Shown piece by piece: positions 1-17,802 of a stretch of 17,802 nucleotides of DNA. How positions within the stretch are numbered: position 1 is the first letter of the stretch; each line of letters begins with the position of its first letter. Where the stretch lies: the IMG/VR virus record IMGVR_UViG_2645727843_000004. One strand, given 5' to 3'. The position numbers were made by a program, and so were the translations under genes. The DNA comes from a virus (Duplodnaviria > Heunggongvirae > Uroviricota > Caudoviricetes). The notes under the pieces are model-generated. The model was given only the letters and a program-made list of their open reading frames with translations, ran no database searches and was not told the origin of the DNA.

Positions 1-1152
1 GAGGTGCGCCCGGCTGCGTTCAGAATAGCGGTTGCCAGACGATCCGGAATAATGCTCCTGCGCGCCCATGAACTGAAATGTGTCGGGCGGTTTGATGATA
101 CCTGGTTTCCATTCGTTCTCGATGCCGCACCGTAATATCCTGATGCCGGAATATCCGGATCTTCTGCCGGCGCGTTAGTGGCGGTATTGACGCCGTTACC
201 GTCTGTCATGAAGGGCACAAAATAAACGCCCTCACTCTCCCTGTTTTTATACCCGCCGTACACGGTGTCGTACTGGGTAGCGTATGTATTTTTCCAGTAA
301 TACGTCGTGTCACCACAAATCCACGGCACATCTGCAGCACTGCCACCATGGCACTGCGCGTTAAACACGGAGAGGTCAGCACGAAACTGTGTCAGCATGG
401 CTGTAAACAGCGCAGGTTGCTGTGCGTGGGTGGCGGCGCTCATGTCAAACTCTCCCTGCATCCAGCACACCGCCAGCAACACATTTTTCGGGTTCTTCTG
501 TAATGCAGCTTTAGTGCGCGCAATCAGGTCCTGATATAACGGTTTACCCACACCCCAGCGTGCCGAATCCTGGCTGGCCCCCGTGTCCGCACTGAATGTC
601 CCCTCCGCGCCCTGGGTGAATGCCGAACCACCACGACAGCATGGTACCAGCAGGATCCCCGCGTTATTCGGGATATACGGAAGCAGTTTTTTGGCAATAT
701 GTAAGCCCTGGCCGACACAGCCGTACTGCCCTTTGCTCAGGTCTGCCTTCGGATGATTCAGCGTACTCATATCCTGCACATCATGCAGGCAGTGGTCAGC
801 CGGAATGATGTCGTTATACGTACAACTCTCTCCACCCGGAGTTACCGTGCTGCGGCGCGCCAGCTGTTTAATGCGCGGATCCGGAGCATCGTAAGAATCC
901 GGTAACGGAAGCCCTTCACCGTAGGCCATGCCGTTGGACTGTCCGGCAAGCACAACCACGTAGAACCAGTCCGGCTTAGATGAAGGGCCGACCTGTGGAT
1001 CTCCTTCAATAGCCACCGCCTGCATCAGTGTGTACGGCGTAATGGCAACCGGTCCGCCGTATGGCTGCCAGCCCTCTTTCAGTTTGTGTGTCAGCTTTTC
1101 CGCAAGGTCTGACGGCGACGCCGCCCTGACAACATCATAGTGTTTAAATGCC
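1..1152 (-). CDS. NanS-p-like esterase (DUF1737-like N-terminus plus SGNH/sialate O-acetylesterase-like domain); 3' end lies beyond the window start
   Basis: ATG at 1152-1150, open to position 1. Translation begins MAFKHYDVVRAASPSDLAEKL...KEGWQPYGGP and contains a GQSNGMAYGEG motif (GQSN serine-hydrolase signature). Lies downstream of the Q-tRNA cluster, as nanS-p does in Stx-type lambdoid phages. Confidence 0.6.
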
Positions 1153-1347
1153 ATGAATCCTCCCGGCCGGGATAATATTGTGAGTAAAATGAGGAGCGGG
1201 CTGAAGTCCGGAAGTTACAGGACAATGGCAGAAGAGAGACAACAGCCCGCAATACGAAAAAGGCCGCGCTATTGCGCAGAGTGATTACTGTCGGATATTA
1301 TTCGCCAGCTGAAATATTACTTCACGTTTTGTTGTTTATTCCTTGCC

Positions 1348-1376
1348 GCCCGCGTCTCCCTGCGCGGGCTTTTTTT
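1348..1376 (+). terminator. Candidate intrinsic terminator: 7-bp GC stem (GCCCGCG/CGCGGGC) followed by T7
   Basis: Stem 1348-1354 / 1363-1369, loop 1355-1362, T-run 1370-1376. No plus-strand gene is evident upstream. Confidence 0.35.
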
Positions 1377-1380
1377 GTCC

Positions 1381-1407
1381 ATAAGAAAGCCCCTCCGGAG
1401 AGGGGCT
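1381..1407 (-). terminator. Candidate terminator for the minus-strand tRNA transcript: 8-bp perfect stem with a weak U-tract
   Basis: AGCCCCTC-CGGA-GAGGGGCT hairpin at 1388-1407, followed on the minus strand by UUCUUAU (1387-1381). Confidence 0.35.
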
Positions 1408-1643
1408 GGAGAGTGGCGCTATGTGCCATTGCATGGTGCCGGGTGCCTCCCGGTGAATTCAGTACCAGCACCTGAATCCGCGATTATCCCATATACCTGG
1501 TTGCTGATCGCCCCTCCGCACAGGGGGATTCACCATGCCAGTTTCTTTTAACAAACTCCCCGCAAACCAGACAACAGTCAACCGCCTGAATTGTGAGACA
1601 TTTAAAAAAAAGGCCCGCAAAAGCGAGCCAGGGAAAATAAGTG

Positions 1644-1720
1644 TGGCGCGTTGTACTGGATTCGAACCAGTGACCGATTGCTTAGAAGGCAATTGCTCTG
1701 TCCGGCTGAGCTAACAACGC
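1644..1720 (-). tRNA. tRNA-Arg, anticodon UCU
   Basis: Reverse complement folds as a cloverleaf: acceptor GCGTTGT/ACAACGC, D-arm GCTC...GAGC, anticodon loop CTTCTAA (TCT), T-loop GGTTCGAATCC, discriminator G. Folded by eye only. Confidence 0.85.
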
Positions 1721-1733
1721 AGGATACAGATAA

Positions 1734-1810
1734 TGGACCGCCTTCGGGGACCCGAACTCCGCGCAACCAGCTTCGAAAGCTGGCGCTCTTTCCTGATGAG
1801 CTAATGGCGG
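1734..1810 (-). tRNA. tRNA-like gene, probably tRNA-Arg (anticodon read as UCG); one acceptor and one T-stem mismatch
   Basis: Reverse complement has D-arm GCTC-ATCAGGAAA-GAGC, perfect anticodon stem CCAGC/GCTGG with loop TTTCGAA, and T-loop TTCGGGT. Acceptor has an A-A mismatch and the T-stem one A-C pair. Needs tRNAscan. Confidence 0.55.
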
Positions 1811-1817
1811 TATGTGA

Positions 1818-1893
1818 TGGTGGCCCTTGCTGGATTTGAACCAGCGACCTGGCGATTATGAGTCGCTCGCTCTCACCACTGAGCTAAAGGGCC
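1818..1893 (-). tRNA. ileZ: tRNA with CAU anticodon, tRNA-Ile2 (lysidine, ileX/ileZ-type) rather than elongator Met
   Basis: Reverse complement GGCCCTTTAGCTCAGTGGTGAGAGCGAGCGACTCATAATCGCCAGGTCGCTGGTTCAAATCCAGCAAGGGCCACCA; acceptor GGCCCTT/AAGGGCC, anticodon loop CTCATAA. Closely resembles my recollection of E. coli ileX. Confidence 0.8.
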
Positions 1894-1921
1894 GGGTCAA
1901 AAAATAATAATCAGATGAAAA

Positions 1922-2635
1922 TCAATAATCAAGCCCTTGCCTGGATACATATCTGTCTGGCGGGAAGCCATAATAGCGGTGAAATACAGAAATAAAGTAG
2001 GACCAGCTTGAATAACCGCATTTTTCTGCTACAGCCTGTCCATATCCATGCCGGGAACATAACATATTGACAGCAACACGCATCCGCTCTTCCAGCAACA
2101 AGCGACTGAACATGTGCCCTTCATTTTTCAGTTTTATCTTTAACAAACTCTCACTCATATGCAGGCGTAACGCAATCGCACCAAGCGTCCAGCTTGCTGA
2201 TATATCTGTCTGAATTATCGCCCTGACTTTGGCACTTATACTGGATAAACATCCACTTAAAAATAATAATATCCGTTCATCTGATTCAAACAGCGACAGG
2301 CATGCCATCATAAGAAACATATCCGTGGTATCTCCGGAAAATCTCTGGCTGGTAATTAAAGCCTCAGCCAACGCAGGGTTGTTGGGTTCCAGTGACAGAT
2401 AAAGCGGAACGTCAGTCAGATGAGTTCTTGTCAGCTTATGCTGAATTTCCAGATATTGACTTACTATGGAATGGTTTATATCGAAAATTTTAACTTTGCC
2501 ATAATGCATAAGGAAAAGCGCCCTGATGCATTTGGTGGCCAGAACGACTGAGCCGGGCTTAAGTGACAACGTATCCTTTTCAAGAAAAATATTAATTGGG
2601 GAGCAAACCATGATAACTGAACAGACAACAACCAT
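1922..2635 (-). CDS. AraC/XylS-family transcriptional regulator (prophage cargo)
   Basis: 237-aa ORF with a C-terminal AraC-type HTH (…LLEERMRVAVNMLCSRHGYGQAVAEKCGYSSWSYFISVFHRYYGFPPDRY). Sits between Q and the tRNA cluster with its own upstream terminator. Confidence 0.8.
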   Translation of the reverse strand: MVVVCSVIMVCSPINIFLEKDTLSLKPGSVVLATKCIRALFLMHYGKVKIFDINHSIVSQYLEIQHKLTRTHLTDVPLYLSLEPNNPALAEALITSQRFSGDTTDMFLMMACLSLFESDERILLFLSGCLSSISAKVRAIIQTDISASWTLGAIALRLHMSESLLKIKLKNEGHMFSRLLLEERMRVAVNMLCSRHGYGQAVAEKCGYSSWSYFISVFHRYYGFPPDRYVSRQGLDY

Positions 2636-2762
2636 TATAATTTTACTTTCATTAGCAATTGGTTAGTTCAATTATAGCCCCAAAAGGTAAATTATCATCA
2701 ACACATAAGCAAAGGACTGACAGGTGCCGCTAACACCCACCAGCCGCCCATTTACCACAAAT

Positions 2763-2786
2763 AAAAAAGCCTTCAGGACTGAAGGC
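2763..2786 (-). terminator. Intrinsic terminator after the small wHTH gene
   Basis: Hairpin GCCTTCAGGACTGAAGGC (2769-2786) with the U-run on the minus strand (plus A6 at 2763-2768); overlaps the stop codon of the 2773-2970 ORF. Confidence 0.5.
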
Positions 2787-2970
2787 GTCTGTAACAACCG
2801 AACTGATAATCTGCCAGACCCGCCATAACAAGCTGGGTCAGTATTAACTGGCAGCGTTCGCGTGAAAGATAAGTGTTCTGCGCAATTTCCTCGACGGTCG
2901 CCGGTTCGGTGACGCTTAATTCATTAAACACCACTCTGGCGGTTTCGGTCATATCCTGCTGTTTTAGCAT
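2773..2970 (-). CDS. Small (about 65 aa) putative winged-helix DNA-binding protein
   Basis: Internal ATG at 2970 preceded by AAGG. Translation MLKQQDMTETARVVFNELSVTEPATVEEIAQNTYLSRERCQLILTQLVMAGLADY... Bracketed by terminator hairpins on both sides, so likely an independent transcription unit. The ORF track extends it to 3093. Confidence 0.45.
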   Translation of the reverse strand: MLKQQDMTETARVVFNELSVTEPATVEEIAQNTYLSRERCQLILTQLVMAGLADYQFGCYRRLQS

Positions 2971-3093
2971 GCCTTTTTCCCTTTTCCGGTTAACGTGACA
3001 CACCAATAACTCTTGTCGAAAAAGCCAGCAAGCTGAAAGAACGGTATTAATAACCACCAGCGAATTTATTGCGCTGCTGTATATTACGGACAC

Positions 3094-3114
3094 AAAAAAA
3101 CCACCTTCCGGTGG
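3094..3114 (-). terminator. tR-prime-like intrinsic terminator about 100 nt downstream of the Q-like gene
   Basis: CCACC-TTCC-GGTGG hairpin (3101-3114) followed on the minus strand by U7 (plus A7 at 3094-3100). A second hairpin GCGAAA...TTTCGC (3124-3144) lies just upstream. Confidence 0.5.
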
Positions 3115-3211
3115 CTTCCTTGTGCGAAAAAACTTGCATTTCGCCTCGCGATACAGCTTTGCGAAGCTTACAGGAATTCAAGCTGTTTCTGCGTAAAAAA
3201 GCAAGCTTTTT

Positions 3212-3754
3212 TTATCGAAATGAATCGTGCATAGGTACATAAAGCATGTGTTCAGCCACGGCTAACCAACCTGCAATACGTTTCTCACATGTGCTGAAAC
3301 ACCATTCCGGGTGAGTACGATTTAAACATTCTGCCATTTTTCTCTTACTCATTCCCCGTCCTTCGTACCTTTGCCGGAGAATATTGATTAGCCCGGGATA
3401 TTCCCCAAGCACCTCACTGATAACGCGATCAATAATCAACGCCTCTGTGTCTGTACAATGTGACAACCAGCTCTTCTGCTTCCCTCTGGTCATATCCCGA
3501 AAAAATGCCTCAAGTTCCGGTTTTTCCAGCCCGGATTTCTTCATGCTGCGTAAAACCTCATTAACTGCTGTTTTCGTCAGCCTTTTCGAAACCAGTAACC
3601 GGTTAAACATATTTCCGGATTTACCCCCACCGATATACGACCACCGCCCCCACATCCGTAATTTCCCCTGGATCCAGACTGCTTCCAGCGTGTTCAGGCG
3701 TAAATGTTCGCCGCTTTTGCCTGTAATTTCCGGATATATCATATTTACGCTCAC
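3212..3754 (-). CDS. Putative late-gene antiterminator Q-like protein
   Basis: 180-aa ORF directly after rusA (GTGA overlap with the rusA stop; alternative ATG at 3742) and directly before a terminator hairpin and the tRNA cluster. Assignment is mainly positional; sequence family not verified. Confidence 0.5.
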   Translation of the reverse strand: MSVNMIYPEITGKSGEHLRLNTLEAVWIQGKLRMWGRWSYIGGGKSGNMFNRLLVSKRLTKTAVNEVLRSMKKSGLEKPELEAFFRDMTRGKQKSWLSHCTDTEALIIDRVISEVLGEYPGLINILRQRYEGRGMSKRKMAECLNRTHPEWCFSTCEKRIAGWLAVAEHMLYVPMHDSFR

Positions 3755-4110
3755 TCACTCTCAATTTTGTAAATCTTCACACCCAGCCGTCCACCAGATA
3801 CTGGCTGACCACGTACAATATTGATTTCATCAAACTGCTCGTCATCAATGAGCACTCCCGCATGCGTCAGCGCATCCAGCGGTGCTTTCAGAATATTGTC
3901 CAGGTCACGACGACGCTTATCCGGTGGCTCTGCAATAATTTTTATTGCCAGCCGTCCGGACAGGCTTAATTTCAGTCGCTGCTGGCGAACAATAAGCGCC
4001 ACTGCCCGGCGATAACGCTCCCCGGCTTTTGATACAAAATATGTGCTGCCACGGCGTCGCCAGTAAGTGTTCACCGTCGGCGGGTAAGGTAAAACCAAAT
4101 CTATGAGCAT
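3751..4110 (-). CDS. rusA: Holliday-junction resolvase RusA
   Basis: 119 aa with the conserved RusA pattern (P.PP..N.Y...., PDKRRRDLDNILKAPLDALTHAGVLIDDEQ, GGRL), which aligns by eye with E. coli RusA. SD AGAGGTGA precedes the ATG at 4110. Confidence 0.9.
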   Translation of the reverse strand: MLIDLVLPYPPTVNTYWRRRGSTYFVSKAGERYRRAVALIVRQQRLKLSLSGRLAIKIIAEPPDKRRRDLDNILKAPLDALTHAGVLIDDEQFDEINIVRGQPVSGGRLGVKIYKIESE

Positions 4111-4122
4111 CAGTCACCTCTT

Positions 4123-5172
4123 TTACCCGAGCACGCCAGTCGCAAAGGCGTGATCAAGAAAACGAAAAATTAACTCAATCTGAGAGCCGTACTTTTTCTC
4201 AAACTCCAGCGGGTCTGCATGAAGTTCGTTGTGGTGCTCCCGGCACAACGGTAACGTGAAAATATCGTGGGCCTTTGTCCCCATTCCCCCCTGACCATGA
4301 CCAATCAGGTGATGCGGATCGTCAGCAGGCTTACCACAACACGCACACGGCTGTGTCTTTACCCAGCGCGTGTATTTCTCGTTAACCCAGCGGCGACGTT
4401 TAGGTCGTTTCATGAAAGATTCCGGAGACTCAGGATCAACGGCAATGCTGACCACCGTCTTTTCCTGTGGTGGGTTCTGTTGCTGGTGGGCGTGAGGCAG
4501 CGGCGCAAGATTTTTTGTGCGCTGTTTCAGTATGCTGGTGGCGGTCTGCTCTCCCGGCACGATGTCGCTTTCACGGTACATTGAGCGGATTTTTTCCGCA
4601 CGCAACCCCAGCGAACGACGTAATACCGCTTCCGGTAGCGCGTCCGCCACCTGATTGCGGACCGCCCACCAGGATAATTCAGCCAGAGATAATTCACGCT
4701 CCTGCGTACCGCTTATTGCGTGACCGATGACGTCAATCATCCAGGCTGTCAGATTTTGTTGAGCAAGCTGCCCGAGTGATTCGGATGTCTGGTCGCGCAG
4801 CTGGTTGTCGCAGTGCCAGCACAACACCATTGCGCCGGTACCATAACGGTGAATGACGGTTTCGCTGTGATGATAATCGCCGTGTGGCCACTGGCAGGAT
4901 TTAATATAGCGCAACAGCCAGTCAGACAATGCACCAGCACCACCAGCAGCACGAATCACCCGTGCGTTACTGAAAAACGGCAGCAATGTTTTGTCTTCCA
5001 CTAGCGGCTGGCGAACGGCAGGAACAACCCCGGACGGCAGATTACGCATGCTTTTCGGTTCCGGCTCCACCAGTACCCGGGTATTGTGGAATACCGGCAT
5101 GGATTCACGGCCCGGCTTAACGATCACCAGCCCGAGTTCCGGTACCAGAACAGGTCGAAGTAATACCCGCAC
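4123..5172 (-). CDS. DUF968-like prophage protein with a C-terminal HNH-like Cys/His motif
   Basis: 349 aa with a GTG start preceded by GGAGGT. C-terminus CACCGKPADDPHHLIGHGQGGMGTKAHDIFTLPLCREHHNELH. Sits in the nin-region position upstream of rusA. Confidence 0.65.
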   Translation of the reverse strand: MRVLLRPVLVPELGLVIVKPGRESMPVFHNTRVLVEPEPKSMRNLPSGVVPAVRQPLVEDKTLLPFFSNARVIRAAGGAGALSDWLLRYIKSCQWPHGDYHHSETVIHRYGTGAMVLCWHCDNQLRDQTSESLGQLAQQNLTAWMIDVIGHAISGTQERELSLAELSWWAVRNQVADALPEAVLRRSLGLRAEKIRSMYRESDIVPGEQTATSILKQRTKNLAPLPHAHQQQNPPQEKTVVSIAVDPESPESFMKRPKRRRWVNEKYTRWVKTQPCACCGKPADDPHHLIGHGQGGMGTKAHDIFTLPLCREHHNELHADPLEFEKKYGSQIELIFRFLDHAFATGVLG

Positions 5173-5173
5173 G

Positions 5174-5446
5174 TTACCTCCAGATGCGTTGCTGGAATGT
5201 GCGGGACGGACGCGGCGGGCGTTCGGAATAAAGGAGCCTGACGTAGATTATCCAGTGACGGTAGTCGAGGCTAAGGGCTTTCTTAAACTCATACCCACGT
5301 CTGCGGTAGTTATGAATCAGCCATTCGGCCTGTTCTTCAGTGCAGGGATCGTGCTGATACCAGTCATATTTGAATGTGTGAGAACACCGCCCTTGCCTGC
5401 TGGCAGGGGCGATATCAGAATTGTGATGTTTGGTATTGTGCGCCAT
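5174..5446 (-). CDS. Hypothetical nin-region protein (about 90 aa)
   Basis: ORF MAHNTKHHNSDIAPASRQGRCSHTFKYDWYQHDPCTEEQAEWLIHNYRRRGYEFKK...; its stop abuts the start of the next gene. The track start at 5500 is a TTG; the first ATG is at 5446. Confidence 0.5.
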   Translation of the reverse strand: MAHNTKHHNSDIAPASRQGRCSHTFKYDWYQHDPCTEEQAEWLIHNYRRRGYEFKKALSLDYRHWIIYVRLLYSERPPRPSRTFQQRIWR

Positions 5447-5518
5447 CGGTTTTCTCTGCTGGCGCAGCAGGTGCCAGTTGTTCAAGCTGGCGTGCGGCAA
5501 TATTGTCTCTGATTTCTG

Positions 5519-5546
5519 TTGTCGTCAACAGGCAACGTGCTATCAT
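5519..5546 (+). promoter_or_regulatory. Candidate sigma70 promoter for parDE
   Basis: TTGTCG (5519-5524), 16-nt spacer, TATCAT (5541-5546), then SD GAGG and ATG at 5582. Motif match only. Confidence 0.3.
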
Positions 5547-5581
5547 CGAATGGTGTTCTATCCTACTCCGTGAGGTTTACC

Positions 5582-5839
5582 ATGCGTACAACCCAACAAT
5601 TCAGCATTACATTAACTAACGAAATGGCTGACATGGTGCGCGCCCGTGTGGCTTCCGGTGCCTATGCTTCAGAAAGCGAGGTCATTCGTGAAGGGCTTCG
5701 CGCACTGAATGAGCGCGATAAAGCAATCGAAGCGTGGTTAACGCATTCAGCCGCCCCCTCTCTTGATTCTATCCGCGAAAACCCAAACAACGGACGCTCC
5801 ATTTCACAGGTTCGCGCCGCGATTCGATCCGGGAAGTAA
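5582..5839 (+). CDS. parD: ParD-type ribbon-helix-helix antitoxin
   Basis: 85 aa: MRTTQQFSITLTNEMADMVRARVASGAYASESEVIREGLRALNERDKAIEAWL... (ParD/COG3609-like). SD GAGG upstream; followed 5 nt later by the toxin gene. Confidence 0.8.
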   Translation: MRTTQQFSITLTNEMADMVRARVASGAYASESEVIREGLRALNERDKAIEAWLTHSAAPSLDSIRENPNNGRSISQVRAAIRSGK

Positions 5840-5844
5840 TCTGC

Positions 5845-6144
5845 ATGACATATGAAGTCATCATTACTCCTGAGGCCGAACAACAAATAATCAACCTGCA
5901 CAGGTATATAGCGGAGAAAGCAGGGAACGTCATTGCTGACAATTATGCCAATGCGCTTCTTGATTATCTTGATGGGTTTTCTACATTCCCGCATCGGGGC
6001 AATAAACGCGATGATATTCGCCAGGGGATGCGGGTAACTCATTTCCGCCACAGAACGATTATTGCTTTTGCCGTTGATAGCAGAAAAGTCTTTATTGTCG
6101 GTATCTATCATGGTGGGCAAAGTTATGAAACCGATTTCTTATAA
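5845..6144 (+). CDS. parE: ParE/RelE-superfamily toxin
   Basis: 99 aa: MTYEVIITPEAEQQIINLHRYIAEKAGNVIADNYANALLDYLDGFSTFPHRGNKRDDIRQGMRVTHFRHRTIIAFAVDSRKVFIVGIYHGG; classic antitoxin-toxin order and size. Confidence 0.8.
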   Translation: MTYEVIITPEAEQQIINLHRYIAEKAGNVIADNYANALLDYLDGFSTFPHRGNKRDDIRQGMRVTHFRHRTIIAFAVDSRKVFIVGIYHGGQSYETDFL

Positions 6145-6228
6145 ACTTTTACCCACATCATTCCGGTGTTAGAATTAACCGTCCGCCCCCCTCTCTTACT
6201 GGCGGATTCGTAGGCTATATAAATCAAA

Positions 6229-6262
6229 GATCCCGGCTCATGTTTATGTCGGGATCTTTTTT
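6229..6262. terminator. Bidirectional terminator hairpin between parDE and the convergent minus-strand operon
   Basis: Stem GATCCCG/CGGGATC (6229-6235 / 6250-6256) followed by T6 on the plus strand; on the minus strand the same hairpin is followed by UUUGAUUUAUAU. Confidence 0.5.
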
Positions 6263-6269
6263 CGGCGAT

Positions 6270-6353
6270 TTATCCCCAGCGGCAAATCGAATACACCACC
6301 AGCGCCACCGCCATCGCAATTCCTACCGTTGTGAATGCTTCAGGCCAGGTCAT
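6270..6353 (-). CDS. Candidate 27-aa hydrophobic peptide, translationally coupled to the upstream gene
   Basis: ATGA overlap with the stop of the 6350-6694 gene; GGAGG nine nt upstream. Translation [27 protein letters not shown] (one predicted TM helix). Below the ORF-track length cutoff. Confidence 0.3.
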
Positions 6354-6694
6354 CGTAAAATATCCTCCACGCTTATCAGTCCGTTCCGCTCCAGATAACT
6401 CATCGCCTTATCCGGTAATTTGCAGTCTGGCTTCGCTTTCCTCAGTTGCCAGGTTAACTGCTTTACCAGCATGGTTAACTCATCGACCAGACGCTGATAT
6501 CCCACTGGTTTGTATTCATGCAATTTACCGGCTGGCTCTGCTGCCAGCGATACCAGTGCGATTTCCAGAACAGCAATATCCATCTTATATGTGCGGATGA
6601 TGTCATGGTCGATTGTGCCCGGTATGCACAGTCTCTGTGCTTCAATAGTCTCCTCTGCGTGAGCTATTAACTGCTCTCTGGTAAAAGTCGTCAT
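6350..6694 (-). CDS. Hypothetical protein (114 aa)
   Basis: ORF in the minus-strand operon; ATGA overlap with the upstream HNH gene remnant. Confidence 0.55.
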
Positions 6695-6859
6695 GCCGTA
6701 GCCCCTTCTTGATATTTTTCAAACCAGAACACAACTGGGTCAGATTTCATTTCAACCAATCCCATACGAACCAGCGCTTTGCCTTTCCCGGACGCAAGGA
6801 ATTCACGACGACCATCACTGATAATTCGCCGATAATCTTCCAGACTACTGCAATGCTTG

Positions 6860-8054
<1,195 letters not shown>

Positions 8055-8256
8055 CTTGTGCAGATTGCATGGGTGGCATGCCGGAACCATATTGGATATA
8101 TCGTCACGTTCCTGGTGAAGCATATTTCCATCAAAACGAATGACCGGTTTTACATGGTCTGCATGCCACTTTTCGCCAAGTTCGCAGCCGCAATAAGCAC
8201 AGCGACCGCCGAACTTCATGCGCAGCTCTGCACGTTGTTTTTTCGTCAGTGCCATA

Positions 8257-8475
8257 TCAGCTTTCCTTATACGGATTAATTTTATTGTGCAGTGTGCTGA
8301 ACGACGCCCACACCACGTCGTTATACAATTCAATAACTGGCTCAATTATTTTCACGATAAACCAGACCAGTAATAGCGGGGGTATCGGTATCATCAACAC
8401 GATAAATATAATGAGAAACAAAAATTCTGTCGCTCTACTTTTTCTCGGATATTCTTTTCTGAATAATGTAGTCAT
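8257..8475 (-). CDS. Small putative membrane protein (72 aa)
   Basis: ORF with a strongly hydrophobic core (FLFLIIFIVLMIPIPPLLLVWFIVKII) in an AT-rich segment, co-oriented with the operon. No clear SD. Confidence 0.35.
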   Translation of the reverse strand: MTTLFRKEYPRKSRATEFLFLIIFIVLMIPIPPLLLVWFIVKIIEPVIELYNDVVWASFSTLHNKINPYKES

Positions 8476-8570
8476 TTCTTACCGCCCTTTCAGGCGGCCT
8501 CCTGATGTTTTGAGGGTGCAGAAATCCCTCCGGTTAAGGATTAAATTTTTATTTACAGCACTAAATTTAT

Positions 8571-8927
8571 TTATTCAGTTCTGGATTTTGTCGCCCTGCG
8601 TATCCGCGCTTTCGCGTTACGTTCAATCTGAATTAACTTTTCTATATTTTTCCGCCTTTCCTGTTCCTCCTGGCGCAATAGCCTTACATCATCTGCCAGT
8701 CTGGTTTCTCTTTTCGCCACAGAGAGCATCCAGTCAAACGGCTCCACAACTGCACCGCAGATTTTACAACGGACCTGACGCTCTTTTTCGTCAACCCGGA
8801 CAGAGGCGTGATGACAATATGGTCTTTCCGATGGCTCATAAAGAAAATTAACCTGATTACGTGGGTCATCCTCTTTTACCGGAAATAAAACAATATTACT
8901 TAACTCATCTTCTGGTTTTATTTCCAT
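8571..8927 (-). CDS. Putative zinc-binding protein (Cys/His cluster, basic C-terminal tail)
   Basis: ATG at 8927 preceded by GGAGAGGAGC. Translation MEIKPEDELSNIVLFPVKEDD...PYCHHASVRVDEKERQVRCKICGAVVEP... Confidence 0.55.
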   Translation of the reverse strand: MEIKPEDELSNIVLFPVKEDDPRNQVNFLYEPSERPYCHHASVRVDEKERQVRCKICGAVVEPFDWMLSVAKRETRLADDVRLLRQEEQERRKNIEKLIQIERNAKARIRRATKSRTE

Positions 8928-9396
8928 GCTCCTCTCCTTTGATGCGAATACCAGCAACACGTAGTACGTGCTCTAAATCAGCCAGATAAATCCAGCAGCC
9001 ATTTTCTTTAGGTATCATGACGTGGCGCTCATCAGCATTTATCGGATGTCCATATCGAAGGCCGTAGCGAGTCGGTAAATGAACTTCCCGCGCTTCCAGC
9101 TCTTTAACGCGCTCCTCGAGTTCGTAGACTCTGCATTGTTCTTCATCATCAATCAGATATAACCCTAGACATTCGCTTTCTACCCAGCCACCGAAATCAT
9201 GATCGTAACGCTCACACGAAAACTCACCATCGCTGTCCTTTGTTGGAATGGTGTAACTGTCTAATGGGCCACCATACGTCGGTACATTTCCCAATTTCGG
9301 ATGCTCAATCCACATGAAAAATGCACGTCCGGTTATTGGGCAAATATCTGGTCGCCATTGGTTACTCACTGTTTGCCTCCTGGAAAATAACTGCAT
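8905..9396 (-). CDS. Hypothetical protein (163 aa)
   Basis: ATG at 9396 with GGAGAAG upstream; overlaps the 3' end of the DUF4406 gene by about 35 nt. Alternative start MWIEHPK at 9315. Confidence 0.5.
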   Translation of the reverse strand: MQLFSRRQTVSNQWRPDICPITGRAFFMWIEHPKLGNVPTYGGPLDSYTIPTKDSDGEFSCERYDHDFGGWVESECLGLYLIDDEEQCRVYELEERVKELEAREVHLPTRYGLRYGHPINADERHVMIPKENGCWIYLADLEHVLRVAGIRIKGEEHGNKTRR

Positions 9397-9661
9397 GCCC
9401 CAGCTTCTCCGCCAGTGCCAGTTCTGCCTTAGCGCCTGCCGACCGCTGCCAGCCTTTCAGCATGTAAATCGCATCCACGCAGCGTATCATTGACATGCAA
9501 ATATCCATGTAGTGCGGCTGTGTCAGCCCGTCCGGAAGTACTGCCGGGTTTAAGACTGTATGCCCTTCCCGTTTCAGTTCCTCTTCCGCCTTGTGGAACG
9601 CCTCACGGTTGAAATTTTTATACCCGGTCATCGGACCGGCGATATAAACCCTCACCCTCAC
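9362..9661 (-). CDS. DUF4406 / nucleoside 2-deoxyribosyltransferase-like protein
   Basis: 99 aa: MRVRVYIAGPMTGYKNFNREAFHKAEEELKREGHTVLNPAVLP... (YIAGPMTG motif typical of this fold). Confidence 0.7.
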   Translation of the reverse strand: MRVRVYIAGPMTGYKNFNREAFHKAEEELKREGHTVLNPAVLPDGLTQPHYMDICMSMIRCVDAIYMLKGWQRSAGAKAELALAEKLGHAVIFQEANSE

Positions 9662-10050
9662 TCCATCACCTCCTGAAAATTACCCCGATAGAACGCCAGT
9701 ACACGTTGCATTGATTCGCTGTTACGGCATTCCCGGCAAATTATGTTCATGTCTCTGTCGTAGCGACGGATTTCACCATCAGGTAACTTCCGGACCAGTG
9801 CCGGGTCAGCTTTCTTCGGAGTTTTACACCACGCCTGATACGCCTGTTCTGATACAAAAACACCGTATTTACCGGATATGTACAAATCACCACAAGCAAC
9901 CACATCCACAAGACAACGTCTGACCGTATGCCAGCCCGCCCCCGTTGCCCTCTCCAGTTGCGACATCGTCATGCGTTTGTTCCTGTGTACCAGCCCGATA
10001 ATTCGTGCCTTCAGTTCTTCCCGCTGTTCAGGTGTAAAAACGCTTGCCAT
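9658..10050 (-). CDS. Hypothetical protein with a putative HTH segment (130 aa)
   Basis: AGGAGG SD before the ATG at 10050; segment MTMSQLERATGAGWHTVRRCL looks helix-turn-helix-like; ATGA overlap with the next gene. Confidence 0.55.
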   Translation of the reverse strand: MASVFTPEQREELKARIIGLVHRNKRMTMSQLERATGAGWHTVRRCLVDVVACGDLYISGKYGVFVSEQAYQAWCKTPKKADPALVRKLPDGEIRRYDRDMNIICRECRNSESMQRVLAFYRGNFQEVME

Positions 10051-10064
10051 GAGTCCTCCTGAAA

Positions 10065-10811
10065 TTACTTCGCAACCCTTAAATGACTGACATTTGAACG
10101 CCAGCTCTCCCAGTTAAAATTCACCCAGCGACCACCGTTCATGGTCATGCGGTCCATCACGCGCTCACCAAGCAGCGTATTCATCGCCGCATGGTTCAGG
10201 TTCGTCAGCATCCCGACGCTGTGCATCGAGGCCGTTCTGCGATCGACTATCTGGTTCAGTGTGACCTGTTCGTTACGCGTATCCCGCTGCATACCGATTT
10301 CATCCAGGATAAGCAGGTCAACTTCACACAACCCCTGCAAAAACTTTTCGCCCGAGTTTTTGTTGTCGTAGTTGCCGTGTAACGCCAGCATCACATCCGC
10401 CACCGTCACCACAATCACGCTGCGACCTTTCGCCAGAAGATGGTTGCCAATGGCTGCTGCCAGATGATTCTTTCCGGTACCCGGCTTACCGCTGAACACA
10501 AAATTCGTGCACCCGGTCATCAGTTCGTCAGCTATGGATTTGGCCTGGCTCAGCGCGTATTTTTGCCCGTCGTTCTGCACCTGATAATTCGCAAACGAGC
10601 ATTTGCTGTGCAGAGGCTGGATGCCCGAACGATTCAGGATTTTTTCCACCCGCAACTGGTGATTCTGGCGGTTAATCTCCTCGCTGCGTTTTCGTCCTTC
10701 AGCAAGTTGCCATTCCCGCCACTCCTCCACCGTCCGGTACGGTGGAACCGACGCCTGTGGTGCAAGTCTGCGAATACGTTCAAGAACCCCGGCTGCCGCA
10801 ATGTTTTTCAT
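10065..10811 (-). CDS. DnaC/IstB-like helicase-loader ATPase
   Basis: 248 aa with Walker A GKPGTGKNHLAAAIG and Walker B DLLILDEIG; starts 6 nt after the stop of the initiator gene. Confidence 0.85.
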   Translation of the reverse strand: MKNIAAAGVLERIRRLAPQASVPPYRTVEEWREWQLAEGRKRSEEINRQNHQLRVEKILNRSGIQPLHSKCSFANYQVQNDGQKYALSQAKSIADELMTGCTNFVFSGKPGTGKNHLAAAIGNHLLAKGRSVIVVTVADVMLALHGNYDNKNSGEKFLQGLCEVDLLILDEIGMQRDTRNEQVTLNQIVDRRTASMHSVGMLTNLNHAAMNTLLGERVMDRMTMNGGRWVNFNWESWRSNVSHLRVAK

Positions 10812-10817
10812 GCCACA

Positions 10818-11933
10818 TCACCCCCTGAATCCCGGCGGAATTTCGGTATCCGGTTCAGAAATATGATTCACACAACGCTGGTTGTTCGTGCCGCTTACCG
10901 GGAGCAACCAGGGGTTTTCAAAATTCCGGTCCGGCCCAAAAAACGTCGTCGCTCGCTGAACAAATTCCGTTCCCGCTTTCCCGGTCGCCGCCAGGTATCT
11001 CGCGTAACGCCTCACACCATCCAGCATGGTCTCTGGTGGCACCCCCTCGCGCAATCTGGCCTTCCAGGCACTGAATGCGGATTTCTTCGGGTTTGCTCCG
11101 GCACGCAACGGGTACTCCCGCCAGACCTGTTCGAACACATCCGGATAATCCACTCGTCCCACAGACTGCCCGGTGTTTTCCGGGACTACCCGATCGGCTT
11201 CCCGCTGAATGGCGGAATCGGCTTCAGGCTGCTGCAGTTGGTGTGATTGCTCCGACCCTGCGGTCATCACCTGCTGCACAGCGCCCGAATCGGCTTTCAG
11301 CGCATACGCTGAATCGGCTTCCGGTGTCGTGCCTGCTGGCTGACCAGGATTGACGGTCTGAACATCCCCTGCCTGGTTCGTGGTGTTTTTTTTGCCATGA
11401 ACCATAGTGTTTTTGTCCTGTTCCTGTTCTTTCTCCTGCTCCTGTTCCTGTTCTTGGCTTCGAAGCCCCTTAAAAGCCCCTTCGAAGCCCCTTACCGAAT
11501 TTCGGCTATTATTCCGCCTCACATCCAGATGGAAATCCGTTTTATATCTGTCGTAAAACACTGACAGAAAAGCGTTTTCAGGTAATGATGCATACTCATT
11601 CCTGACACCTGCACAACGGTTATCGCCAGGCTTCAACGTTTCCCCAACCTGCCAGGCTGCCATTTCATGGACCCAGACCATCTCTGCATCATGGTCATAG
11701 CTACAAAAACCAGCTTCAACAGCCCTTTTAAGCCCCTTTGAAGCCCCTTCCAGACCAAGCCCGGTTTCATGAGCAAGGTATAAAACTGGCAGGTAATACA
11801 AACCCAGCATATTTGCGTGAGGGGATGTCATCAGGTAAAAAGCAACAACTTGCGCTTCTGCACCCGCCTTTCTAAGTTCTCTCCCCGTTTCTCCCAGCCA
11901 GAATCGCGGAGAAACTTTTGCGTAATCACGCAT
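10818..11933 (-). CDS. Replication initiator (O-like / YdaU-like replisome organiser) with a low-complexity EQ linker
   Basis: ATG at 11933 preceded by GAGG (the track's longer ORF starts at 12044 without an SD). Contains an internal (EQ)n linker and two clusters of direct repeats (iterons); immediately upstream of the DnaC-like gene. Confidence 0.7.
   Translation of the reverse strand: MRDYAKVSPRFWLGETGRELRKAGAEAQVVAFYLMTSPHANMLGLYYLPVLYLAHETGLGLEGASKGLKRAVEAGFCSYDHDAEMVWVHEMAAWQVGETLKPGDNRCAGVRNEYASLPENAFLSVFYDRYKTDFHLDVRRNNSRNSVRGFEGAFKGLRSQEQEQEQEKEQEQDKNTMVHGKKNTTNQAGDVQTVNPGQPAGTTPEADSAYALKADSGAVQQVMTAGSEQSHQLQQPEADSAIQREADRVVPENTGQSVGRVDYPDVFEQVWREYPLRAGANPKKSAFSAWKARLREGVPPETMLDGVRRYARYLAATGKAGTEFVQRATTFFGPDRNFENPWLLPVSGTNNQRCVNHISEPDTEIPPGFRG
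11400..11460. repeat. Imperfect CTGTTC tandem repeat encoding the (EQ)n linker of the initiator
   Basis: ctgttcctgttctttctcctgctcctgttcctgttc translates on the minus strand to QEQEQEQEKEQEQ. Confidence 0.8.
11463..11493. repeat. Iteron-like direct repeats (3 x AAGCCCCTT at 11-bp spacing), candidate origin
   Basis: Copies at 11463, 11474 and 11485, followed by an AT-richer stretch (about 11495-11590); located inside the initiator gene as ori-lambda is inside O. Confidence 0.5.
11721..11750. repeat. Second iteron-like cluster (3 x about 10-bp AGCCCCTT-like units)
   Basis: AGCCCTTTTA / AGCCCCTTTG / AAGCCCCTTC at 11721-11750, about 260 bp from the first cluster. Confidence 0.45.
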
Positions 11934-12150
11934 GGCTACCTCATCTGGTGCCGAACCTTCCTCCGGATATAATCTGTGGTTCCCAATCGACAGAACCAGA
12001 GGAGGTTCGACATGTATTTTTTGAAAAGCCTTTATCAGGCTCATGTATTAAATGTTGCAGCAACAAACCGCTGGTGTAACAGCCCCGAAATGCTCCCGGA
12101 TTACAGAGCCTGGCTGCGCGCCGAAACATACCTTCGTCTCGACATATTGA

Positions 12151-12660
12151 TTAGCGAACTTCAAAAAGAGACTGCATCCATTCATAACCTTCAGGGTATC
12201 GACGCTGTTCGCATTCTGGTATCGCGCCATAGTGCTCTCTCAATAATTGAAGTGCGTCATCTCTCTTTTTCTGAACTGATTTTCTTGCTTCAACCAGCTC
12301 TGGAATCAGCGAATATCCCACCGGAAGTGATCCAATACCCACCTCATGTTGACGAGCAGTTACAAGATGTGCCATACAACCAGCGTGCTGGATTGACTCC
12401 CTGCTCAGAGGCTGAATGGGATCACTCTCTGCTGAAGAAATACCAAGATTTGTATAATCCTCAATAAGCCCGGCACACGCTTCTGCATCAGCCAGCTTTA
12501 TTCTGGTTTCCTTGCGCTGTTCTCTGGCTGACAAACGCCAGAGCAGCGCATTAGCTTTATGTATCAACCACTCTGCCAGCTCCACATCAGATAAACCGCC
12601 ACGCCAGATGTGCGGACTGTTTTCGTAAACGCTCAGTGTCAATTTTTTGTCATTACTCAT
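12151..12660 (-). CDS. Hypothetical protein (about 170 aa) between the YdaT-like gene and the initiator
   Basis: ATG at 12660, 13 nt after the upstream stop; protein-like composition (MSNDKKLTLSVYENSPHIWRGG...ALQLLREHYGAIPE). Competes with an antisense plus-strand ORF at 12012-12467. Confidence 0.4.
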   Translation of the reverse strand: MSNDKKLTLSVYENSPHIWRGGLSDVELAEWLIHKANALLWRLSAREQRKETRIKLADAEACAGLIEDYTNLGISSAESDPIQPLSRESIQHAGCMAHLVTARQHEVGIGSLPVGYSLIPELVEARKSVQKKRDDALQLLREHYGAIPECEQRRYPEGYEWMQSLFEVR

Positions 12661-12673
12661 ATTTATTACCCAA

Positions 12674-13099
12674 TTAATGCACAGCCAGAGTGTTTCCTGC
12701 CGGGCCACCACGATTCATCTGATCGAACAGAACGATCGCTGATGCAACGAAATCATCAATATCTTTCACCAGCCGTTCCTTCGTCTCTACCAACTCCCGA
12801 AAATAAGCGGAACTGTGGCTGCGCATTCGGGCCACCAGCAGAGGCGGCATTGCTTTTTCGATAGCTGGTAACAGAGCCTGCATTTTTTCAACGGCATCAG
12901 GAGTATCTTTCTTTACCCAGCGGAAAATTTTCTGGGTATTGCGAGCCAGGGCTTCCGGATGGCTGTCGTCATACAGTTCTGGGAACGTCATACCCAACTC
13001 AAAATAAGCCTGGGTTATTCCAGCTGCTGGAACTTTTTCGCCATCAGGACGCGCCCAGGCATTCATCGCCATGCGGATGTGTTCATGCTTGATTTTCAT
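12674..13099 (-). CDS. YdaT-like (CII-position) early regulator
   Basis: 141 aa, MKIKHEHIRMAMNAWARPDGEKVPAAGITQAYFELGMTFPELYDD...; ATGA overlap with the Cro-like gene. Arrangement matches Rac ydaS-ydaT. Confidence 0.6.
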   Translation of the reverse strand: MKIKHEHIRMAMNAWARPDGEKVPAAGITQAYFELGMTFPELYDDSHPEALARNTQKIFRWVKKDTPDAVEKMQALLPAIEKAMPPLLVARMRSHSSAYFRELVETKERLVKDIDDFVASAIVLFDQMNRGGPAGNTLAVH

Positions 13100-13359
13100 G
13101 AATCAACTCCCAGCGCGGGTTGTGTGTTAGCCTGATAGTCAACAGGTATGCCATCGGTTGGGTTGGGGTAAGTACTGCTATCAATCTCGTGCGGGGTCAC
13201 TACCCACCCTGTTGCTTCACACCAGCGTAAAACTTTCCCCCCCGTAAGTTTCGCCCGTCCAGTAATAACATGGCTTACCATCCCTTGGGTTACCCCAACA
13301 ATTTCAGCAAAATCTTTCTGGGTTATACGGGAATGATGCAAATATTCTCCAAGATTCAT
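13096..13359 (-). CDS. Cro-like HTH protein (YdaS/DicC-type)
   Basis: 87 aa with HTH ITQKDFAEIVGVTQGMVSHVITG; SD GAGGTG; divergent from the repressor gene across an operator-bearing spacer. Confidence 0.75.
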   Translation of the reverse strand: MNLGEYLHHSRITQKDFAEIVGVTQGMVSHVITGRAKLTGGKVLRWCEATGWVVTPHEIDSSTYPNPTDGIPVDYQANTQPALGVDS

Positions 13360-13389
13360 TGTTCACCTCATGTTATGTGACCATGATCA

Positions 13390-13432
13390 TTAATAGCATT
13401 GTTATTTTTGAAAGTAAATAGCATCGCTATTT
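13390..13432. promoter_or_regulatory. Right operator region: two 15-bp palindromic operators overlapping a PR-like promoter
   Basis: AATAGCATTGTTATT (13392-13406) and AATAGCATCGCTATT (13418-13432, perfect palindrome AATAGC-N3-GCTATT). On the minus strand -35 TTTACT (13418-13413), 17-nt spacer, -10 TATTAA (13395-13390). Confidence 0.55.
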
Positions 13433-13466
13433 CAAAGAGATTAATAATCTTATTAGAATTGAAGGT

Positions 13467-13967
13467 ATGAAAAGAAAACCCCTGTCAGAGATCGACCTGC
13501 AAGCCGCCCAGAGACTGAAAGAAATCTGGACGACGAAAAAAACTCAACTTGGGTTAACCCAAGAGCGTGCGGCAGAAATTCTGGGTTTTTCGACACAAGG
13601 GGCAGTAAGCCATTATCTAAATGGTCAGACACCTTTAAATCTAGAGGCTGTTATCAAGTTCGCTGGGTTGCTACAAGTTCCGCCTGAGTCAATTAGACCA
13701 GATATGGCAGACTTGTTACGAATTGTAAGGATGTACCCCCAAGAACTGCAGCAGGATAATGTTGTCGCTTTACCCGCAGAGATGGAGCAATCGGAAAACG
13801 AACTTCCGTTTAATATAGAACCTATAGAGCGAGATTTGATCCAGACGTTCAGGGCTTTCCCAAAAGAAGACAAAGAGAAAATGCTTAAGGAAATGAAGGA
13901 GAAAAAAGAATCAATTGAAGAAACCGTTGCGCGGTGGCTAGAGGCGCAAAAAGGTCGTCGCGCCTAA
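13467..13967 (+). CDS. Prophage repressor, RacR/DicA-type (XRE HTH, no S24 peptidase domain)
   Basis: 166 aa with HTH LTQERAAEILGFSTQGAVSHYLNGQ and an acidic/lysine-rich C-terminus; divergent from the Cro-like gene; same strand as the downstream dicB-type operon. Confidence 0.8.
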   Translation: MKRKPLSEIDLQAAQRLKEIWTTKKTQLGLTQERAAEILGFSTQGAVSHYLNGQTPLNLEAVIKFAGLLQVPPESIRPDMADLLRIVRMYPQELQQDNVVALPAEMEQSENELPFNIEPIERDLIQTFRAFPKEDKEKMLKEMKEKKESIEETVARWLEAQKGRRA

Positions 13968-13984
13968 TCTGAGGAGGTTAGAAC

Positions 13985-14176
13985 ATGAGTACAGTCCTTT
14001 CCCCGATAATTTCAGAATTTGAAACAATCGAACAAGAAAACAGCTATAACGAATGGTTACGCACCAAAGTGGCAGCAAGCCTCGCAGACCCCCGTCCTGC
14101 AATTCCGCATGACGAAGTAATGGCTGAAATGGAAAACCTTATTGCGCAAATAGCTTCGACGAACAGGAGTGAGTAA
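13985..14176 (+). CDS. Putative antitoxin partnered with the downstream ParE/RelE toxin
   Basis: 63 aa, strong SD GAGGAGG; TAATG stop/start overlap with the toxin gene; 17 nt downstream of the repressor stop. Family not assigned. Confidence 0.65.
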   Translation: MSTVLSPIISEFETIEQENSYNEWLRTKVAASLADPRPAIPHDEVMAEMENLIAQIASTNRSE

Positions 14177-14466
14177 TGCTGCCCATTTTATGGCTACCTT
14201 CTGCGCGTGATGATTTGCGTCAGATCGTGGCCTATATTGCCAAGGAAAACCCTCCCGCTGCACGTAGACTAAAAATACGCATTGAAACATCAGTTTTGTC
14301 ACTTTCTGAACACCCTTACCTGTATCCACCAAGCGAAAGAGCTCTAGGCCTTCGTGAGATAGTGACCCATCCTAACTACATAATACTTTACCGAGTAACA
14401 GCATCTAACATCGAGATCGTAAATGTAGTTCACTCACGAAGGCAGTATCCAAACAAAAGCTGTTAA
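14176..14466 (+). CDS. RelE/ParE-superfamily toxin
   Basis: 96 aa: MLPILWLPSARDDLRQIVAYIAKENPPAARRLKIRIETSVLSLSEHPYLYPPSERALGLREIVTHPNYIILYRVTASNIEIVNVVHSRRQYP (ParE/RelE fold signature). Confidence 0.8.
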   Translation: MLPILWLPSARDDLRQIVAYIAKENPPAARRLKIRIETSVLSLSEHPYLYPPSERALGLREIVTHPNYIILYRVTASNIEIVNVVHSRRQYPNKSC

Positions 14467-14481
14467 TCATTCCTACCAACA

Positions 14482-14504
14482 ACCACCTTCGGGTGGTTTT
14501 TTTT
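14482..14504 (+). terminator. Intrinsic terminator ending the repressor-TA operon
   Basis: ACCACC-TTCG-GGTGGT hairpin (14482-14497) followed by T8. Confidence 0.7.
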
Positions 14505-14522
14505 CTTACCTCCAAAAAAAAC

Positions 14523-14564
14523 AATAGCATTACTATTTACACAATAAAATAGCAGTGCTATTGT
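14523..14564 (+). promoter_or_regulatory. Left operator region with PL-like promoter for the dicB-type operon
   Basis: AATAGCATTACTATT (14523-14537) and AATAGCAGTGCTATT (14548-14562); -35 TTTACA (14536-14541), 17-nt spacer, -10 TATTGT (14559-14564). Confidence 0.55.
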
Positions 14565-14740
14565 TTATTCATCACCCACCCACCCCACAGAATGCAGGGC
14601 AATACCTCGAGTTACCCGGCAGTGGCCAGGGGTTAAGTAGCCAGCCCGAGGCGTATGAACATGACGGCGGGAACACTTTGTATAACAGCGCAGCAGGTTT
14701 TTAGTTCCGCGACCCGGCGTTAAGGGTAAATGAGGTCAAC

Positions 14741-14893
14741 ATGGATATGCTCAATCTTGGCAACAACGAATCTCTGGTATGCGGAGTATTCCCCAACCTG
14801 GACGGCACGTTCACCGCGATGACGTATACCAGAAGCAAAACGTTTAAAACGGAAGCTGGCGCGCGTCGCTGGTTAGCAAGAAACTCTGACTGA
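14741..14893 (+). CDS. ydfA: YdfA-like small protein (50 aa), first gene of the dicB-type operon
   Basis: SD GAGG six nt upstream; MDMLNLGNNESLVCGVFPNLDGTFTAMTYTRSKTFKTEAGARRWLARNSD; TGATG coupling to the next gene. Below the ORF-track cutoff. Confidence 0.55.
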   Translation: MDMLNLGNNESLVCGVFPNLDGTFTAMTYTRSKTFKTEAGARRWLARNSD

Positions 14894-15543
14894 TGAGATT
14901 GACGATGGAATTTAAAGATTTACCTCCTTCAATCCAGGAGATTGCAGCACACACACTTCGTCATCGTCTGAACGAACTTGAATTGGAATCGGTAACGAAA
15001 AAAGACACTGATAATATGGCTCGTAATGTGCGCGATGCGTTTACCGGATTGTATTTCTGTGCGTCTATAAATAAACACGACTCAGAGAGTATGGCAAATA
15101 AAATTGCAGAAACGACAGCGCAAAACATCAATACGAAACCAACGGAAGAAGAAATTGATCAGTTTGCTCATGATGCTGGTTTAAAAAACAAGAAAGAAAA
15201 ATCGCCATATGCGGGGAACATGTTTGTTTATGACAATCTCATTAGAATTCGTGGCGAAATTCCGGCGGAATACCTGGCAAGAGTCCATCAGGCATTGCTT
15301 AAAAATTTGGAAACAGAATTATTTGATGGCAACACTAACGGTTTCTTCATGGTATCAGGCCTTGAGAAAGACTGGGATGCAGAAAAACGCTGGAATGTTG
15401 CTACATGGTTATTCAGTAACAGAGCCGCTGCACTGGAAGCTTCGGCATGTATTTGCGGCCTGTTCTTAACAGACCACAAATATAATCTGGATGTGTACAG
15501 TTATATTTACGCTGAACACGGTCCACTCTGGATTGACTGGTAA
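14893..15543 (+). CDS. Hypothetical 216-aa protein; variable cargo in the dicB-type operon
   Basis: Translationally coupled to the ydfA-like gene; no motif I recognise; occupies the slot where K-12 Qin has the short ydfB and ydfC. Confidence 0.6.
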   Translation: MRLTMEFKDLPPSIQEIAAHTLRHRLNELELESVTKKDTDNMARNVRDAFTGLYFCASINKHDSESMANKIAETTAQNINTKPTEEEIDQFAHDAGLKNKKEKSPYAGNMFVYDNLIRIRGEIPAEYLARVHQALLKNLETELFDGNTNGFFMVSGLEKDWDAEKRWNVATWLFSNRAAALEASACICGLFLTDHKYNLDVYSYIYAEHGPLWIDW

Positions 15544-15753
15544 TTATAAGGAAACACCAGCAGGGCCGCGGCGACCAACAGAACGATTAAAATCAATAAT
15601 GCCATTATAAAGGACATTATTTAATTTATCGTCGAATGCTGATTCTGTGAGCCTCAACTCTGAATGAGTTTTTAATAACCCTGATTGCCTGAGTTGATTT
15701 ACCAGGCATTCAATCTGTTTTTCAATAAGCGGATTTCTTTTTTTGTTTGGCAT
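15544..15753 (-). CDS. Hypothetical 69-aa protein, convergent with the 216-aa gene
   Basis: ATG at 15753 with SD GGAGGA 5 nt upstream (MPNKKRNPLIEKQIECLVNQLRQSGLL...); its stop abuts the stop of the 216-aa gene with no terminator between them. Confidence 0.45.
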   Translation of the reverse strand: MPNKKRNPLIEKQIECLVNQLRQSGLLKTHSELRLTESAFDDKLNNVLYNGIIDFNRSVGRRGPAGVSL

Positions 15754-16092
15754 TTTATCCTCCATTGAGGTTCTGGGTTAAAAATGGAGACCAACACGCT
15801 GTCACGTGTGGTCGTGCGCCGGACACGGATAAGAATCCGGTACTGACAGTTTACTGAAAGGATATTTCCCTGAAAAGTCAGGGCATAACGCGAAAGCGTA
15901 CGGCGAAGCTCTTTCCCTTAGAAGGCTTGTCGTTAGATTTCTTCGAACGTGCGCTTCCGGTTGTGGCAATCCGCGAAATGGCGCGGCGGTAAGTATGGCG
16001 GGGTTATTCCTTCCCCAGTTGAGGACACCGGGTTGTCAGGTTGACCATACGCTTAAGTGACAACCCCGCTACAACGCCCTCTGTTATCAATA

Positions 16093-16150
16093 TTCTGGTG
16101 ACATTTGGCGGTATCAGTTTTACTCCGTGACTGCTCTGCCGCCCTTTTTT
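16093..16150 (+). ncRNA. dicF: DicF-like small RNA (ftsZ-targeting sRNA of the dicB operon)
   Basis: TTCTGGTGACATTTGGCGGTATCAGTTTTACTCCGTGACTGCTCTGCCGCCCTTTTTT closely matches my recollection of E. coli DicF, including the GGCGG...CCGCC terminator stem and T-tract; it sits just upstream of dicB, as in Qin. Confidence 0.7.
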
Positions 16151-16320
16151 AAAAGTGAATTTTGTGATGCGGTGAATGCGGCTCAGCACACGCGGAACAG
16201 TTAAAACCAAAAACAGTGTTATGGGTGGATTCTCTGTATCCGGCGTTAATTGTTAACTGGTTAACGTCACCTGGAGGCACCAGGCACCGCATCACAAAAT
16301 TCATTGTTGAGGACGCGATA

Positions 16321-16509
16321 ATGGAAAAGTTATCATGTAATGCCAGCACGTCTGAACTTCGTTTCGAAATTGGCGTTATCACTGGAGACAAAACATTTAT
16401 TGAAGACGCCATTAAGCAGAGAAAACTCGAGCAGGACCTGTTAAATGAAGTATGCATTCCTTCAATGCTGGCTCGTCTGGACCTGCTGCAAAAAGGATAT
16501 AAACAATGA
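16321..16509 (+). CDS. dicB: Cell-division inhibitor DicB
   Basis: 62 aa MEKLSCNASTSELRFEIGVITGDKTFIEDAIKQRKLEQDLLNEVCIPSMLARLDLLQKGYKQ; aligns by eye with K-12 DicB (FEIGV, EDAI, SMLARL). SD GAGG upstream. Confidence 0.85.
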   Translation: MEKLSCNASTSELRFEIGVITGDKTFIEDAIKQRKLEQDLLNEVCIPSMLARLDLLQKGYKQ

Positions 16510-16697
16510 ATACAACATTTGCACTCGTTCTGACAGTTTATCTTGTTTCCGGCGAATCTCTTGAGCTGGTGACTGGCTTATACGGTTCAATGAAAGAATG
16601 CATGGCTGCAGCAGCAGAACAAAAAATTCCCGGTAACTGTTATCCGGTAGATAAAACTACTCACACTAATAATAACGAAATACCGGCAGGACTTTAA
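16506..16697 (+). CDS. ydfD: YdfD-like small protein with a hydrophobic N-terminus
   Basis: 63 aa MNTTFALVLTVYLVSGESLELV...EQKIPGNCYPVDK...EIPAGL; ATGA overlap with dicB. Confidence 0.75.
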   Translation: MNTTFALVLTVYLVSGESLELVTGLYGSMKECMAAAAEQKIPGNCYPVDKTTHTNNNEIPAGL

Positions 16698-16790
16698 AAC
16701 AGCACCGTAATTAATATCCGGTTTCATTTTTATATGCCAGCAATGGCAGGGATTTGTTCACCCTTAAATCTGTAATGAGGTTAAAACAAA

Positions 16791-17802
16791 ATGAGTAAAG
16801 TCTTTATTTGCGCCGCCATTCCGGACGAACAGGCAATAAAAGAAGAGGGCGCAGTTGCTGTAGCCACTGCCATTGAAGCCGGTGATGAACGCCGCGCCCG
16901 TGCCAAATTTACCTGGCAATTCCTGGAGCAATATCCTGCTGCTCAGGACTGCGCTTATAAATTTCTTGTCTGCGAAGATAAACCCGGCATGCCCCGCCCT
17001 GCTATCGACTCCTGGGATACCGAATATATGCAGGAAAACCGCTGGGATGAGGAATCCGCTTCCTTTATTCCGGTCGAACCAGAATCCGATCCTATTAACG
17101 TCAATTTTGACAAGCTGTCCCTTGAAGTACAGAACGCGGTCCTGGTTAAGTTCGGTACATGTGAAAACATCACCGTTGATATGGCGATTGACGCGCAGGA
17201 ATTACTGCAAGAAGACGTGGCTACCTTTGACGGGCATATCGTTGAAGCACTGATGAAAACGCCTGAAATTAAAGCTATGTATCCGGAACGCAAACTGTTC
17301 GCTATCGGATGGGTTAAACACAAATGTAAGCCGGGTACCAAATGGCCCGAAATTCAGGCAGAGATGCGCATCTGGAAAAAACGTCGCGAAGGTGAACGCA
17401 AGGAAGCCGGAAAATACACGTCTGTTGTTGATCTCGCCCGCGCCAGAACCAATCAACAGCACAGTGAAAATTCAACAGGAAAAATCAGCCCGGTCATTGC
17501 TGCCATTCATCGCGAATACAAGCAGACATGGAAAACACTGGATGACGAACTGGCCTACGCTCTCTGGCCTGGTGATGCGGATGCCGGAAACATTGACGGC
17601 AGCATCCTTCGCTGGGCTAAAAATGAAGTTATCGCCAGAGATCGCGAAGACTGGAAGCGCATCTCCGCATCAATGCGCAAACAACCTGATGCGCTTCGCT
17701 ACAGCCGCCAGACTATTTTTGGCCTTGTCCGTGAACGTCCGATCGACATTCACAAAGACCCTGTGGCACTGAACAAATACATTACTGAATACCTGACTAC
17801 AA
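16791..17802 (+). CDS. Large early-left operon protein, 5' portion only (open to the window end); ydfE/recE-position gene
   Basis: Continuous reading frame of 337 codons from the ATG at 16791 with no stop before 17802 and E. coli-like codon usage. Absent from the ORF track because it has no stop. Function not assigned. Confidence 0.7.
   Translation, partial: MSKVFICAAIPDEQAIKEEGAVAVATAIEAGDERRARAKFTWQFLEQYPAAQDCAYKFLVCEDKPGMPRPAIDSWDTEYMQENRWDEESASFIPVEPESDPINVNFDKLSLEVQNAVLVKFGTCENITVDMAIDAQELLQEDVATFDGHIVEALMKTPEIKAMYPERKLFAIGWVKHKCKPGTKWPEIQAEMRIWKKRREGERKEAGKYTSVVDLARARTNQQHSENSTGKISPVIAAIHREYKQTWKTLDDELAYALWPGDADAGNIDGSILRWAKNEVIARDREDWKRISASMRKQPDALRYSRQTIFGLVRERPIDIHKDPVALNKYITEYLTT

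Follow-up and report, generated by a model that had tools for sequence, protein, structure and literature searches.

The window analyzed here is a 17,802-nt stretch of a Caudoviricetes virus record (IMGVR_UViG_2645727843_000004). Along its minus strand lie, in order, a Q-like antiterminator gene, a terminator, a 65-aa open reading frame (ORF) with its own terminator, an AraC-family gene and three tRNA genes (tRNA-Ile2/Arg/Arg; Table 1). A sequence-only reading of this DNA had named these features, and all of them are present on that strand where it placed them. It had also taken the slot between Q and the tRNAs to be the one in which Stx phages carry their toxin genes, which is imprecise: in phiSTEC1575-Stx2k and phiP27, Stx phages with the same layout, stx is found 3′ of the tRNAs, and the slot from the small ORF to the tRNAs holds either an AraC gene or a DNA methyltransferase gene. 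The product of the Q-like gene matches phrog_753 (‘anti-termination protein Q-like’, E=9e-74). A hairpin followed by a T-run occupies the post-Q position in 18 aligned loci, with differing Q types and stem sequences. In the leader between this terminator and the small ORF, the part immediately 5′ of the ATG has a column identity of 0.78, and a pattern scan found no match to a sigma-70 promoter in 2971–3093. The equivalent tRNA cluster in Sakai, which follows ECs1087, carries the names ileZ1/argN1/argO1. The window ends inside nanS-p; in the O157:H7 prophage Sp4 and in OI-57 of EDL933, a pch gene and effector loci follow.

Table 1. Features of the locus, numbered from the first nucleotide of the window.
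Feature	Position	Strand	Evidence and details
Q-like late antiterminator gene, DUF1133 type	3212..3754	-	Pfam DUF1133, 365.5 bits; Phage_antitermQ, 35 bits
Intrinsic terminator 3′ of Q (tR′-like)	3094..3114	-	CCACC-GGAA-GGTGG + T7; sequence, pattern scan
Conserved leader, tR′ to small ORF	2971..3093	-	Alignments; invariant motifs CTTG and AGAGnT
Gene of 65-aa winged-helix protein, phrog_331	2773..2970	-	Homologues, pN/pS, AlphaFold2, Foldseek
Small-ORF intrinsic terminator	2763..2786	-	GCCTTCAGTCCTGAAGGC + T6; pattern scan; stop codon in loop
Near-invariant non-coding element with hairpin	2701..2752	-	AATGGGCGGCTGGTGGGTGTT; column identity, pairing; arms 2734–2745 and 2715–2726
Promoter-like site for psrA (putative)	2671..2698	-	Pattern scan; ATGATA, 16 nt, TATAAT, 10/12 matches
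psrA cassette (moron), extent from alignment	1913..2699	-	Alignment junctions; replaces methyltransferase gene between conserved flanks
[quoted passage not shown]
tRNA cluster, ileZ-argN-argO type, right flank of psrA cassette	1644..1893	-	ARAGORN, Rfam tRNA
tRNA CAT (tRNA-Ile2)	1818–1893	-	ARAGORN
tRNA Arg TCG	1734–1810	-	ARAGORN
tRNA Arg TCT	1644–1720	-	ARAGORN

The AraC-family protein is identical at 237 of 237 residues to the ECs1087 reading frame of prophage Sp4 in O157:H7 Sakai, a gene given the name psrA in a 2026 paper (PMC13502914), and it is likewise identical to WP_000261909.1 of EDL933 CP-933M. The copy in OI-57 of EDL933, at the position expected for PsrB, shares 215 of 237 residues (90.7%), in agreement with the published PsrA–PsrB identity of 90% (reviews PMC10877973, PMC8565820). 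The earlier reading had likened the protein to the Pat/Psr class and proposed similarity searches against PsrA, PsrB and PatE. These go further than a likeness: they return PsrA itself, the PsrB copy and, at 37% identity over 235 aa and collinear from residue 1, the AraC protein of CP-933H that we take to be PatE. The protein also covers positions 1–230 of the 253-position YdeO profile and positions 10–253 of the 254 in phrog_1450. By comparison with the PatE candidate and the YdeO profile it is thus full length, rather than the truncated remnant that the earlier reading had allowed for. Its AraC-type helix-turn-helix is recognized by Pfam as HTH_18 (36.6 bits, cut-off 33.6, residues 155–230) and HTH_AraC (35.3 bits, cut-off 26.6), and its nearest solved relatives in the PDB are GadX, Rns, CsvR and ToxT, led by the GadX DNA-binding domain (E=1.5e-18). 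We rejected a role in a defense system: PsrA matches no PADLOC model, and the 65-aa protein matches only part of one 509-position model, and weakly (E=8e-4).

The exact PsrA sequence occurs in 10,180 blocks of a public assembly index, and its RefSeq name, ‘helix-turn-helix domain-containing protein’, conceals a characterized virulence regulator. Reviews place PsrA at Z1789 in CP-933N (OI-50) (PMC10877973, PMC8565820). However, no AraC gene follows Q in CP-933N (OI-50) of resequenced EDL933 or in Sakai Sp6. We regard the question of location as settled because one paper equates psrA with ECs1087 of Sp4 (PMC13502914) and because we compared the loci directly: in current assemblies, psrA lies in Sp4/CP-933M and not in CP-933N. 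The assignment of the name is a sequence-based one, and depends on the Sp4/ECs1087 statement of that one 2026 paper together with the 90% identity figure.

Alignment of the locus to its relatives reveals how psrA came to occupy this position. In loci from other species, the gene after the 65-aa gene is an N6/N4 DNA methyltransferase gene in 19 of 19 cases, and the same neighbor is found in phage phiP27, E. coli CE10 and E. albertii. Homology between the window and these methyltransferase-type loci ends at about 2699 and restarts at about 1912, which puts the right junction some 20 nt before tRNA-Ile2. The alignments thus show that a cassette of about 790 bp carrying psrA replaced the DNA methylase between fixed flanks, leaving the small 65-aa gene behind. 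The promoter-like site begins exactly at the first psrA-specific nucleotide (2698) and is missing from the aligned methyltransferase-type loci. An insert between conserved phage flanks that carries an internal promoter-like site, its activity being a prediction, has the features of a moron, and the psrA insert is such a self-contained unit, placed in the late leader of a lambdoid prophage. It is very likely that the AraC-family gene is psrA on a cassette that took the place of a phage DNA methyltransferase, and that the 65-aa gene is a separate component belonging to an older unit.

The function of PsrA is known from earlier work. It is an AraC/XylS-type activator that increases expression of GadE and YhiF, two regulators of acid resistance in the host; the LEE operons for type III secretion are then repressed by GadE (PMC10877973, PMC8565820, PMC13502914). 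PsrB, its close homologue, directly binds the gadE and hdeA promoters (PMC10877973, PMC8565820). The identification of psrA is already known biology, PsrA and its link to GAD acid resistance and type III secretion having been known since 2011; the new points are limited to the cassette swap and to a conserved, unnamed hairpin element. By analogy with the identical protein described in the literature, the present copy would activate gadE and yhiF and hence lower LEE type III secretion. Because the promoter-like site lies inside the insert and two terminators lie upstream of it, we infer that psrA could be expressed in the lysogen independently of Q, from the cassette’s own site, and that upon induction it would be read through within the Q-antiterminated late transcript.

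This proposed expression has a competitor that we consider unlikely, namely that psrA here is silent cargo, for instance silenced by H-NS or devoid of a working promoter, with no host effect unless the prophage is induced, and is then merely read through. The putative promoter is a consensus match in a region where the scan returned five consensus sites against 3.3 expected by chance, psrA is AT-rich, horizontally acquired DNA, its levels are reported to depend on an anti-silencing sRNA (PMC13502914), and deletion of psrB alone reportedly has little effect on secretion (PMC10877973, PMC8565820). Yet the protein is identical to a copy that, when deleted, left type III secretion elevated (PMC10877973, PMC8565820), and the psr alleles are under purifying selection (pN/pS 0.24–0.45). 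Both promoter hexamers, moreover, are identical in five of five aligned psr-type loci, including that of a viable Stx2k phage, in which one spacer base differs.

The sequence-only reading had treated the two regulators as a pair that would act together on host genes, and here our comparisons led elsewhere. In 725 of 5,426 complete E. coli genomes, and in a Stx2k phage as well, the genes are indeed adjacent and share an orientation, and both products are predicted to bind DNA. Against this, the methyltransferase rather than the AraC gene is the neighbor of the small gene in all the other-species loci, and among E. coli genomes with a match to the region, about two-thirds have the part with the small gene but no AraC gene. 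In O157:H7 Sp4/CP-933M, the very prophage in which psrA is studied, the small gene is a frameshifted pseudogene. A terminator also separates the two genes, and the promoter-like site of psrA is confined to the cassette. A joint host-directed role is consequently quite improbable.

Still less probable, in our estimate, is that PsrA primarily serves the phage life cycle (tRNAs, late genes or superinfection) and touches the host only secondarily. The position of psrA within a Q-dependent late transcript and beside phage tRNAs, its occupation of a phage methyltransferase slot, and the presence of homologues in inducible phages (phiSTEC1575-Stx2k, for example) and, at 37–40% identity, in lambda-like phages would all suit a phage role. 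However, our analysis found no link between Psr proteins and phage functions. Outside phages, PsrA is closest to YdeO and GadX, which regulate acid resistance in the host; the published targets are host promoters (PMC10877973, PMC8565820), and cryptic, defective prophages, Sp4/CP-933M among them, have kept psrA.

What, then, is the 65-aa ORF? It is a real gene, widespread in lambdoid phages, with 326 homologues of 63–65 aa in Escherichia, Shigella, Salmonella, Klebsiella, Citrobacter, Buttiauxella and Cedecea, which RefSeq names ‘TrmB family transcriptional regulator’ or ‘hypothetical protein’. That it is part of a conserved RNA leader and no protein gene is very unlikely: flanking non-coding DNA is conserved as much as the ORF or more, and no family match is significant (Pfam TrmB, PF01978, 18.4 bits against a cut-off of 25.6, E=0.0019; no NCBIfam match at E<=0.01), but pN/pS is 0.03–0.29 for most pairs with many synonymous changes, homologues from different genera, even at 66% identity, preserve the length and reading frame, the protein matches phrog_331 (E=3e-37), and its AlphaFold2 model adopts a recognizable fold. 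The TrmB score, being below the cut-off, leaves the protein outside that family. The model is confident (pLDDT 88.4) and consists of three helices (residues 4–16, 26–33 and 37–49) followed by two strands (53–56 and 59–62), an H-H-H-β-β topology in which three helices carry a β-hairpin wing. Foldseek aligned it to the winged-helix domains of IclR, MarR/OhrR, SelB and Z-alpha with TMq values of 0.7–0.81, bearing out the wHTH-like character that had been proposed from the letters alone. A 106-aa version starting at a GTG at 3093 was rejected, as the leader of a Stx2k phage contains a 2-nt indel and the homologues start at the ATG. The gene does possess its own terminator, as had been proposed, in a hairpin that overlaps the stop codon; pairing in the stem reaches 94% over 18 loci, with one compensatory pair, CG in 14 of these and UA in four.

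Beyond this terminator, we noticed a near-invariant non-coding element with the motif GGCTGGTGGGTG...CCAGCC. Its column identity is 0.89, as against 0.82 for the neighboring coding sequence, and its outer stem is 99% paired. In other phages the element sits between the small ORF and the methyltransferase gene, and here it borders the psrA cassette on its left side. Rfam returned nothing meaningful for the conserved non-coding stretches at E<=1. A leader peptide reading from ATGGGCGGCTGGTGGGTG (MGGWWV...) is not favored, the end of its frame varying by genus while the nucleotides are invariant.

C proteins, the controllers of restriction-modification systems, have an Xre-type five-helix HTH, are encoded adjacent to a restriction endonuclease gene and bind C-boxes upstream of their own gene. 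The methyltransferase neighbor led us to consider such a role for the 65-aa protein, which we then rejected. The fold is a winged helix and not of the Xre type. No restriction endonuclease gene lies beside the methyltransferase gene in the 20 loci that we compared by homology or in the RefSeq annotation of CE10 and phiP27. Furthermore, the palindromic element is downstream of the 65-aa gene, whereas C-boxes lie upstream. Rather, we suggest with low confidence that the normal job of the 65-aa protein concerns the methyltransferase or the intervening hairpin element, and not PsrA or host genes. One tentative possibility, which we would not yet favor, is that the 65-aa gene, the hairpin element and the N6/N4 methyltransferase gene form an undescribed, conserved unit of three parts where the late region begins in lambdoid phages across Enterobacterales, in which the small protein or the RNA hairpin controls expression of the methylase. 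Under such an arrangement psrA would have come to the site by swapping out the methylase, and what remains of the unit, the small protein and a half-decayed hairpin, might still affect psrA expression in strains with an intact small gene, as here. The element and the protein are both common, and together they pose a small question in lambdoid phage biology.

The closest known counterpart of the locus is Sp4/CP-933M. There, as here, the small ORF lies upstream of psrA and tRNA-Ile2/Arg/Arg downstream, followed by the nanS-p esterase gene, and the aligned sequences are identical between the terminator of the small ORF and the start of psrA, both promoter-like hexamers included. The small ORF is intact in the window, unlike its frameshifted counterpart, and psrA in Sp4 comes after a PF06530-type Q and a CPBP protease gene, whereas here it directly follows a DUF1133-type Q. 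Its upstream context is thus a mosaic, with a DUF1133-type Q like that of the PsrB locus. The combination of this Q type with the PsrA allele is absent, at 80% or more of the window length, from the 5,426 complete E. coli genomes, the best of which covers at most 69% of the window as a whole. Because of this absence, regulation from the upstream context could differ from that in Sp4.

PsrB (Z2104, OI-57, EDL933), which we take to be WP_000301797.1 (1,905,274–1,905,987 of CP008957), lies in a setting that resembles the present one: DUF968, RusA, the DUF1133 Q, the 65-aa ORF, the AraC gene and tRNAs. Its published pathway, like that of PsrA, is activation of gadE/hdeA (PMC10877973, PMC8565820). 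It differs from the present PsrA at 22 amino acids spread across both domains, and in OI-57, unlike in the window, TerB and DUF3927 genes come after the tRNAs. The 65-aa protein, for its part, is 94–98% identical to proteins of phiP27 (L23), SfV, 1720a-02 and Stx2a phages, whose genes also follow the terminator of Q; in all of these, the Stx2k phage being the exception, a DNA methyltransferase gene lies downstream instead of psrA.

PatE (Z0321, OI-8/CP-933H) is, like PsrA, a prophage-borne AraC/XylS-type protein, collinear over its full length and published as an activator of gadE and hdeAB (PMC10877973, PMC8565820). It is only 37% identical to PsrA, and its gene is found not downstream of Q but where a P2-like remnant ends, close to tail-fiber and invertase genes. 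Among host proteins, YdeO and GadX provide the best NCBIfam profiles for PsrA, YdeO over profile positions 1–230 and GadX over the DNA-binding half, the GadX domain also being the best solved-structure match, and both act on the same regulon. The scores nevertheless fall far under the equivalog cut-offs (104 against 348 bits and 88 against 500 bits, respectively). Judged by these profiles, PsrA is a distinct, phage-borne branch beside YdeO and GadX.

Read on the minus strand, the window covers the junction between the early and late regions of a lambdoid prophage, and all features named by the sequence-only reading were found where it had placed them (see the table). Its AraC-family protein passes the Pfam cut-offs of both HTH_18 and HTH_AraC. 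The best curated profiles are YdeO (over the full length) and GadX, both host acid-resistance regulators; among relatives of solved structure, GadX, Rns, CsvR and ToxT match best. The public assembly index lists the exact protein sequence in 10,180 blocks. This sequence matches, at 237/237 residues, both WP_000261909.1 (EDL933 prophage CP-933M, yccA site) and the reading frame of ECs1087 in prophage Sp4 of Sakai. The AraC protein of CP-933H, which we take to be PatE, is 37% identical and collinear from residue 1. That of EDL933 OI-57 is 215/237 (90.7%) identical; its gene lies at the position expected for Z2104/PsrB, in the same order as in the window (DUF968, RusA, DUF1133 Q, 65-aa ORF, AraC, tRNAs). 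Reviews give 90% identity between PsrA and PsrB (PMC10877973, PMC8565820), and a 2026 paper gives ECs1087 the name psrA and describes it as a gadE activator, carried by a prophage, that regulates type III secretion (PMC13502914). Because of these matches, we assign the window gene, by sequence, to PsrA itself. It is full length rather than a truncated remnant, and the proposed membership in the Pat/Psr class thus resolves to an already known regulator.

Features of the window, and related features of other loci (named in the position column)
Feature	Position	Strand	Remark
DUF968	4123-5172	-	
RusA	3751-4110	-	
DUF1133/Q-like antiterminator	3212-3754	-	
Terminator 3' of Q	3094-3114	-	short hairpin + T7 run
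Leader	2971-3093	-	Q terminator to 65-aa ORF
65-aa ORF	2773-2970	-	stop codon within loop of second terminator
Second terminator (the small ORF's own)	2763-2786	-	
AATGGGCGGCTGGTGGGTGTT + 12-bp hairpin	2701-2752	-	arms 2734-2745, 2715-2726
Promoter-like site	2698-2671	-	ATGATA-16-TATAAT
psrA (AraC family, 237 aa)	1922-2635	-	137-bp spacer precedes
Three tRNAs (CAT, Arg-TCG, Arg-TCT)	1644-1893	-	
Terminator-like hairpin	1612-1629	-	GGCTCGC-TTTT-GCGGGCC + T8; ~15 nt 3' of last tRNA-Arg
sRNA STnc100 match	1377-1567	-	Rfam 138.7 bits (gathering score 47); between tRNAs and nanS-p
nanS-p esterase gene			N-terminal part only; runs past window start
ParD antitoxin / ParE toxin	5519-5839 / 5845-6144	+	Pfam above cut-off
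DDE transposase gene	7006-7986	-	DDE_Tnp_1 + DUF772
DicF antisense RNA	16093-16144	+	Rfam 77 bits (gathering score 48)
Frameshifted small gene	L017 (CP-933M) 20674-20870		
Frameshifted small gene	L005 (further locus) 20874-21070		
Frameshifted small gene	L042 (Sp4) 6343-6582		ECs_1086
TerB-family + DUF3927 genes	L001 (O145:H28) 4073-4668; L006 (OI-57) 26438-27033		between tRNAs and nanS-p

PsrA and PsrB raise GadE and YhiF expression, and GadE represses the LEE operons (PMC10877973, PMC8565820, PMC13502914), so that less type III secretion and greater acid resistance result. Direct binding to the gadE and hdeA promoters is known for PsrB (PMC10877973), and in a ruminant colonisation model PsrA helps the bacterium to persist. 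In the reviews, PsrA is Z1789 and lies in CP-933N/OI-50 (PMC10877973, PMC8565820). Neither resequenced EDL933 CP-933N nor Sakai Sp6, the potC-site prophage, carries an AraC gene after Q; the identical psrA lies at yccA, in CP-933M of resequenced EDL933 and Sp4 of Sakai. This location in current assemblies is a modest new point.

The small ORF is a real gene. Homologues 63-65 aa long are spread over Escherichia, Shigella, Salmonella, Klebsiella, Citrobacter, Buttiauxella, Cedecea and other genera, share the invariant core SRERCQLILTQLVxAGL, and show pN/pS of 0.03-0.29 in most pairs. AlphaFold2 predicts three helices and a beta-hairpin (pLDDT 88.4), which Foldseek matches to winged-helix domains of IclR and MarR regulators and of O-methyltransferases. 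This fold model and the conservation uphold its description as a wHTH-like protein with its own terminator. It belongs to phrog_331, a family without assigned function; the RefSeq label 'TrmB family' falls under the Pfam threshold (18.4 versus 25.6 bits). The leader upstream is conserved whatever the Q type, with CTTG and AGAGnT invariant. A promoter pattern scan found no sigma-70 match in it, and one phage has a 2-nt indel there, which speaks against its being coding.

The small protein is not, however, PsrA's partner, as the sequence-only reading had suggested in joining the two as one possible host-directed module. A survey that took one genome from each species found the small protein encoded at 20 loci, 19 of them with downstream sequence. 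In all 19 the next gene, ~150 nt away, is an N6/N4 DNA methyltransferase (PF01555) homologue (71-100% identical), and in none an AraC gene; the methyltransferase likewise follows in E. coli CE10 and Stx2e phage phiP27. Within E. coli, 725 of the 2,159 genomes matching the region hold the AraC-gene part. Moreover, in O157:H7 Sp4/CP-933M a 1-nt deletion has left the small ORF an annotated frameshifted pseudogene (ECs_1086 is annotated in Sakai as a 79-aa hypothetical protein) beside an intact psrA. The copies of the small gene in the window, O145, OI-57 and the phages are intact. Its usual methylase partnership is a second modest new point.

Alignment of psr-type and methylase-type loci shows how psrA arrived. 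The two types match through the small ORF and its terminator and for ~85 nt more, diverge at window ~2699, the exact start of a promoter-like -35 hexamer, and regain homology at ~1912, ~20 nt before tRNA-Ile2. From these junctions, psrA is a ~790-bp cassette of gene plus putative promoter that replaced the methylase, an origin that is also new, if modestly so. The promoter-like site (10/12 matches) lies 3' of both terminators, and both hexamers are identical in 5/5 aligned psr-type loci, including an inducible Stx2k phage; the scan returned 5 such sites in the region versus 3.3 expected by chance. Its placement would fit Q-independent expression of psrA in the lysogen, and read-through may add to this during late transcription.

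The stretch between small-ORF terminator and methylase is more conserved than coding sequence (column identity 0.89 versus 0.82 in 18 loci that represent many Enterobacterales genera). It holds a 21-mer, AATGGGCGGCTGGTGGGTGTT, invariant in 17/18 loci, and after it a hairpin with 99% pairing in the outer stem. This so far unnamed element, usually found between the 65-aa gene and the DNA methyltransferase, matches no Rfam family and is a further modest new point. In the window, the 3' arm differs from that of CE10 by C-to-T substitutions, after which the sense strand would still form G.U pairs. This is a hint, though a weak one drawn from few sequences, that the element acts at the RNA level.

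In a search of 5,426 complete E. coli genomes, no single place accounts for more than 69% of the window; the prophage is a mosaic that has no counterpart as a whole among them. Its Q segment resembles O145/OI-57, whereas its psrA allele resembles O157 Sp4. The early region also carries a transposase gene. The window further encodes a ParD/ParE pair, oriented opposite to the surrounding phage genes, and DicF, expected in a Qin/Rac-like early region.

Beyond the tRNAs, the window lacks the ~690-bp TerB/DUF3927 stretch of O145:H28 and OI-57 (window ~1500-1643). The tRNA/nanS-p interval, with its strong STnc100 match, is the 'moron site' described as having convergent prophage sRNAs (Tree et al. 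2014, PMC4104026), and the opposite strand of the terminator-like hairpin could serve such an sRNA. The sequence-only reading had put the AraC gene and its small neighbour in the slot of Stx toxin genes, which is slightly off. Behind Q and the small ORF, phiSTEC1575-Stx2k has a Psr homologue (88.8% identical), tRNAs and stx2k, in that order, and phiP27 has the methylase, tRNAs and stx2e; the toxin genes thus come one slot later, past the tRNAs.

Follow-up and report, generated by a model that had tools for sequence, protein, structure and literature searches.

Why a prophage should carry a small gene pair pointing against the operon around it, and what that pair does there, is the question raised by this locus. 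The window, meaning the whole stretch of 17,802 nucleotides analysed here, had been given a preliminary description in which a self-contained ParD/ParE module at 5501–6262 was inserted in reverse orientation inside the nin region. Comparative breakpoints delimit the cassette at 5497–6268 on the plus strand (772 bp), within 4–6 bases of that extent, and the reversal was borne out: the pair is read on the plus strand against a minus-strand early-right operon, and all neighbouring genes are on the minus strand. The cassette has the replication genes on one side and the RusA/Q-like genes on the other. Very probably, in our view, the locus is a working type II ParD/ParE operon that a lambdoid prophage carries as an autonomous cassette. 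Such autonomous accessory phage cassettes are called morons, in the sense of Hendrix and colleagues. The patchy presence and sharp boundaries of a moron are found here; a base composition distinct from the flanks is not, with no clear GC step at the cassette edges (0.44–0.51 in the cassette and 0.46–0.57 in the flanks).

The first gene, parD (5582–5839, plus strand), encodes an 85-residue ribbon-helix-helix antitoxin, and the second, parE (5845–6144, plus strand), a ParE-type toxin of 99 residues. The gap between them is 5 nt, a compact bicistronic arrangement with the antitoxin first. The parD product matches Pfam ParD_antitoxin (PF03693, 1.6e-7), NCBIfam TIGR02606 (53.8 bits, cut-off 46.2) and the ParD structures 3KXE, 7B22, 6X0A and 8C24 in the PDB, and it falls in PHROG 6494 (1.7e-56); it is an antitoxin of the COG3609/TIGR02606 ribbon-helix-helix type. 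The parE product matches Pfam ParE_toxin (PF05016, 1.4e-10) and belongs to PHROG 5232 (6e-43). Both genes are already named by RefSeq/PGAP, PHROGs lists them as moron toxin and antitoxin, and the pair carries annotation in hundreds of E. coli prophages. By itself it is an intact but ordinary ParD/ParE toxin–antitoxin gene pair. A literature search on ArgO145, ParDE in Stx phages and prophages, nin-region toxin–antitoxin systems and kluA/kluB found no study of the module, and no experimental work on this ParDE subfamily was found.

The edges of the cassette were located by comparison with related prophages. Similarity to five hok-carrying prophages ends at 5492–5497, similarity to the Stx2a-phage context begins at 5499, and similarity to the hok alleles picks up again at 6269, giving sharp and reproducible breakpoints at 5496/5497 on the left and 6268/6269 on the right. 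A 90-residue hypothetical gene (PHROG 1212, 5174–5447, minus strand) and the DUF968 gene (4123–5172, minus strand) form the conserved left edge. The conserved right edge is a small hydrophobic ORF of 27 residues (6270–6353, minus strand), whose ATG shares bases with the stop of the gene upstream (ATGA). It is retained at two loci with a different upstream gene (L005 and L006), and in L002, L007 and L024 its stop codon is where the shared right flank begins. No direct or inverted repeats flanking the cassette were found. Exchange by homologous recombination in the conserved flanks is the simpler reading; the cassette would thereby have arrived in a fixed intergenic slot, between the 27-residue ORF and the 90-residue/DUF968 block, and not by transposition. 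A possible 6-nt microhomology (CGTGCG) was seen at the left junction in two contexts.

The module is accessory and not core, as had been proposed: of the 5426 complete E. coli genomes, 328 have it, and other cassettes occupy the same position elsewhere. A hok cassette is found there in 2288 genomes and a Fic/Doc cassette in 77, while K-12 Qin has rem-hokD-relE-relB. The hok cassette shares both boundaries with parDE, to the base, and the Doc cassette shares the left one. The hok (hok/sok-type hokD) and Qin cassettes, next to the same 90-residue/DUF968 block, run with the phage operon, whereas parDE is reversed. By way of background, hok is a type I system whose membrane toxin is kept in check by an antisense RNA; RelE, in contrast, acts as an mRNA interferase. 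That relBE integrated at the Qin hokD locus has been described (PMC6379469). The clean junction looked for in prophages lacking the module did not turn up: by one search design with an 85-nt right-edge probe, set up so that the flanks would be joined only across a cassette of less than about 440 bp, none of the 5426 genomes had an empty slot; the slot is filled mostly by hok and sometimes by Doc. The lack of empty slots is as expected if loss is counter-selected. From these comparisons, parDE appears to be one of several interchangeable toxin–antitoxin cassettes in an always-filled gap of lambda-like prophages.

Homologues of the module, 67–73% identical in amino acids, occupy three further lambdoid positions: in Stx2a phages of E. 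coli, in Salmonella and in Yersinia. Counting the site beside DUF968, this makes four contexts, the others being the early-left operon of ArgO145 (an induced Stx2a phage), a position downstream of Q in Salmonella and the early-left region in Yersinia; the pair is antisense to its neighbours in all of them.

How the module would work can be sketched as follows. Within the lysogen, parD-parE would be transcribed rightwards from the module's extended −10 promoter, against the silent early-right operon, with the transcript ending at a hairpin and U6 tract (6226–6262). ParD would dimerize via its N-terminal ribbon-helix-helix domain and probably repress its own promoter at the conserved TGTTGTCGTCAACA block, while its C-terminal half would bind and neutralize ParE. 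Once the supply of ParD stops, the labile antitoxin would decay and ParE would poison the cell, most likely through DNA gyrase, by analogy with characterized ParE toxins. The net effect would be addiction, making the cassette and the DUF968-RusA-Q side of the prophage hard to lose. For this pair we infer that it regulates itself, that ParE is toxic and acts on gyrase, and that the role is addiction. A related prophage system, ParE2, was shown to be addictive and was proposed to stabilize its prophage region (PMC8630535).

The same arrangement could serve another end. The module might act primarily in anti-phage abortive infection or exclusion: an invader that stops host transcription or sets off the degradation of ParD would free ParE, which would halt the cell before the phage cycle is done, and prophage stabilization would be a side effect. 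The promoter, active in the lysogen and independent of the phage operon, would suit this role, as would carriage by temperate phages at four sites and the PHROGs classification as a moron. Comparable sites carry, among other cargo, SieB, an Ail/Lom outer-membrane protein and SocA_Panacea (a toxin–antitoxin-associated domain), an HTH-Peptidase_M78 pair shares the slot in EC13, and the orphan parD of O157 Stx2a phages could be a counter-defence. However, the PADLOC defence models matched neither toxin–antitoxin system of the window, ParD/ParE included, no published defence phenotype was found for the ParDE family here, and a never-empty slot with cassette-for-cassette replacement suits addiction at least equally. 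We regard a primary role in defence as possible but unlikely, and addiction as the preferred reading.

The promoter scan found TTGTCG-16-TATCAT at 5519–5546, where the preliminary description had put it, with a TG that makes the −10 an extended one (TGcTATCAT, 5538–5546, plus strand). The scan returned three promoter-like sites in the region, with 2.6 expected from shuffles, which is no excess. Twelve loci of E. coli, Salmonella and Yersinia show no change in the extended −10 (TGCTAnnnT), which lies 35–36 nt from the ATG; these loci give the pair a promoter of its own, as in a type II operon. The proposed −35 (TTGTCG, 5519–5524, plus strand) fares less well: in E. coli it is spaced 16 nt from the −10, in Salmonella and Yersinia 20 nt. 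Because this spacing varies between genera, the promoter probably relies on the extended −10. Conservation across the three genera covers the 85 nt upstream of the pair, extended −10 and ribosome-binding site included, while the flanks are unrelated. Within these 85 nt, the leader (5547–5581, plus strand) has a Shine–Dalgarno GAGG at 5572–5575 and keeps the block GAAT(A/G)GTGTTCTATCC...GTGAGG across the genera.

A palindrome (CTGTTG-N4-CAACAG, 5516–5531) overlaps the −35 region and is a candidate operator to which ParD may bind. Its core, TCGTCAA, is unchanged across genera. The scan also returned a divergent, outward promoter-like site on the minus strand at the left edge of the cassette (TTGACG-18-AATATT, 5499–5528), and the Stx2a-phage and Yersinia contexts, unlike the Salmonella one, have TTGACG-18-TATATT in the same register. 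The invariant TCGTCAA fits this divergent TTGACG-18-(A/T)ATATT site, or an operator, rather than the proposed −35.

Downstream of parE, the 3' segment (6145–6268, plus strand) contains an extended −10-like site (TGtTAGAAT, 6167–6175, plus strand, from the promoter scan), a stem-loop with a C/U-rich loop (6181–6207, plus strand, by folding), an A/U-rich linker and a terminator hairpin. The hairpin is present where it had been placed, at 6226–6259, with the stem 6226–6237 paired to 6248–6259 and followed by a T-run (6257–6262). The terminator scan of the region reported none, as the 10-nt loop exceeds its limit, and the hairpin was therefore assessed by folding, which gave −21 kcal mol−1 (z −4.9) on the plus strand and −17.6 kcal mol−1 (z −4.4) on the minus strand. 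Pairing is kept in 100% of cells over six variants, with one compensatory change from A-U to C-G; with variation this low, covariation is not decisive (83 of 500 shuffles score as well). The hairpin has the form of a canonical plus-strand terminator (U6) and looks weaker on the minus strand (UUUGAUUU). The proposal that it terminates both the parDE transcript and the convergent one is plausible.

The segment was found in 326 genomes, nearly always alongside parDE. One locus (L007) has parDE without it, and in another (L024) it adjoins a minus-strand Doc cassette, kept from 6167 onward with a longer T-run (T8), with parDE missing and no plus-strand gene upstream. The hairpin is also absent from the Salmonella and Yersinia modules, which indicates that it is a separable and not an obligate part of parDE. 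The proposal of a self-contained module with its own promoter is otherwise supported. These two loci, together with the −10-like site, bear on whether positions ~6176–6262 are a separate plus-strand small-RNA gene, beyond the 3' UTR and terminator of parDE. The fold, in which a 5' stem-loop, the A/U-rich linker and the U6 terminator together give −28.8 kcal mol−1 (z −3.5), would be in keeping with one. Against it are the near-constant company of parDE, too little variation for covariation statistics, a search of Rfam over the whole window that gave no match within 5400–6400, and no match to the sequence in the literature; a breakpoint within the 3' UTR would account equally for L024. A small-RNA gene here seems improbable to us, and would be compatible with the main explanation, a functional addiction operon.

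ParE itself had been described as a toxin of the RelE/ParE fold, and the matches narrow this to the ParE branch. The parE-family profile finds only ParE structures in the PDB, the best being 6X0A (3.6e-6). When the AlphaFold model (pLDDT 82.5) was compared with the PDB by Foldseek, the top 22 chains were all ParE-type (TM 0.63–0.77), and RelE, YoeB, HigB and YafQ ranked lower (TM 0.39–0.58). Among ParE proteins of solved structure, the nearest has about 25% identity. The ParE toxins of RK2 and Caulobacter are gyrase poisons, and gyrase is most likely the target here, at the level of the family. That ParE is instead a RelE-like ribosome-dependent mRNA interferase draws on PF05016, which spans both kinds of toxin, on the non-discriminating RefSeq name 'RelE/ParE family toxin' and on a fold common to RelE, YoeB and HigB. 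The profile and Foldseek results stand against this, as does the ParD-type ribbon-helix-helix partner. Alignment with K-12 RelE by hhalign detected no relation (probability 0.5%) and stopped short of the catalytic C-terminus of RelE. We consider an interferase very improbable.

Both reading frames are intact, with no frameshift in either, and 23 of 23 invariant family residues are retained. Measured against alleles 87–93% identical in DNA, pN/pS for parD and parE is 0.08–0.18; both genes are under purifying selection. ParE here is the common RefSeq allele with T23A, the sole substitution relative to the allele common to many STEC genomes and the induced phage ArgO145, and this change is benign. 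Elsewhere, parE is frameshifted in strain 317 and cut to seven codons in O157 Stx2a phages, where parD is kept as an orphan; loss is thus possible, and judging from these alleles the toxin goes first where the pair decays. An antisense ORF (5662–6120, minus strand, 152 residues) was rejected as a gene, its pN/pS being 0.7–0.9 against 0.08–0.18 in the sense direction and the frame being broken in Yersinia. In E. coli and Salmonella alleles this frame is uninterrupted. An IS5 element (6860–8054) interrupts the HNH gene that lies immediately upstream in the operon. That the pair is a decaying, non-functional relic of a defective prophage could appeal to this insertion, to the decayed parE of some relatives and to the search in which no complete E. 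coli genome held at least 80% of the window's mosaic in one place, but it is scarcely credible against intact ORFs, a lone T23A, the low pN/pS and a conserved promoter and ribosome-binding site.

Among known systems, the best sequence and fold matches are Mesorhizobium opportunistum ParDE (5CEG, 6X0A), Caulobacter ParD1-ParE1 (3KXE), Vibrio cholerae ParD2-ParE2 (7R5A) and M. tuberculosis ParDE1 (8C24). These share the two-gene operon with a ribbon-helix-helix ParD first and a ParE-fold toxin second; they are chromosomal or plasmid systems at approximately 17–25% identity, while the module here is carried by a phage and runs against a phage operon. The closest plasmid relatives are KluA/KluB of the IncP-1beta plasmids (R751 and relatives) and ParDE pairs of Paraburkholderia plasmids, with toxins 47–54% identical over the full length (47% for KluB, the closest named one). 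These toxins are likewise paired with a ParD-family gene, and no functional study of them was found in the literature. Top fold matches on other mobile elements are the ParE-fold toxins of PfiT/PfiA from a Pseudomonas Pf prophage (9W3A) and PrpT/PrpA (7YCS), at 16–17% identity and in other hosts and elements. The roles reported for PfiT/PfiA and PrpT/PrpA are control of phage production and of plasmid replication.

[quoted passage not shown] The claim that the two toxins of the window lack obvious sequence similarity holds: the ParE2-like one (14176–14466) is 21% identical to the ParE studied here (E 0.24). The fold of our ParE compares with that of the PaaR2-PaaA2-ParE2 toxin at a TM of approximately 0.70–0.75. 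PaaR2-PaaA2-ParE2 differs in having three components, with a PaaA2 that has no DNA-binding domain and relies on PaaR2, a cI-like protein, and it sits in the immunity region in sense orientation, whereas parDE is antisense. ParD and PaaA2 are unrelated in fold; with toxins only 21% identical, cross-neutralization between the two systems is unlikely.

A wider reading of the slot can be offered tentatively, and taken whole we think it more doubtful than probable by some way. The gap between the 27-residue ORF and the 90-residue/DUF968 block would be a dedicated, never-empty toxin–antitoxin slot, in which unrelated families (hok/sok, ParDE, Fic/Doc, RelBE) swap or stack at shared boundaries because a resident cassette can be replaced but not simply deleted. 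The parDE cassette would bring an outward, possibly ParD-controlled promoter feeding DUF968-RusA-Q, and possibly a small RNA of ~80 nt. The orphan parD of O157 Stx2a phages would then act in anti-addiction or anti-defence against a resident ParE.

While the parDE pair itself is routine, the comparative picture of the slot is more useful. This fixed, toxin–antitoxin-filled site spans prophages of O26, O103, O111, O145 and O157 STEC, K-12 Qin and an inducible Stx2a phage. It offers a natural system for asking whether such modules persist by resisting deletion (addiction) or by defence against other phages, and whether the orphan antitoxins of Stx2a phages neutralize resident toxins. That the prophage of the window carries two unrelated ParE systems matters for curing or engineering such prophages.

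The cassette carries parD (5582–5839, + strand, 85 aa), which matches Pfam ParD_antitoxin (1.6e-7), and parE (5845–6144, + strand, 99 aa), which follows after 5 nt and matches ParE_toxin (1.4e-10). ParD scores 53.8 bits against NCBIfam TIGR02606, above the cut-off of 46.2. The parD frame given in the preliminary description, with its ATG at 5582, is correct, and both reading frames are intact, free of the frameshifts that would have spoken against the module. RefSeq names the pair 'ParD family antitoxin' and 'RelE/ParE family toxin', and PHROGs places both proteins in its class of moron toxin and antitoxin. The genes add an uncharacterised member to a well-known kind and had been annotated before. 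The PDB matches of the toxin family profile are ParE only (6X0A at 3.6e-6, then 5CEG, 7YCS and 8C24), and the PDB relatives of ParD are ParD antitoxins without exception. The AlphaFold model of ParE (pLDDT 82.5) shows a β-α-α-β-β-β topology. Its best 22 PDB matches by Foldseek are all ParE-type (PfiT, Mesorhizobium, Pseudomonas, PrpT, O157 ParE2, M. tuberculosis, Vibrio and Caulobacter), and RelE, YoeB, HigB and YafQ rank after these with TM values of 0.39–0.58. A RelE identity for the toxin is very unlikely; the hhalign probability against K-12 RelE is just 0.5%. On profiles and predicted fold, we file the pair as a ParDE system, and by family analogy the target of ParE is most likely gyrase.

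The window ParD is the same allele as that of O26:H11 11368 and of ArgO145, an induced Stx2a phage, and ParE differs from that allele by one change, T23A, at a variable position. Against alleles with 87–93% DNA identity, pN/pS is 0.08–0.11 for parD and 0.13–0.18 for parE. The 23 residues that are invariant in the family alignment of 17 sequences are kept, the FPxRGNxRDDIRxGxR block among them. An antisense ORF at 5662–6120 evolves near neutrally (pN/pS 0.7–0.9) and was rejected as a gene. Between alleles, pS is 4–5 times lower in parD (0.05–0.06) than in parE (0.20–0.34), and the O157 breakpoint lies at 5858, 14 nt inside parE; the two findings, taken together, point to the parD/parE junction as a possible hotspot of recombination.

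All genes around parDE are on the − strand. A 90-aa hypothetical gene, DUF968, RusA and a DUF1133 Q-like gene lie to the left, and a 114-aa hypothetical gene, an HNH endonuclease gene, the replication genes and the cro/YdaT/repressor region lie to the right. The pair, on the + strand, is thus reversed at the position that corresponds to the nin region and runs against the surrounding operon, as first described. In the early-right operon, an IS5 at 6860–8054 (InsH transposase 7006–7986, − strand) interrupts the HNH endonuclease gene. Its target duplication is 4 bp, as read from the intact copies of this gene in ArgO145 and O26, and it probably has a polar effect on the genes from IS5 to Q. Rfam matches elsewhere in the window are a DicF RNA (77 bits) at 16093–16144 (+), a weaker second STnc100-like match at 16158–16298 and, downstream of the Q-like region, an STnc100 sRNA (138.7 bits) with three tRNA genes (1377–1567 and 1647–1893, both −).

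In BLAST comparisons with hok alleles, similarity to the window stops at 5492–5497 and restarts at 6269 where the right flank is common. These sharp breakpoints define the cassette as 5497–6268, within 4–6 bases of the 5501–6262 proposed earlier. The same two limits enclose the hok cassette (483 bp in the locus L002). On the right, the limit is the stop codon of an unannotated 27-aa hydrophobic small ORF (6270–6353, − strand), whose start codon shares bases with the stop codon of the gene upstream (ATGA). This ORF has no PHROG match and is retained although the upstream gene differs. In eight sampled E. coli chromosomes (loci L001, L005–L008 and L021–L023), parDE lies immediately right of the 90-aa/DUF968/RusA/Q block, with a variable right neighbor. 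Where the same left block lacks parDE, a hokD cassette follows in six of six sampled loci (L002, L009–L013), and K-12 Qin carries rem-hokD-relE-relB at this place. Among 5426 complete E. coli genomes, the hok cassette plus left flank occupies the slot in 2288, parDE (at least 80% coverage, always chromosomal) in 328, and a Fic/Doc-family system in 77, represented by L024 with its Fic/Doc toxin and 59-aa partner at 300–1200. The module is therefore accessory and not core, with hok or another toxin–antitoxin (TA) cassette in its place in other prophages. Cassettes can also stack: L007 (3605–4492) holds parDE, a 117-aa ORF and hok, and EC13 (L012, 3060–4816) an HTH-Peptidase_M78 (IrrE-like) protein, a 204-aa partner and hok. 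A probe for the empty site, which joined the flanks only with cargo below about 440 bp, found it in 0 of the 5426 genomes. Whether relatives without parDE have a clean junction was the check put forward earlier; the junctions are clean, but, unexpectedly, they hold another TA cassette in place of an empty site.

Homologous parDE pairs occur in three more lambdoid contexts. One is the early-left operon of ArgO145 and two other Stx2a phages, where the pair (98% DNA identity) is found beside an ORF6N antirepressor and similarity to the window begins at 5499. Salmonella prophages carry it just downstream of Q (73% amino-acid identity) and Yersinia prophages in the early-left region (67% identity). 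The orientation of parDE is antisense to its phage neighbors in every context. Some 85 nt upstream of parD go along with the genes in E. coli, Salmonella and Yersinia, in keeping with the description of the module as self-contained. An orphan parD was seen at 3043–3330 of L003, an O157:H7 Stx2a prophage, and in about 45 Stx2a phage records. The antitoxin is intact, with 74/85 aa identical, and its pN is 0.009 in the ribbon–helix–helix half and 0.161 in the C-terminal half. In the O157 Stx2a phages parE is reduced to 7 codons, and a lipoprotein-like 90-aa ORF and a HigA-like HTH gene stand in its place. The orphan may serve as an anti-addiction or anti-defence antitoxin. Strain 317 (L023, 902–1200) has parE annotated as frameshifted beside an intact parD, again toxin-first decay.

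The promoter scan found TTGTCG-16-TATCAT with a TG extended −10 at 5519–5546. Such sites are not in excess (3 observed, 2.6 in shuffles), so the hexamers by themselves prove nothing. Within the upstream stretch, the extended −10 TGCTAnnnT is invariant at 35–36 nt from the ATG, and conservation extends to the leader GAATAGTGTTCTATCC...GAGG and the TCGTCAA block, which supports an autonomous parDE promoter. The spacing from TTGTCG to the −10 is 16 nt in E. coli and 20 nt in Salmonella and Yersinia, and because it varies, the promoter probably relies on the extended −10. Of the promoter originally proposed, the site and its −10 stand, while the −35 does not keep its place between genera. A palindrome at 5516–5531 is a candidate ParD operator. 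On the − strand, the TCGTCAA block reads TTGACG, and here the scan also flagged a promoter-like site, TTGACG-18-AATATT (5499–5528; AATATT at 5504–5499), which marks the cassette's left edge and faces outward into the 90-aa/DUF968/RusA/Q genes. Its TTGACG-18-nt register is kept with TATATT in Stx2a phages and Yersinia. The TTGACG block could be a feed promoter for the downstream phage genes, a ParD operator, or both. In Stx2a-phage and Yersinia contexts, a tRNA T-arm-like hairpin (GGTTCGAATCC loop) and a second short hairpin adjoin the left side of the cassette (L014 4190–4245; L003 2900–2957; L018 about 3620–3680). The T-arm-like hairpin is absent in the DUF968 context of the window, so the ancestral cassette may have been ~60 nt longer on the left.

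We propose that the cassette acts as a ParDE addiction unit expressed in the lysogen and probably autoregulated. ParD, with a ribbon–helix–helix N-terminus and a toxin-binding C-terminus, would repress the promoter and neutralize ParE; were the cassette lost or its expression halted, ParE would be set free and most likely poison gyrase. Addiction fits with a slot that is never empty, with the exchange of one cassette for another and with toxin-first decay; an abortive-infection role is a less likely but serious alternative.

The hairpin noted in the preliminary description is real. Its stem (6226–6237/6248–6259) encloses a 10-nt loop and is followed by T6. On the + strand it folds at −21 kcal mol−1 (z −4.9), on the − strand at −17.6 kcal mol−1 (z −4.4); the terminator scan overlooked it solely because of its loop limit. 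All stem positions are paired in six variants, L021 showing a compensatory A-U to C-G change plus a G·U to A-U change, and 5 of the 10 loop positions vary. The shuffle control for pairing (83/500) is not decisive with so few sequences. By its sequence, the + strand hairpin is a canonical intrinsic terminator with U6. The − strand tail is UUUGAUUU, weaker than U6, and termination of the convergent − strand operon is plausible. From lambda, nin regions are known to hold terminators that antiterminated polymerase reads through. The 6145–6268 segment is separable from parDE: in L007 similarity to the window stops at the parE stop codon, and in L024 the 6167–6268 stretch, with a longer T-run, flanks the − strand Doc cassette. 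A small-RNA gene of ~80 nt at 6167–6262 (+) is improbable. An extended −10-like TGtTAGAAT (6167–6175), a 5′ stem-loop (6181–6207) whose loop is rich in C/U, an A/U linker, a terminator with U6 and retention in L024 without parDE would allow it; it has no Rfam family or literature match, and the segment otherwise accompanies parDE (326 genomes).

A three-gene PaaR/PaaA2/ParE2-type TA locus lies at 13467–14466 (+), at the prophage repressor position. It encodes a cI-like HTH regulator (166 aa), a PaaA2 antitoxin (63 aa; Pfam 2.9e-22; PDB 3ZBE 1.7e-22) and a ParE2-like toxin (96 aa; PDB 5CW7 2.2e-35). A cro/YdaS-like gene (13096–13359, −) is divergent from it, beside a YdaT-like gene (12674–13099, −); both fit the CP-933P immunity layout (PMC8630535). 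The locus is a paralogue of CP-933P paaR2-paaA2-parE2, which is addictive and a proposed stabilizer of its prophage (PMC8630535). The two window toxins share 21% identity (E 0.24), in line with the lack of obvious similarity remarked on earlier. Cross-neutralization is unlikely because the antitoxin architectures are unrelated.

That relBE integrated at hokD in Qin has been described (PMC6379469); the generalization to a fixed, always-occupied slot with several TA families and common boundaries was not found in the literature.

Follow-up and report, generated by a model that had tools for sequence, protein, structure and literature searches.

The four copies of a 15-bp palindrome, AATAGC-N3-GCTATT, carried by the 17,802-bp stretch of DNA analysed here (the window) are, to judge from the sequence, very probably the strong operators with which a lambdoid prophage of E. 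coli runs a bistable immunity switch of the lambda type. By its predicted gene content the locus is an immunity region of the CP-933P/Rac/Qin type. The switch mechanism, being of the lambda type, is already known and no new mechanism is revealed; what is new is the operator sequence variant, for which a precise map is provided in an uncharacterised immunity type of E. coli. The OR/OL-type architecture proposed in a preliminary description of this DNA fits the genes present, the geometry of the promoters and the comparison of genomes alike.

A motif search of the whole window with AATAGCNNNGCTATT, allowing at most one mismatch, returns four matches; in 200 dinucleotide-preserving shuffles searched for AATAGC-N3-GCTATT at the same threshold, the mean is 0.06 and the maximum 1, and none of the 200 gives four. 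The count of four given previously stands. The sites form two pairs, i.e. OR1 (AATAGCATTGTTATT, 13392-13406, centre 13399) with OR2 (AATAGCATCGCTATT, 13417-13431, centre 13424), and OL2 (AATAGCATTACTATT, 14523-14537, centre 14530) with OL1 (AATAGCAGTGCTATT, 14548-14562, centre 14555). OR2, which lies within a 17-bp palindrome (13416-13432), and OL1 are perfect, whereas OR1 and OL2 each carry one mismatch, so that the earlier statement that all copies are palindromic holds in full for two of them. The positions of OR1, OL2 and OL1 recur unchanged in the motif search; the remaining site had been placed at 13418-13432, off by one. Centres are 25 bp apart in both pairs (25-26 bp had been given, and there is no instance of 26), and the midpoints of the pairs are 1131 bp apart, in accord with the earlier figure of about 1.1 kb. 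Further copies, or a similar density elsewhere, had been raised as a point to check: at one mismatch or fewer there are none elsewhere in the window, and none in the 9 kb to either side of the locus in a genome that is 99.7% identical (L001). An unrelated 50-kb stretch of that genome's chromosome (sample L022) has none either, the density outside the window having been sampled over 50 kb of chromosome and 37 kb of prophage.

The first pair does lie, as previously described, between divergent cro-like (13096-13359, minus strand) and repressor (13467-13967, plus strand) genes with HTH_3 domains, in a 107-bp intergenic region where two strong sites and one weak candidate site overlap the PR and PRM hexamers. 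PR (13390-13418, minus strand) was read from the sequence as a -35 TTTACT (from 13418 to 13413), a 17-bp spacer and a -10 TATTAA (from 13395 to 13390). These hexamers, which had been taken to make a good promoter, are present, but they match the consensus at only 8 of 12 positions and the -10 lacks the conserved final T, which is why the promoter scan made no call. The same layout occurs with better hexamers in relatives, e.g. TTGACA/TAATAT in L013. PR is predicted to drive the ydaS-like gene, ydaT and the replication genes. At the second pair, the plus-strand promoter noted before was called by the consensus scan: PL (14536-14564), the analogue of dicBp, has a -35 TTTACA (14536-14541), a 17-bp spacer and a TG-extended -10 TATTGT (14559-14564). 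It is predicted to drive ydfA, DicF, dicB and a DUF1482 gene, which lie downstream, in keeping with its earlier assignment to a dicB-type operon.

PR and PL have the same geometry: relative to the predicted start, one site is centred near -16 and the other near -41. OR1 overlaps the PR -10 by 4 bp (centre about -16) and OR2 overlaps the PR -35 by 2 bp (centre about -41); likewise OL1 overlaps the PL -10 by 4 bp (about -16) and OL2 the PL -35 by 2 bp (about -41), the final TT of OL2 in relatives being the first bases of a TTGAC -35. OR2 also abuts the -35 of PRM, a plus-strand promoter found by the scan (13431-13459; -35 TTCAAA, 17-bp spacer, -10 TAGAAT), and is centred at about -43 from its predicted start. 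The repressor ATG (13467) is 7 nt past the PRM -10 and a usable Shine-Dalgarno sequence is absent; the repressor mRNA is probably leaderless and would be translated as such. A gap of 6-7 nt between -10 and ATG is found also in relatives and in CP-933P, where 5' RACE and N-terminal sequencing have shown the regulator transcript to be leaderless (PMC8630535).

A third operator at OR is tentatively proposed at 13440-13454 (ATTAATAATCTTATT; 5 mismatches to the core). This weak OR3 candidate is 23 bp from OR2, within the PRM spacer and touching the PRM -10, and its PWM score of 7.5 bits ranks seventh in the window, the four strong sites scoring 22.7-24.0. Each of the ten related loci has a PWM-positive site at +23/24, e.g. 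ATTAGCAAACCTATT in L019 and ATTAGTAAAACTATT in L007/L009/L011, a conservation that is confounded with that of the PRM promoter itself. At OL, sequence inspection and the PWM reveal nothing plausible as an OL3 at a distance of 23-26 bp from the pair on either side.

Around the sites, ydaT and the cro-like ydaS are read leftward; next come the repressor, paaA and parE, closed by a terminator, and beyond it PL with ydfA, DicF and dicB. The Cro analogue is a YdaS-like protein of 87 residues (Pfam HTH_3; recognition helix TQGMVSHVITG), 28% identical to CP-933P YdaS. YdaT, the CII analogue (12674-13099, minus strand; Pfam YdaT_toxin; PDB 8bt1/3c4r, E about 1e-82), is 86.5% identical to its CP-933P counterpart. 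At the ydaS/ydaT junction, in the PRE region, lies a putative YdaT operator, OM (TTGATTTTCATGAATCAA, 13089-13106), an exact match to TTGATT-N6-AATCAA, which has been footprinted in CP-933P (PMC9986795). Downstream of the repressor, paaA (13985-14176, plus strand; Pfam PaaA2, PF21217, 2.9e-22; PDB 3zbe PaaA2) and parE (14176-14466, plus strand; Pfam ParE_toxin, PF05016, 3.8e-18) encode proteins 71% identical to PaaA2 and 65% identical to ParE2, respectively. This toxin-antitoxin pair is predicted to be co-transcribed with the repressor, the operon closing with an intrinsic terminator (14481-14508, plus strand; 7-bp stem with 4 GC pairs, T run). The PL operon, all on the plus strand, comprises ydfA (DUF1391, 14741-14893), DicF RNA (16093-16144), dicB (within 16216-16509) and the DUF1482 gene (16506-16697). 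The conserved 150-nt leader after PL was considered as a structured RNA and rejected, having no Rfam match, a fold z-score of +0.96 and a weak consensus structure. The preliminary description had left out the PaaA/ParE pair, the lack of a RecA-cleavable domain, the likely weak OR3 and the probably leaderless mRNA.

The 166-residue repressor (13467-13967, plus strand; Pfam HTH_3/HTH_31) is, on sequence comparison, a natural chimera that joins a lambda-CI-like N-terminal DNA-binding domain to a PaaR2 C-terminal tail. In an AF2 model a five-helix HTH domain is followed by a disordered linker and then, at the C terminus, by a helical hairpin of the PaaR2 type. The N-terminal domain, with an arm MKRKPLS and a recognition helix TQGAVSHYLN, is homologous to lambda CI residues 1-92 (phmmer against PDB 1lmb, E=1.6e-9), and Foldseek superimposes the model on the lambda cI N-terminal domain with TM 0.83-0.94, rmsd 1.1-1.6 A and 35% identity. 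Repressor residues E33 and E37 align with lambda E34 and D38, which are the positive-control residues of lambda CI. The last 44 residues are 50% identical to PaaR2 (E=1.4e-14), the rest of which does not align. A Peptidase_S24 autocleavage domain is absent from the repressor, for which Pfam returns only HTH_3/HTH_31 and the model only a linker and two-helix tail; lacking a LexA-like C-terminal domain, it is not expected to undergo RecA-mediated cleavage. PaaR2 reportedly forms octamers in solution (PMC8630535), and the oligomeric state of the repressor is extrapolated from the 44-residue similarity. Related proteins of 244 residues combine the two kinds of DNA-binding domain in a tandem arrangement.

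Comparison across loci ties the palindrome to the recognition helix. In a set of ten non-redundant loci (69.6 kb), whose repressors share this recognition helix and are 41-98% identical overall, 40 of the 44 sites that have 2 mismatches or fewer belong to an OR or OL pair. At this threshold an OR pair (24-26 bp apart) is present in 10/10 loci and an OL pair (24-27 bp apart) in 9/10; the position of OR1 is kept in L002, L003, L007, L009, L011, L013, L017, L019 and L020. Some of the ten have another repressor C-terminal part and other downstream cargo. Over these 40, near-invariance is seen at the outer AATA/TATT positions (1.7-1.8 bits) and free variation at the centre (0.3-0.6 bits), as expected of an operator contacted by a dimer. 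The recognition helices of the repressor and of the Cro-like protein are both conserved in these same-operator loci. By contrast, no AATAGC-N3-GCTATT sites occur in L004, L005, L006, CP-933P (L016) and K-12 Rac (L021), loci that share the gene order but encode other DNA-binding domains; they have repeats of their own at the corresponding places. In each of five immunity types the helices of repressor and Cro analogue are near-identical, and they differ from one type to another. The CP-933P region was located via the 5' end of paaR2, rebuilt from published primers; L004 (O157:H7), found by paaA-parE similarity, was considered as CP-933P and rejected, its repressor and repeats being different.

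Of 5,426 complete E. coli genomes at least 72 carry this immunity type, O145:H28 and O104:H4 strains among them, with 91-99.7% conservation. The immunity core is absent by megablast from 50,697 phage records, where only its flanks (ydaT, PL leader) match; a protein search gives only relatives of the N-terminal domain at 54% identity or less, e.g. CI of Stx2a phages. Within the literature that could be searched, queries for the motif produced irrelevant matches only; a review of Stx-phage induction holds no such sequence.

Taken as a lambda-type switch, the locus would work as follows. Repressor dimers would bind each 15-bp site via the lambda-CI-like HTH, using the helix TQGAVSHYLN and the N-terminal arm, and dimer pairs 25 bp apart on OR1+OR2 and OL1+OL2 would cover the -10 and -35 elements and so shut PR and PL; we infer cooperativity and an order of occupancy at these sites. 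Adjacent lambda CI dimers tolerate spacings of 23-24 bp; at 25 bp, neighbouring dimers would face different sides of the DNA. From OR2, at about -43 from the weak PRM, the repressor probably activates its own leaderless transcript, which would carry paaA-parE. The PaaR2-type tail probably drives higher-order assembly and, since PaaR2 is octameric in solution, four dimers on the 2+2 sites could hold OR and OL together, closing a loop of about 1.1 kb. Competition for these sites is expected from the Cro-like protein, which may favour the OR3 candidate and would thereby shut off PRM, and YdaT would act at 13089-13106 to fire a PRE-like promoter.

It might be argued that the sites serve mainly or solely the Cro-like YdaS homologue as its operators, the 166-residue protein recognising something else. 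TQGMVSH is kept in all loci with the motif, so the co-occurrence argument fits the Cro-like protein equally; the repressor TQGAVSH is, however, just as conserved and nearly identical to it, the intergenic region has no alternative repeat, and in lambda, as in CP-933P, the operators that the two proteins protect overlap. We consider exclusive use by the Cro-like protein quite improbable, and binding by that protein is more an addition to the switch model than an alternative to it. That the sites are autoregulatory operators of a PaaA-ParE complex, of the kind known from classical type II systems, is suggested by the flanking of the paaA-parE operon by both pairs. It is the least probable of the readings weighed here, given that PaaA2 has no DNA-binding domain, that regulation in CP-933P is by PaaR2 (PMC8630535), and that relatives with the same sites carry HipA-like, HigB/HigA or no cargo in place of paaA-parE.

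Two further readings deny the sites a present function. PR and PL may share ancestry, their modules aligning over about 45 bp and the ends of the sites forming part of the -35 and -10 elements, so that the palindromes could be by-products of a duplicated promoter module with no role as operators. Yet from locus to locus the hexamers, spacers and central triplets vary, whereas the half-sites stay palindromic at all four positions, and other immunity types retain the promoters and exchange the repeats; there is very little chance that this account is correct. Slightly more credible, though still highly improbable, is that an architecture intact in sequence is the non-functional remnant of a decayed prophage. 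The prophage, with an IS element (transposase, 7006-7986) in its nin region, may indeed be defective and the switch partly vestigial, and the related CP-933P is cryptic. Against loss of function, the repressor, cro-like gene, ydaT, toxin-antitoxin pair and all sites are intact, with 91-99.7% conservation across 72 complete E. coli genomes; moreover, CP-933P, cryptic as it is, has a switch that is bistable and active.

The operator reading has consequences beyond the sites themselves. The switch is predicted to control both a ParE toxin-antitoxin pair and the cell-division inhibitors DicF/DicB. The locus offers a natural example of modular repressor evolution, in which tail and promoter scaffold are kept and DNA-binding domain, Cro helix and operators are exchanged together, with possible use in understanding hetero-immunity among co-resident prophages of pathogenic E. 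coli and in the design of orthogonal switches. A broader proposal, which is conceivable but which we rate as somewhat doubtful, is that prophages of this group change their immunity specificity through the concerted exchange of cassettes: a domain of the lambda-CI type would be grafted onto a PaaR oligomerisation tail, and the Cro helix and all OR/OL operators swapped, with YdaT, its operator, the toxin-antitoxin pair, the PL leader and the promoter geometry kept. The repressor would then use exactly 2+2 strong sites in an octamer-bridged loop of about 1.1 kb enclosing its own gene and the ParE toxin-antitoxin pair, and the 244-residue tandem proteins might be swap intermediates or dual-specificity repressors.

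With respect to known systems, the DicA/DicC region of Qin is a bistable, antirepressor-inducible switch in which dicBp is laid out as is PL in the window (PMC10448788). In both, a repressor that is short and lacks a cleavage domain governs, by prediction in the window, a divergent cro-like gene and a promoter for ydfA-dicF-dicB farther downstream; the repressor sequence and operators of Qin are different, and it has no paaA-parE. K-12 Rac has operators of the form (T/A)TAGGC-N3-GCCTA(T/A) in its racR-ydaS intergenic region (PMC9638921). The architecture of RacR/YdaS/YdaT and the 6-3-6 palindrome format are shared with the window, with a different half-site sequence, and downstream of racR a pair of sites lies over a TTGACA/TATAGT promoter, followed by the same conserved leader and DUF1391 gene; unlike the window, Rac has no toxin-antitoxin pair. 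RacR itself was rejected as a homologue of the repressor (blastp E=3.7).

Lambda shares with the window a homologous N-terminal domain with an arm and acidic positive-control residues, palindromic operators 23-25 bp apart with OR1 on the PR -10 and OR2 on the PR -35 beside the PRM -35, a weak, leaderless PRM transcript (predicted in the window), and a second operator set at PL beyond the repressor operon. The differences are that lambda CI has a LexA-like C-terminal domain where the window repressor has a short helical hairpin; that lambda sites are 17 bp and three per operator, compared with 15 bp and two strong sites per operator; that OR and OL are about 2.4 kb apart rather than 1.1 kb; that the cargo is rexAB rather than paaA-parE; and that Cro and CII are replaced in the window by the unrelated YdaS and YdaT.

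Gene order is the same in CP-933P of E. coli O157:H7 (paaR2-paaA2-parE2/ydaS-ydaT; Jurenas et al. 2021, PMC8630535), a region whose action as a CI/Cro/CII switch with PR, PRM, PL and PRE promoters has been demonstrated with EMSA, reporter fusions, 5' RACE and DNase I footprinting (PMC8630535). Both have operators at PR/PRM and at PL, regulators without an S24 domain, and the TTGATT-N6-AATCAA YdaT operator at the ydaS/ydaT junction. By contrast, the DNA-binding domain of PaaR2 is unrelated in sequence to the lambda-CI-like domain of the window, and CP-933P has 18-bp repeats with the consensus GTTTAGTAA, arranged as four inverted repeats plus three pseudo-symmetric operators, where the window has clean AATAGC-N3-GCTATT palindromes, two strong per promoter and one weak. 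Since their operators differ, CP-933P and the prophage in the window should be hetero-immune.

A search of the 17.8-kb window for the motif AATAGC-N3-GCTATT, allowing up to one mismatch, finds exactly four sites, which are very probably operators: 13392-13406 (OR1, AATAGCATTGTTATT, one mismatch), 13417-13431 (OR2, AATAGCATCGCTATT, perfect), 14523-14537 (OL2, AATAGCATTACTATT, one mismatch) and 14548-14562 (OL1, AATAGCAGTGCTATT, perfect); dinucleotide-preserving shuffles of the window gave a mean of 0.06 sites and a maximum of one. The four palindromes in two pairs about 1.1 kb apart of the preliminary description are thus present, with pair midpoints separated by 1131 bp, though two of the copies are imperfect, the second site had been placed one base off (at 13418-13432), and the spacing, reported as 25-26 bp, is 25 bp in both pairs. 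The search for further copies, also proposed there, found none with one mismatch or fewer elsewhere in the window, in the 9 kb flanking this locus on each side in genome L001 (99.7% identical), or in 50 kb of unrelated chromosome from that genome.

The window is part of an E. coli lambdoid prophage, with loci 99-99.7% identical to it in 15 complete genomes, including O145:H28, and 91-95% identical in about 55 more, including O104:H4. On the minus strand, genes for a DnaC-like loader and a DnaD-like initiator lie to the left of ydaT (12674-13099) and an HTH cro-like gene (13096-13359); a divergent intergenic region of 107 bp separates the latter from the HTH repressor gene (13467-13967, plus strand), which is followed by paaA (13985-14176), parE (14176-14466) and, before the OL pair, an intrinsic terminator (14481-14498). 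Beyond PL are an untranslated leader of about 150-170 nt (14573-14740), ydfA/DUF1391 (14741-14893), the DicF RNA (16093-16144, 77 bits), dicB (within 16216-16509, Pfam 3.6e-38) and a DUF1482 gene, so that the dicB-type operon previously placed here is borne out; the DicB match spans residues 36-97 of the listed ORF, hence the true start is probably internal. The leader is 85-90% conserved in CP-933P, two other O157-type loci, K-12 Rac and several E. coli phages, i.e. it is kept among hetero-immune prophages while the operators directly upstream differ completely; it has no Rfam match, its predicted fold is not significant (z=+0.96) and its consensus structure is weak. Elsewhere, an IS-type DDE transposase gene (DDE_Tnp_1 + DUF772; 7006-7986, minus strand) has inserted between genes of the nin region, which may mean that the prophage is defective, and the late-region end (1377-2635, minus strand) holds an STnc100 sRNA match (1377-1567), three tRNA genes (1647-1893) and a gene for a 237-aa AraC-type HTH protein (1922-2635).

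The minus-strand promoter PR, earlier called good, does have the hexamers TTTACT (-35, 13418 to 13413) and TATTAA (-10, 13395 to 13390) with a 17-bp spacer, but their match is weak (8/12) and was not called by the promoter scan; those of relatives are better, in the same register. The scan did call the plus-strand promoter PL (14536-14564; TTTACA, 17-bp spacer, TG-extended TATTGT), which both OL sites overlap, as had been described. At PR and PL alike, one site covers 4 bp of the -10 (centre about -16 from the predicted start) and the other 2 bp of the -35 (centre about -41). PRM was also called (13431-13459; TTCAAA, 17-bp spacer, TAGAAT), its predicted start being about 43 bp downstream of the OR2 centre. 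Only 7 nt, with no usable ribosome-binding site, separate the PRM -10 from the repressor ATG; the same spacing is seen in relatives and in CP-933P, for the regulator of which a leaderless transcript has been demonstrated (PMC8630535). With a PWM built on 40 sites, all ten loci yield a further, weak match 23-24 bp from OR2, on the side away from OR1. In the window this match is 13440-13454, which scores 7.5 bits where the strong sites score 22.7-24.0; as it overlaps the spacer and -10 of PRM, it is a tentative OR3 candidate. No OL3 was found beside the OL pair in the window.

The N-terminal half of the repressor is a lambda-CI-type domain (match to 1lmb, E=1.6e-9, N-terminal arm included), the five helices of which, in an AlphaFold model, superpose on the lambda cI N-terminal domain with TM 0.83-0.94; after them come a disordered linker (residues 90-112) and, at the C terminus, a hairpin of two helices. 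E33 and E37 align with lambda E34 and D38, which are positive-control residues, making PRM activation by OR2-bound repressor plausible. A Pfam domain search found no S24 peptidase domain.

Repressors with the recognition helix TQGAVSHYLN (41-98% overall identity, some differing in the tail or having a second HTH domain in addition) were found by database search and their loci fetched. The ten non-redundant loci total 69.6 kb and hold 44 sites with up to two mismatches, 40 of which sit in two places, the divergent intergenic region and a promoter downstream of the repressor operon. The OR pair is spaced by 24-26 bp in all ten and the OL pair by 24-27 bp in nine, while in the tenth one member of the pair is weaker. 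OR and OL lie between about 0.6 and 3 kb apart and the intervening cargo varies (PaaA/ParE, HipA-like, HigB/HigA or nothing), implying that the sites travel with the repressor, not the cargo. Within these 40 sites there is hardly any variation at the outer AATA/TATT positions, while the three central bases vary freely. AATAGC-type sites are absent from loci that share the gene order but encode other DNA-binding domains (L004, L005, L006, CP-933P and K-12 Rac), each of which has its own repeats at equivalent positions.

Across five immunity types, the recognition helices of repressor and Cro analogue are almost identical within a type and different between types, as a shared-operator CI/Cro switch predicts: TQGAVSH/TQGMVSH in the window, QQTVQQW/QQTVWQW in L004, SYLSQLMSGR/SYLSQMASGR in CP-933P and PPSIYDWIKKG/PPSVNQWIKG in K-12 Rac, with the L005 pair also similar, if less closely. 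Metagenomic relatives of ~244 aa (P0013-P0023; loci L007, L009, L019) have two tandem HTH domains before the PaaR tail, one lambda-CI-like with the same recognition helix and one of the O157 L004/L005 type, and their loci keep 2+2 AATAGC-type sites. Related sites, e.g. AATAGTCTAGCTATT and ATTAGCCTCACTAAT / AATAGTCAGACTATC, also occur between cro and cI in the loci of two more distant repressors whose N-terminal domain is related, namely a LexA-type CI of the Stx2a-type phage Lyz12581Vzw (L014; 54% identity, helix TQGAVSQLLN) and a 'DicA' of 153 aa from phage Rac-SA53 (L015; SQGTVSQYLN); this suggests a wider operator family.

In the proposed mechanism, predicted repressor dimers at OR1+OR2 and OL1+OL2 would occlude PR and PL, and an OR-OL loop of four dimers may form through the PaaR-type tail, a homologue of the tail in octameric PaaR2 (PMC8630535). 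Repressor at OR2 would activate the predicted leaderless repressor-paaA-parE transcript, the Cro-like protein would compete for the four sites, and YdaT at its own operator would fire a PRE-like promoter. Induction cannot be by RecA cleavage of the repressor and, by analogy with Qin DicA (PMC10448788), may need an antirepressor or spontaneous switching.

The gene organisation is that of the CP-933P immunity region, where PaaR2, YdaS and YdaT, functional analogues of CI, Cro and CII, act at PR, PRM, PL and PRE (PMC8630535). Gene content, promoter geometry and the comparison of loci together support the OR/OL-type architecture of the preliminary description. Comparison with the CP-933P locus, located via a paaR2 5' end rebuilt from published primers, gives identities of 86.5% for YdaT, 71% for PaaA, 65% for ParE and 28% for YdaS. 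By contrast, the regulators are alike (50%) only over the last 44 residues, the N-terminal half in the window being, unlike that in CP-933P, lambda-CI-type. At the ydaS stop/ydaT start (13089-13106) is a sequence identical to the YdaT operator OM known from footprinting (TTGATT-N6-AATCAA; PMC9986795), and the sequence around it agrees with the PRE933P primer from the literature; conservation of a PRE-like promoter activated by YdaT is therefore probable. The CP-933P operators, however, are 18-bp repeats (consensus GTTTAGTAA; PMC8630535), and a motif search of that locus found no AATAGC-type site. With CP-933P-like genes but another DNA-binding domain and other operators, the window is, as judged from sequence, a hetero-immune variant of a known system.

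Rac operators, (T/A)TAGGC-N3-GCCTA(T/A) (PMC9638921), share the 6-3-6 format of the window sites. A TTGACA/TATAGT promoter lies downstream of racR in K-12 Rac, and two RacR-type palindromes, ATTAGGCATAGCCTAT and ATTAGGCATTACCTAT, overlap it with the register that OL2 and OL1 have in the window; the conserved leader and a DUF1391 gene come next, as in the window, and the OL/PL module thus seems present in Rac too. Systems of this kind are already familiar from lambda, Rac, Qin and CP-933P. No publication on the AATAGC-N3-GCTATT motif was found in the searchable literature; what appear to be new are this operator sequence, its assignment to a chimeric repressor with a lambda-CI N-terminal domain and PaaR tail, and the evidence for a joint exchange of DNA-binding domain, Cro helix and operators.

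Follow-up and report, generated by a model that had tools for sequence, protein, structure and literature searches.

The region lies within a window of 17,802 nt (the whole stretch of DNA that was analysed) and contains three consecutive plus-strand genes encoding a repressor, an antitoxin, and a toxin (Table 1). A Cro-like gene and a YdaT-family gene diverge from the repressor gene on one side. On the other side, a terminator is followed by the predicted left operators (OL) and by a ydfA-like gene, the first gene of the PL-side operon. This ydfA-like gene marks the far edge of the slot that holds the toxin-antitoxin (TA) pair. Eight other E. coli loci have this same order (YdaT, cro-like gene, repressor, antitoxin, toxin, terminator, OL, and ydfA to dicB), which is also found in phage Evi. 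A similar cro-like gene occupied the same position in all eight of these E. coli loci. Elsewhere in the window, a DDE transposase/insertion sequence (IS) is present at 7006 to 7986, in a stretch that a closely related prophage lacks. The prophage therefore appears damaged.

Table 1. Predicted features of the repressor-TA region, with positions in the window
Feature	Position	Strand	Evidence or remark
YdaT-family gene, 141 aa, CII analogue	12674-13099	-	Pfam YdaT_toxin, 2.6e-09
Candidate YdaT-binding inverted repeat TTGATTTTCATGAATCAA	13089-13106		At the cro-stop/ydaT-start junction
Cro-like (YdaS-analogue) HTH gene, 87 aa	13096-13359	-	Pfam HTH_3, 4.9e-06; divergent from repressor
OR, predicted operators AATAGCATTGTTATT (13392-13406) and AATAGCATCGCTATT (13417-13431)	13392-13457		Motif scan
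PRM-like promoter, TTCAAA, 17 nt, TAGAAT	13431-13459	+	Promoter scan
Immunity repressor, 166 aa	13467-13967	+	Pfam HTH_3, 1.8e-09
PaaA-type antitoxin, 63 aa	13985-14176	+	Pfam PaaA2, 2.9e-22
ParE-type toxin, 96 aa	14176-14466	+	Pfam ParE_toxin, 3.8e-18, above cutoff
Intrinsic terminator	14481-14506	+	Predicted end of the repressor-TA operon
OL, predicted operators AATAGCATTACTATT (14523-14537) and AATAGCAGTGCTATT (14548-14562)	14523-14564	+	
ydfA-like DUF1391 gene	14741-14893	+	Pfam DUF1391, 1.6e-28; first gene of PL-side operon

The three genes are closely spaced. The initial annotation placed the antitoxin start 17 nt after the repressor stop, and all of its coordinates were correct on rechecking. 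The repressor stop codon TAA is at 13965 to 13967 and the antitoxin ATG is at 13985, so that the gap, read from the sequence, is exactly 17 nt. A Shine-Dalgarno sequence, GAGGAGG (13970 to 13976), lies inside it, and a gap of 17 to 28 nt is conserved in every E. coli locus examined. We also confirmed the antitoxin/toxin overlap, TAATG, at 14174 to 14178; AGGAG is found 6 nt 5' of the toxin ATG. The terminator that had been claimed downstream of the toxin is an intrinsic one, with a 7-bp GC-rich stem and a 4-nt loop (14481 to 14498) followed by eight T residues. Its predicted fold of -10.4 kcal/mol (z = -3.2) was equalled in 1 of 200 shuffles. Between 13467 and 14176, a sequence scan found neither a promoter-like site on the plus strand nor a convincing terminator; the sole terminator-like match, at 13792 to 13808, consists of a weak stem of 5 bp and then TTTAATAT. 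The 17-nt gap, the lack of an internal plus-strand promoter-like site, and the position of the terminator fit a single operon, and we infer that the TA genes are cotranscribed with the repressor at this locus. A minus-strand open reading frame (ORF) of 91 aa at 14057 to 14332 overlies the TA genes. No family model supported it, and the pattern of substitutions agrees with the plus-strand frames, so we rejected it.

The repressor has two parts. Residues 1 to 82 are a lambda-CI-like N-terminal helix-turn-helix domain, and a phmmer search against the PDB matched structures of the lambda CI N-terminal domain (NTD) over residues 2 to 82 (E = 1.6e-09). Residues from about 103 to 166 are a PaaR/DicA-type C-terminal domain (CTD). 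Over these 64 residues, identity is 58% to the O157:H7 PaaR1-type CTD and 37 to 42% to the PaaR2-type CTD, and the NCBIfam DicA C-terminal model matched at 9e-07, which is under the family cutoff. The CTD is common to this repressor, the PaaR1 and PaaR2 types, and DicA, while the NTD is variable. Pfam found no Peptidase_S24 domain in the repressor at E ≤ 0.01. Judged by homology, the protein is a hybrid of a CI NTD and a PaaR CTD that has no RecA-cleavable domain. Because it has no LexA-like self-cleaving CTD, induction would not be able to use RecA-stimulated autocleavage. Its assignment to the PaaR type rests on the CTD and on synteny, because the DNA-binding NTD is of another, lambda-CI-like type. 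The DNA-binding domain is unrelated in sequence to that of PaaR2, and therefore PRM activation and the order in which the operators fill may differ. We found this repressor type in 72 of 5,426 complete E. coli genomes, and the full repressor and TA block was present in all 72.

The antitoxin belongs to the PaaA2 family, with a Pfam score of 78.8 bits against a cutoff of 27 and no second domain. It also exceeded the cutoff of NCBIfam NF050103 (1.6e-26); this model is named "RelB family," yet it corresponds to the PaaA2 fold. The protein matched the PaaA2 structure (PDB 3zbe) at 1.7e-22, with 63% identity to PaaA2, and it is 86% identical to a second O157:H7 paralogue. Over its C-terminal third, the protein is of the PaaA1 type. 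There is no cross-neutralisation between PaaA1 and PaaA2 (PMC4803016), so the present pair is probably insulated from ParE2. Neither Pfam nor NCBIfam found an RHH/ParD DNA-binding domain in the 63 residues.

The toxin is 65% identical over its full length to O157:H7 ParE2, a protein of solved structure, and matched that structure (PDB 5cw7) at 2.2e-35 over residues 1 to 93. Chance cannot account for the family matches of either TA protein. Identity to the toxin of the O157:H7 PaaR1-type locus is 87 to 89%, and 50 columns are invariant among eight homologues. The dN/dS ratio was 0.04 to 0.17 for the antitoxin and 0.04 to 0.15 for the toxin, the latter where synonymous changes are unsaturated. 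Because these low ratios hold at dS up to >1, both TA proteins have been maintained by strong purifying selection. The product of 14176 to 14466 is probably toxic and would be neutralised by the product of 13985 to 14176, as their homology suggests. ParE2 co-localises with the nucleoid and induces the SOS response (PMC8630535). Gyrase inhibition has not been demonstrated for O157:H7 ParE2, which did not bind GyrA59 (PMC10886550).

The operon was described as bracketed by two operator clusters, and pairs of a 15-bp palindrome, AATAGCAnnGCTATT, do flank it on both sides. With up to two mismatches, the palindrome occurs in the 17.8-kb window only at 13392, 13417, 14523, and 14548. This gives 8 strand-matches against 0.46 expected, and 8 was reached in none of 200 shuffles. 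A degenerate third copy lies in OR at about 13443 to 13457, and the OR copies are spaced 25 to 26 bp apart. In three other loci of this repressor type, the motif is again present at both of these places, and the compared loci with other repressor types lack it. Thus, the operator motif co-varies with the repressor type across loci. Homology and operator geometry suggest that the 166-aa repressor binds these sites. The pair is located downstream of the repressor and between OR and OL, which bears out the proposed rexAB-like position and matches the homologous CP-933P locus.

Promoters were assigned by position and analogy, because the promoter scan was not enriched over shuffles (3 sites against 3.1). 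A PL-like site at 14536 to 14564 (TTTACA, 17 nt, TG-TATTGT) overlaps OL and reads into the ydfA-dicF-dicB side. The PR-like promoter is on the minus strand, with a -35 element TTTACT at 13418 to 13413 and a -10 element TATTAA at 13395 to 13390; these hexamers are weak, fall beneath the threshold of the scan, and were read directly from the sequence. The PR-like and PL sites share one operator/hexamer geometry. The -10 element of the PRM-like promoter ends 7 nt before the repressor ATG, so the repressor mRNA is probably leaderless, as are those of lambda cI and paaR2. For paaR2, a leaderless mRNA was shown by 5' RACE (PMC8630535).

The YdaT homologue of CP-933P works as a CII analogue (PMC8630535, PMC9986795). 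The repeat TTGATTTTCATGAATCAA is the sole YdaT-motif match with no mismatch in the window, and OM of CP-933P has this motif in the corresponding position (PMC9986795). With up to two mismatches, the whole window contained two matches against 1.46 expected, which is not above chance, and the argument therefore lies in the exact match and the junction position. This repeat is likely the site of a PRE-like establishment promoter directed toward the repressor-TA operon.

By gene content and order, the locus is of the published paaR-paaA-parE type (Hallez 2010; Jurenas 2021). It appears to be an ordinary new member, because earlier work described and tested the same arrangement in E. coli O157:H7. 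A passage of PMC4803016 that cites Hallez 2010 reports that a promoter upstream of paaR transcribes the homologous genes as one operon. PaaR2 acts as a CI analogue: it binds OR and OL and represses PR, PRM, and PL (PMC8630535). According to PMC9986795, the TA genes of that homologue "replace the rexA and rexB genes." The paaR2-paaA2-parE2 module stabilises plasmids via post-segregational killing, PaaA2 is degraded by ClpXP/ClpAP, and single-cell work on CP-933P detected ParE2 activity in neither transcriptional state (all PMC8630535). Therefore, of the two roles that the initial annotation proposed, stabilisation is the one with published support in a homologue. Very probably, the region serves a lambdoid E. 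coli prophage as its immunity module, with the PaaA-ParE pair as the distal part of the repressor operon.

We propose the following mechanism. The repressor would bind the OR and OL palindromes by its lambda-CI-like NTD and oligomerise by its PaaR/DicA-type CTD. Bound repressor would shut off the Cro/YdaT and PL operons and sustain its own leaderless, PRM-like transcript. This transcript would run on over the 17-nt gap, through the antitoxin gene and then the toxin gene, whose translation is coupled to it, and would stop at the terminator that precedes OL. The pair would lack a regulator of its own and would be made whenever the repressor is made, and the YdaT-activated PRE-like promoter at the cro/ydaT junction would probably drive it as well; these steps have been shown for paaR2-paaA2-parE2. 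The antitoxin, which has no DNA-binding domain, would wrap around ParE and neutralise it, and would probably be protease-labile, as shown for PaaA2. If the module were lost or silenced, the antitoxin would decay, and free ParE would cause DNA damage and SOS induction. The freed toxin would kill or arrest the cell, and its likely target is a topoisomerase. The module would thus be addictive and would stabilise the prophage, specifically its immunity region.

The placement of PaaA-ParE inside the OR-OL bracket may serve to guard the immunity module itself, a suggestion that we regard as speculative and rather unlikely. In this scenario, recombination or superinfection would replace or silence the repressor allele, the labile antitoxin would be lost, and ParE would kill the recombinant or infected cell. 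One cassette would then combine "immunity-allele addiction" with abortive infection against heteroimmune lambdoid phages, an idea that is similarly doubtful. The TA linkage in 72 of 72 genomes, the co-variation of operator and repressor, and the free-standing cassettes of other Proteobacteria are compatible with such guarding, and none of them tests it.

A different emphasis would make the pair mainly a defence system, acting by abortive infection or exclusion from within the repressor operon as do RexAB and BstA. We judge this unlikely as the main role. The slot is the same as that of lambda rexAB and Salmonella BTP1 bstA, and accessory genes of this kind have a recognised hotspot between cI and N, an interval that is highly transcribed in lysogens (PMC8585504). 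The cassette is also optional, being missing between dicA and ydfA in K-12 Qin, yet frequent (841 of 5,426 E. coli genomes), and the antitoxin of the homologue is protease-labile (PMC8630535). In such a system, a heteroimmune or virulent phage might stop host/prophage transcription or trigger antitoxin degradation, and free ParE would abort the infection; we give this course of events an equally low likelihood. However, PADLOC-DB matched none of the three proteins, so they cannot be assigned to a known defence family. In addition, the literature examined reports no phage-defence phenotype, and the published phenotype of the homologue is addiction by post-segregational killing. Defence and addiction are compatible roles, and both could hold.

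We think it quite improbable that the TA pair is transcribed independently of the repressor, from a promoter of its own inside or after the repressor gene, with its position being incidental. Lambda has an internal promoter for rexB, which counts for such independence. In other Proteobacteria, PaaA-ParE pairs resemble free-standing cassettes of two genes, with long gaps upstream and neighbours that are unrelated; this survey of non-enterobacterial loci used crude ORF calls, which yield spurious ORFs in GC-rich genomes, and supports, qualitatively, only that no conserved regulator precedes the pair. Evidently the pair can work without a paaR gene, and these cassettes suggest that it was captured ready-made. 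The PaaA-ParE complex also partly represses the paaR promoter in O157:H7 (PMC4803016). Against independent transcription stand the 17-nt gap filled by a Shine-Dalgarno sequence, its conservation at 17 to 28 nt, the result of the promoter and terminator scan, and the operon structure shown for the homologue (PMC8630535, PMC4803016).

It is very improbable that a defective prophage carries the cassette as a decaying remnant, with an inactive or attenuated toxin and no function for the pair. The IS-bearing, damaged-looking prophage would suit such decay, as would the cryptic state of CP-933P, host of the model homologue, and the fact that ParE2 activity was unseen at steady state (PMC8630535). 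However, both TA ORFs are full length, the invariant toxin columns and the low dN/dS ratios of both genes indicate constraint, homologues are toxic and addictive (PMC8630535, PMC4803016), and the sequenced phage Evi has a PaaR2-type cassette. The RelE half of the original RelE/ParE label did not stand, and a RelE-type, ribosome-dependent mRNA interferase is scarcely credible: RefSeq names ("RelE/ParE family toxin" and "RelB family antitoxin") and NCBIfam TIGR02385 RelE_StbE (27.3 bits, just beneath the 27.9 cutoff) point that way, but the toxin resembles ParE2, a nucleoid-co-localising SOS inducer, throughout its length, its best Pfam match is ParE_toxin, and the antitoxin is in the PaaA2 family and is not an RHH-type RelB.

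Megablast gave no match to the region in the phage collection; only a protein search found the PaaR2-type cassette, in phage Evi. About 15% of complete E. coli genomes have the cassette, including the O104:H4 and O145:H28 outbreak lineages. Because it is this common, annotation as PaaA/ParE, in place of "RelB" or "hypothetical," would be useful. The locus carries little weight as a discovery, since three-component paaR-paaA-parE modules have been published and partly dissected, as has their placement in the rexAB slot. It has modest value as a natural variant in which a lambda-CI-homologous DNA-binding domain is joined to a PaaR CTD. This join supports, by sequence, the equivalence of PaaR and CI, which Jurenas et al. 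argued by function only. The locus would also be a clean heteroimmune partner, with other operators and a nearly identical TA pair, for studying how repressor specificity and TA expression are coupled.

In canonical ParD-ParE modules (RK2, Vibrio, and Caulobacter), the toxin has the ParE fold, and the antitoxin gene lies upstream and is translationally coupled, as here. Unlike ParD, the present antitoxin has no RHH domain, and autoregulation would therefore be delegated to the separate repressor. DicA of K-12 Qin is also a short repressor in the CI position, with an HTH NTD and a related CTD, although overall identity is 22%. Qin has the same downstream genes, ydfA, dicF, and dicB, but its annotation places ydfA directly after dicA with no TA pair between them. 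The DNA of the window and Qin can be aligned only from just upstream of ydfA onward, so the alignment is uninformative about the boundaries of a TA insertion, and the empty slot is read from the annotation.

The lambda cI-rexA-rexB region has a homologous repressor NTD and accessory genes that are also downstream of the repressor, inside OR-OL, and, as predicted for the present pair, transcribed with it in the lysogen. It further matches the locus in its divergent cro, its CII-type activator, and the topology of PL. The cargo differs, being a membrane-depolarising abortive-infection pair in lambda and here a type II TA pair for whose homologues addiction has been shown. Pfam, NCBIfam, and PADLOC gave only PaaA2 and ParE matches and no RexA/RexB homology, so with respect to the cargo, position alone is held in common with lambda.

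The closest relatives are the two O157:H7 systems. We represented paaR2-paaA2-parE2 of the cryptic prophage CP-933P (Hallez 2010, Sterckx 2016, Jurenas 2021) by locus L006 and PDB entries 5cw7, 3zbe, and 7nkv. It shares the architecture and the place in the immunity region, with OR and OL bracketing the operon in both. Its repressor likewise lacks an S24 domain and has the common CTD. In both systems, the -10 element is directly before the ATG, consistent with leaderless mRNA, and the YdaT site TTGATTN6AATCAA is at the ydaS/ydaT junction. However, the toxin and antitoxin are only 65% and 63% identical to the present pair, and the repressor NTD and the operators, there GTTTAGTAA repeats, are unrelated.

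The paaR1-paaA1-parE1 system of CP-933M (Hallez et al. 2010) was represented by locus L002 of O157:H7 strain SS52. We identified L002 as the paaR1 system by elimination, because, of the two copies in O157:H7, the other one is identical to ParE2. L002 has the same three-gene order, the 17- to 28-nt gap, and a 1-nt stop/start overlap. It also has the same flanks, with YdaT and a cro-like gene on one side and the terminator, OL/PL, ydfA, and dicB on the other, and the DNA of the replication-side flank is 96.6% identical. By contrast, its repressor NTD is shorter and Xre-type, whereas the one here is unrelated, 100 residues long, and lambda-CI-like. The N-terminal part of cro also differs, and the operators are AATAGCAnnGCTATT here and AAAAACTGT...ACAGTTTTT in L002. 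Because the DNA-binding domain, the cro N terminus, and the operators all differ, the two loci would have different immunity specificities. Read from homology, this specificity, a new DNA-binding domain with matching operators, is all that is new here. In our assessment, the locus is with high probability a heteroimmune member of the three-component paaR-paaA-parE family.

The repressor gene and the toxin-antitoxin (TA) pair behind it belong to the known paaR-paaA-parE family, as a heteroimmune member. Its antitoxin matches Pfam PaaA2 (E = 2.9e-22) and the solved structure of PaaA2 (3zbe, E = 2e-22), and its toxin matches Pfam ParE_toxin (E = 3.8e-18) and the structure of O157:H7 ParE2 (5cw7, E = 2e-35). 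Both proteins are in PHROGs as phage families of "unknown function". The repressor has an HTH_3 domain, and a Pfam search found no S24 peptidase domain in it. The lambda CI N-terminal domain, with its basic N-terminal arm, aligns to residues 2 to 82 (E = 1.6e-09), and the C-terminal part weakly matches the DicA C terminus. Divergent from the repressor are an 87-aa HTH gene at the position of cro and a gene of the YdaT family (Pfam). The PADLOC defense-system models gave no match for the repressor, antitoxin, or toxin.

The three ORFs lie exactly where the initial annotation had placed them. The repressor stop is TAA at 13965-13967. As proposed, the antitoxin ATG at 13985 follows after a 17-nt spacer, which holds GAGGAGG, and the toxin gene overlaps the antitoxin gene, in GAGTAATGC at 14171-14179. 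One base is common to the antitoxin stop and the toxin start, and AGGAG lies upstream. The terminator described after the toxin was also found (14481-14506), with a GC-rich 7-bp stem, a 4-nt loop, and eight T; its fold is -10.4 kcal/mol (z = -3.2 against shuffles).

Features called in the window
Feature	Position	Strand	Basis or remark
Repressor ORF, 166 aa	13467-13967	+	ORF calling
Antitoxin ORF, 63 aa	13985-14176	+	ORF calling
Toxin ORF, 96 aa	14176-14466	+	ORF calling
PRM-like promoter, TTCAAA-17-TAGAAT	-10 ends 7 nt 5' of repressor ATG	+	Promoter scan
PL-like promoter, TTTACA-17-TG-TATTGT	14536-14564		Promoter scan; overlaps both OL operators
PR candidate, TTTACT and TATTAA	13418-13413 and 13395-13390	-	Overlaps both OR operators
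216-aa ORF after ydfA	14893-15543	+	phrog_2151, unknown function, E = 5e-147
DicF sRNA	16093-16144	+	Rfam, 77 bits
dicB-like and DUF1482/ydfD-like ORFs	~16321-16697	+	After DicF
sRNA STnc100, three tRNA genes, AraC-family regulator gene	1377-1893, 1922-2635	-	STnc100, 138.7 bits

The operator clusters thought to bracket the operon are real. With up to 2 mismatches allowed, the 17.8 kb contain the palindrome AATAGCAnnGCTATT only at 13392, 13417, 14523, and 14548; the eight strand-matches compare with 0.46 expected, and 0 of 200 shuffles reached eight. A third, degenerate copy lies at about 13443-13457, likewise at a spacing of 25 to 26 bp. The strong operator at 13417-13431 abuts the PRM-like -35, and the degenerate copy covers the PRM-like -10. 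The position of this -10 implies that the repressor mRNA would be leaderless here, as for cI and paaR2. The minus-strand PR is plausible, because its hexamers are offset from the OR operators by 2 nt and 4 nt, as are those of the PL-like site from the OL operators. However, the promoter scan found no more sites overall than in shuffled sequence, and its calls are weak. Therefore, PRM, PL, and PR are assignments by analogy. A motif search also found a perfect TTGATTN6AATCAA (TTGATTTTCATGAATCAA) at 13089-13106, right where the cro stop meets the ydaT start. In the cryptic prophage CP-933P, the high-affinity YdaT site OM has the same sequence and position, and it goes with an alternative start of the repressor-TA operon that YdaT activates (PMC9986795). 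This correspondence with OM/PRE implies a CII-like establishment promoter at the junction that would drive the TA pair too.

Several E. coli strains, O145:H28 among them, have chromosomal prophages with 99.6% identity to this region. In strain 2013C-4830, the matching prophage adjoins yccA and carries an integrase, an exonuclease, dicB, a Q-type antiterminator, and a holin. The TA pair is present in 841 of 5,426 complete E. coli genomes. We chose eight loci spanning the identity range, and all eight had the order YdaT (-), cro-like (-), repressor, antitoxin, toxin, DUF1391/ydfA ... dicB, exonuclease. The K-12 prophage Qin keeps this order, but its dicA-ydfA interval lacks the pair; therefore, the pair is an optional insert of the repressor-ydfA slot. 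The immunity type of the window occurs in 72 genomes, and at least 80% of the whole repressor, TA, and OL block also occurs in exactly 72, so this repressor type is never without the TA pair in the collection searched. By sequence, locus L006 (ATCC 25922) is identified as the true paaR2-paaA2-parE2, because its toxin is identical to the aligned ParE2 sequence and the N-terminal domain of its repressor, which starts MQKKE, matches PDB 7nkv. Locus L002 (O157:H7) is presumably the other paralogue of the serotype, paaR1-paaA1-parE1. The window antitoxin is 86% and the toxin 87 to 89% identical to the L002 proteins; identities to PaaA2 and ParE2 are 63% and 65%. In Escherichia phage Evi (LR597642.1, 24917-25192; L010:3001-3276), a ParE2-type toxin gene is unannotated, and the preceding regulator and antitoxin genes are annotated. 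RefSeq often labels PaaA-type antitoxins "hypothetical protein" or "RelB family".

In an alignment of nine repressors, the C termini share a block of about 55 conserved residues (ELLQ.F.AFPEEDQEKML.E.K.KKESME..ARWLAAQK.RRA). Ahead of this block stand at least three N-terminal DNA-binding domains that are unrelated to one another: the PaaR2 type, the PaaR1 type, and, in the window, a longer lambda-CI-like one. The repeat motif differs from type to type and is found between the divergent genes and again past the toxin terminator. All four loci that encode the 166-aa repressor have the window palindrome, and no locus with another repressor has it; the PaaR2-type locus has GTTTAGT repeats, as published. 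Compared with L002, the window DNA is 96.6% identical as far as 13177, a stretch with the replication genes, YdaT, and the 3' end of cro. It has no similarity over the 5' part of cro, OR, and the repressor N-terminal domain, and is 78% identical from 13866 (repressor C-terminal domain) across the TA pair to ydfA. This three-segment pattern is classical for heteroimmune lambdoid phages. The papers searched do not describe the 166-aa variant. In E. coli RM10466 (L007:1681-2532), two repressor genes stand in tandem ahead of the TA pair. An intact PaaR2-type gene (123 aa) comes first, then a PaaR1-type gene that is truncated at its N terminus, frameshifted at its C terminus, and overlaps the antitoxin start. 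The arrangement looks like a relic left when immunity types recombined.

Elsewhere in the window, a conserved leader (…CCCACCCCACAGAA(C/T)GC.GGGCAATAC.TCGAGTTACC…) lies upstream of ydfA at 14566-14740, directly past the divergent OL/PL sequences. It is common to all heteroimmune loci (downstream of OL in L002, L005, and L006), and Rfam returned no family match for it. In the PL transcript, it may serve as a nut-like element or another kind of regulatory RNA. The 216-aa ORF after ydfA has no Pfam domain; L002 matches only its first ~55 codons (14904-15060) and the E. coli locus L001 none of it. It is another variable gene of the PL side. DicF and the dicB-like and ydfD-like ORFs form a Qin-type cell-division-inhibitor cluster, also on the PL side. 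The STnc100, tRNA, and AraC genes, downstream on the minus strand of a Q-antiterminator-like gene (3212-3754), form a late-region tRNA/moron cluster. The early-right stretch 5496-8520, whose counterpart is missing from the otherwise related L001 prophage, includes a 326-aa DDE transposase (DDE_Tnp_1 and DUF772; 7006-7986, minus strand). This is probably an IS insertion and hints that the prophage copy here may be defective.

Both TA ORFs are full length, and 50 positions are invariant among eight toxins. Pairwise dN/dS against homologues is 0.04 to 0.17 for the antitoxin and 0.04 to 0.15 for the toxin, at synonymous divergences that reach saturation; these values indicate strong purifying selection on both genes. 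The low ratios and the full-length genes therefore argue against a decayed toxin.

A wider scan, with each species represented by one genome, yielded 251 ParE relatives. We kept 80 (L011-L090), with toxins 52 to 74% identical to that of the window; they come from Alpha-, Beta-, and Gammaproteobacteria (Acetobacteraceae, Bartonella, Acidithiobacillus, Burkholderiales, Pseudomonas, and others). A PaaA-like protein of ~63 aa is directly upstream of the toxin in 77 of these. By crude ORF calls, the genes farther upstream are heterogeneous and mostly more than 100 nt away, with no conserved regulator among the 80 loci. Therefore, PaaA-ParE seems to be widespread as a free-standing cassette of two genes, and the antitoxin has no DNA-binding domain even there; the E. 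coli prophages apparently captured the cassette downstream of their own repressor. Such stand-alone pairs suggest that this lack is ancestral rather than an outcome of the capture, which bears on an evolutionary question left by Jurenas et al. (PMC8630535).

The pair had been read as part of the prophage repressor operon, and this agrees with published work on close homologues. Hallez et al. (2010), as summarized in PMC4803016 and PMC8630535, described the paaR-paaA-parE loci of O157:H7 as three-component TA systems, each one operon with a promoter upstream of paaR and with full repression by PaaR. There, ClpXP/ClpAP degrade PaaA2, ParE2 induces SOS, and the two paralogous pairs do not cross-neutralize. 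ParE2 did not bind GyrA59 (PMC10886550). The cI-to-N interval is a recognized hotspot where the defense gene bstA also sits (PMC8585504), and a rexAB-like defense role of the TA pair is possible. Most likely, the pair would serve addiction, that is, stabilization of the prophage immunity region. In CP-933P, PaaR2 is a functional CI equivalent, YdaS corresponds to Cro and YdaT to CII, OR and OL/PL are present, and paaR2 is leaderless; the TA genes there take the place of rexA and rexB (PMC9986795). That immunity region is bistable, the locus stabilizes a mini-F plasmid, and the TA pair is proposed to guard the region against recombination (Jurenas et al. 2021; PMC8630535).

Follow-up and report, generated by a model that had tools for sequence, protein, structure and literature searches.

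A slot in the prophage dicBF operon holds swappable cassettes of a modular early gene and a convergent small gene

In the prophage dicBF operon, the interval from ydfA to the DicF precursor is a variable-cargo slot occupied by swappable two-gene cassettes. One of them, here called type A, lies in the window, a stretch of 17,802 nucleotides from a virus of the Caudoviricetes (IMG/VR record IMGVR_UViG_2645727843_000004) that was analysed at its full length. The large gene of this cassette encodes a modular protein, in which a conserved N-terminal module (N-module) is joined to an exchangeable C-terminal domain (C-domain), and the small gene, which converges on the large one, is inherited together with that C-domain. 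Both are protein-coding genes, and across related loci each type of small gene is paired exclusively with one type of C-terminal domain. The cassette is probably used in phage-versus-phage or phage-versus-host conflict. Reasoning by analogy, we tentatively propose that it encodes a cognate, reciprocally expressed pair, in which the small gene would supply a factor for the state in which the early-left promoter (PL) is off and the C-domain would be its early partner.

The locus has the order of a Qin-type dicBF operon, with DicA/DicC-like divergent regulators, ydfA, DicF and DicB, and is collinear with K-12. Its features are, by position in the window:

13467-13967 (plus strand) and 13096-13359 (minus strand): helix-turn-helix (HTH) ORFs, DicA/DicC-like divergent regulators
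14536-14564, plus strand: PL-like (dicBp-equivalent) promoter TTTACA-17-TATTGT, from a promoter scan
14741-14893, plus strand: ydfA-like gene (DUF1391, 50 aa), first gene of the early-left operon (Pfam PF07151, E 1.6e-28)
14893-15543, plus strand: large gene, a 216-aa ORF with its TAA at 15541-15543
14905-15069, plus strand: conserved N-module of about 55 aa (MEFKDLPxSIQ...NVRDAFxGLY), predicted to be helical
15196-15540, plus strand: C-terminal domain, aa 98-212, the portion co-inherited with the 69-aa gene
15544-15753, minus strand: convergent small gene, 69 aa plus stop (PHROG 4274)
15754-15765, minus strand: ribosome-binding region ATGGAGGATAAAATG of the small gene
15819-15840 (CCGGA...TCCGG) and 15789-15813: two adjacent conserved hairpins, the right-hand edge of the variable cassette (alignment and fold, z = -2.15)
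16093-16144, plus strand: DicF sRNA (Rfam RF00039, 77 bits)
16321-16509, plus strand: dicB, cell-division inhibitor (Pfam PF05358, E 7.6e-39)

Transcription from the PL-like promoter is expected to start at about 14571, with a leader of about 170 nt ahead of ydfA, whose product is 84% identical to K-12 YdfA (tblastn). Between the repressor gene and PL lies an inserted PaaA2/ParE pair (Pfam). Since homology to K-12 Qin ends right after the ydfA stop and picks up again near 15810, the proposal of an earlier note on this DNA, that the cargo replaces K-12 ydfB and ydfC, is correct for this prophage; as a general rule it fails, because some prophages retain ydfB (locus L005) or a ydfC-like gene (locus L150) ahead of the same large gene. 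The hairpins at 15789-15840 are also present in K-12 and thus belong to a conserved DicF-precursor flank, and the second of them (15789-15813) shows compensatory changes between loci. The stop codons of the large and small genes directly abut (TAA 15541-15543, TTA 15544-15546), and a scan found no terminator-like site within 14500-16300, the sole one, at 14481-14498, lying upstream of the promoter. The stop-to-stop arrangement of a 216-aa ORF and a convergent 69-aa gene with no terminator between them, as first described, is therefore all present in the sequence. In K-12, DicF is processed from a transcript that starts upstream of ydfA (PMC10448788), and here PL transcripts need to cross the small gene in antisense before reaching DicF.

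The TGA of ydfA (14891-14893) shares its final base with the ATG at 14893, which yields the TGATG overlap that the earlier note took as a sign of translational coupling. This overlap is real, but in the PGAP annotation of RefSeq genomes and in PHROG 2151 the large gene begins 12 nt later, at the in-frame ATG 14905 (MEFKDL), and the product is probably the resulting 212-aa protein rather than the 216-aa one from 14893. Coupling of the large gene to its upstream gene nevertheless appears plausible from the sequence, because the motif TGATGAGATTGACGATGG recurs in L005, where ydfB replaces ydfA as the upstream gene. The large-protein family is PHROG 2151 ("Ybl81" in some sources), and PHROGs 1363, 9419, 6937 and 33007 match the protein only over residues 5 to about 75. 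A survey of the N-module by exhaustive HMMER search, in 499 IMG/VR loci and by clustering showed it joined to 10 or more different C-terminal variants in this slot, and it also occurs in stand-alone proteins of about 65 aa. This comparison of the slot across prophages agrees with the earlier description of variable cargo inside the dicBF operon. The C-terminal variants tested gave no domain match, and in particular no secretion/delivery or toxin domain. The C-domain in the window is predicted to be an alpha/beta sandwich with the order beta-beta-alpha-beta-beta-alpha-beta(-beta); the AF2 model of the large protein has an overall pLDDT of 64, rising to 70-79 in the core of this domain, which is under purifying selection (dN/dS 0.19).

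On the minus strand, the ORF from 15765 to 15544 spans 73 aa, and the 69-aa start is at ATG 15753. The strong Shine-Dalgarno (SD) sequence that had been noticed for this gene is GGAGG (15759-15763), 5 nt ahead of this ATG, and PGAP and PHROG 4274 call the same 69-aa product. Its dN/dS is 0.23 in frame versus about 1.1 off-frame, indicating purifying selection on the protein; because both ORFs are under such selection (dN/dS about 0.2), both are real genes. The small protein is predicted to consist of two helices with a conserved C-terminal tail, RRGxPAGVxL, and its AF2 model (pLDDT 60) suggests that the two helices are soluble. Pfam and PHROG searches did not link it to SieB, and it has no membrane segment. 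At least three unrelated small genes of the slot begin with the start region of this gene (MEDKM...), the prefix being common to types A, B and E. The two proteins of the type B cassette are 179 and 80 aa long, and those of type E are 112 and 64 aa long. Two further candidate features were rejected. A 36-aa hydrophobic alternative-frame ORF (15507-15617), considered as a type I toxin, has stops in two alleles, is absent in Salmonella and has a dN/dS of about 1.16, and sequestration of the SD by an upstream CTCCAT is partial in the MFE structure only and missing from the centroid.

The large and small proteins had been described as lacking an assignable motif, and broader searches of Pfam, NCBIfam, PADLOC, the PDB and predicted folds likewise place neither of them in a characterised family. 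Pfam, NCBIfam and PADLOC gave no match for either protein, while the same Pfam search readily detects the neighbouring PaaA2/ParE; PADLOC-DB 2.0 returned 0 families at E <= 1 for both, and their PHROG matches are to families of unknown function only. Foldseek against BFVD returned nothing at E <= 1e-3, the small protein had no match in the PDB, and PDB and fold searches of both proteins, with moderate AF2 models (pLDDT 64 and 60), gave nothing specific. A literature search found no paper naming ybl81, the WP accessions or the PHROG ids. No match to either protein was found by tblastn at E <= 1 in 50,697 phage genomes, nor any relative in the GTDB species representatives scanned, and the exhaustive HMMER search recovered only 35 relatives, all of them enterobacterial prophage proteins.

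Within this narrow range, the pair is common. It is present in about 11% (about one in nine) of complete E. coli genomes (the small gene in 597 and the C-domain gene in 592 of 5,426), mainly EHEC/STEC, with up to four copies in some; the positive serotypes include O157:H7, O26, O111, O145, O103 and O121. The 69-aa gene, whose conservation had been in question, is known in E. coli, E. albertii and Salmonella, and in all 74 IMG/VR loci that carry it the C-domain gene is adjacent and convergent. Looked at from the other side, 74 of the 80 loci with the C-domain gene have the small gene; two of the rest stop at a contig edge, and in one of the 80 the C-domain gene is truncated and no small gene was detected downstream of it. 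Large genes are intact in L150, L156 and L160, where the 69-aa gene has been deleted, and database clusters (up to 110 members) of large proteins ending in ...WIDWFKG likewise represent an intact large gene with the small gene deleted. The reverse state is seen in L059/L170, a single locus, where the large gene is frameshifted and the small one intact. The type A cassette is always at one fixed slot and not in varied contexts.

More distant relatives in Salmonella separate the C-domain from the rest of the large protein. P0178 (220 aa) and P0175 (286 aa, with an inserted HTH_3) have only the C-domain in common with it, at about 33% identity, have a different N-terminus and lie behind Cox in a P2/186-like immunity region. 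In both cases a convergent gene overlaps the 3' end; it encodes a small-protein homologue of 64-69 aa (as called), with 42-53% identity, in which the RRGxPAGVxL tail is retained. The unit of C-domain and small gene thus survives deep divergence (33-53% identity) and a change of partner domain.

The pairing is exclusive as well as durable. In a tally of 113 non-redundant loci carrying an N-module gene, each small-gene type is tied to a single C-terminal type, with zero cross pairs: the 69-aa gene occurs with C0 in 33 of 35 loci, plus one frameshifted copy (C8), the 64-aa gene with C4 in seven of eight, and the gene for an 80-aa zinc-ribbon-like protein with C5 in six of six, and other convergent small genes pair with C1, C6, C7 and C9. 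This pattern is not universal, because a convergent partner is absent in 26 loci of types C2 and C3 and in 20 of the 31 loci of the heterogeneous type C1. In type A, the N-module recombines freely (46-100%) against the block of C-domain and small gene, which falls into two tight allele groups. One may argue that the two are independent accessory genes (morons), which travel together through breakpoints in the conserved flanks without any functional coupling. The edges of the cassette are indeed conserved sequence (the N-module on the left; the ribosome-binding site, the hairpins and the DicF precursor on the right), each of the two genes is found intact where the other has been lost, and many N-module genes have no convergent partner. 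However, although the left flank and the type of phage differ in Salmonella, C-domain and small gene remain together and convergent there, and the 113 loci contain no cross-paired recombinant though the N-module reshuffles only about 100 codons away. We therefore regard independent co-travel as unlikely.

Published transcription start sites (TSSs) inform the expression of the two genes. At the homologous PL position of O157:H7 EDL933, Cappable-seq places a TSS at 1895862, in six of eight conditions and 7 nt after TTGACC-17-TAAACT (PMC10469882 supplementary file 6). For the small gene, the TSSs listed for EDL933 (PMC10469882 supplement) include none at a distance of up to 250 bp, although one farther away may exist. 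A scan for sigma-70 promoters gave no convincing one for the small gene, its hits being limited to TTAACC-18-TAAAAT, overlapping with the start codon, and a weak candidate at 16256-16229. Overlapping sense and antisense transcripts are predicted from the terminator-free convergent geometry; no minus-strand TSS is among those listed for EDL933.

In the explanation that we prefer, the two genes would be the type A allele of a two-gene cassette in a fixed early-left (PL/dicBF) slot of Qin/Rac-type prophages, with the small gene encoding a cognate partner of the C-domain, presumably one that binds it. As long as PL is repressed in the intact lysogen, only the small gene would be expressible, and when PL fires, transcription would run in antisense through the small gene and the large protein would be made; such reciprocal expression is expected from the convergent arrangement without an intervening terminator. 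The small protein may then act while PL is off as an accessory factor of the exclusion, defence or regulator type, and the C-domain of the early protein may be its cognate modulator, providing, for example, self-immunity in the prophage's own lytic growth. The direction of these roles, with the small protein as the accessory factor and the C-domain as the modulator, is suggested by analogy with a convergent sieB slot and the logic of SieB/Esc. Co-inheritance, the deeply diverged unit in Salmonella, exclusive pairing, purifying selection, the sieB precedent and the read-through geometry all argue for such a cognate pair. The EDL933 data, with a PL TSS in most conditions and none listed for the small gene, and the intact orphan large genes are consistent with reciprocal expression and a non-toxic large protein. 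On the other side, the pairing may follow from the two genes lying side by side in one recombination block with conserved flanks, the small gene has no convincing promoter in the scan, its product has neither SieB similarity nor a membrane segment, and many loci have no partner.

The earlier note had instead suggested that the small protein might be the antidote of a toxic early function. In this case the early large protein, via its C-domain, would be a host-toxic takeover or kil-like product, and the small protein would inhibit it against a leaky PL. The linkage, the deep conservation of the unit and the exclusive pairing fit this idea as well, polymorphic toxin-immunity cassettes show a similar combination of a conserved N-terminus, a variable C-terminus and a cognate small gene next to it, and the operon already holds the toxic functions DicF and DicB (PMC5069750). 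However, the large genes remain intact after clean deletion of the small gene, EDL933 grows although its PL-type promoter is on in six of eight conditions and no small-gene TSS is listed, no toxin domain was detected, and the small gene and its supposed target are not transcribed together. An antidote is thus less favoured, and we consider it distinctly unlikely.

Another possibility is that the small gene acts mainly in cis, its convergent transcription colliding or forming duplexes with PL transcripts and damping leaky dicF and dicB, so that the peptide would be secondary. The convergent, terminator-free geometry lies exactly between PL and dicF, unrelated small genes share their start region and upstream flank, and RNase III takes part in the processing of dicBF transcripts in K-12 (PMC10448788). 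Yet selection acts on the small protein, which is conserved to 42% identity where the DNA has diverged, no promoter was found in the scan and no TSS is listed for the small gene, and K-12 and many other prophages manage without a convergent gene, which makes a mainly cis-acting role very improbable. An autonomous toxin-antitoxin addiction module, of type II or, through the 36-aa ORF, of type I, is hardly credible: although the cassette sits in a prophage beside a bona fide PaaA2/ParE pair and the hydrophobic ORF overlaps the junction, the genes are convergent and not a bicistronic operon, no toxin or antitoxin family is matched (PADLOC, Pfam, NCBIfam), the slot is always the same, and the 36-aa ORF fails as described above.

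DicF and DicB affect cell division and phage resistance, and DicF also acts in EHEC virulence regulation. Because transcripts that yield DicF must cross the convergent gene, the cassette may set the amounts of DicF and DicB in these pathogens. A broader reading, which we advance as rather doubtful, is that the region from ydfA to the DicF precursor has so far gone unrecognised as a hotspot of diversity, in which at least eight unrelated pairs of early effector domain and convergent small partner have been placed on one N-terminal adaptor. These pairs would form a new class of systems by which prophages achieve exclusion and self-immunity (or anti-defence or antidote action), with halves expressed in opposite phases of lysogeny and lysis. 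In this reading, the version in the window is the one fixed in major EHEC/STEC lineages. The conserved N-module, swappable C-domains and exclusive partners offer a panel of pairs, cognate as well as non-cognate, from what may be a new conflict system. Failing that, the cassette still provides a clearly bounded case of mosaic "dark matter" in the early operons of prophages.

Among known systems, a precedent in position is SieB/Esc, the superinfection exclusion of Rac, P22 and lambda. In the Rac-like phage vB_EcoS-666R9 (L397), a convergent sieB (2956-3567, minus strand) comes right after a ydfA-like gene and overlaps its stop, and is followed by an sRNA-like element and then kil. As in the window, a convergent accessory gene thus sits in the early-left operon after ydfA, ahead of an sRNA-like element and a division inhibitor. 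Ranade and Poteete reportedly described, in 1993, SieB as an exclusion factor with a phage-encoded escape function in which antisense RNA is involved. The two systems differ in that SieB has about 190 aa and is a membrane protein, while the 69-aa protein is predicted to be soluble and helical and resembles it in neither sequence nor fold. Esc, moreover, is a piece of SieB itself, read in frame, but the putative partner in the window is a domain of its own, joined to the N-module. K-12 Qin (ydfA-ydfB-ydfC-dicF-dicB-ydfD) has the same backbone of DicA/DicC switch, ydfA, DicF precursor, DicF and DicB, but it carries ydfB and ydfC where the window has the 212-aa gene and the convergent 69-aa gene, with PaaA2/ParE added between the repressor gene and PL. 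Polymorphic toxin-immunity cassettes of the CDI, Rhs and colicin type share with the slot a conserved N-terminus, an exchangeable C-terminus and a co-varying small neighbour with no cross pairs. Here, however, the partner is on the opposite strand and absent from types C2 and C3, there is no delivery or toxin domain, the setting is a phage early operon and not a secretion locus, and toxicity is indirectly disfavoured. Rousset et al. are said to have described, in 2022, accessory-gene hotspots of P2 and P4 that hold defence and anti-defence genes. Such hotspots resemble the slot in their fixed position, conserved flanks and many unrelated small gene sets, and the Salmonella relatives lie right after cox; they differ in that no occupant of the slot matches a known defence system (PADLOC) and that its cargo is partly fused in frame to the N-module.

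The window comes from a Qin-type lambdoid prophage and takes in its immunity and early-left region, with the following features:

13096-13359, minus strand: dicC-like gene
13467-13967, plus strand: dicA-like HTH repressor gene
13985-14466, plus strand: PaaA2/ParE toxin-antitoxin pair
14481-14498: terminator 3' of the PaaA2/ParE pair, a strong hairpin and T-run
14536-14564, plus strand: PL-like promoter, TTTACA-17-TATTGT
14741-14893, plus strand: ydfA (DUF1391)
14893-15543, plus strand: 216-aa ORF (large gene)
15544-15753, minus strand: convergent 69-aa gene (small gene)
between the small gene and DicF: conserved non-coding sequence, ~330 nt
16093-16144, plus strand: DicF
16321-16509, plus strand: dicB

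The geometry described in the earlier note is present in the sequence: ydfA and the 216-aa ORF overlap through TGATG, the stop codons of the large and small genes are adjacent, the strong Shine-Dalgarno sequence of the small gene is a GGAGG 5 nt before its ATG, and no terminator separates the two genes, with zero terminator-like sites from PL to dicB. The slot also differs from that of K-12, as the note had said: homology to K-12 Qin stops just past the ydfA stop and restarts near 15810, and the alignment indicates a cassette swap in which ydfB and ydfC are replaced in the window. An alternative in-frame start for the large protein, the ATG at 14905, gives 212 aa (MEFKDL...), as in the RefSeq annotation and PHROG 2151. 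Moreover, the junction motif TGATGAGATTGACGATGG is seen again with ydfB as the upstream gene (comparison locus L005), which makes termination-reinitiation at the large-gene start plausible. K-12 Qin has nothing at the position of the PaaA2/ParE pair, whose PaaA2-type antitoxin (63 aa) and ParE toxin (96 aa) separate the dicA-like repressor gene from the PL-like promoter. Three tRNA genes (1647-1893, minus strand) and a match to the STnc100 sRNA (1377-1567, minus strand, 139 bits) lie in the prophage's late region.

The large and small ORFs are real genes, and the convergent pair is conserved and co-inherited. Median dN/dS of the small gene is 0.23 in the annotated frame (22 distinct DNA alleles), against 1.06-1.25 in four alternative frames, and the codon-matched antisense frame gives 0.49; for the C-terminal domain of the large protein it is 0.19 (29 alleles). 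In Salmonella, the small protein has homologues at 53% and 42% identity that keep a C-terminal RRGxPAGVxL motif despite DNA divergence. In IMG/VR, every one of the 74 loci that carry the 69-aa gene has an adjacent, convergent C-domain gene; conversely, the 69-aa gene is present in 74 of the 80 loci with a C-domain gene. Of the remaining six, two are cut off by the contig edge and one has a truncated copy of the C-domain gene, downstream of which no small gene was detected; in the last three (L150, L156 and L160) the small gene has been lost, being deleted to its first four codons (MEDK) beside a '...WIDWFKG' variant of the large gene. These three loci have another convergent ORF of ~171 aa upstream of the remnant (e.g. 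L156 3526-4041, minus strand), which belongs to PHROG 1244 and has CxxC...CxxC motifs. A strongly hydrophobic 36-aa alternative-frame ORF (MSFIMALLILIVLLVAAALLVFPYNYQSIQSGPCSA; 15507-15617, minus strand) spans the 3' ends of both genes and is retained in most E. coli alleles; it is probably no gene, being interrupted in two E. coli alleles and absent in Salmonella, with a dN/dS of ~1.16.

The earlier note found no assignable motif in the 216-aa protein, and searches bear this out: Pfam, NCBIfam and PADLOC gave zero matches for either protein, and profile searches against PDB sequences returned nothing or insignificant hits for both. Their families, PHROG 2151 (large) and PHROG 4274 (small), are of unknown function; annotation is everywhere 'hypothetical', with the large protein named 'Ybl81' in some sources. 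AF2 models of moderate confidence predict four helices N-terminal to a beta-beta-alpha-beta-beta-alpha-beta(-beta) sandwich for the 212-aa protein (pLDDT 64) and two helices for the 69-aa protein (pLDDT 60). A literature search found no mention of either protein; in the dicBF literature, non-conserved genes appear at the ydfA-DicF position without characterisation (PMC5069750).

The large protein is modular. Only 35 relatives emerged from an exhaustive HMMER search, and they are of two kinds: many have in common only residues 1 to ~55 (the N-module, MEFKDLPxSIQ...NVRDAFxGLY), with unrelated C-termini, and in two Salmonella proteins, P0178 (220 aa) and P0175 (286 aa, including an HTH_3 domain), the shared part is limited to residues ~98-195. 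The genes of the latter two follow cox within a P2/186-like int-C-cox region that runs into Rac/Qin-type early genes, and each is followed by a convergent small-protein homologue (64-69 aa as called) with a 3'-end overlap of 11 or 53 nt. Among 499 N-module loci in IMG/VR, 113 non-redundant ones were analysed; they carry at least 10 C-terminal types, and every convergent small-gene type is restricted to a single C-type. The slot is hypervariable, with exclusive pairing of C-domain and small gene.

C-terminal types on the N-module and their convergent small genes
C0 (window): small gene of 69 aa, 33/35 loci, plus one frameshifted copy (C8)
C4 (112 aa): small gene of 64 aa, 7/8 loci
C5 (179-186 aa): small gene of 80 aa, zinc-ribbon-like, 6/6 loci
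C1, C6, C7, C9: small gene of 63, 77, 91, 101 or 73 aa, one type each per variant
C2, C3: no convergent small gene, 0/26 loci

The heterogeneous type C1 is without a convergent partner in 20 of 31 loci. The tested partners have no Pfam domain, and all fall in PHROG families of unknown function. In type A (C0 with the 69-aa gene), alleles of the C-domain and small gene fall into two tight groups, against which N-module identity ranges from 46% to 100%; recombination therefore acts between N-module and C-domain, while C-domain and small gene stay together. A ribosome-binding and start region (ATGGAGGATAAAATG, MEDKM...) is common to the small genes of types A, B (179 aa/80 aa) and E (112 aa/64 aa), which places the right edge of the variable block within the first small-gene codons; the left edge lies inside the large gene. 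We infer that C-domain and small protein are cognate partners. That both genes are independent morons is rather doubtful: partnerless C2 and C3 agree with it, and the exclusive pairing speaks for cognate partners.

In K-12, DicF is processed from the dicBp transcript, which starts upstream of ydfA (PMC10448788), so that in the window prophage the transcript yielding DicF has to run antisense through the small gene. Cappable-seq of EDL933 in 8 conditions located a TSS of the ydfA homologue at 1895862 in 6/8; among the TSSs listed, none falls within 250 bp of the small gene (RS09905) or large gene (RS09910), and one farther away may exist (PMC10469882). The ydfA TSS lies 7 nt past TTGACC-17-TAAACT and aligns with window position ~14571. 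The ~170-nt leader (within 14536-14740, plus strand) is highly conserved between window and EDL933, while the promoter and operator region differ. The EDL933 prophage has a truncated repressor, and with its TSS active in 6/8 conditions the operon of this defective prophage appears to be constitutively transcribed. A sigma-70 promoter scan gave no convincing candidate for the small gene.

In the Rac-like phage vB_EcoS-666R9 (L397), the order is a homologous PL leader, ydaG, ydfA, convergent sieB, a terminator-bearing sRNA-like element, a conserved pre-dicB segment and kil. Here sieB, a known accessory gene annotated as an exclusion gene, overlaps the ydfA stop and occupies the same slot and orientation as the 69-aa gene. 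The ydfA/DUF1391 homologue of this phage (L397 2804-2959) is labelled 'head-DNA stabilization protein D' in GenBank record ON470614 and related vB_Eco phages, a label that looks mistaken. At the right edge of the variable cassette, upstream of the small gene, lie two adjacent conserved hairpins (15789-15840); comparison of five loci (window, L003, L006, L161 and K-12) shows compensatory substitutions in the second. They also occur in K-12, which has no small gene, and are thus part of the DicF-precursor flank; they could serve the DicF precursor as a processing site for RNase III or RNase E, or form a small-gene 5' leader. Conservation of the ~280 nt 5' of DicF (window ~15810-16090; L161 5090-5430; L006 5850-6160; L397 3620-3720) reaches from K-12 to the P2/186-like hybrid prophages of Salmonella, and in the Salmonella elements and a Rac-like phage DicF is seemingly replaced by another terminator-bearing sequence (CATTGCTGTGTGTAG...). 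There may be an interchangeable sRNA family on a common precursor scaffold.

Since the genes converge without a terminator, their expression would be reciprocal. In the model we tentatively favour, the small protein would be made when PL is off, as an accessory factor, and the early-expressed C-domain would act as its cognate modulator. This direction is favoured by the match to sieB in slot and orientation, by large genes that stay intact after small-gene loss, by the apparently constitutive PL activity of EDL933 without signs of small-gene transcription or evident harm, and by a frameshifted large gene beside an intact small gene at one locus (L059/L170); the four observations are not decisive. 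The toxin/antidote direction, raised as a speculation in the earlier note, in which the small protein would be the antidote of an early large-gene function, is compatible with the same linkage and exclusive pairing; it is unlikely given the large genes intact after small-gene loss and the PL activity in EDL933. A mainly cis-acting transcriptional role of the small gene, conceivable from the antisense crossing, has a small probability beside its dN/dS in the annotated frame. A classical TA module is very improbable, with the two genes convergent instead of sharing an operon and no match to toxin or antitoxin families in Pfam, NCBIfam or PADLOC.

Of 5,426 complete E. coli genomes, 597 carry the small gene and 592 the C-domain, and a single genome may hold as many as 4 copies; among the positive strains are O157:H7 (EDL933, 86-24, EC4115, Xuzhou21), O26:H11, O111, O145, O103 and O121. 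The family extends to E. albertii, E. marmotae and Salmonella, and tblastn against 50,697 GenBank phage genomes (E <= 1) gave zero matches for either protein. The O157:H7 prophage carrying the pair is defective, with truncated repressor, recE and int, and adjoins nleG7.

Both genes already have catalogue entries as hypothetical proteins and PHROGs, and neither accessory-gene hotspots nor convergent exclusion genes in early operons are new as kinds. The prevalence of the window allele in EHEC/STEC appears to be undescribed, as does an arrangement at the dicBF slot in which swappable domains, each with an exclusive convergent partner, are fused in-frame to a conserved N-module.
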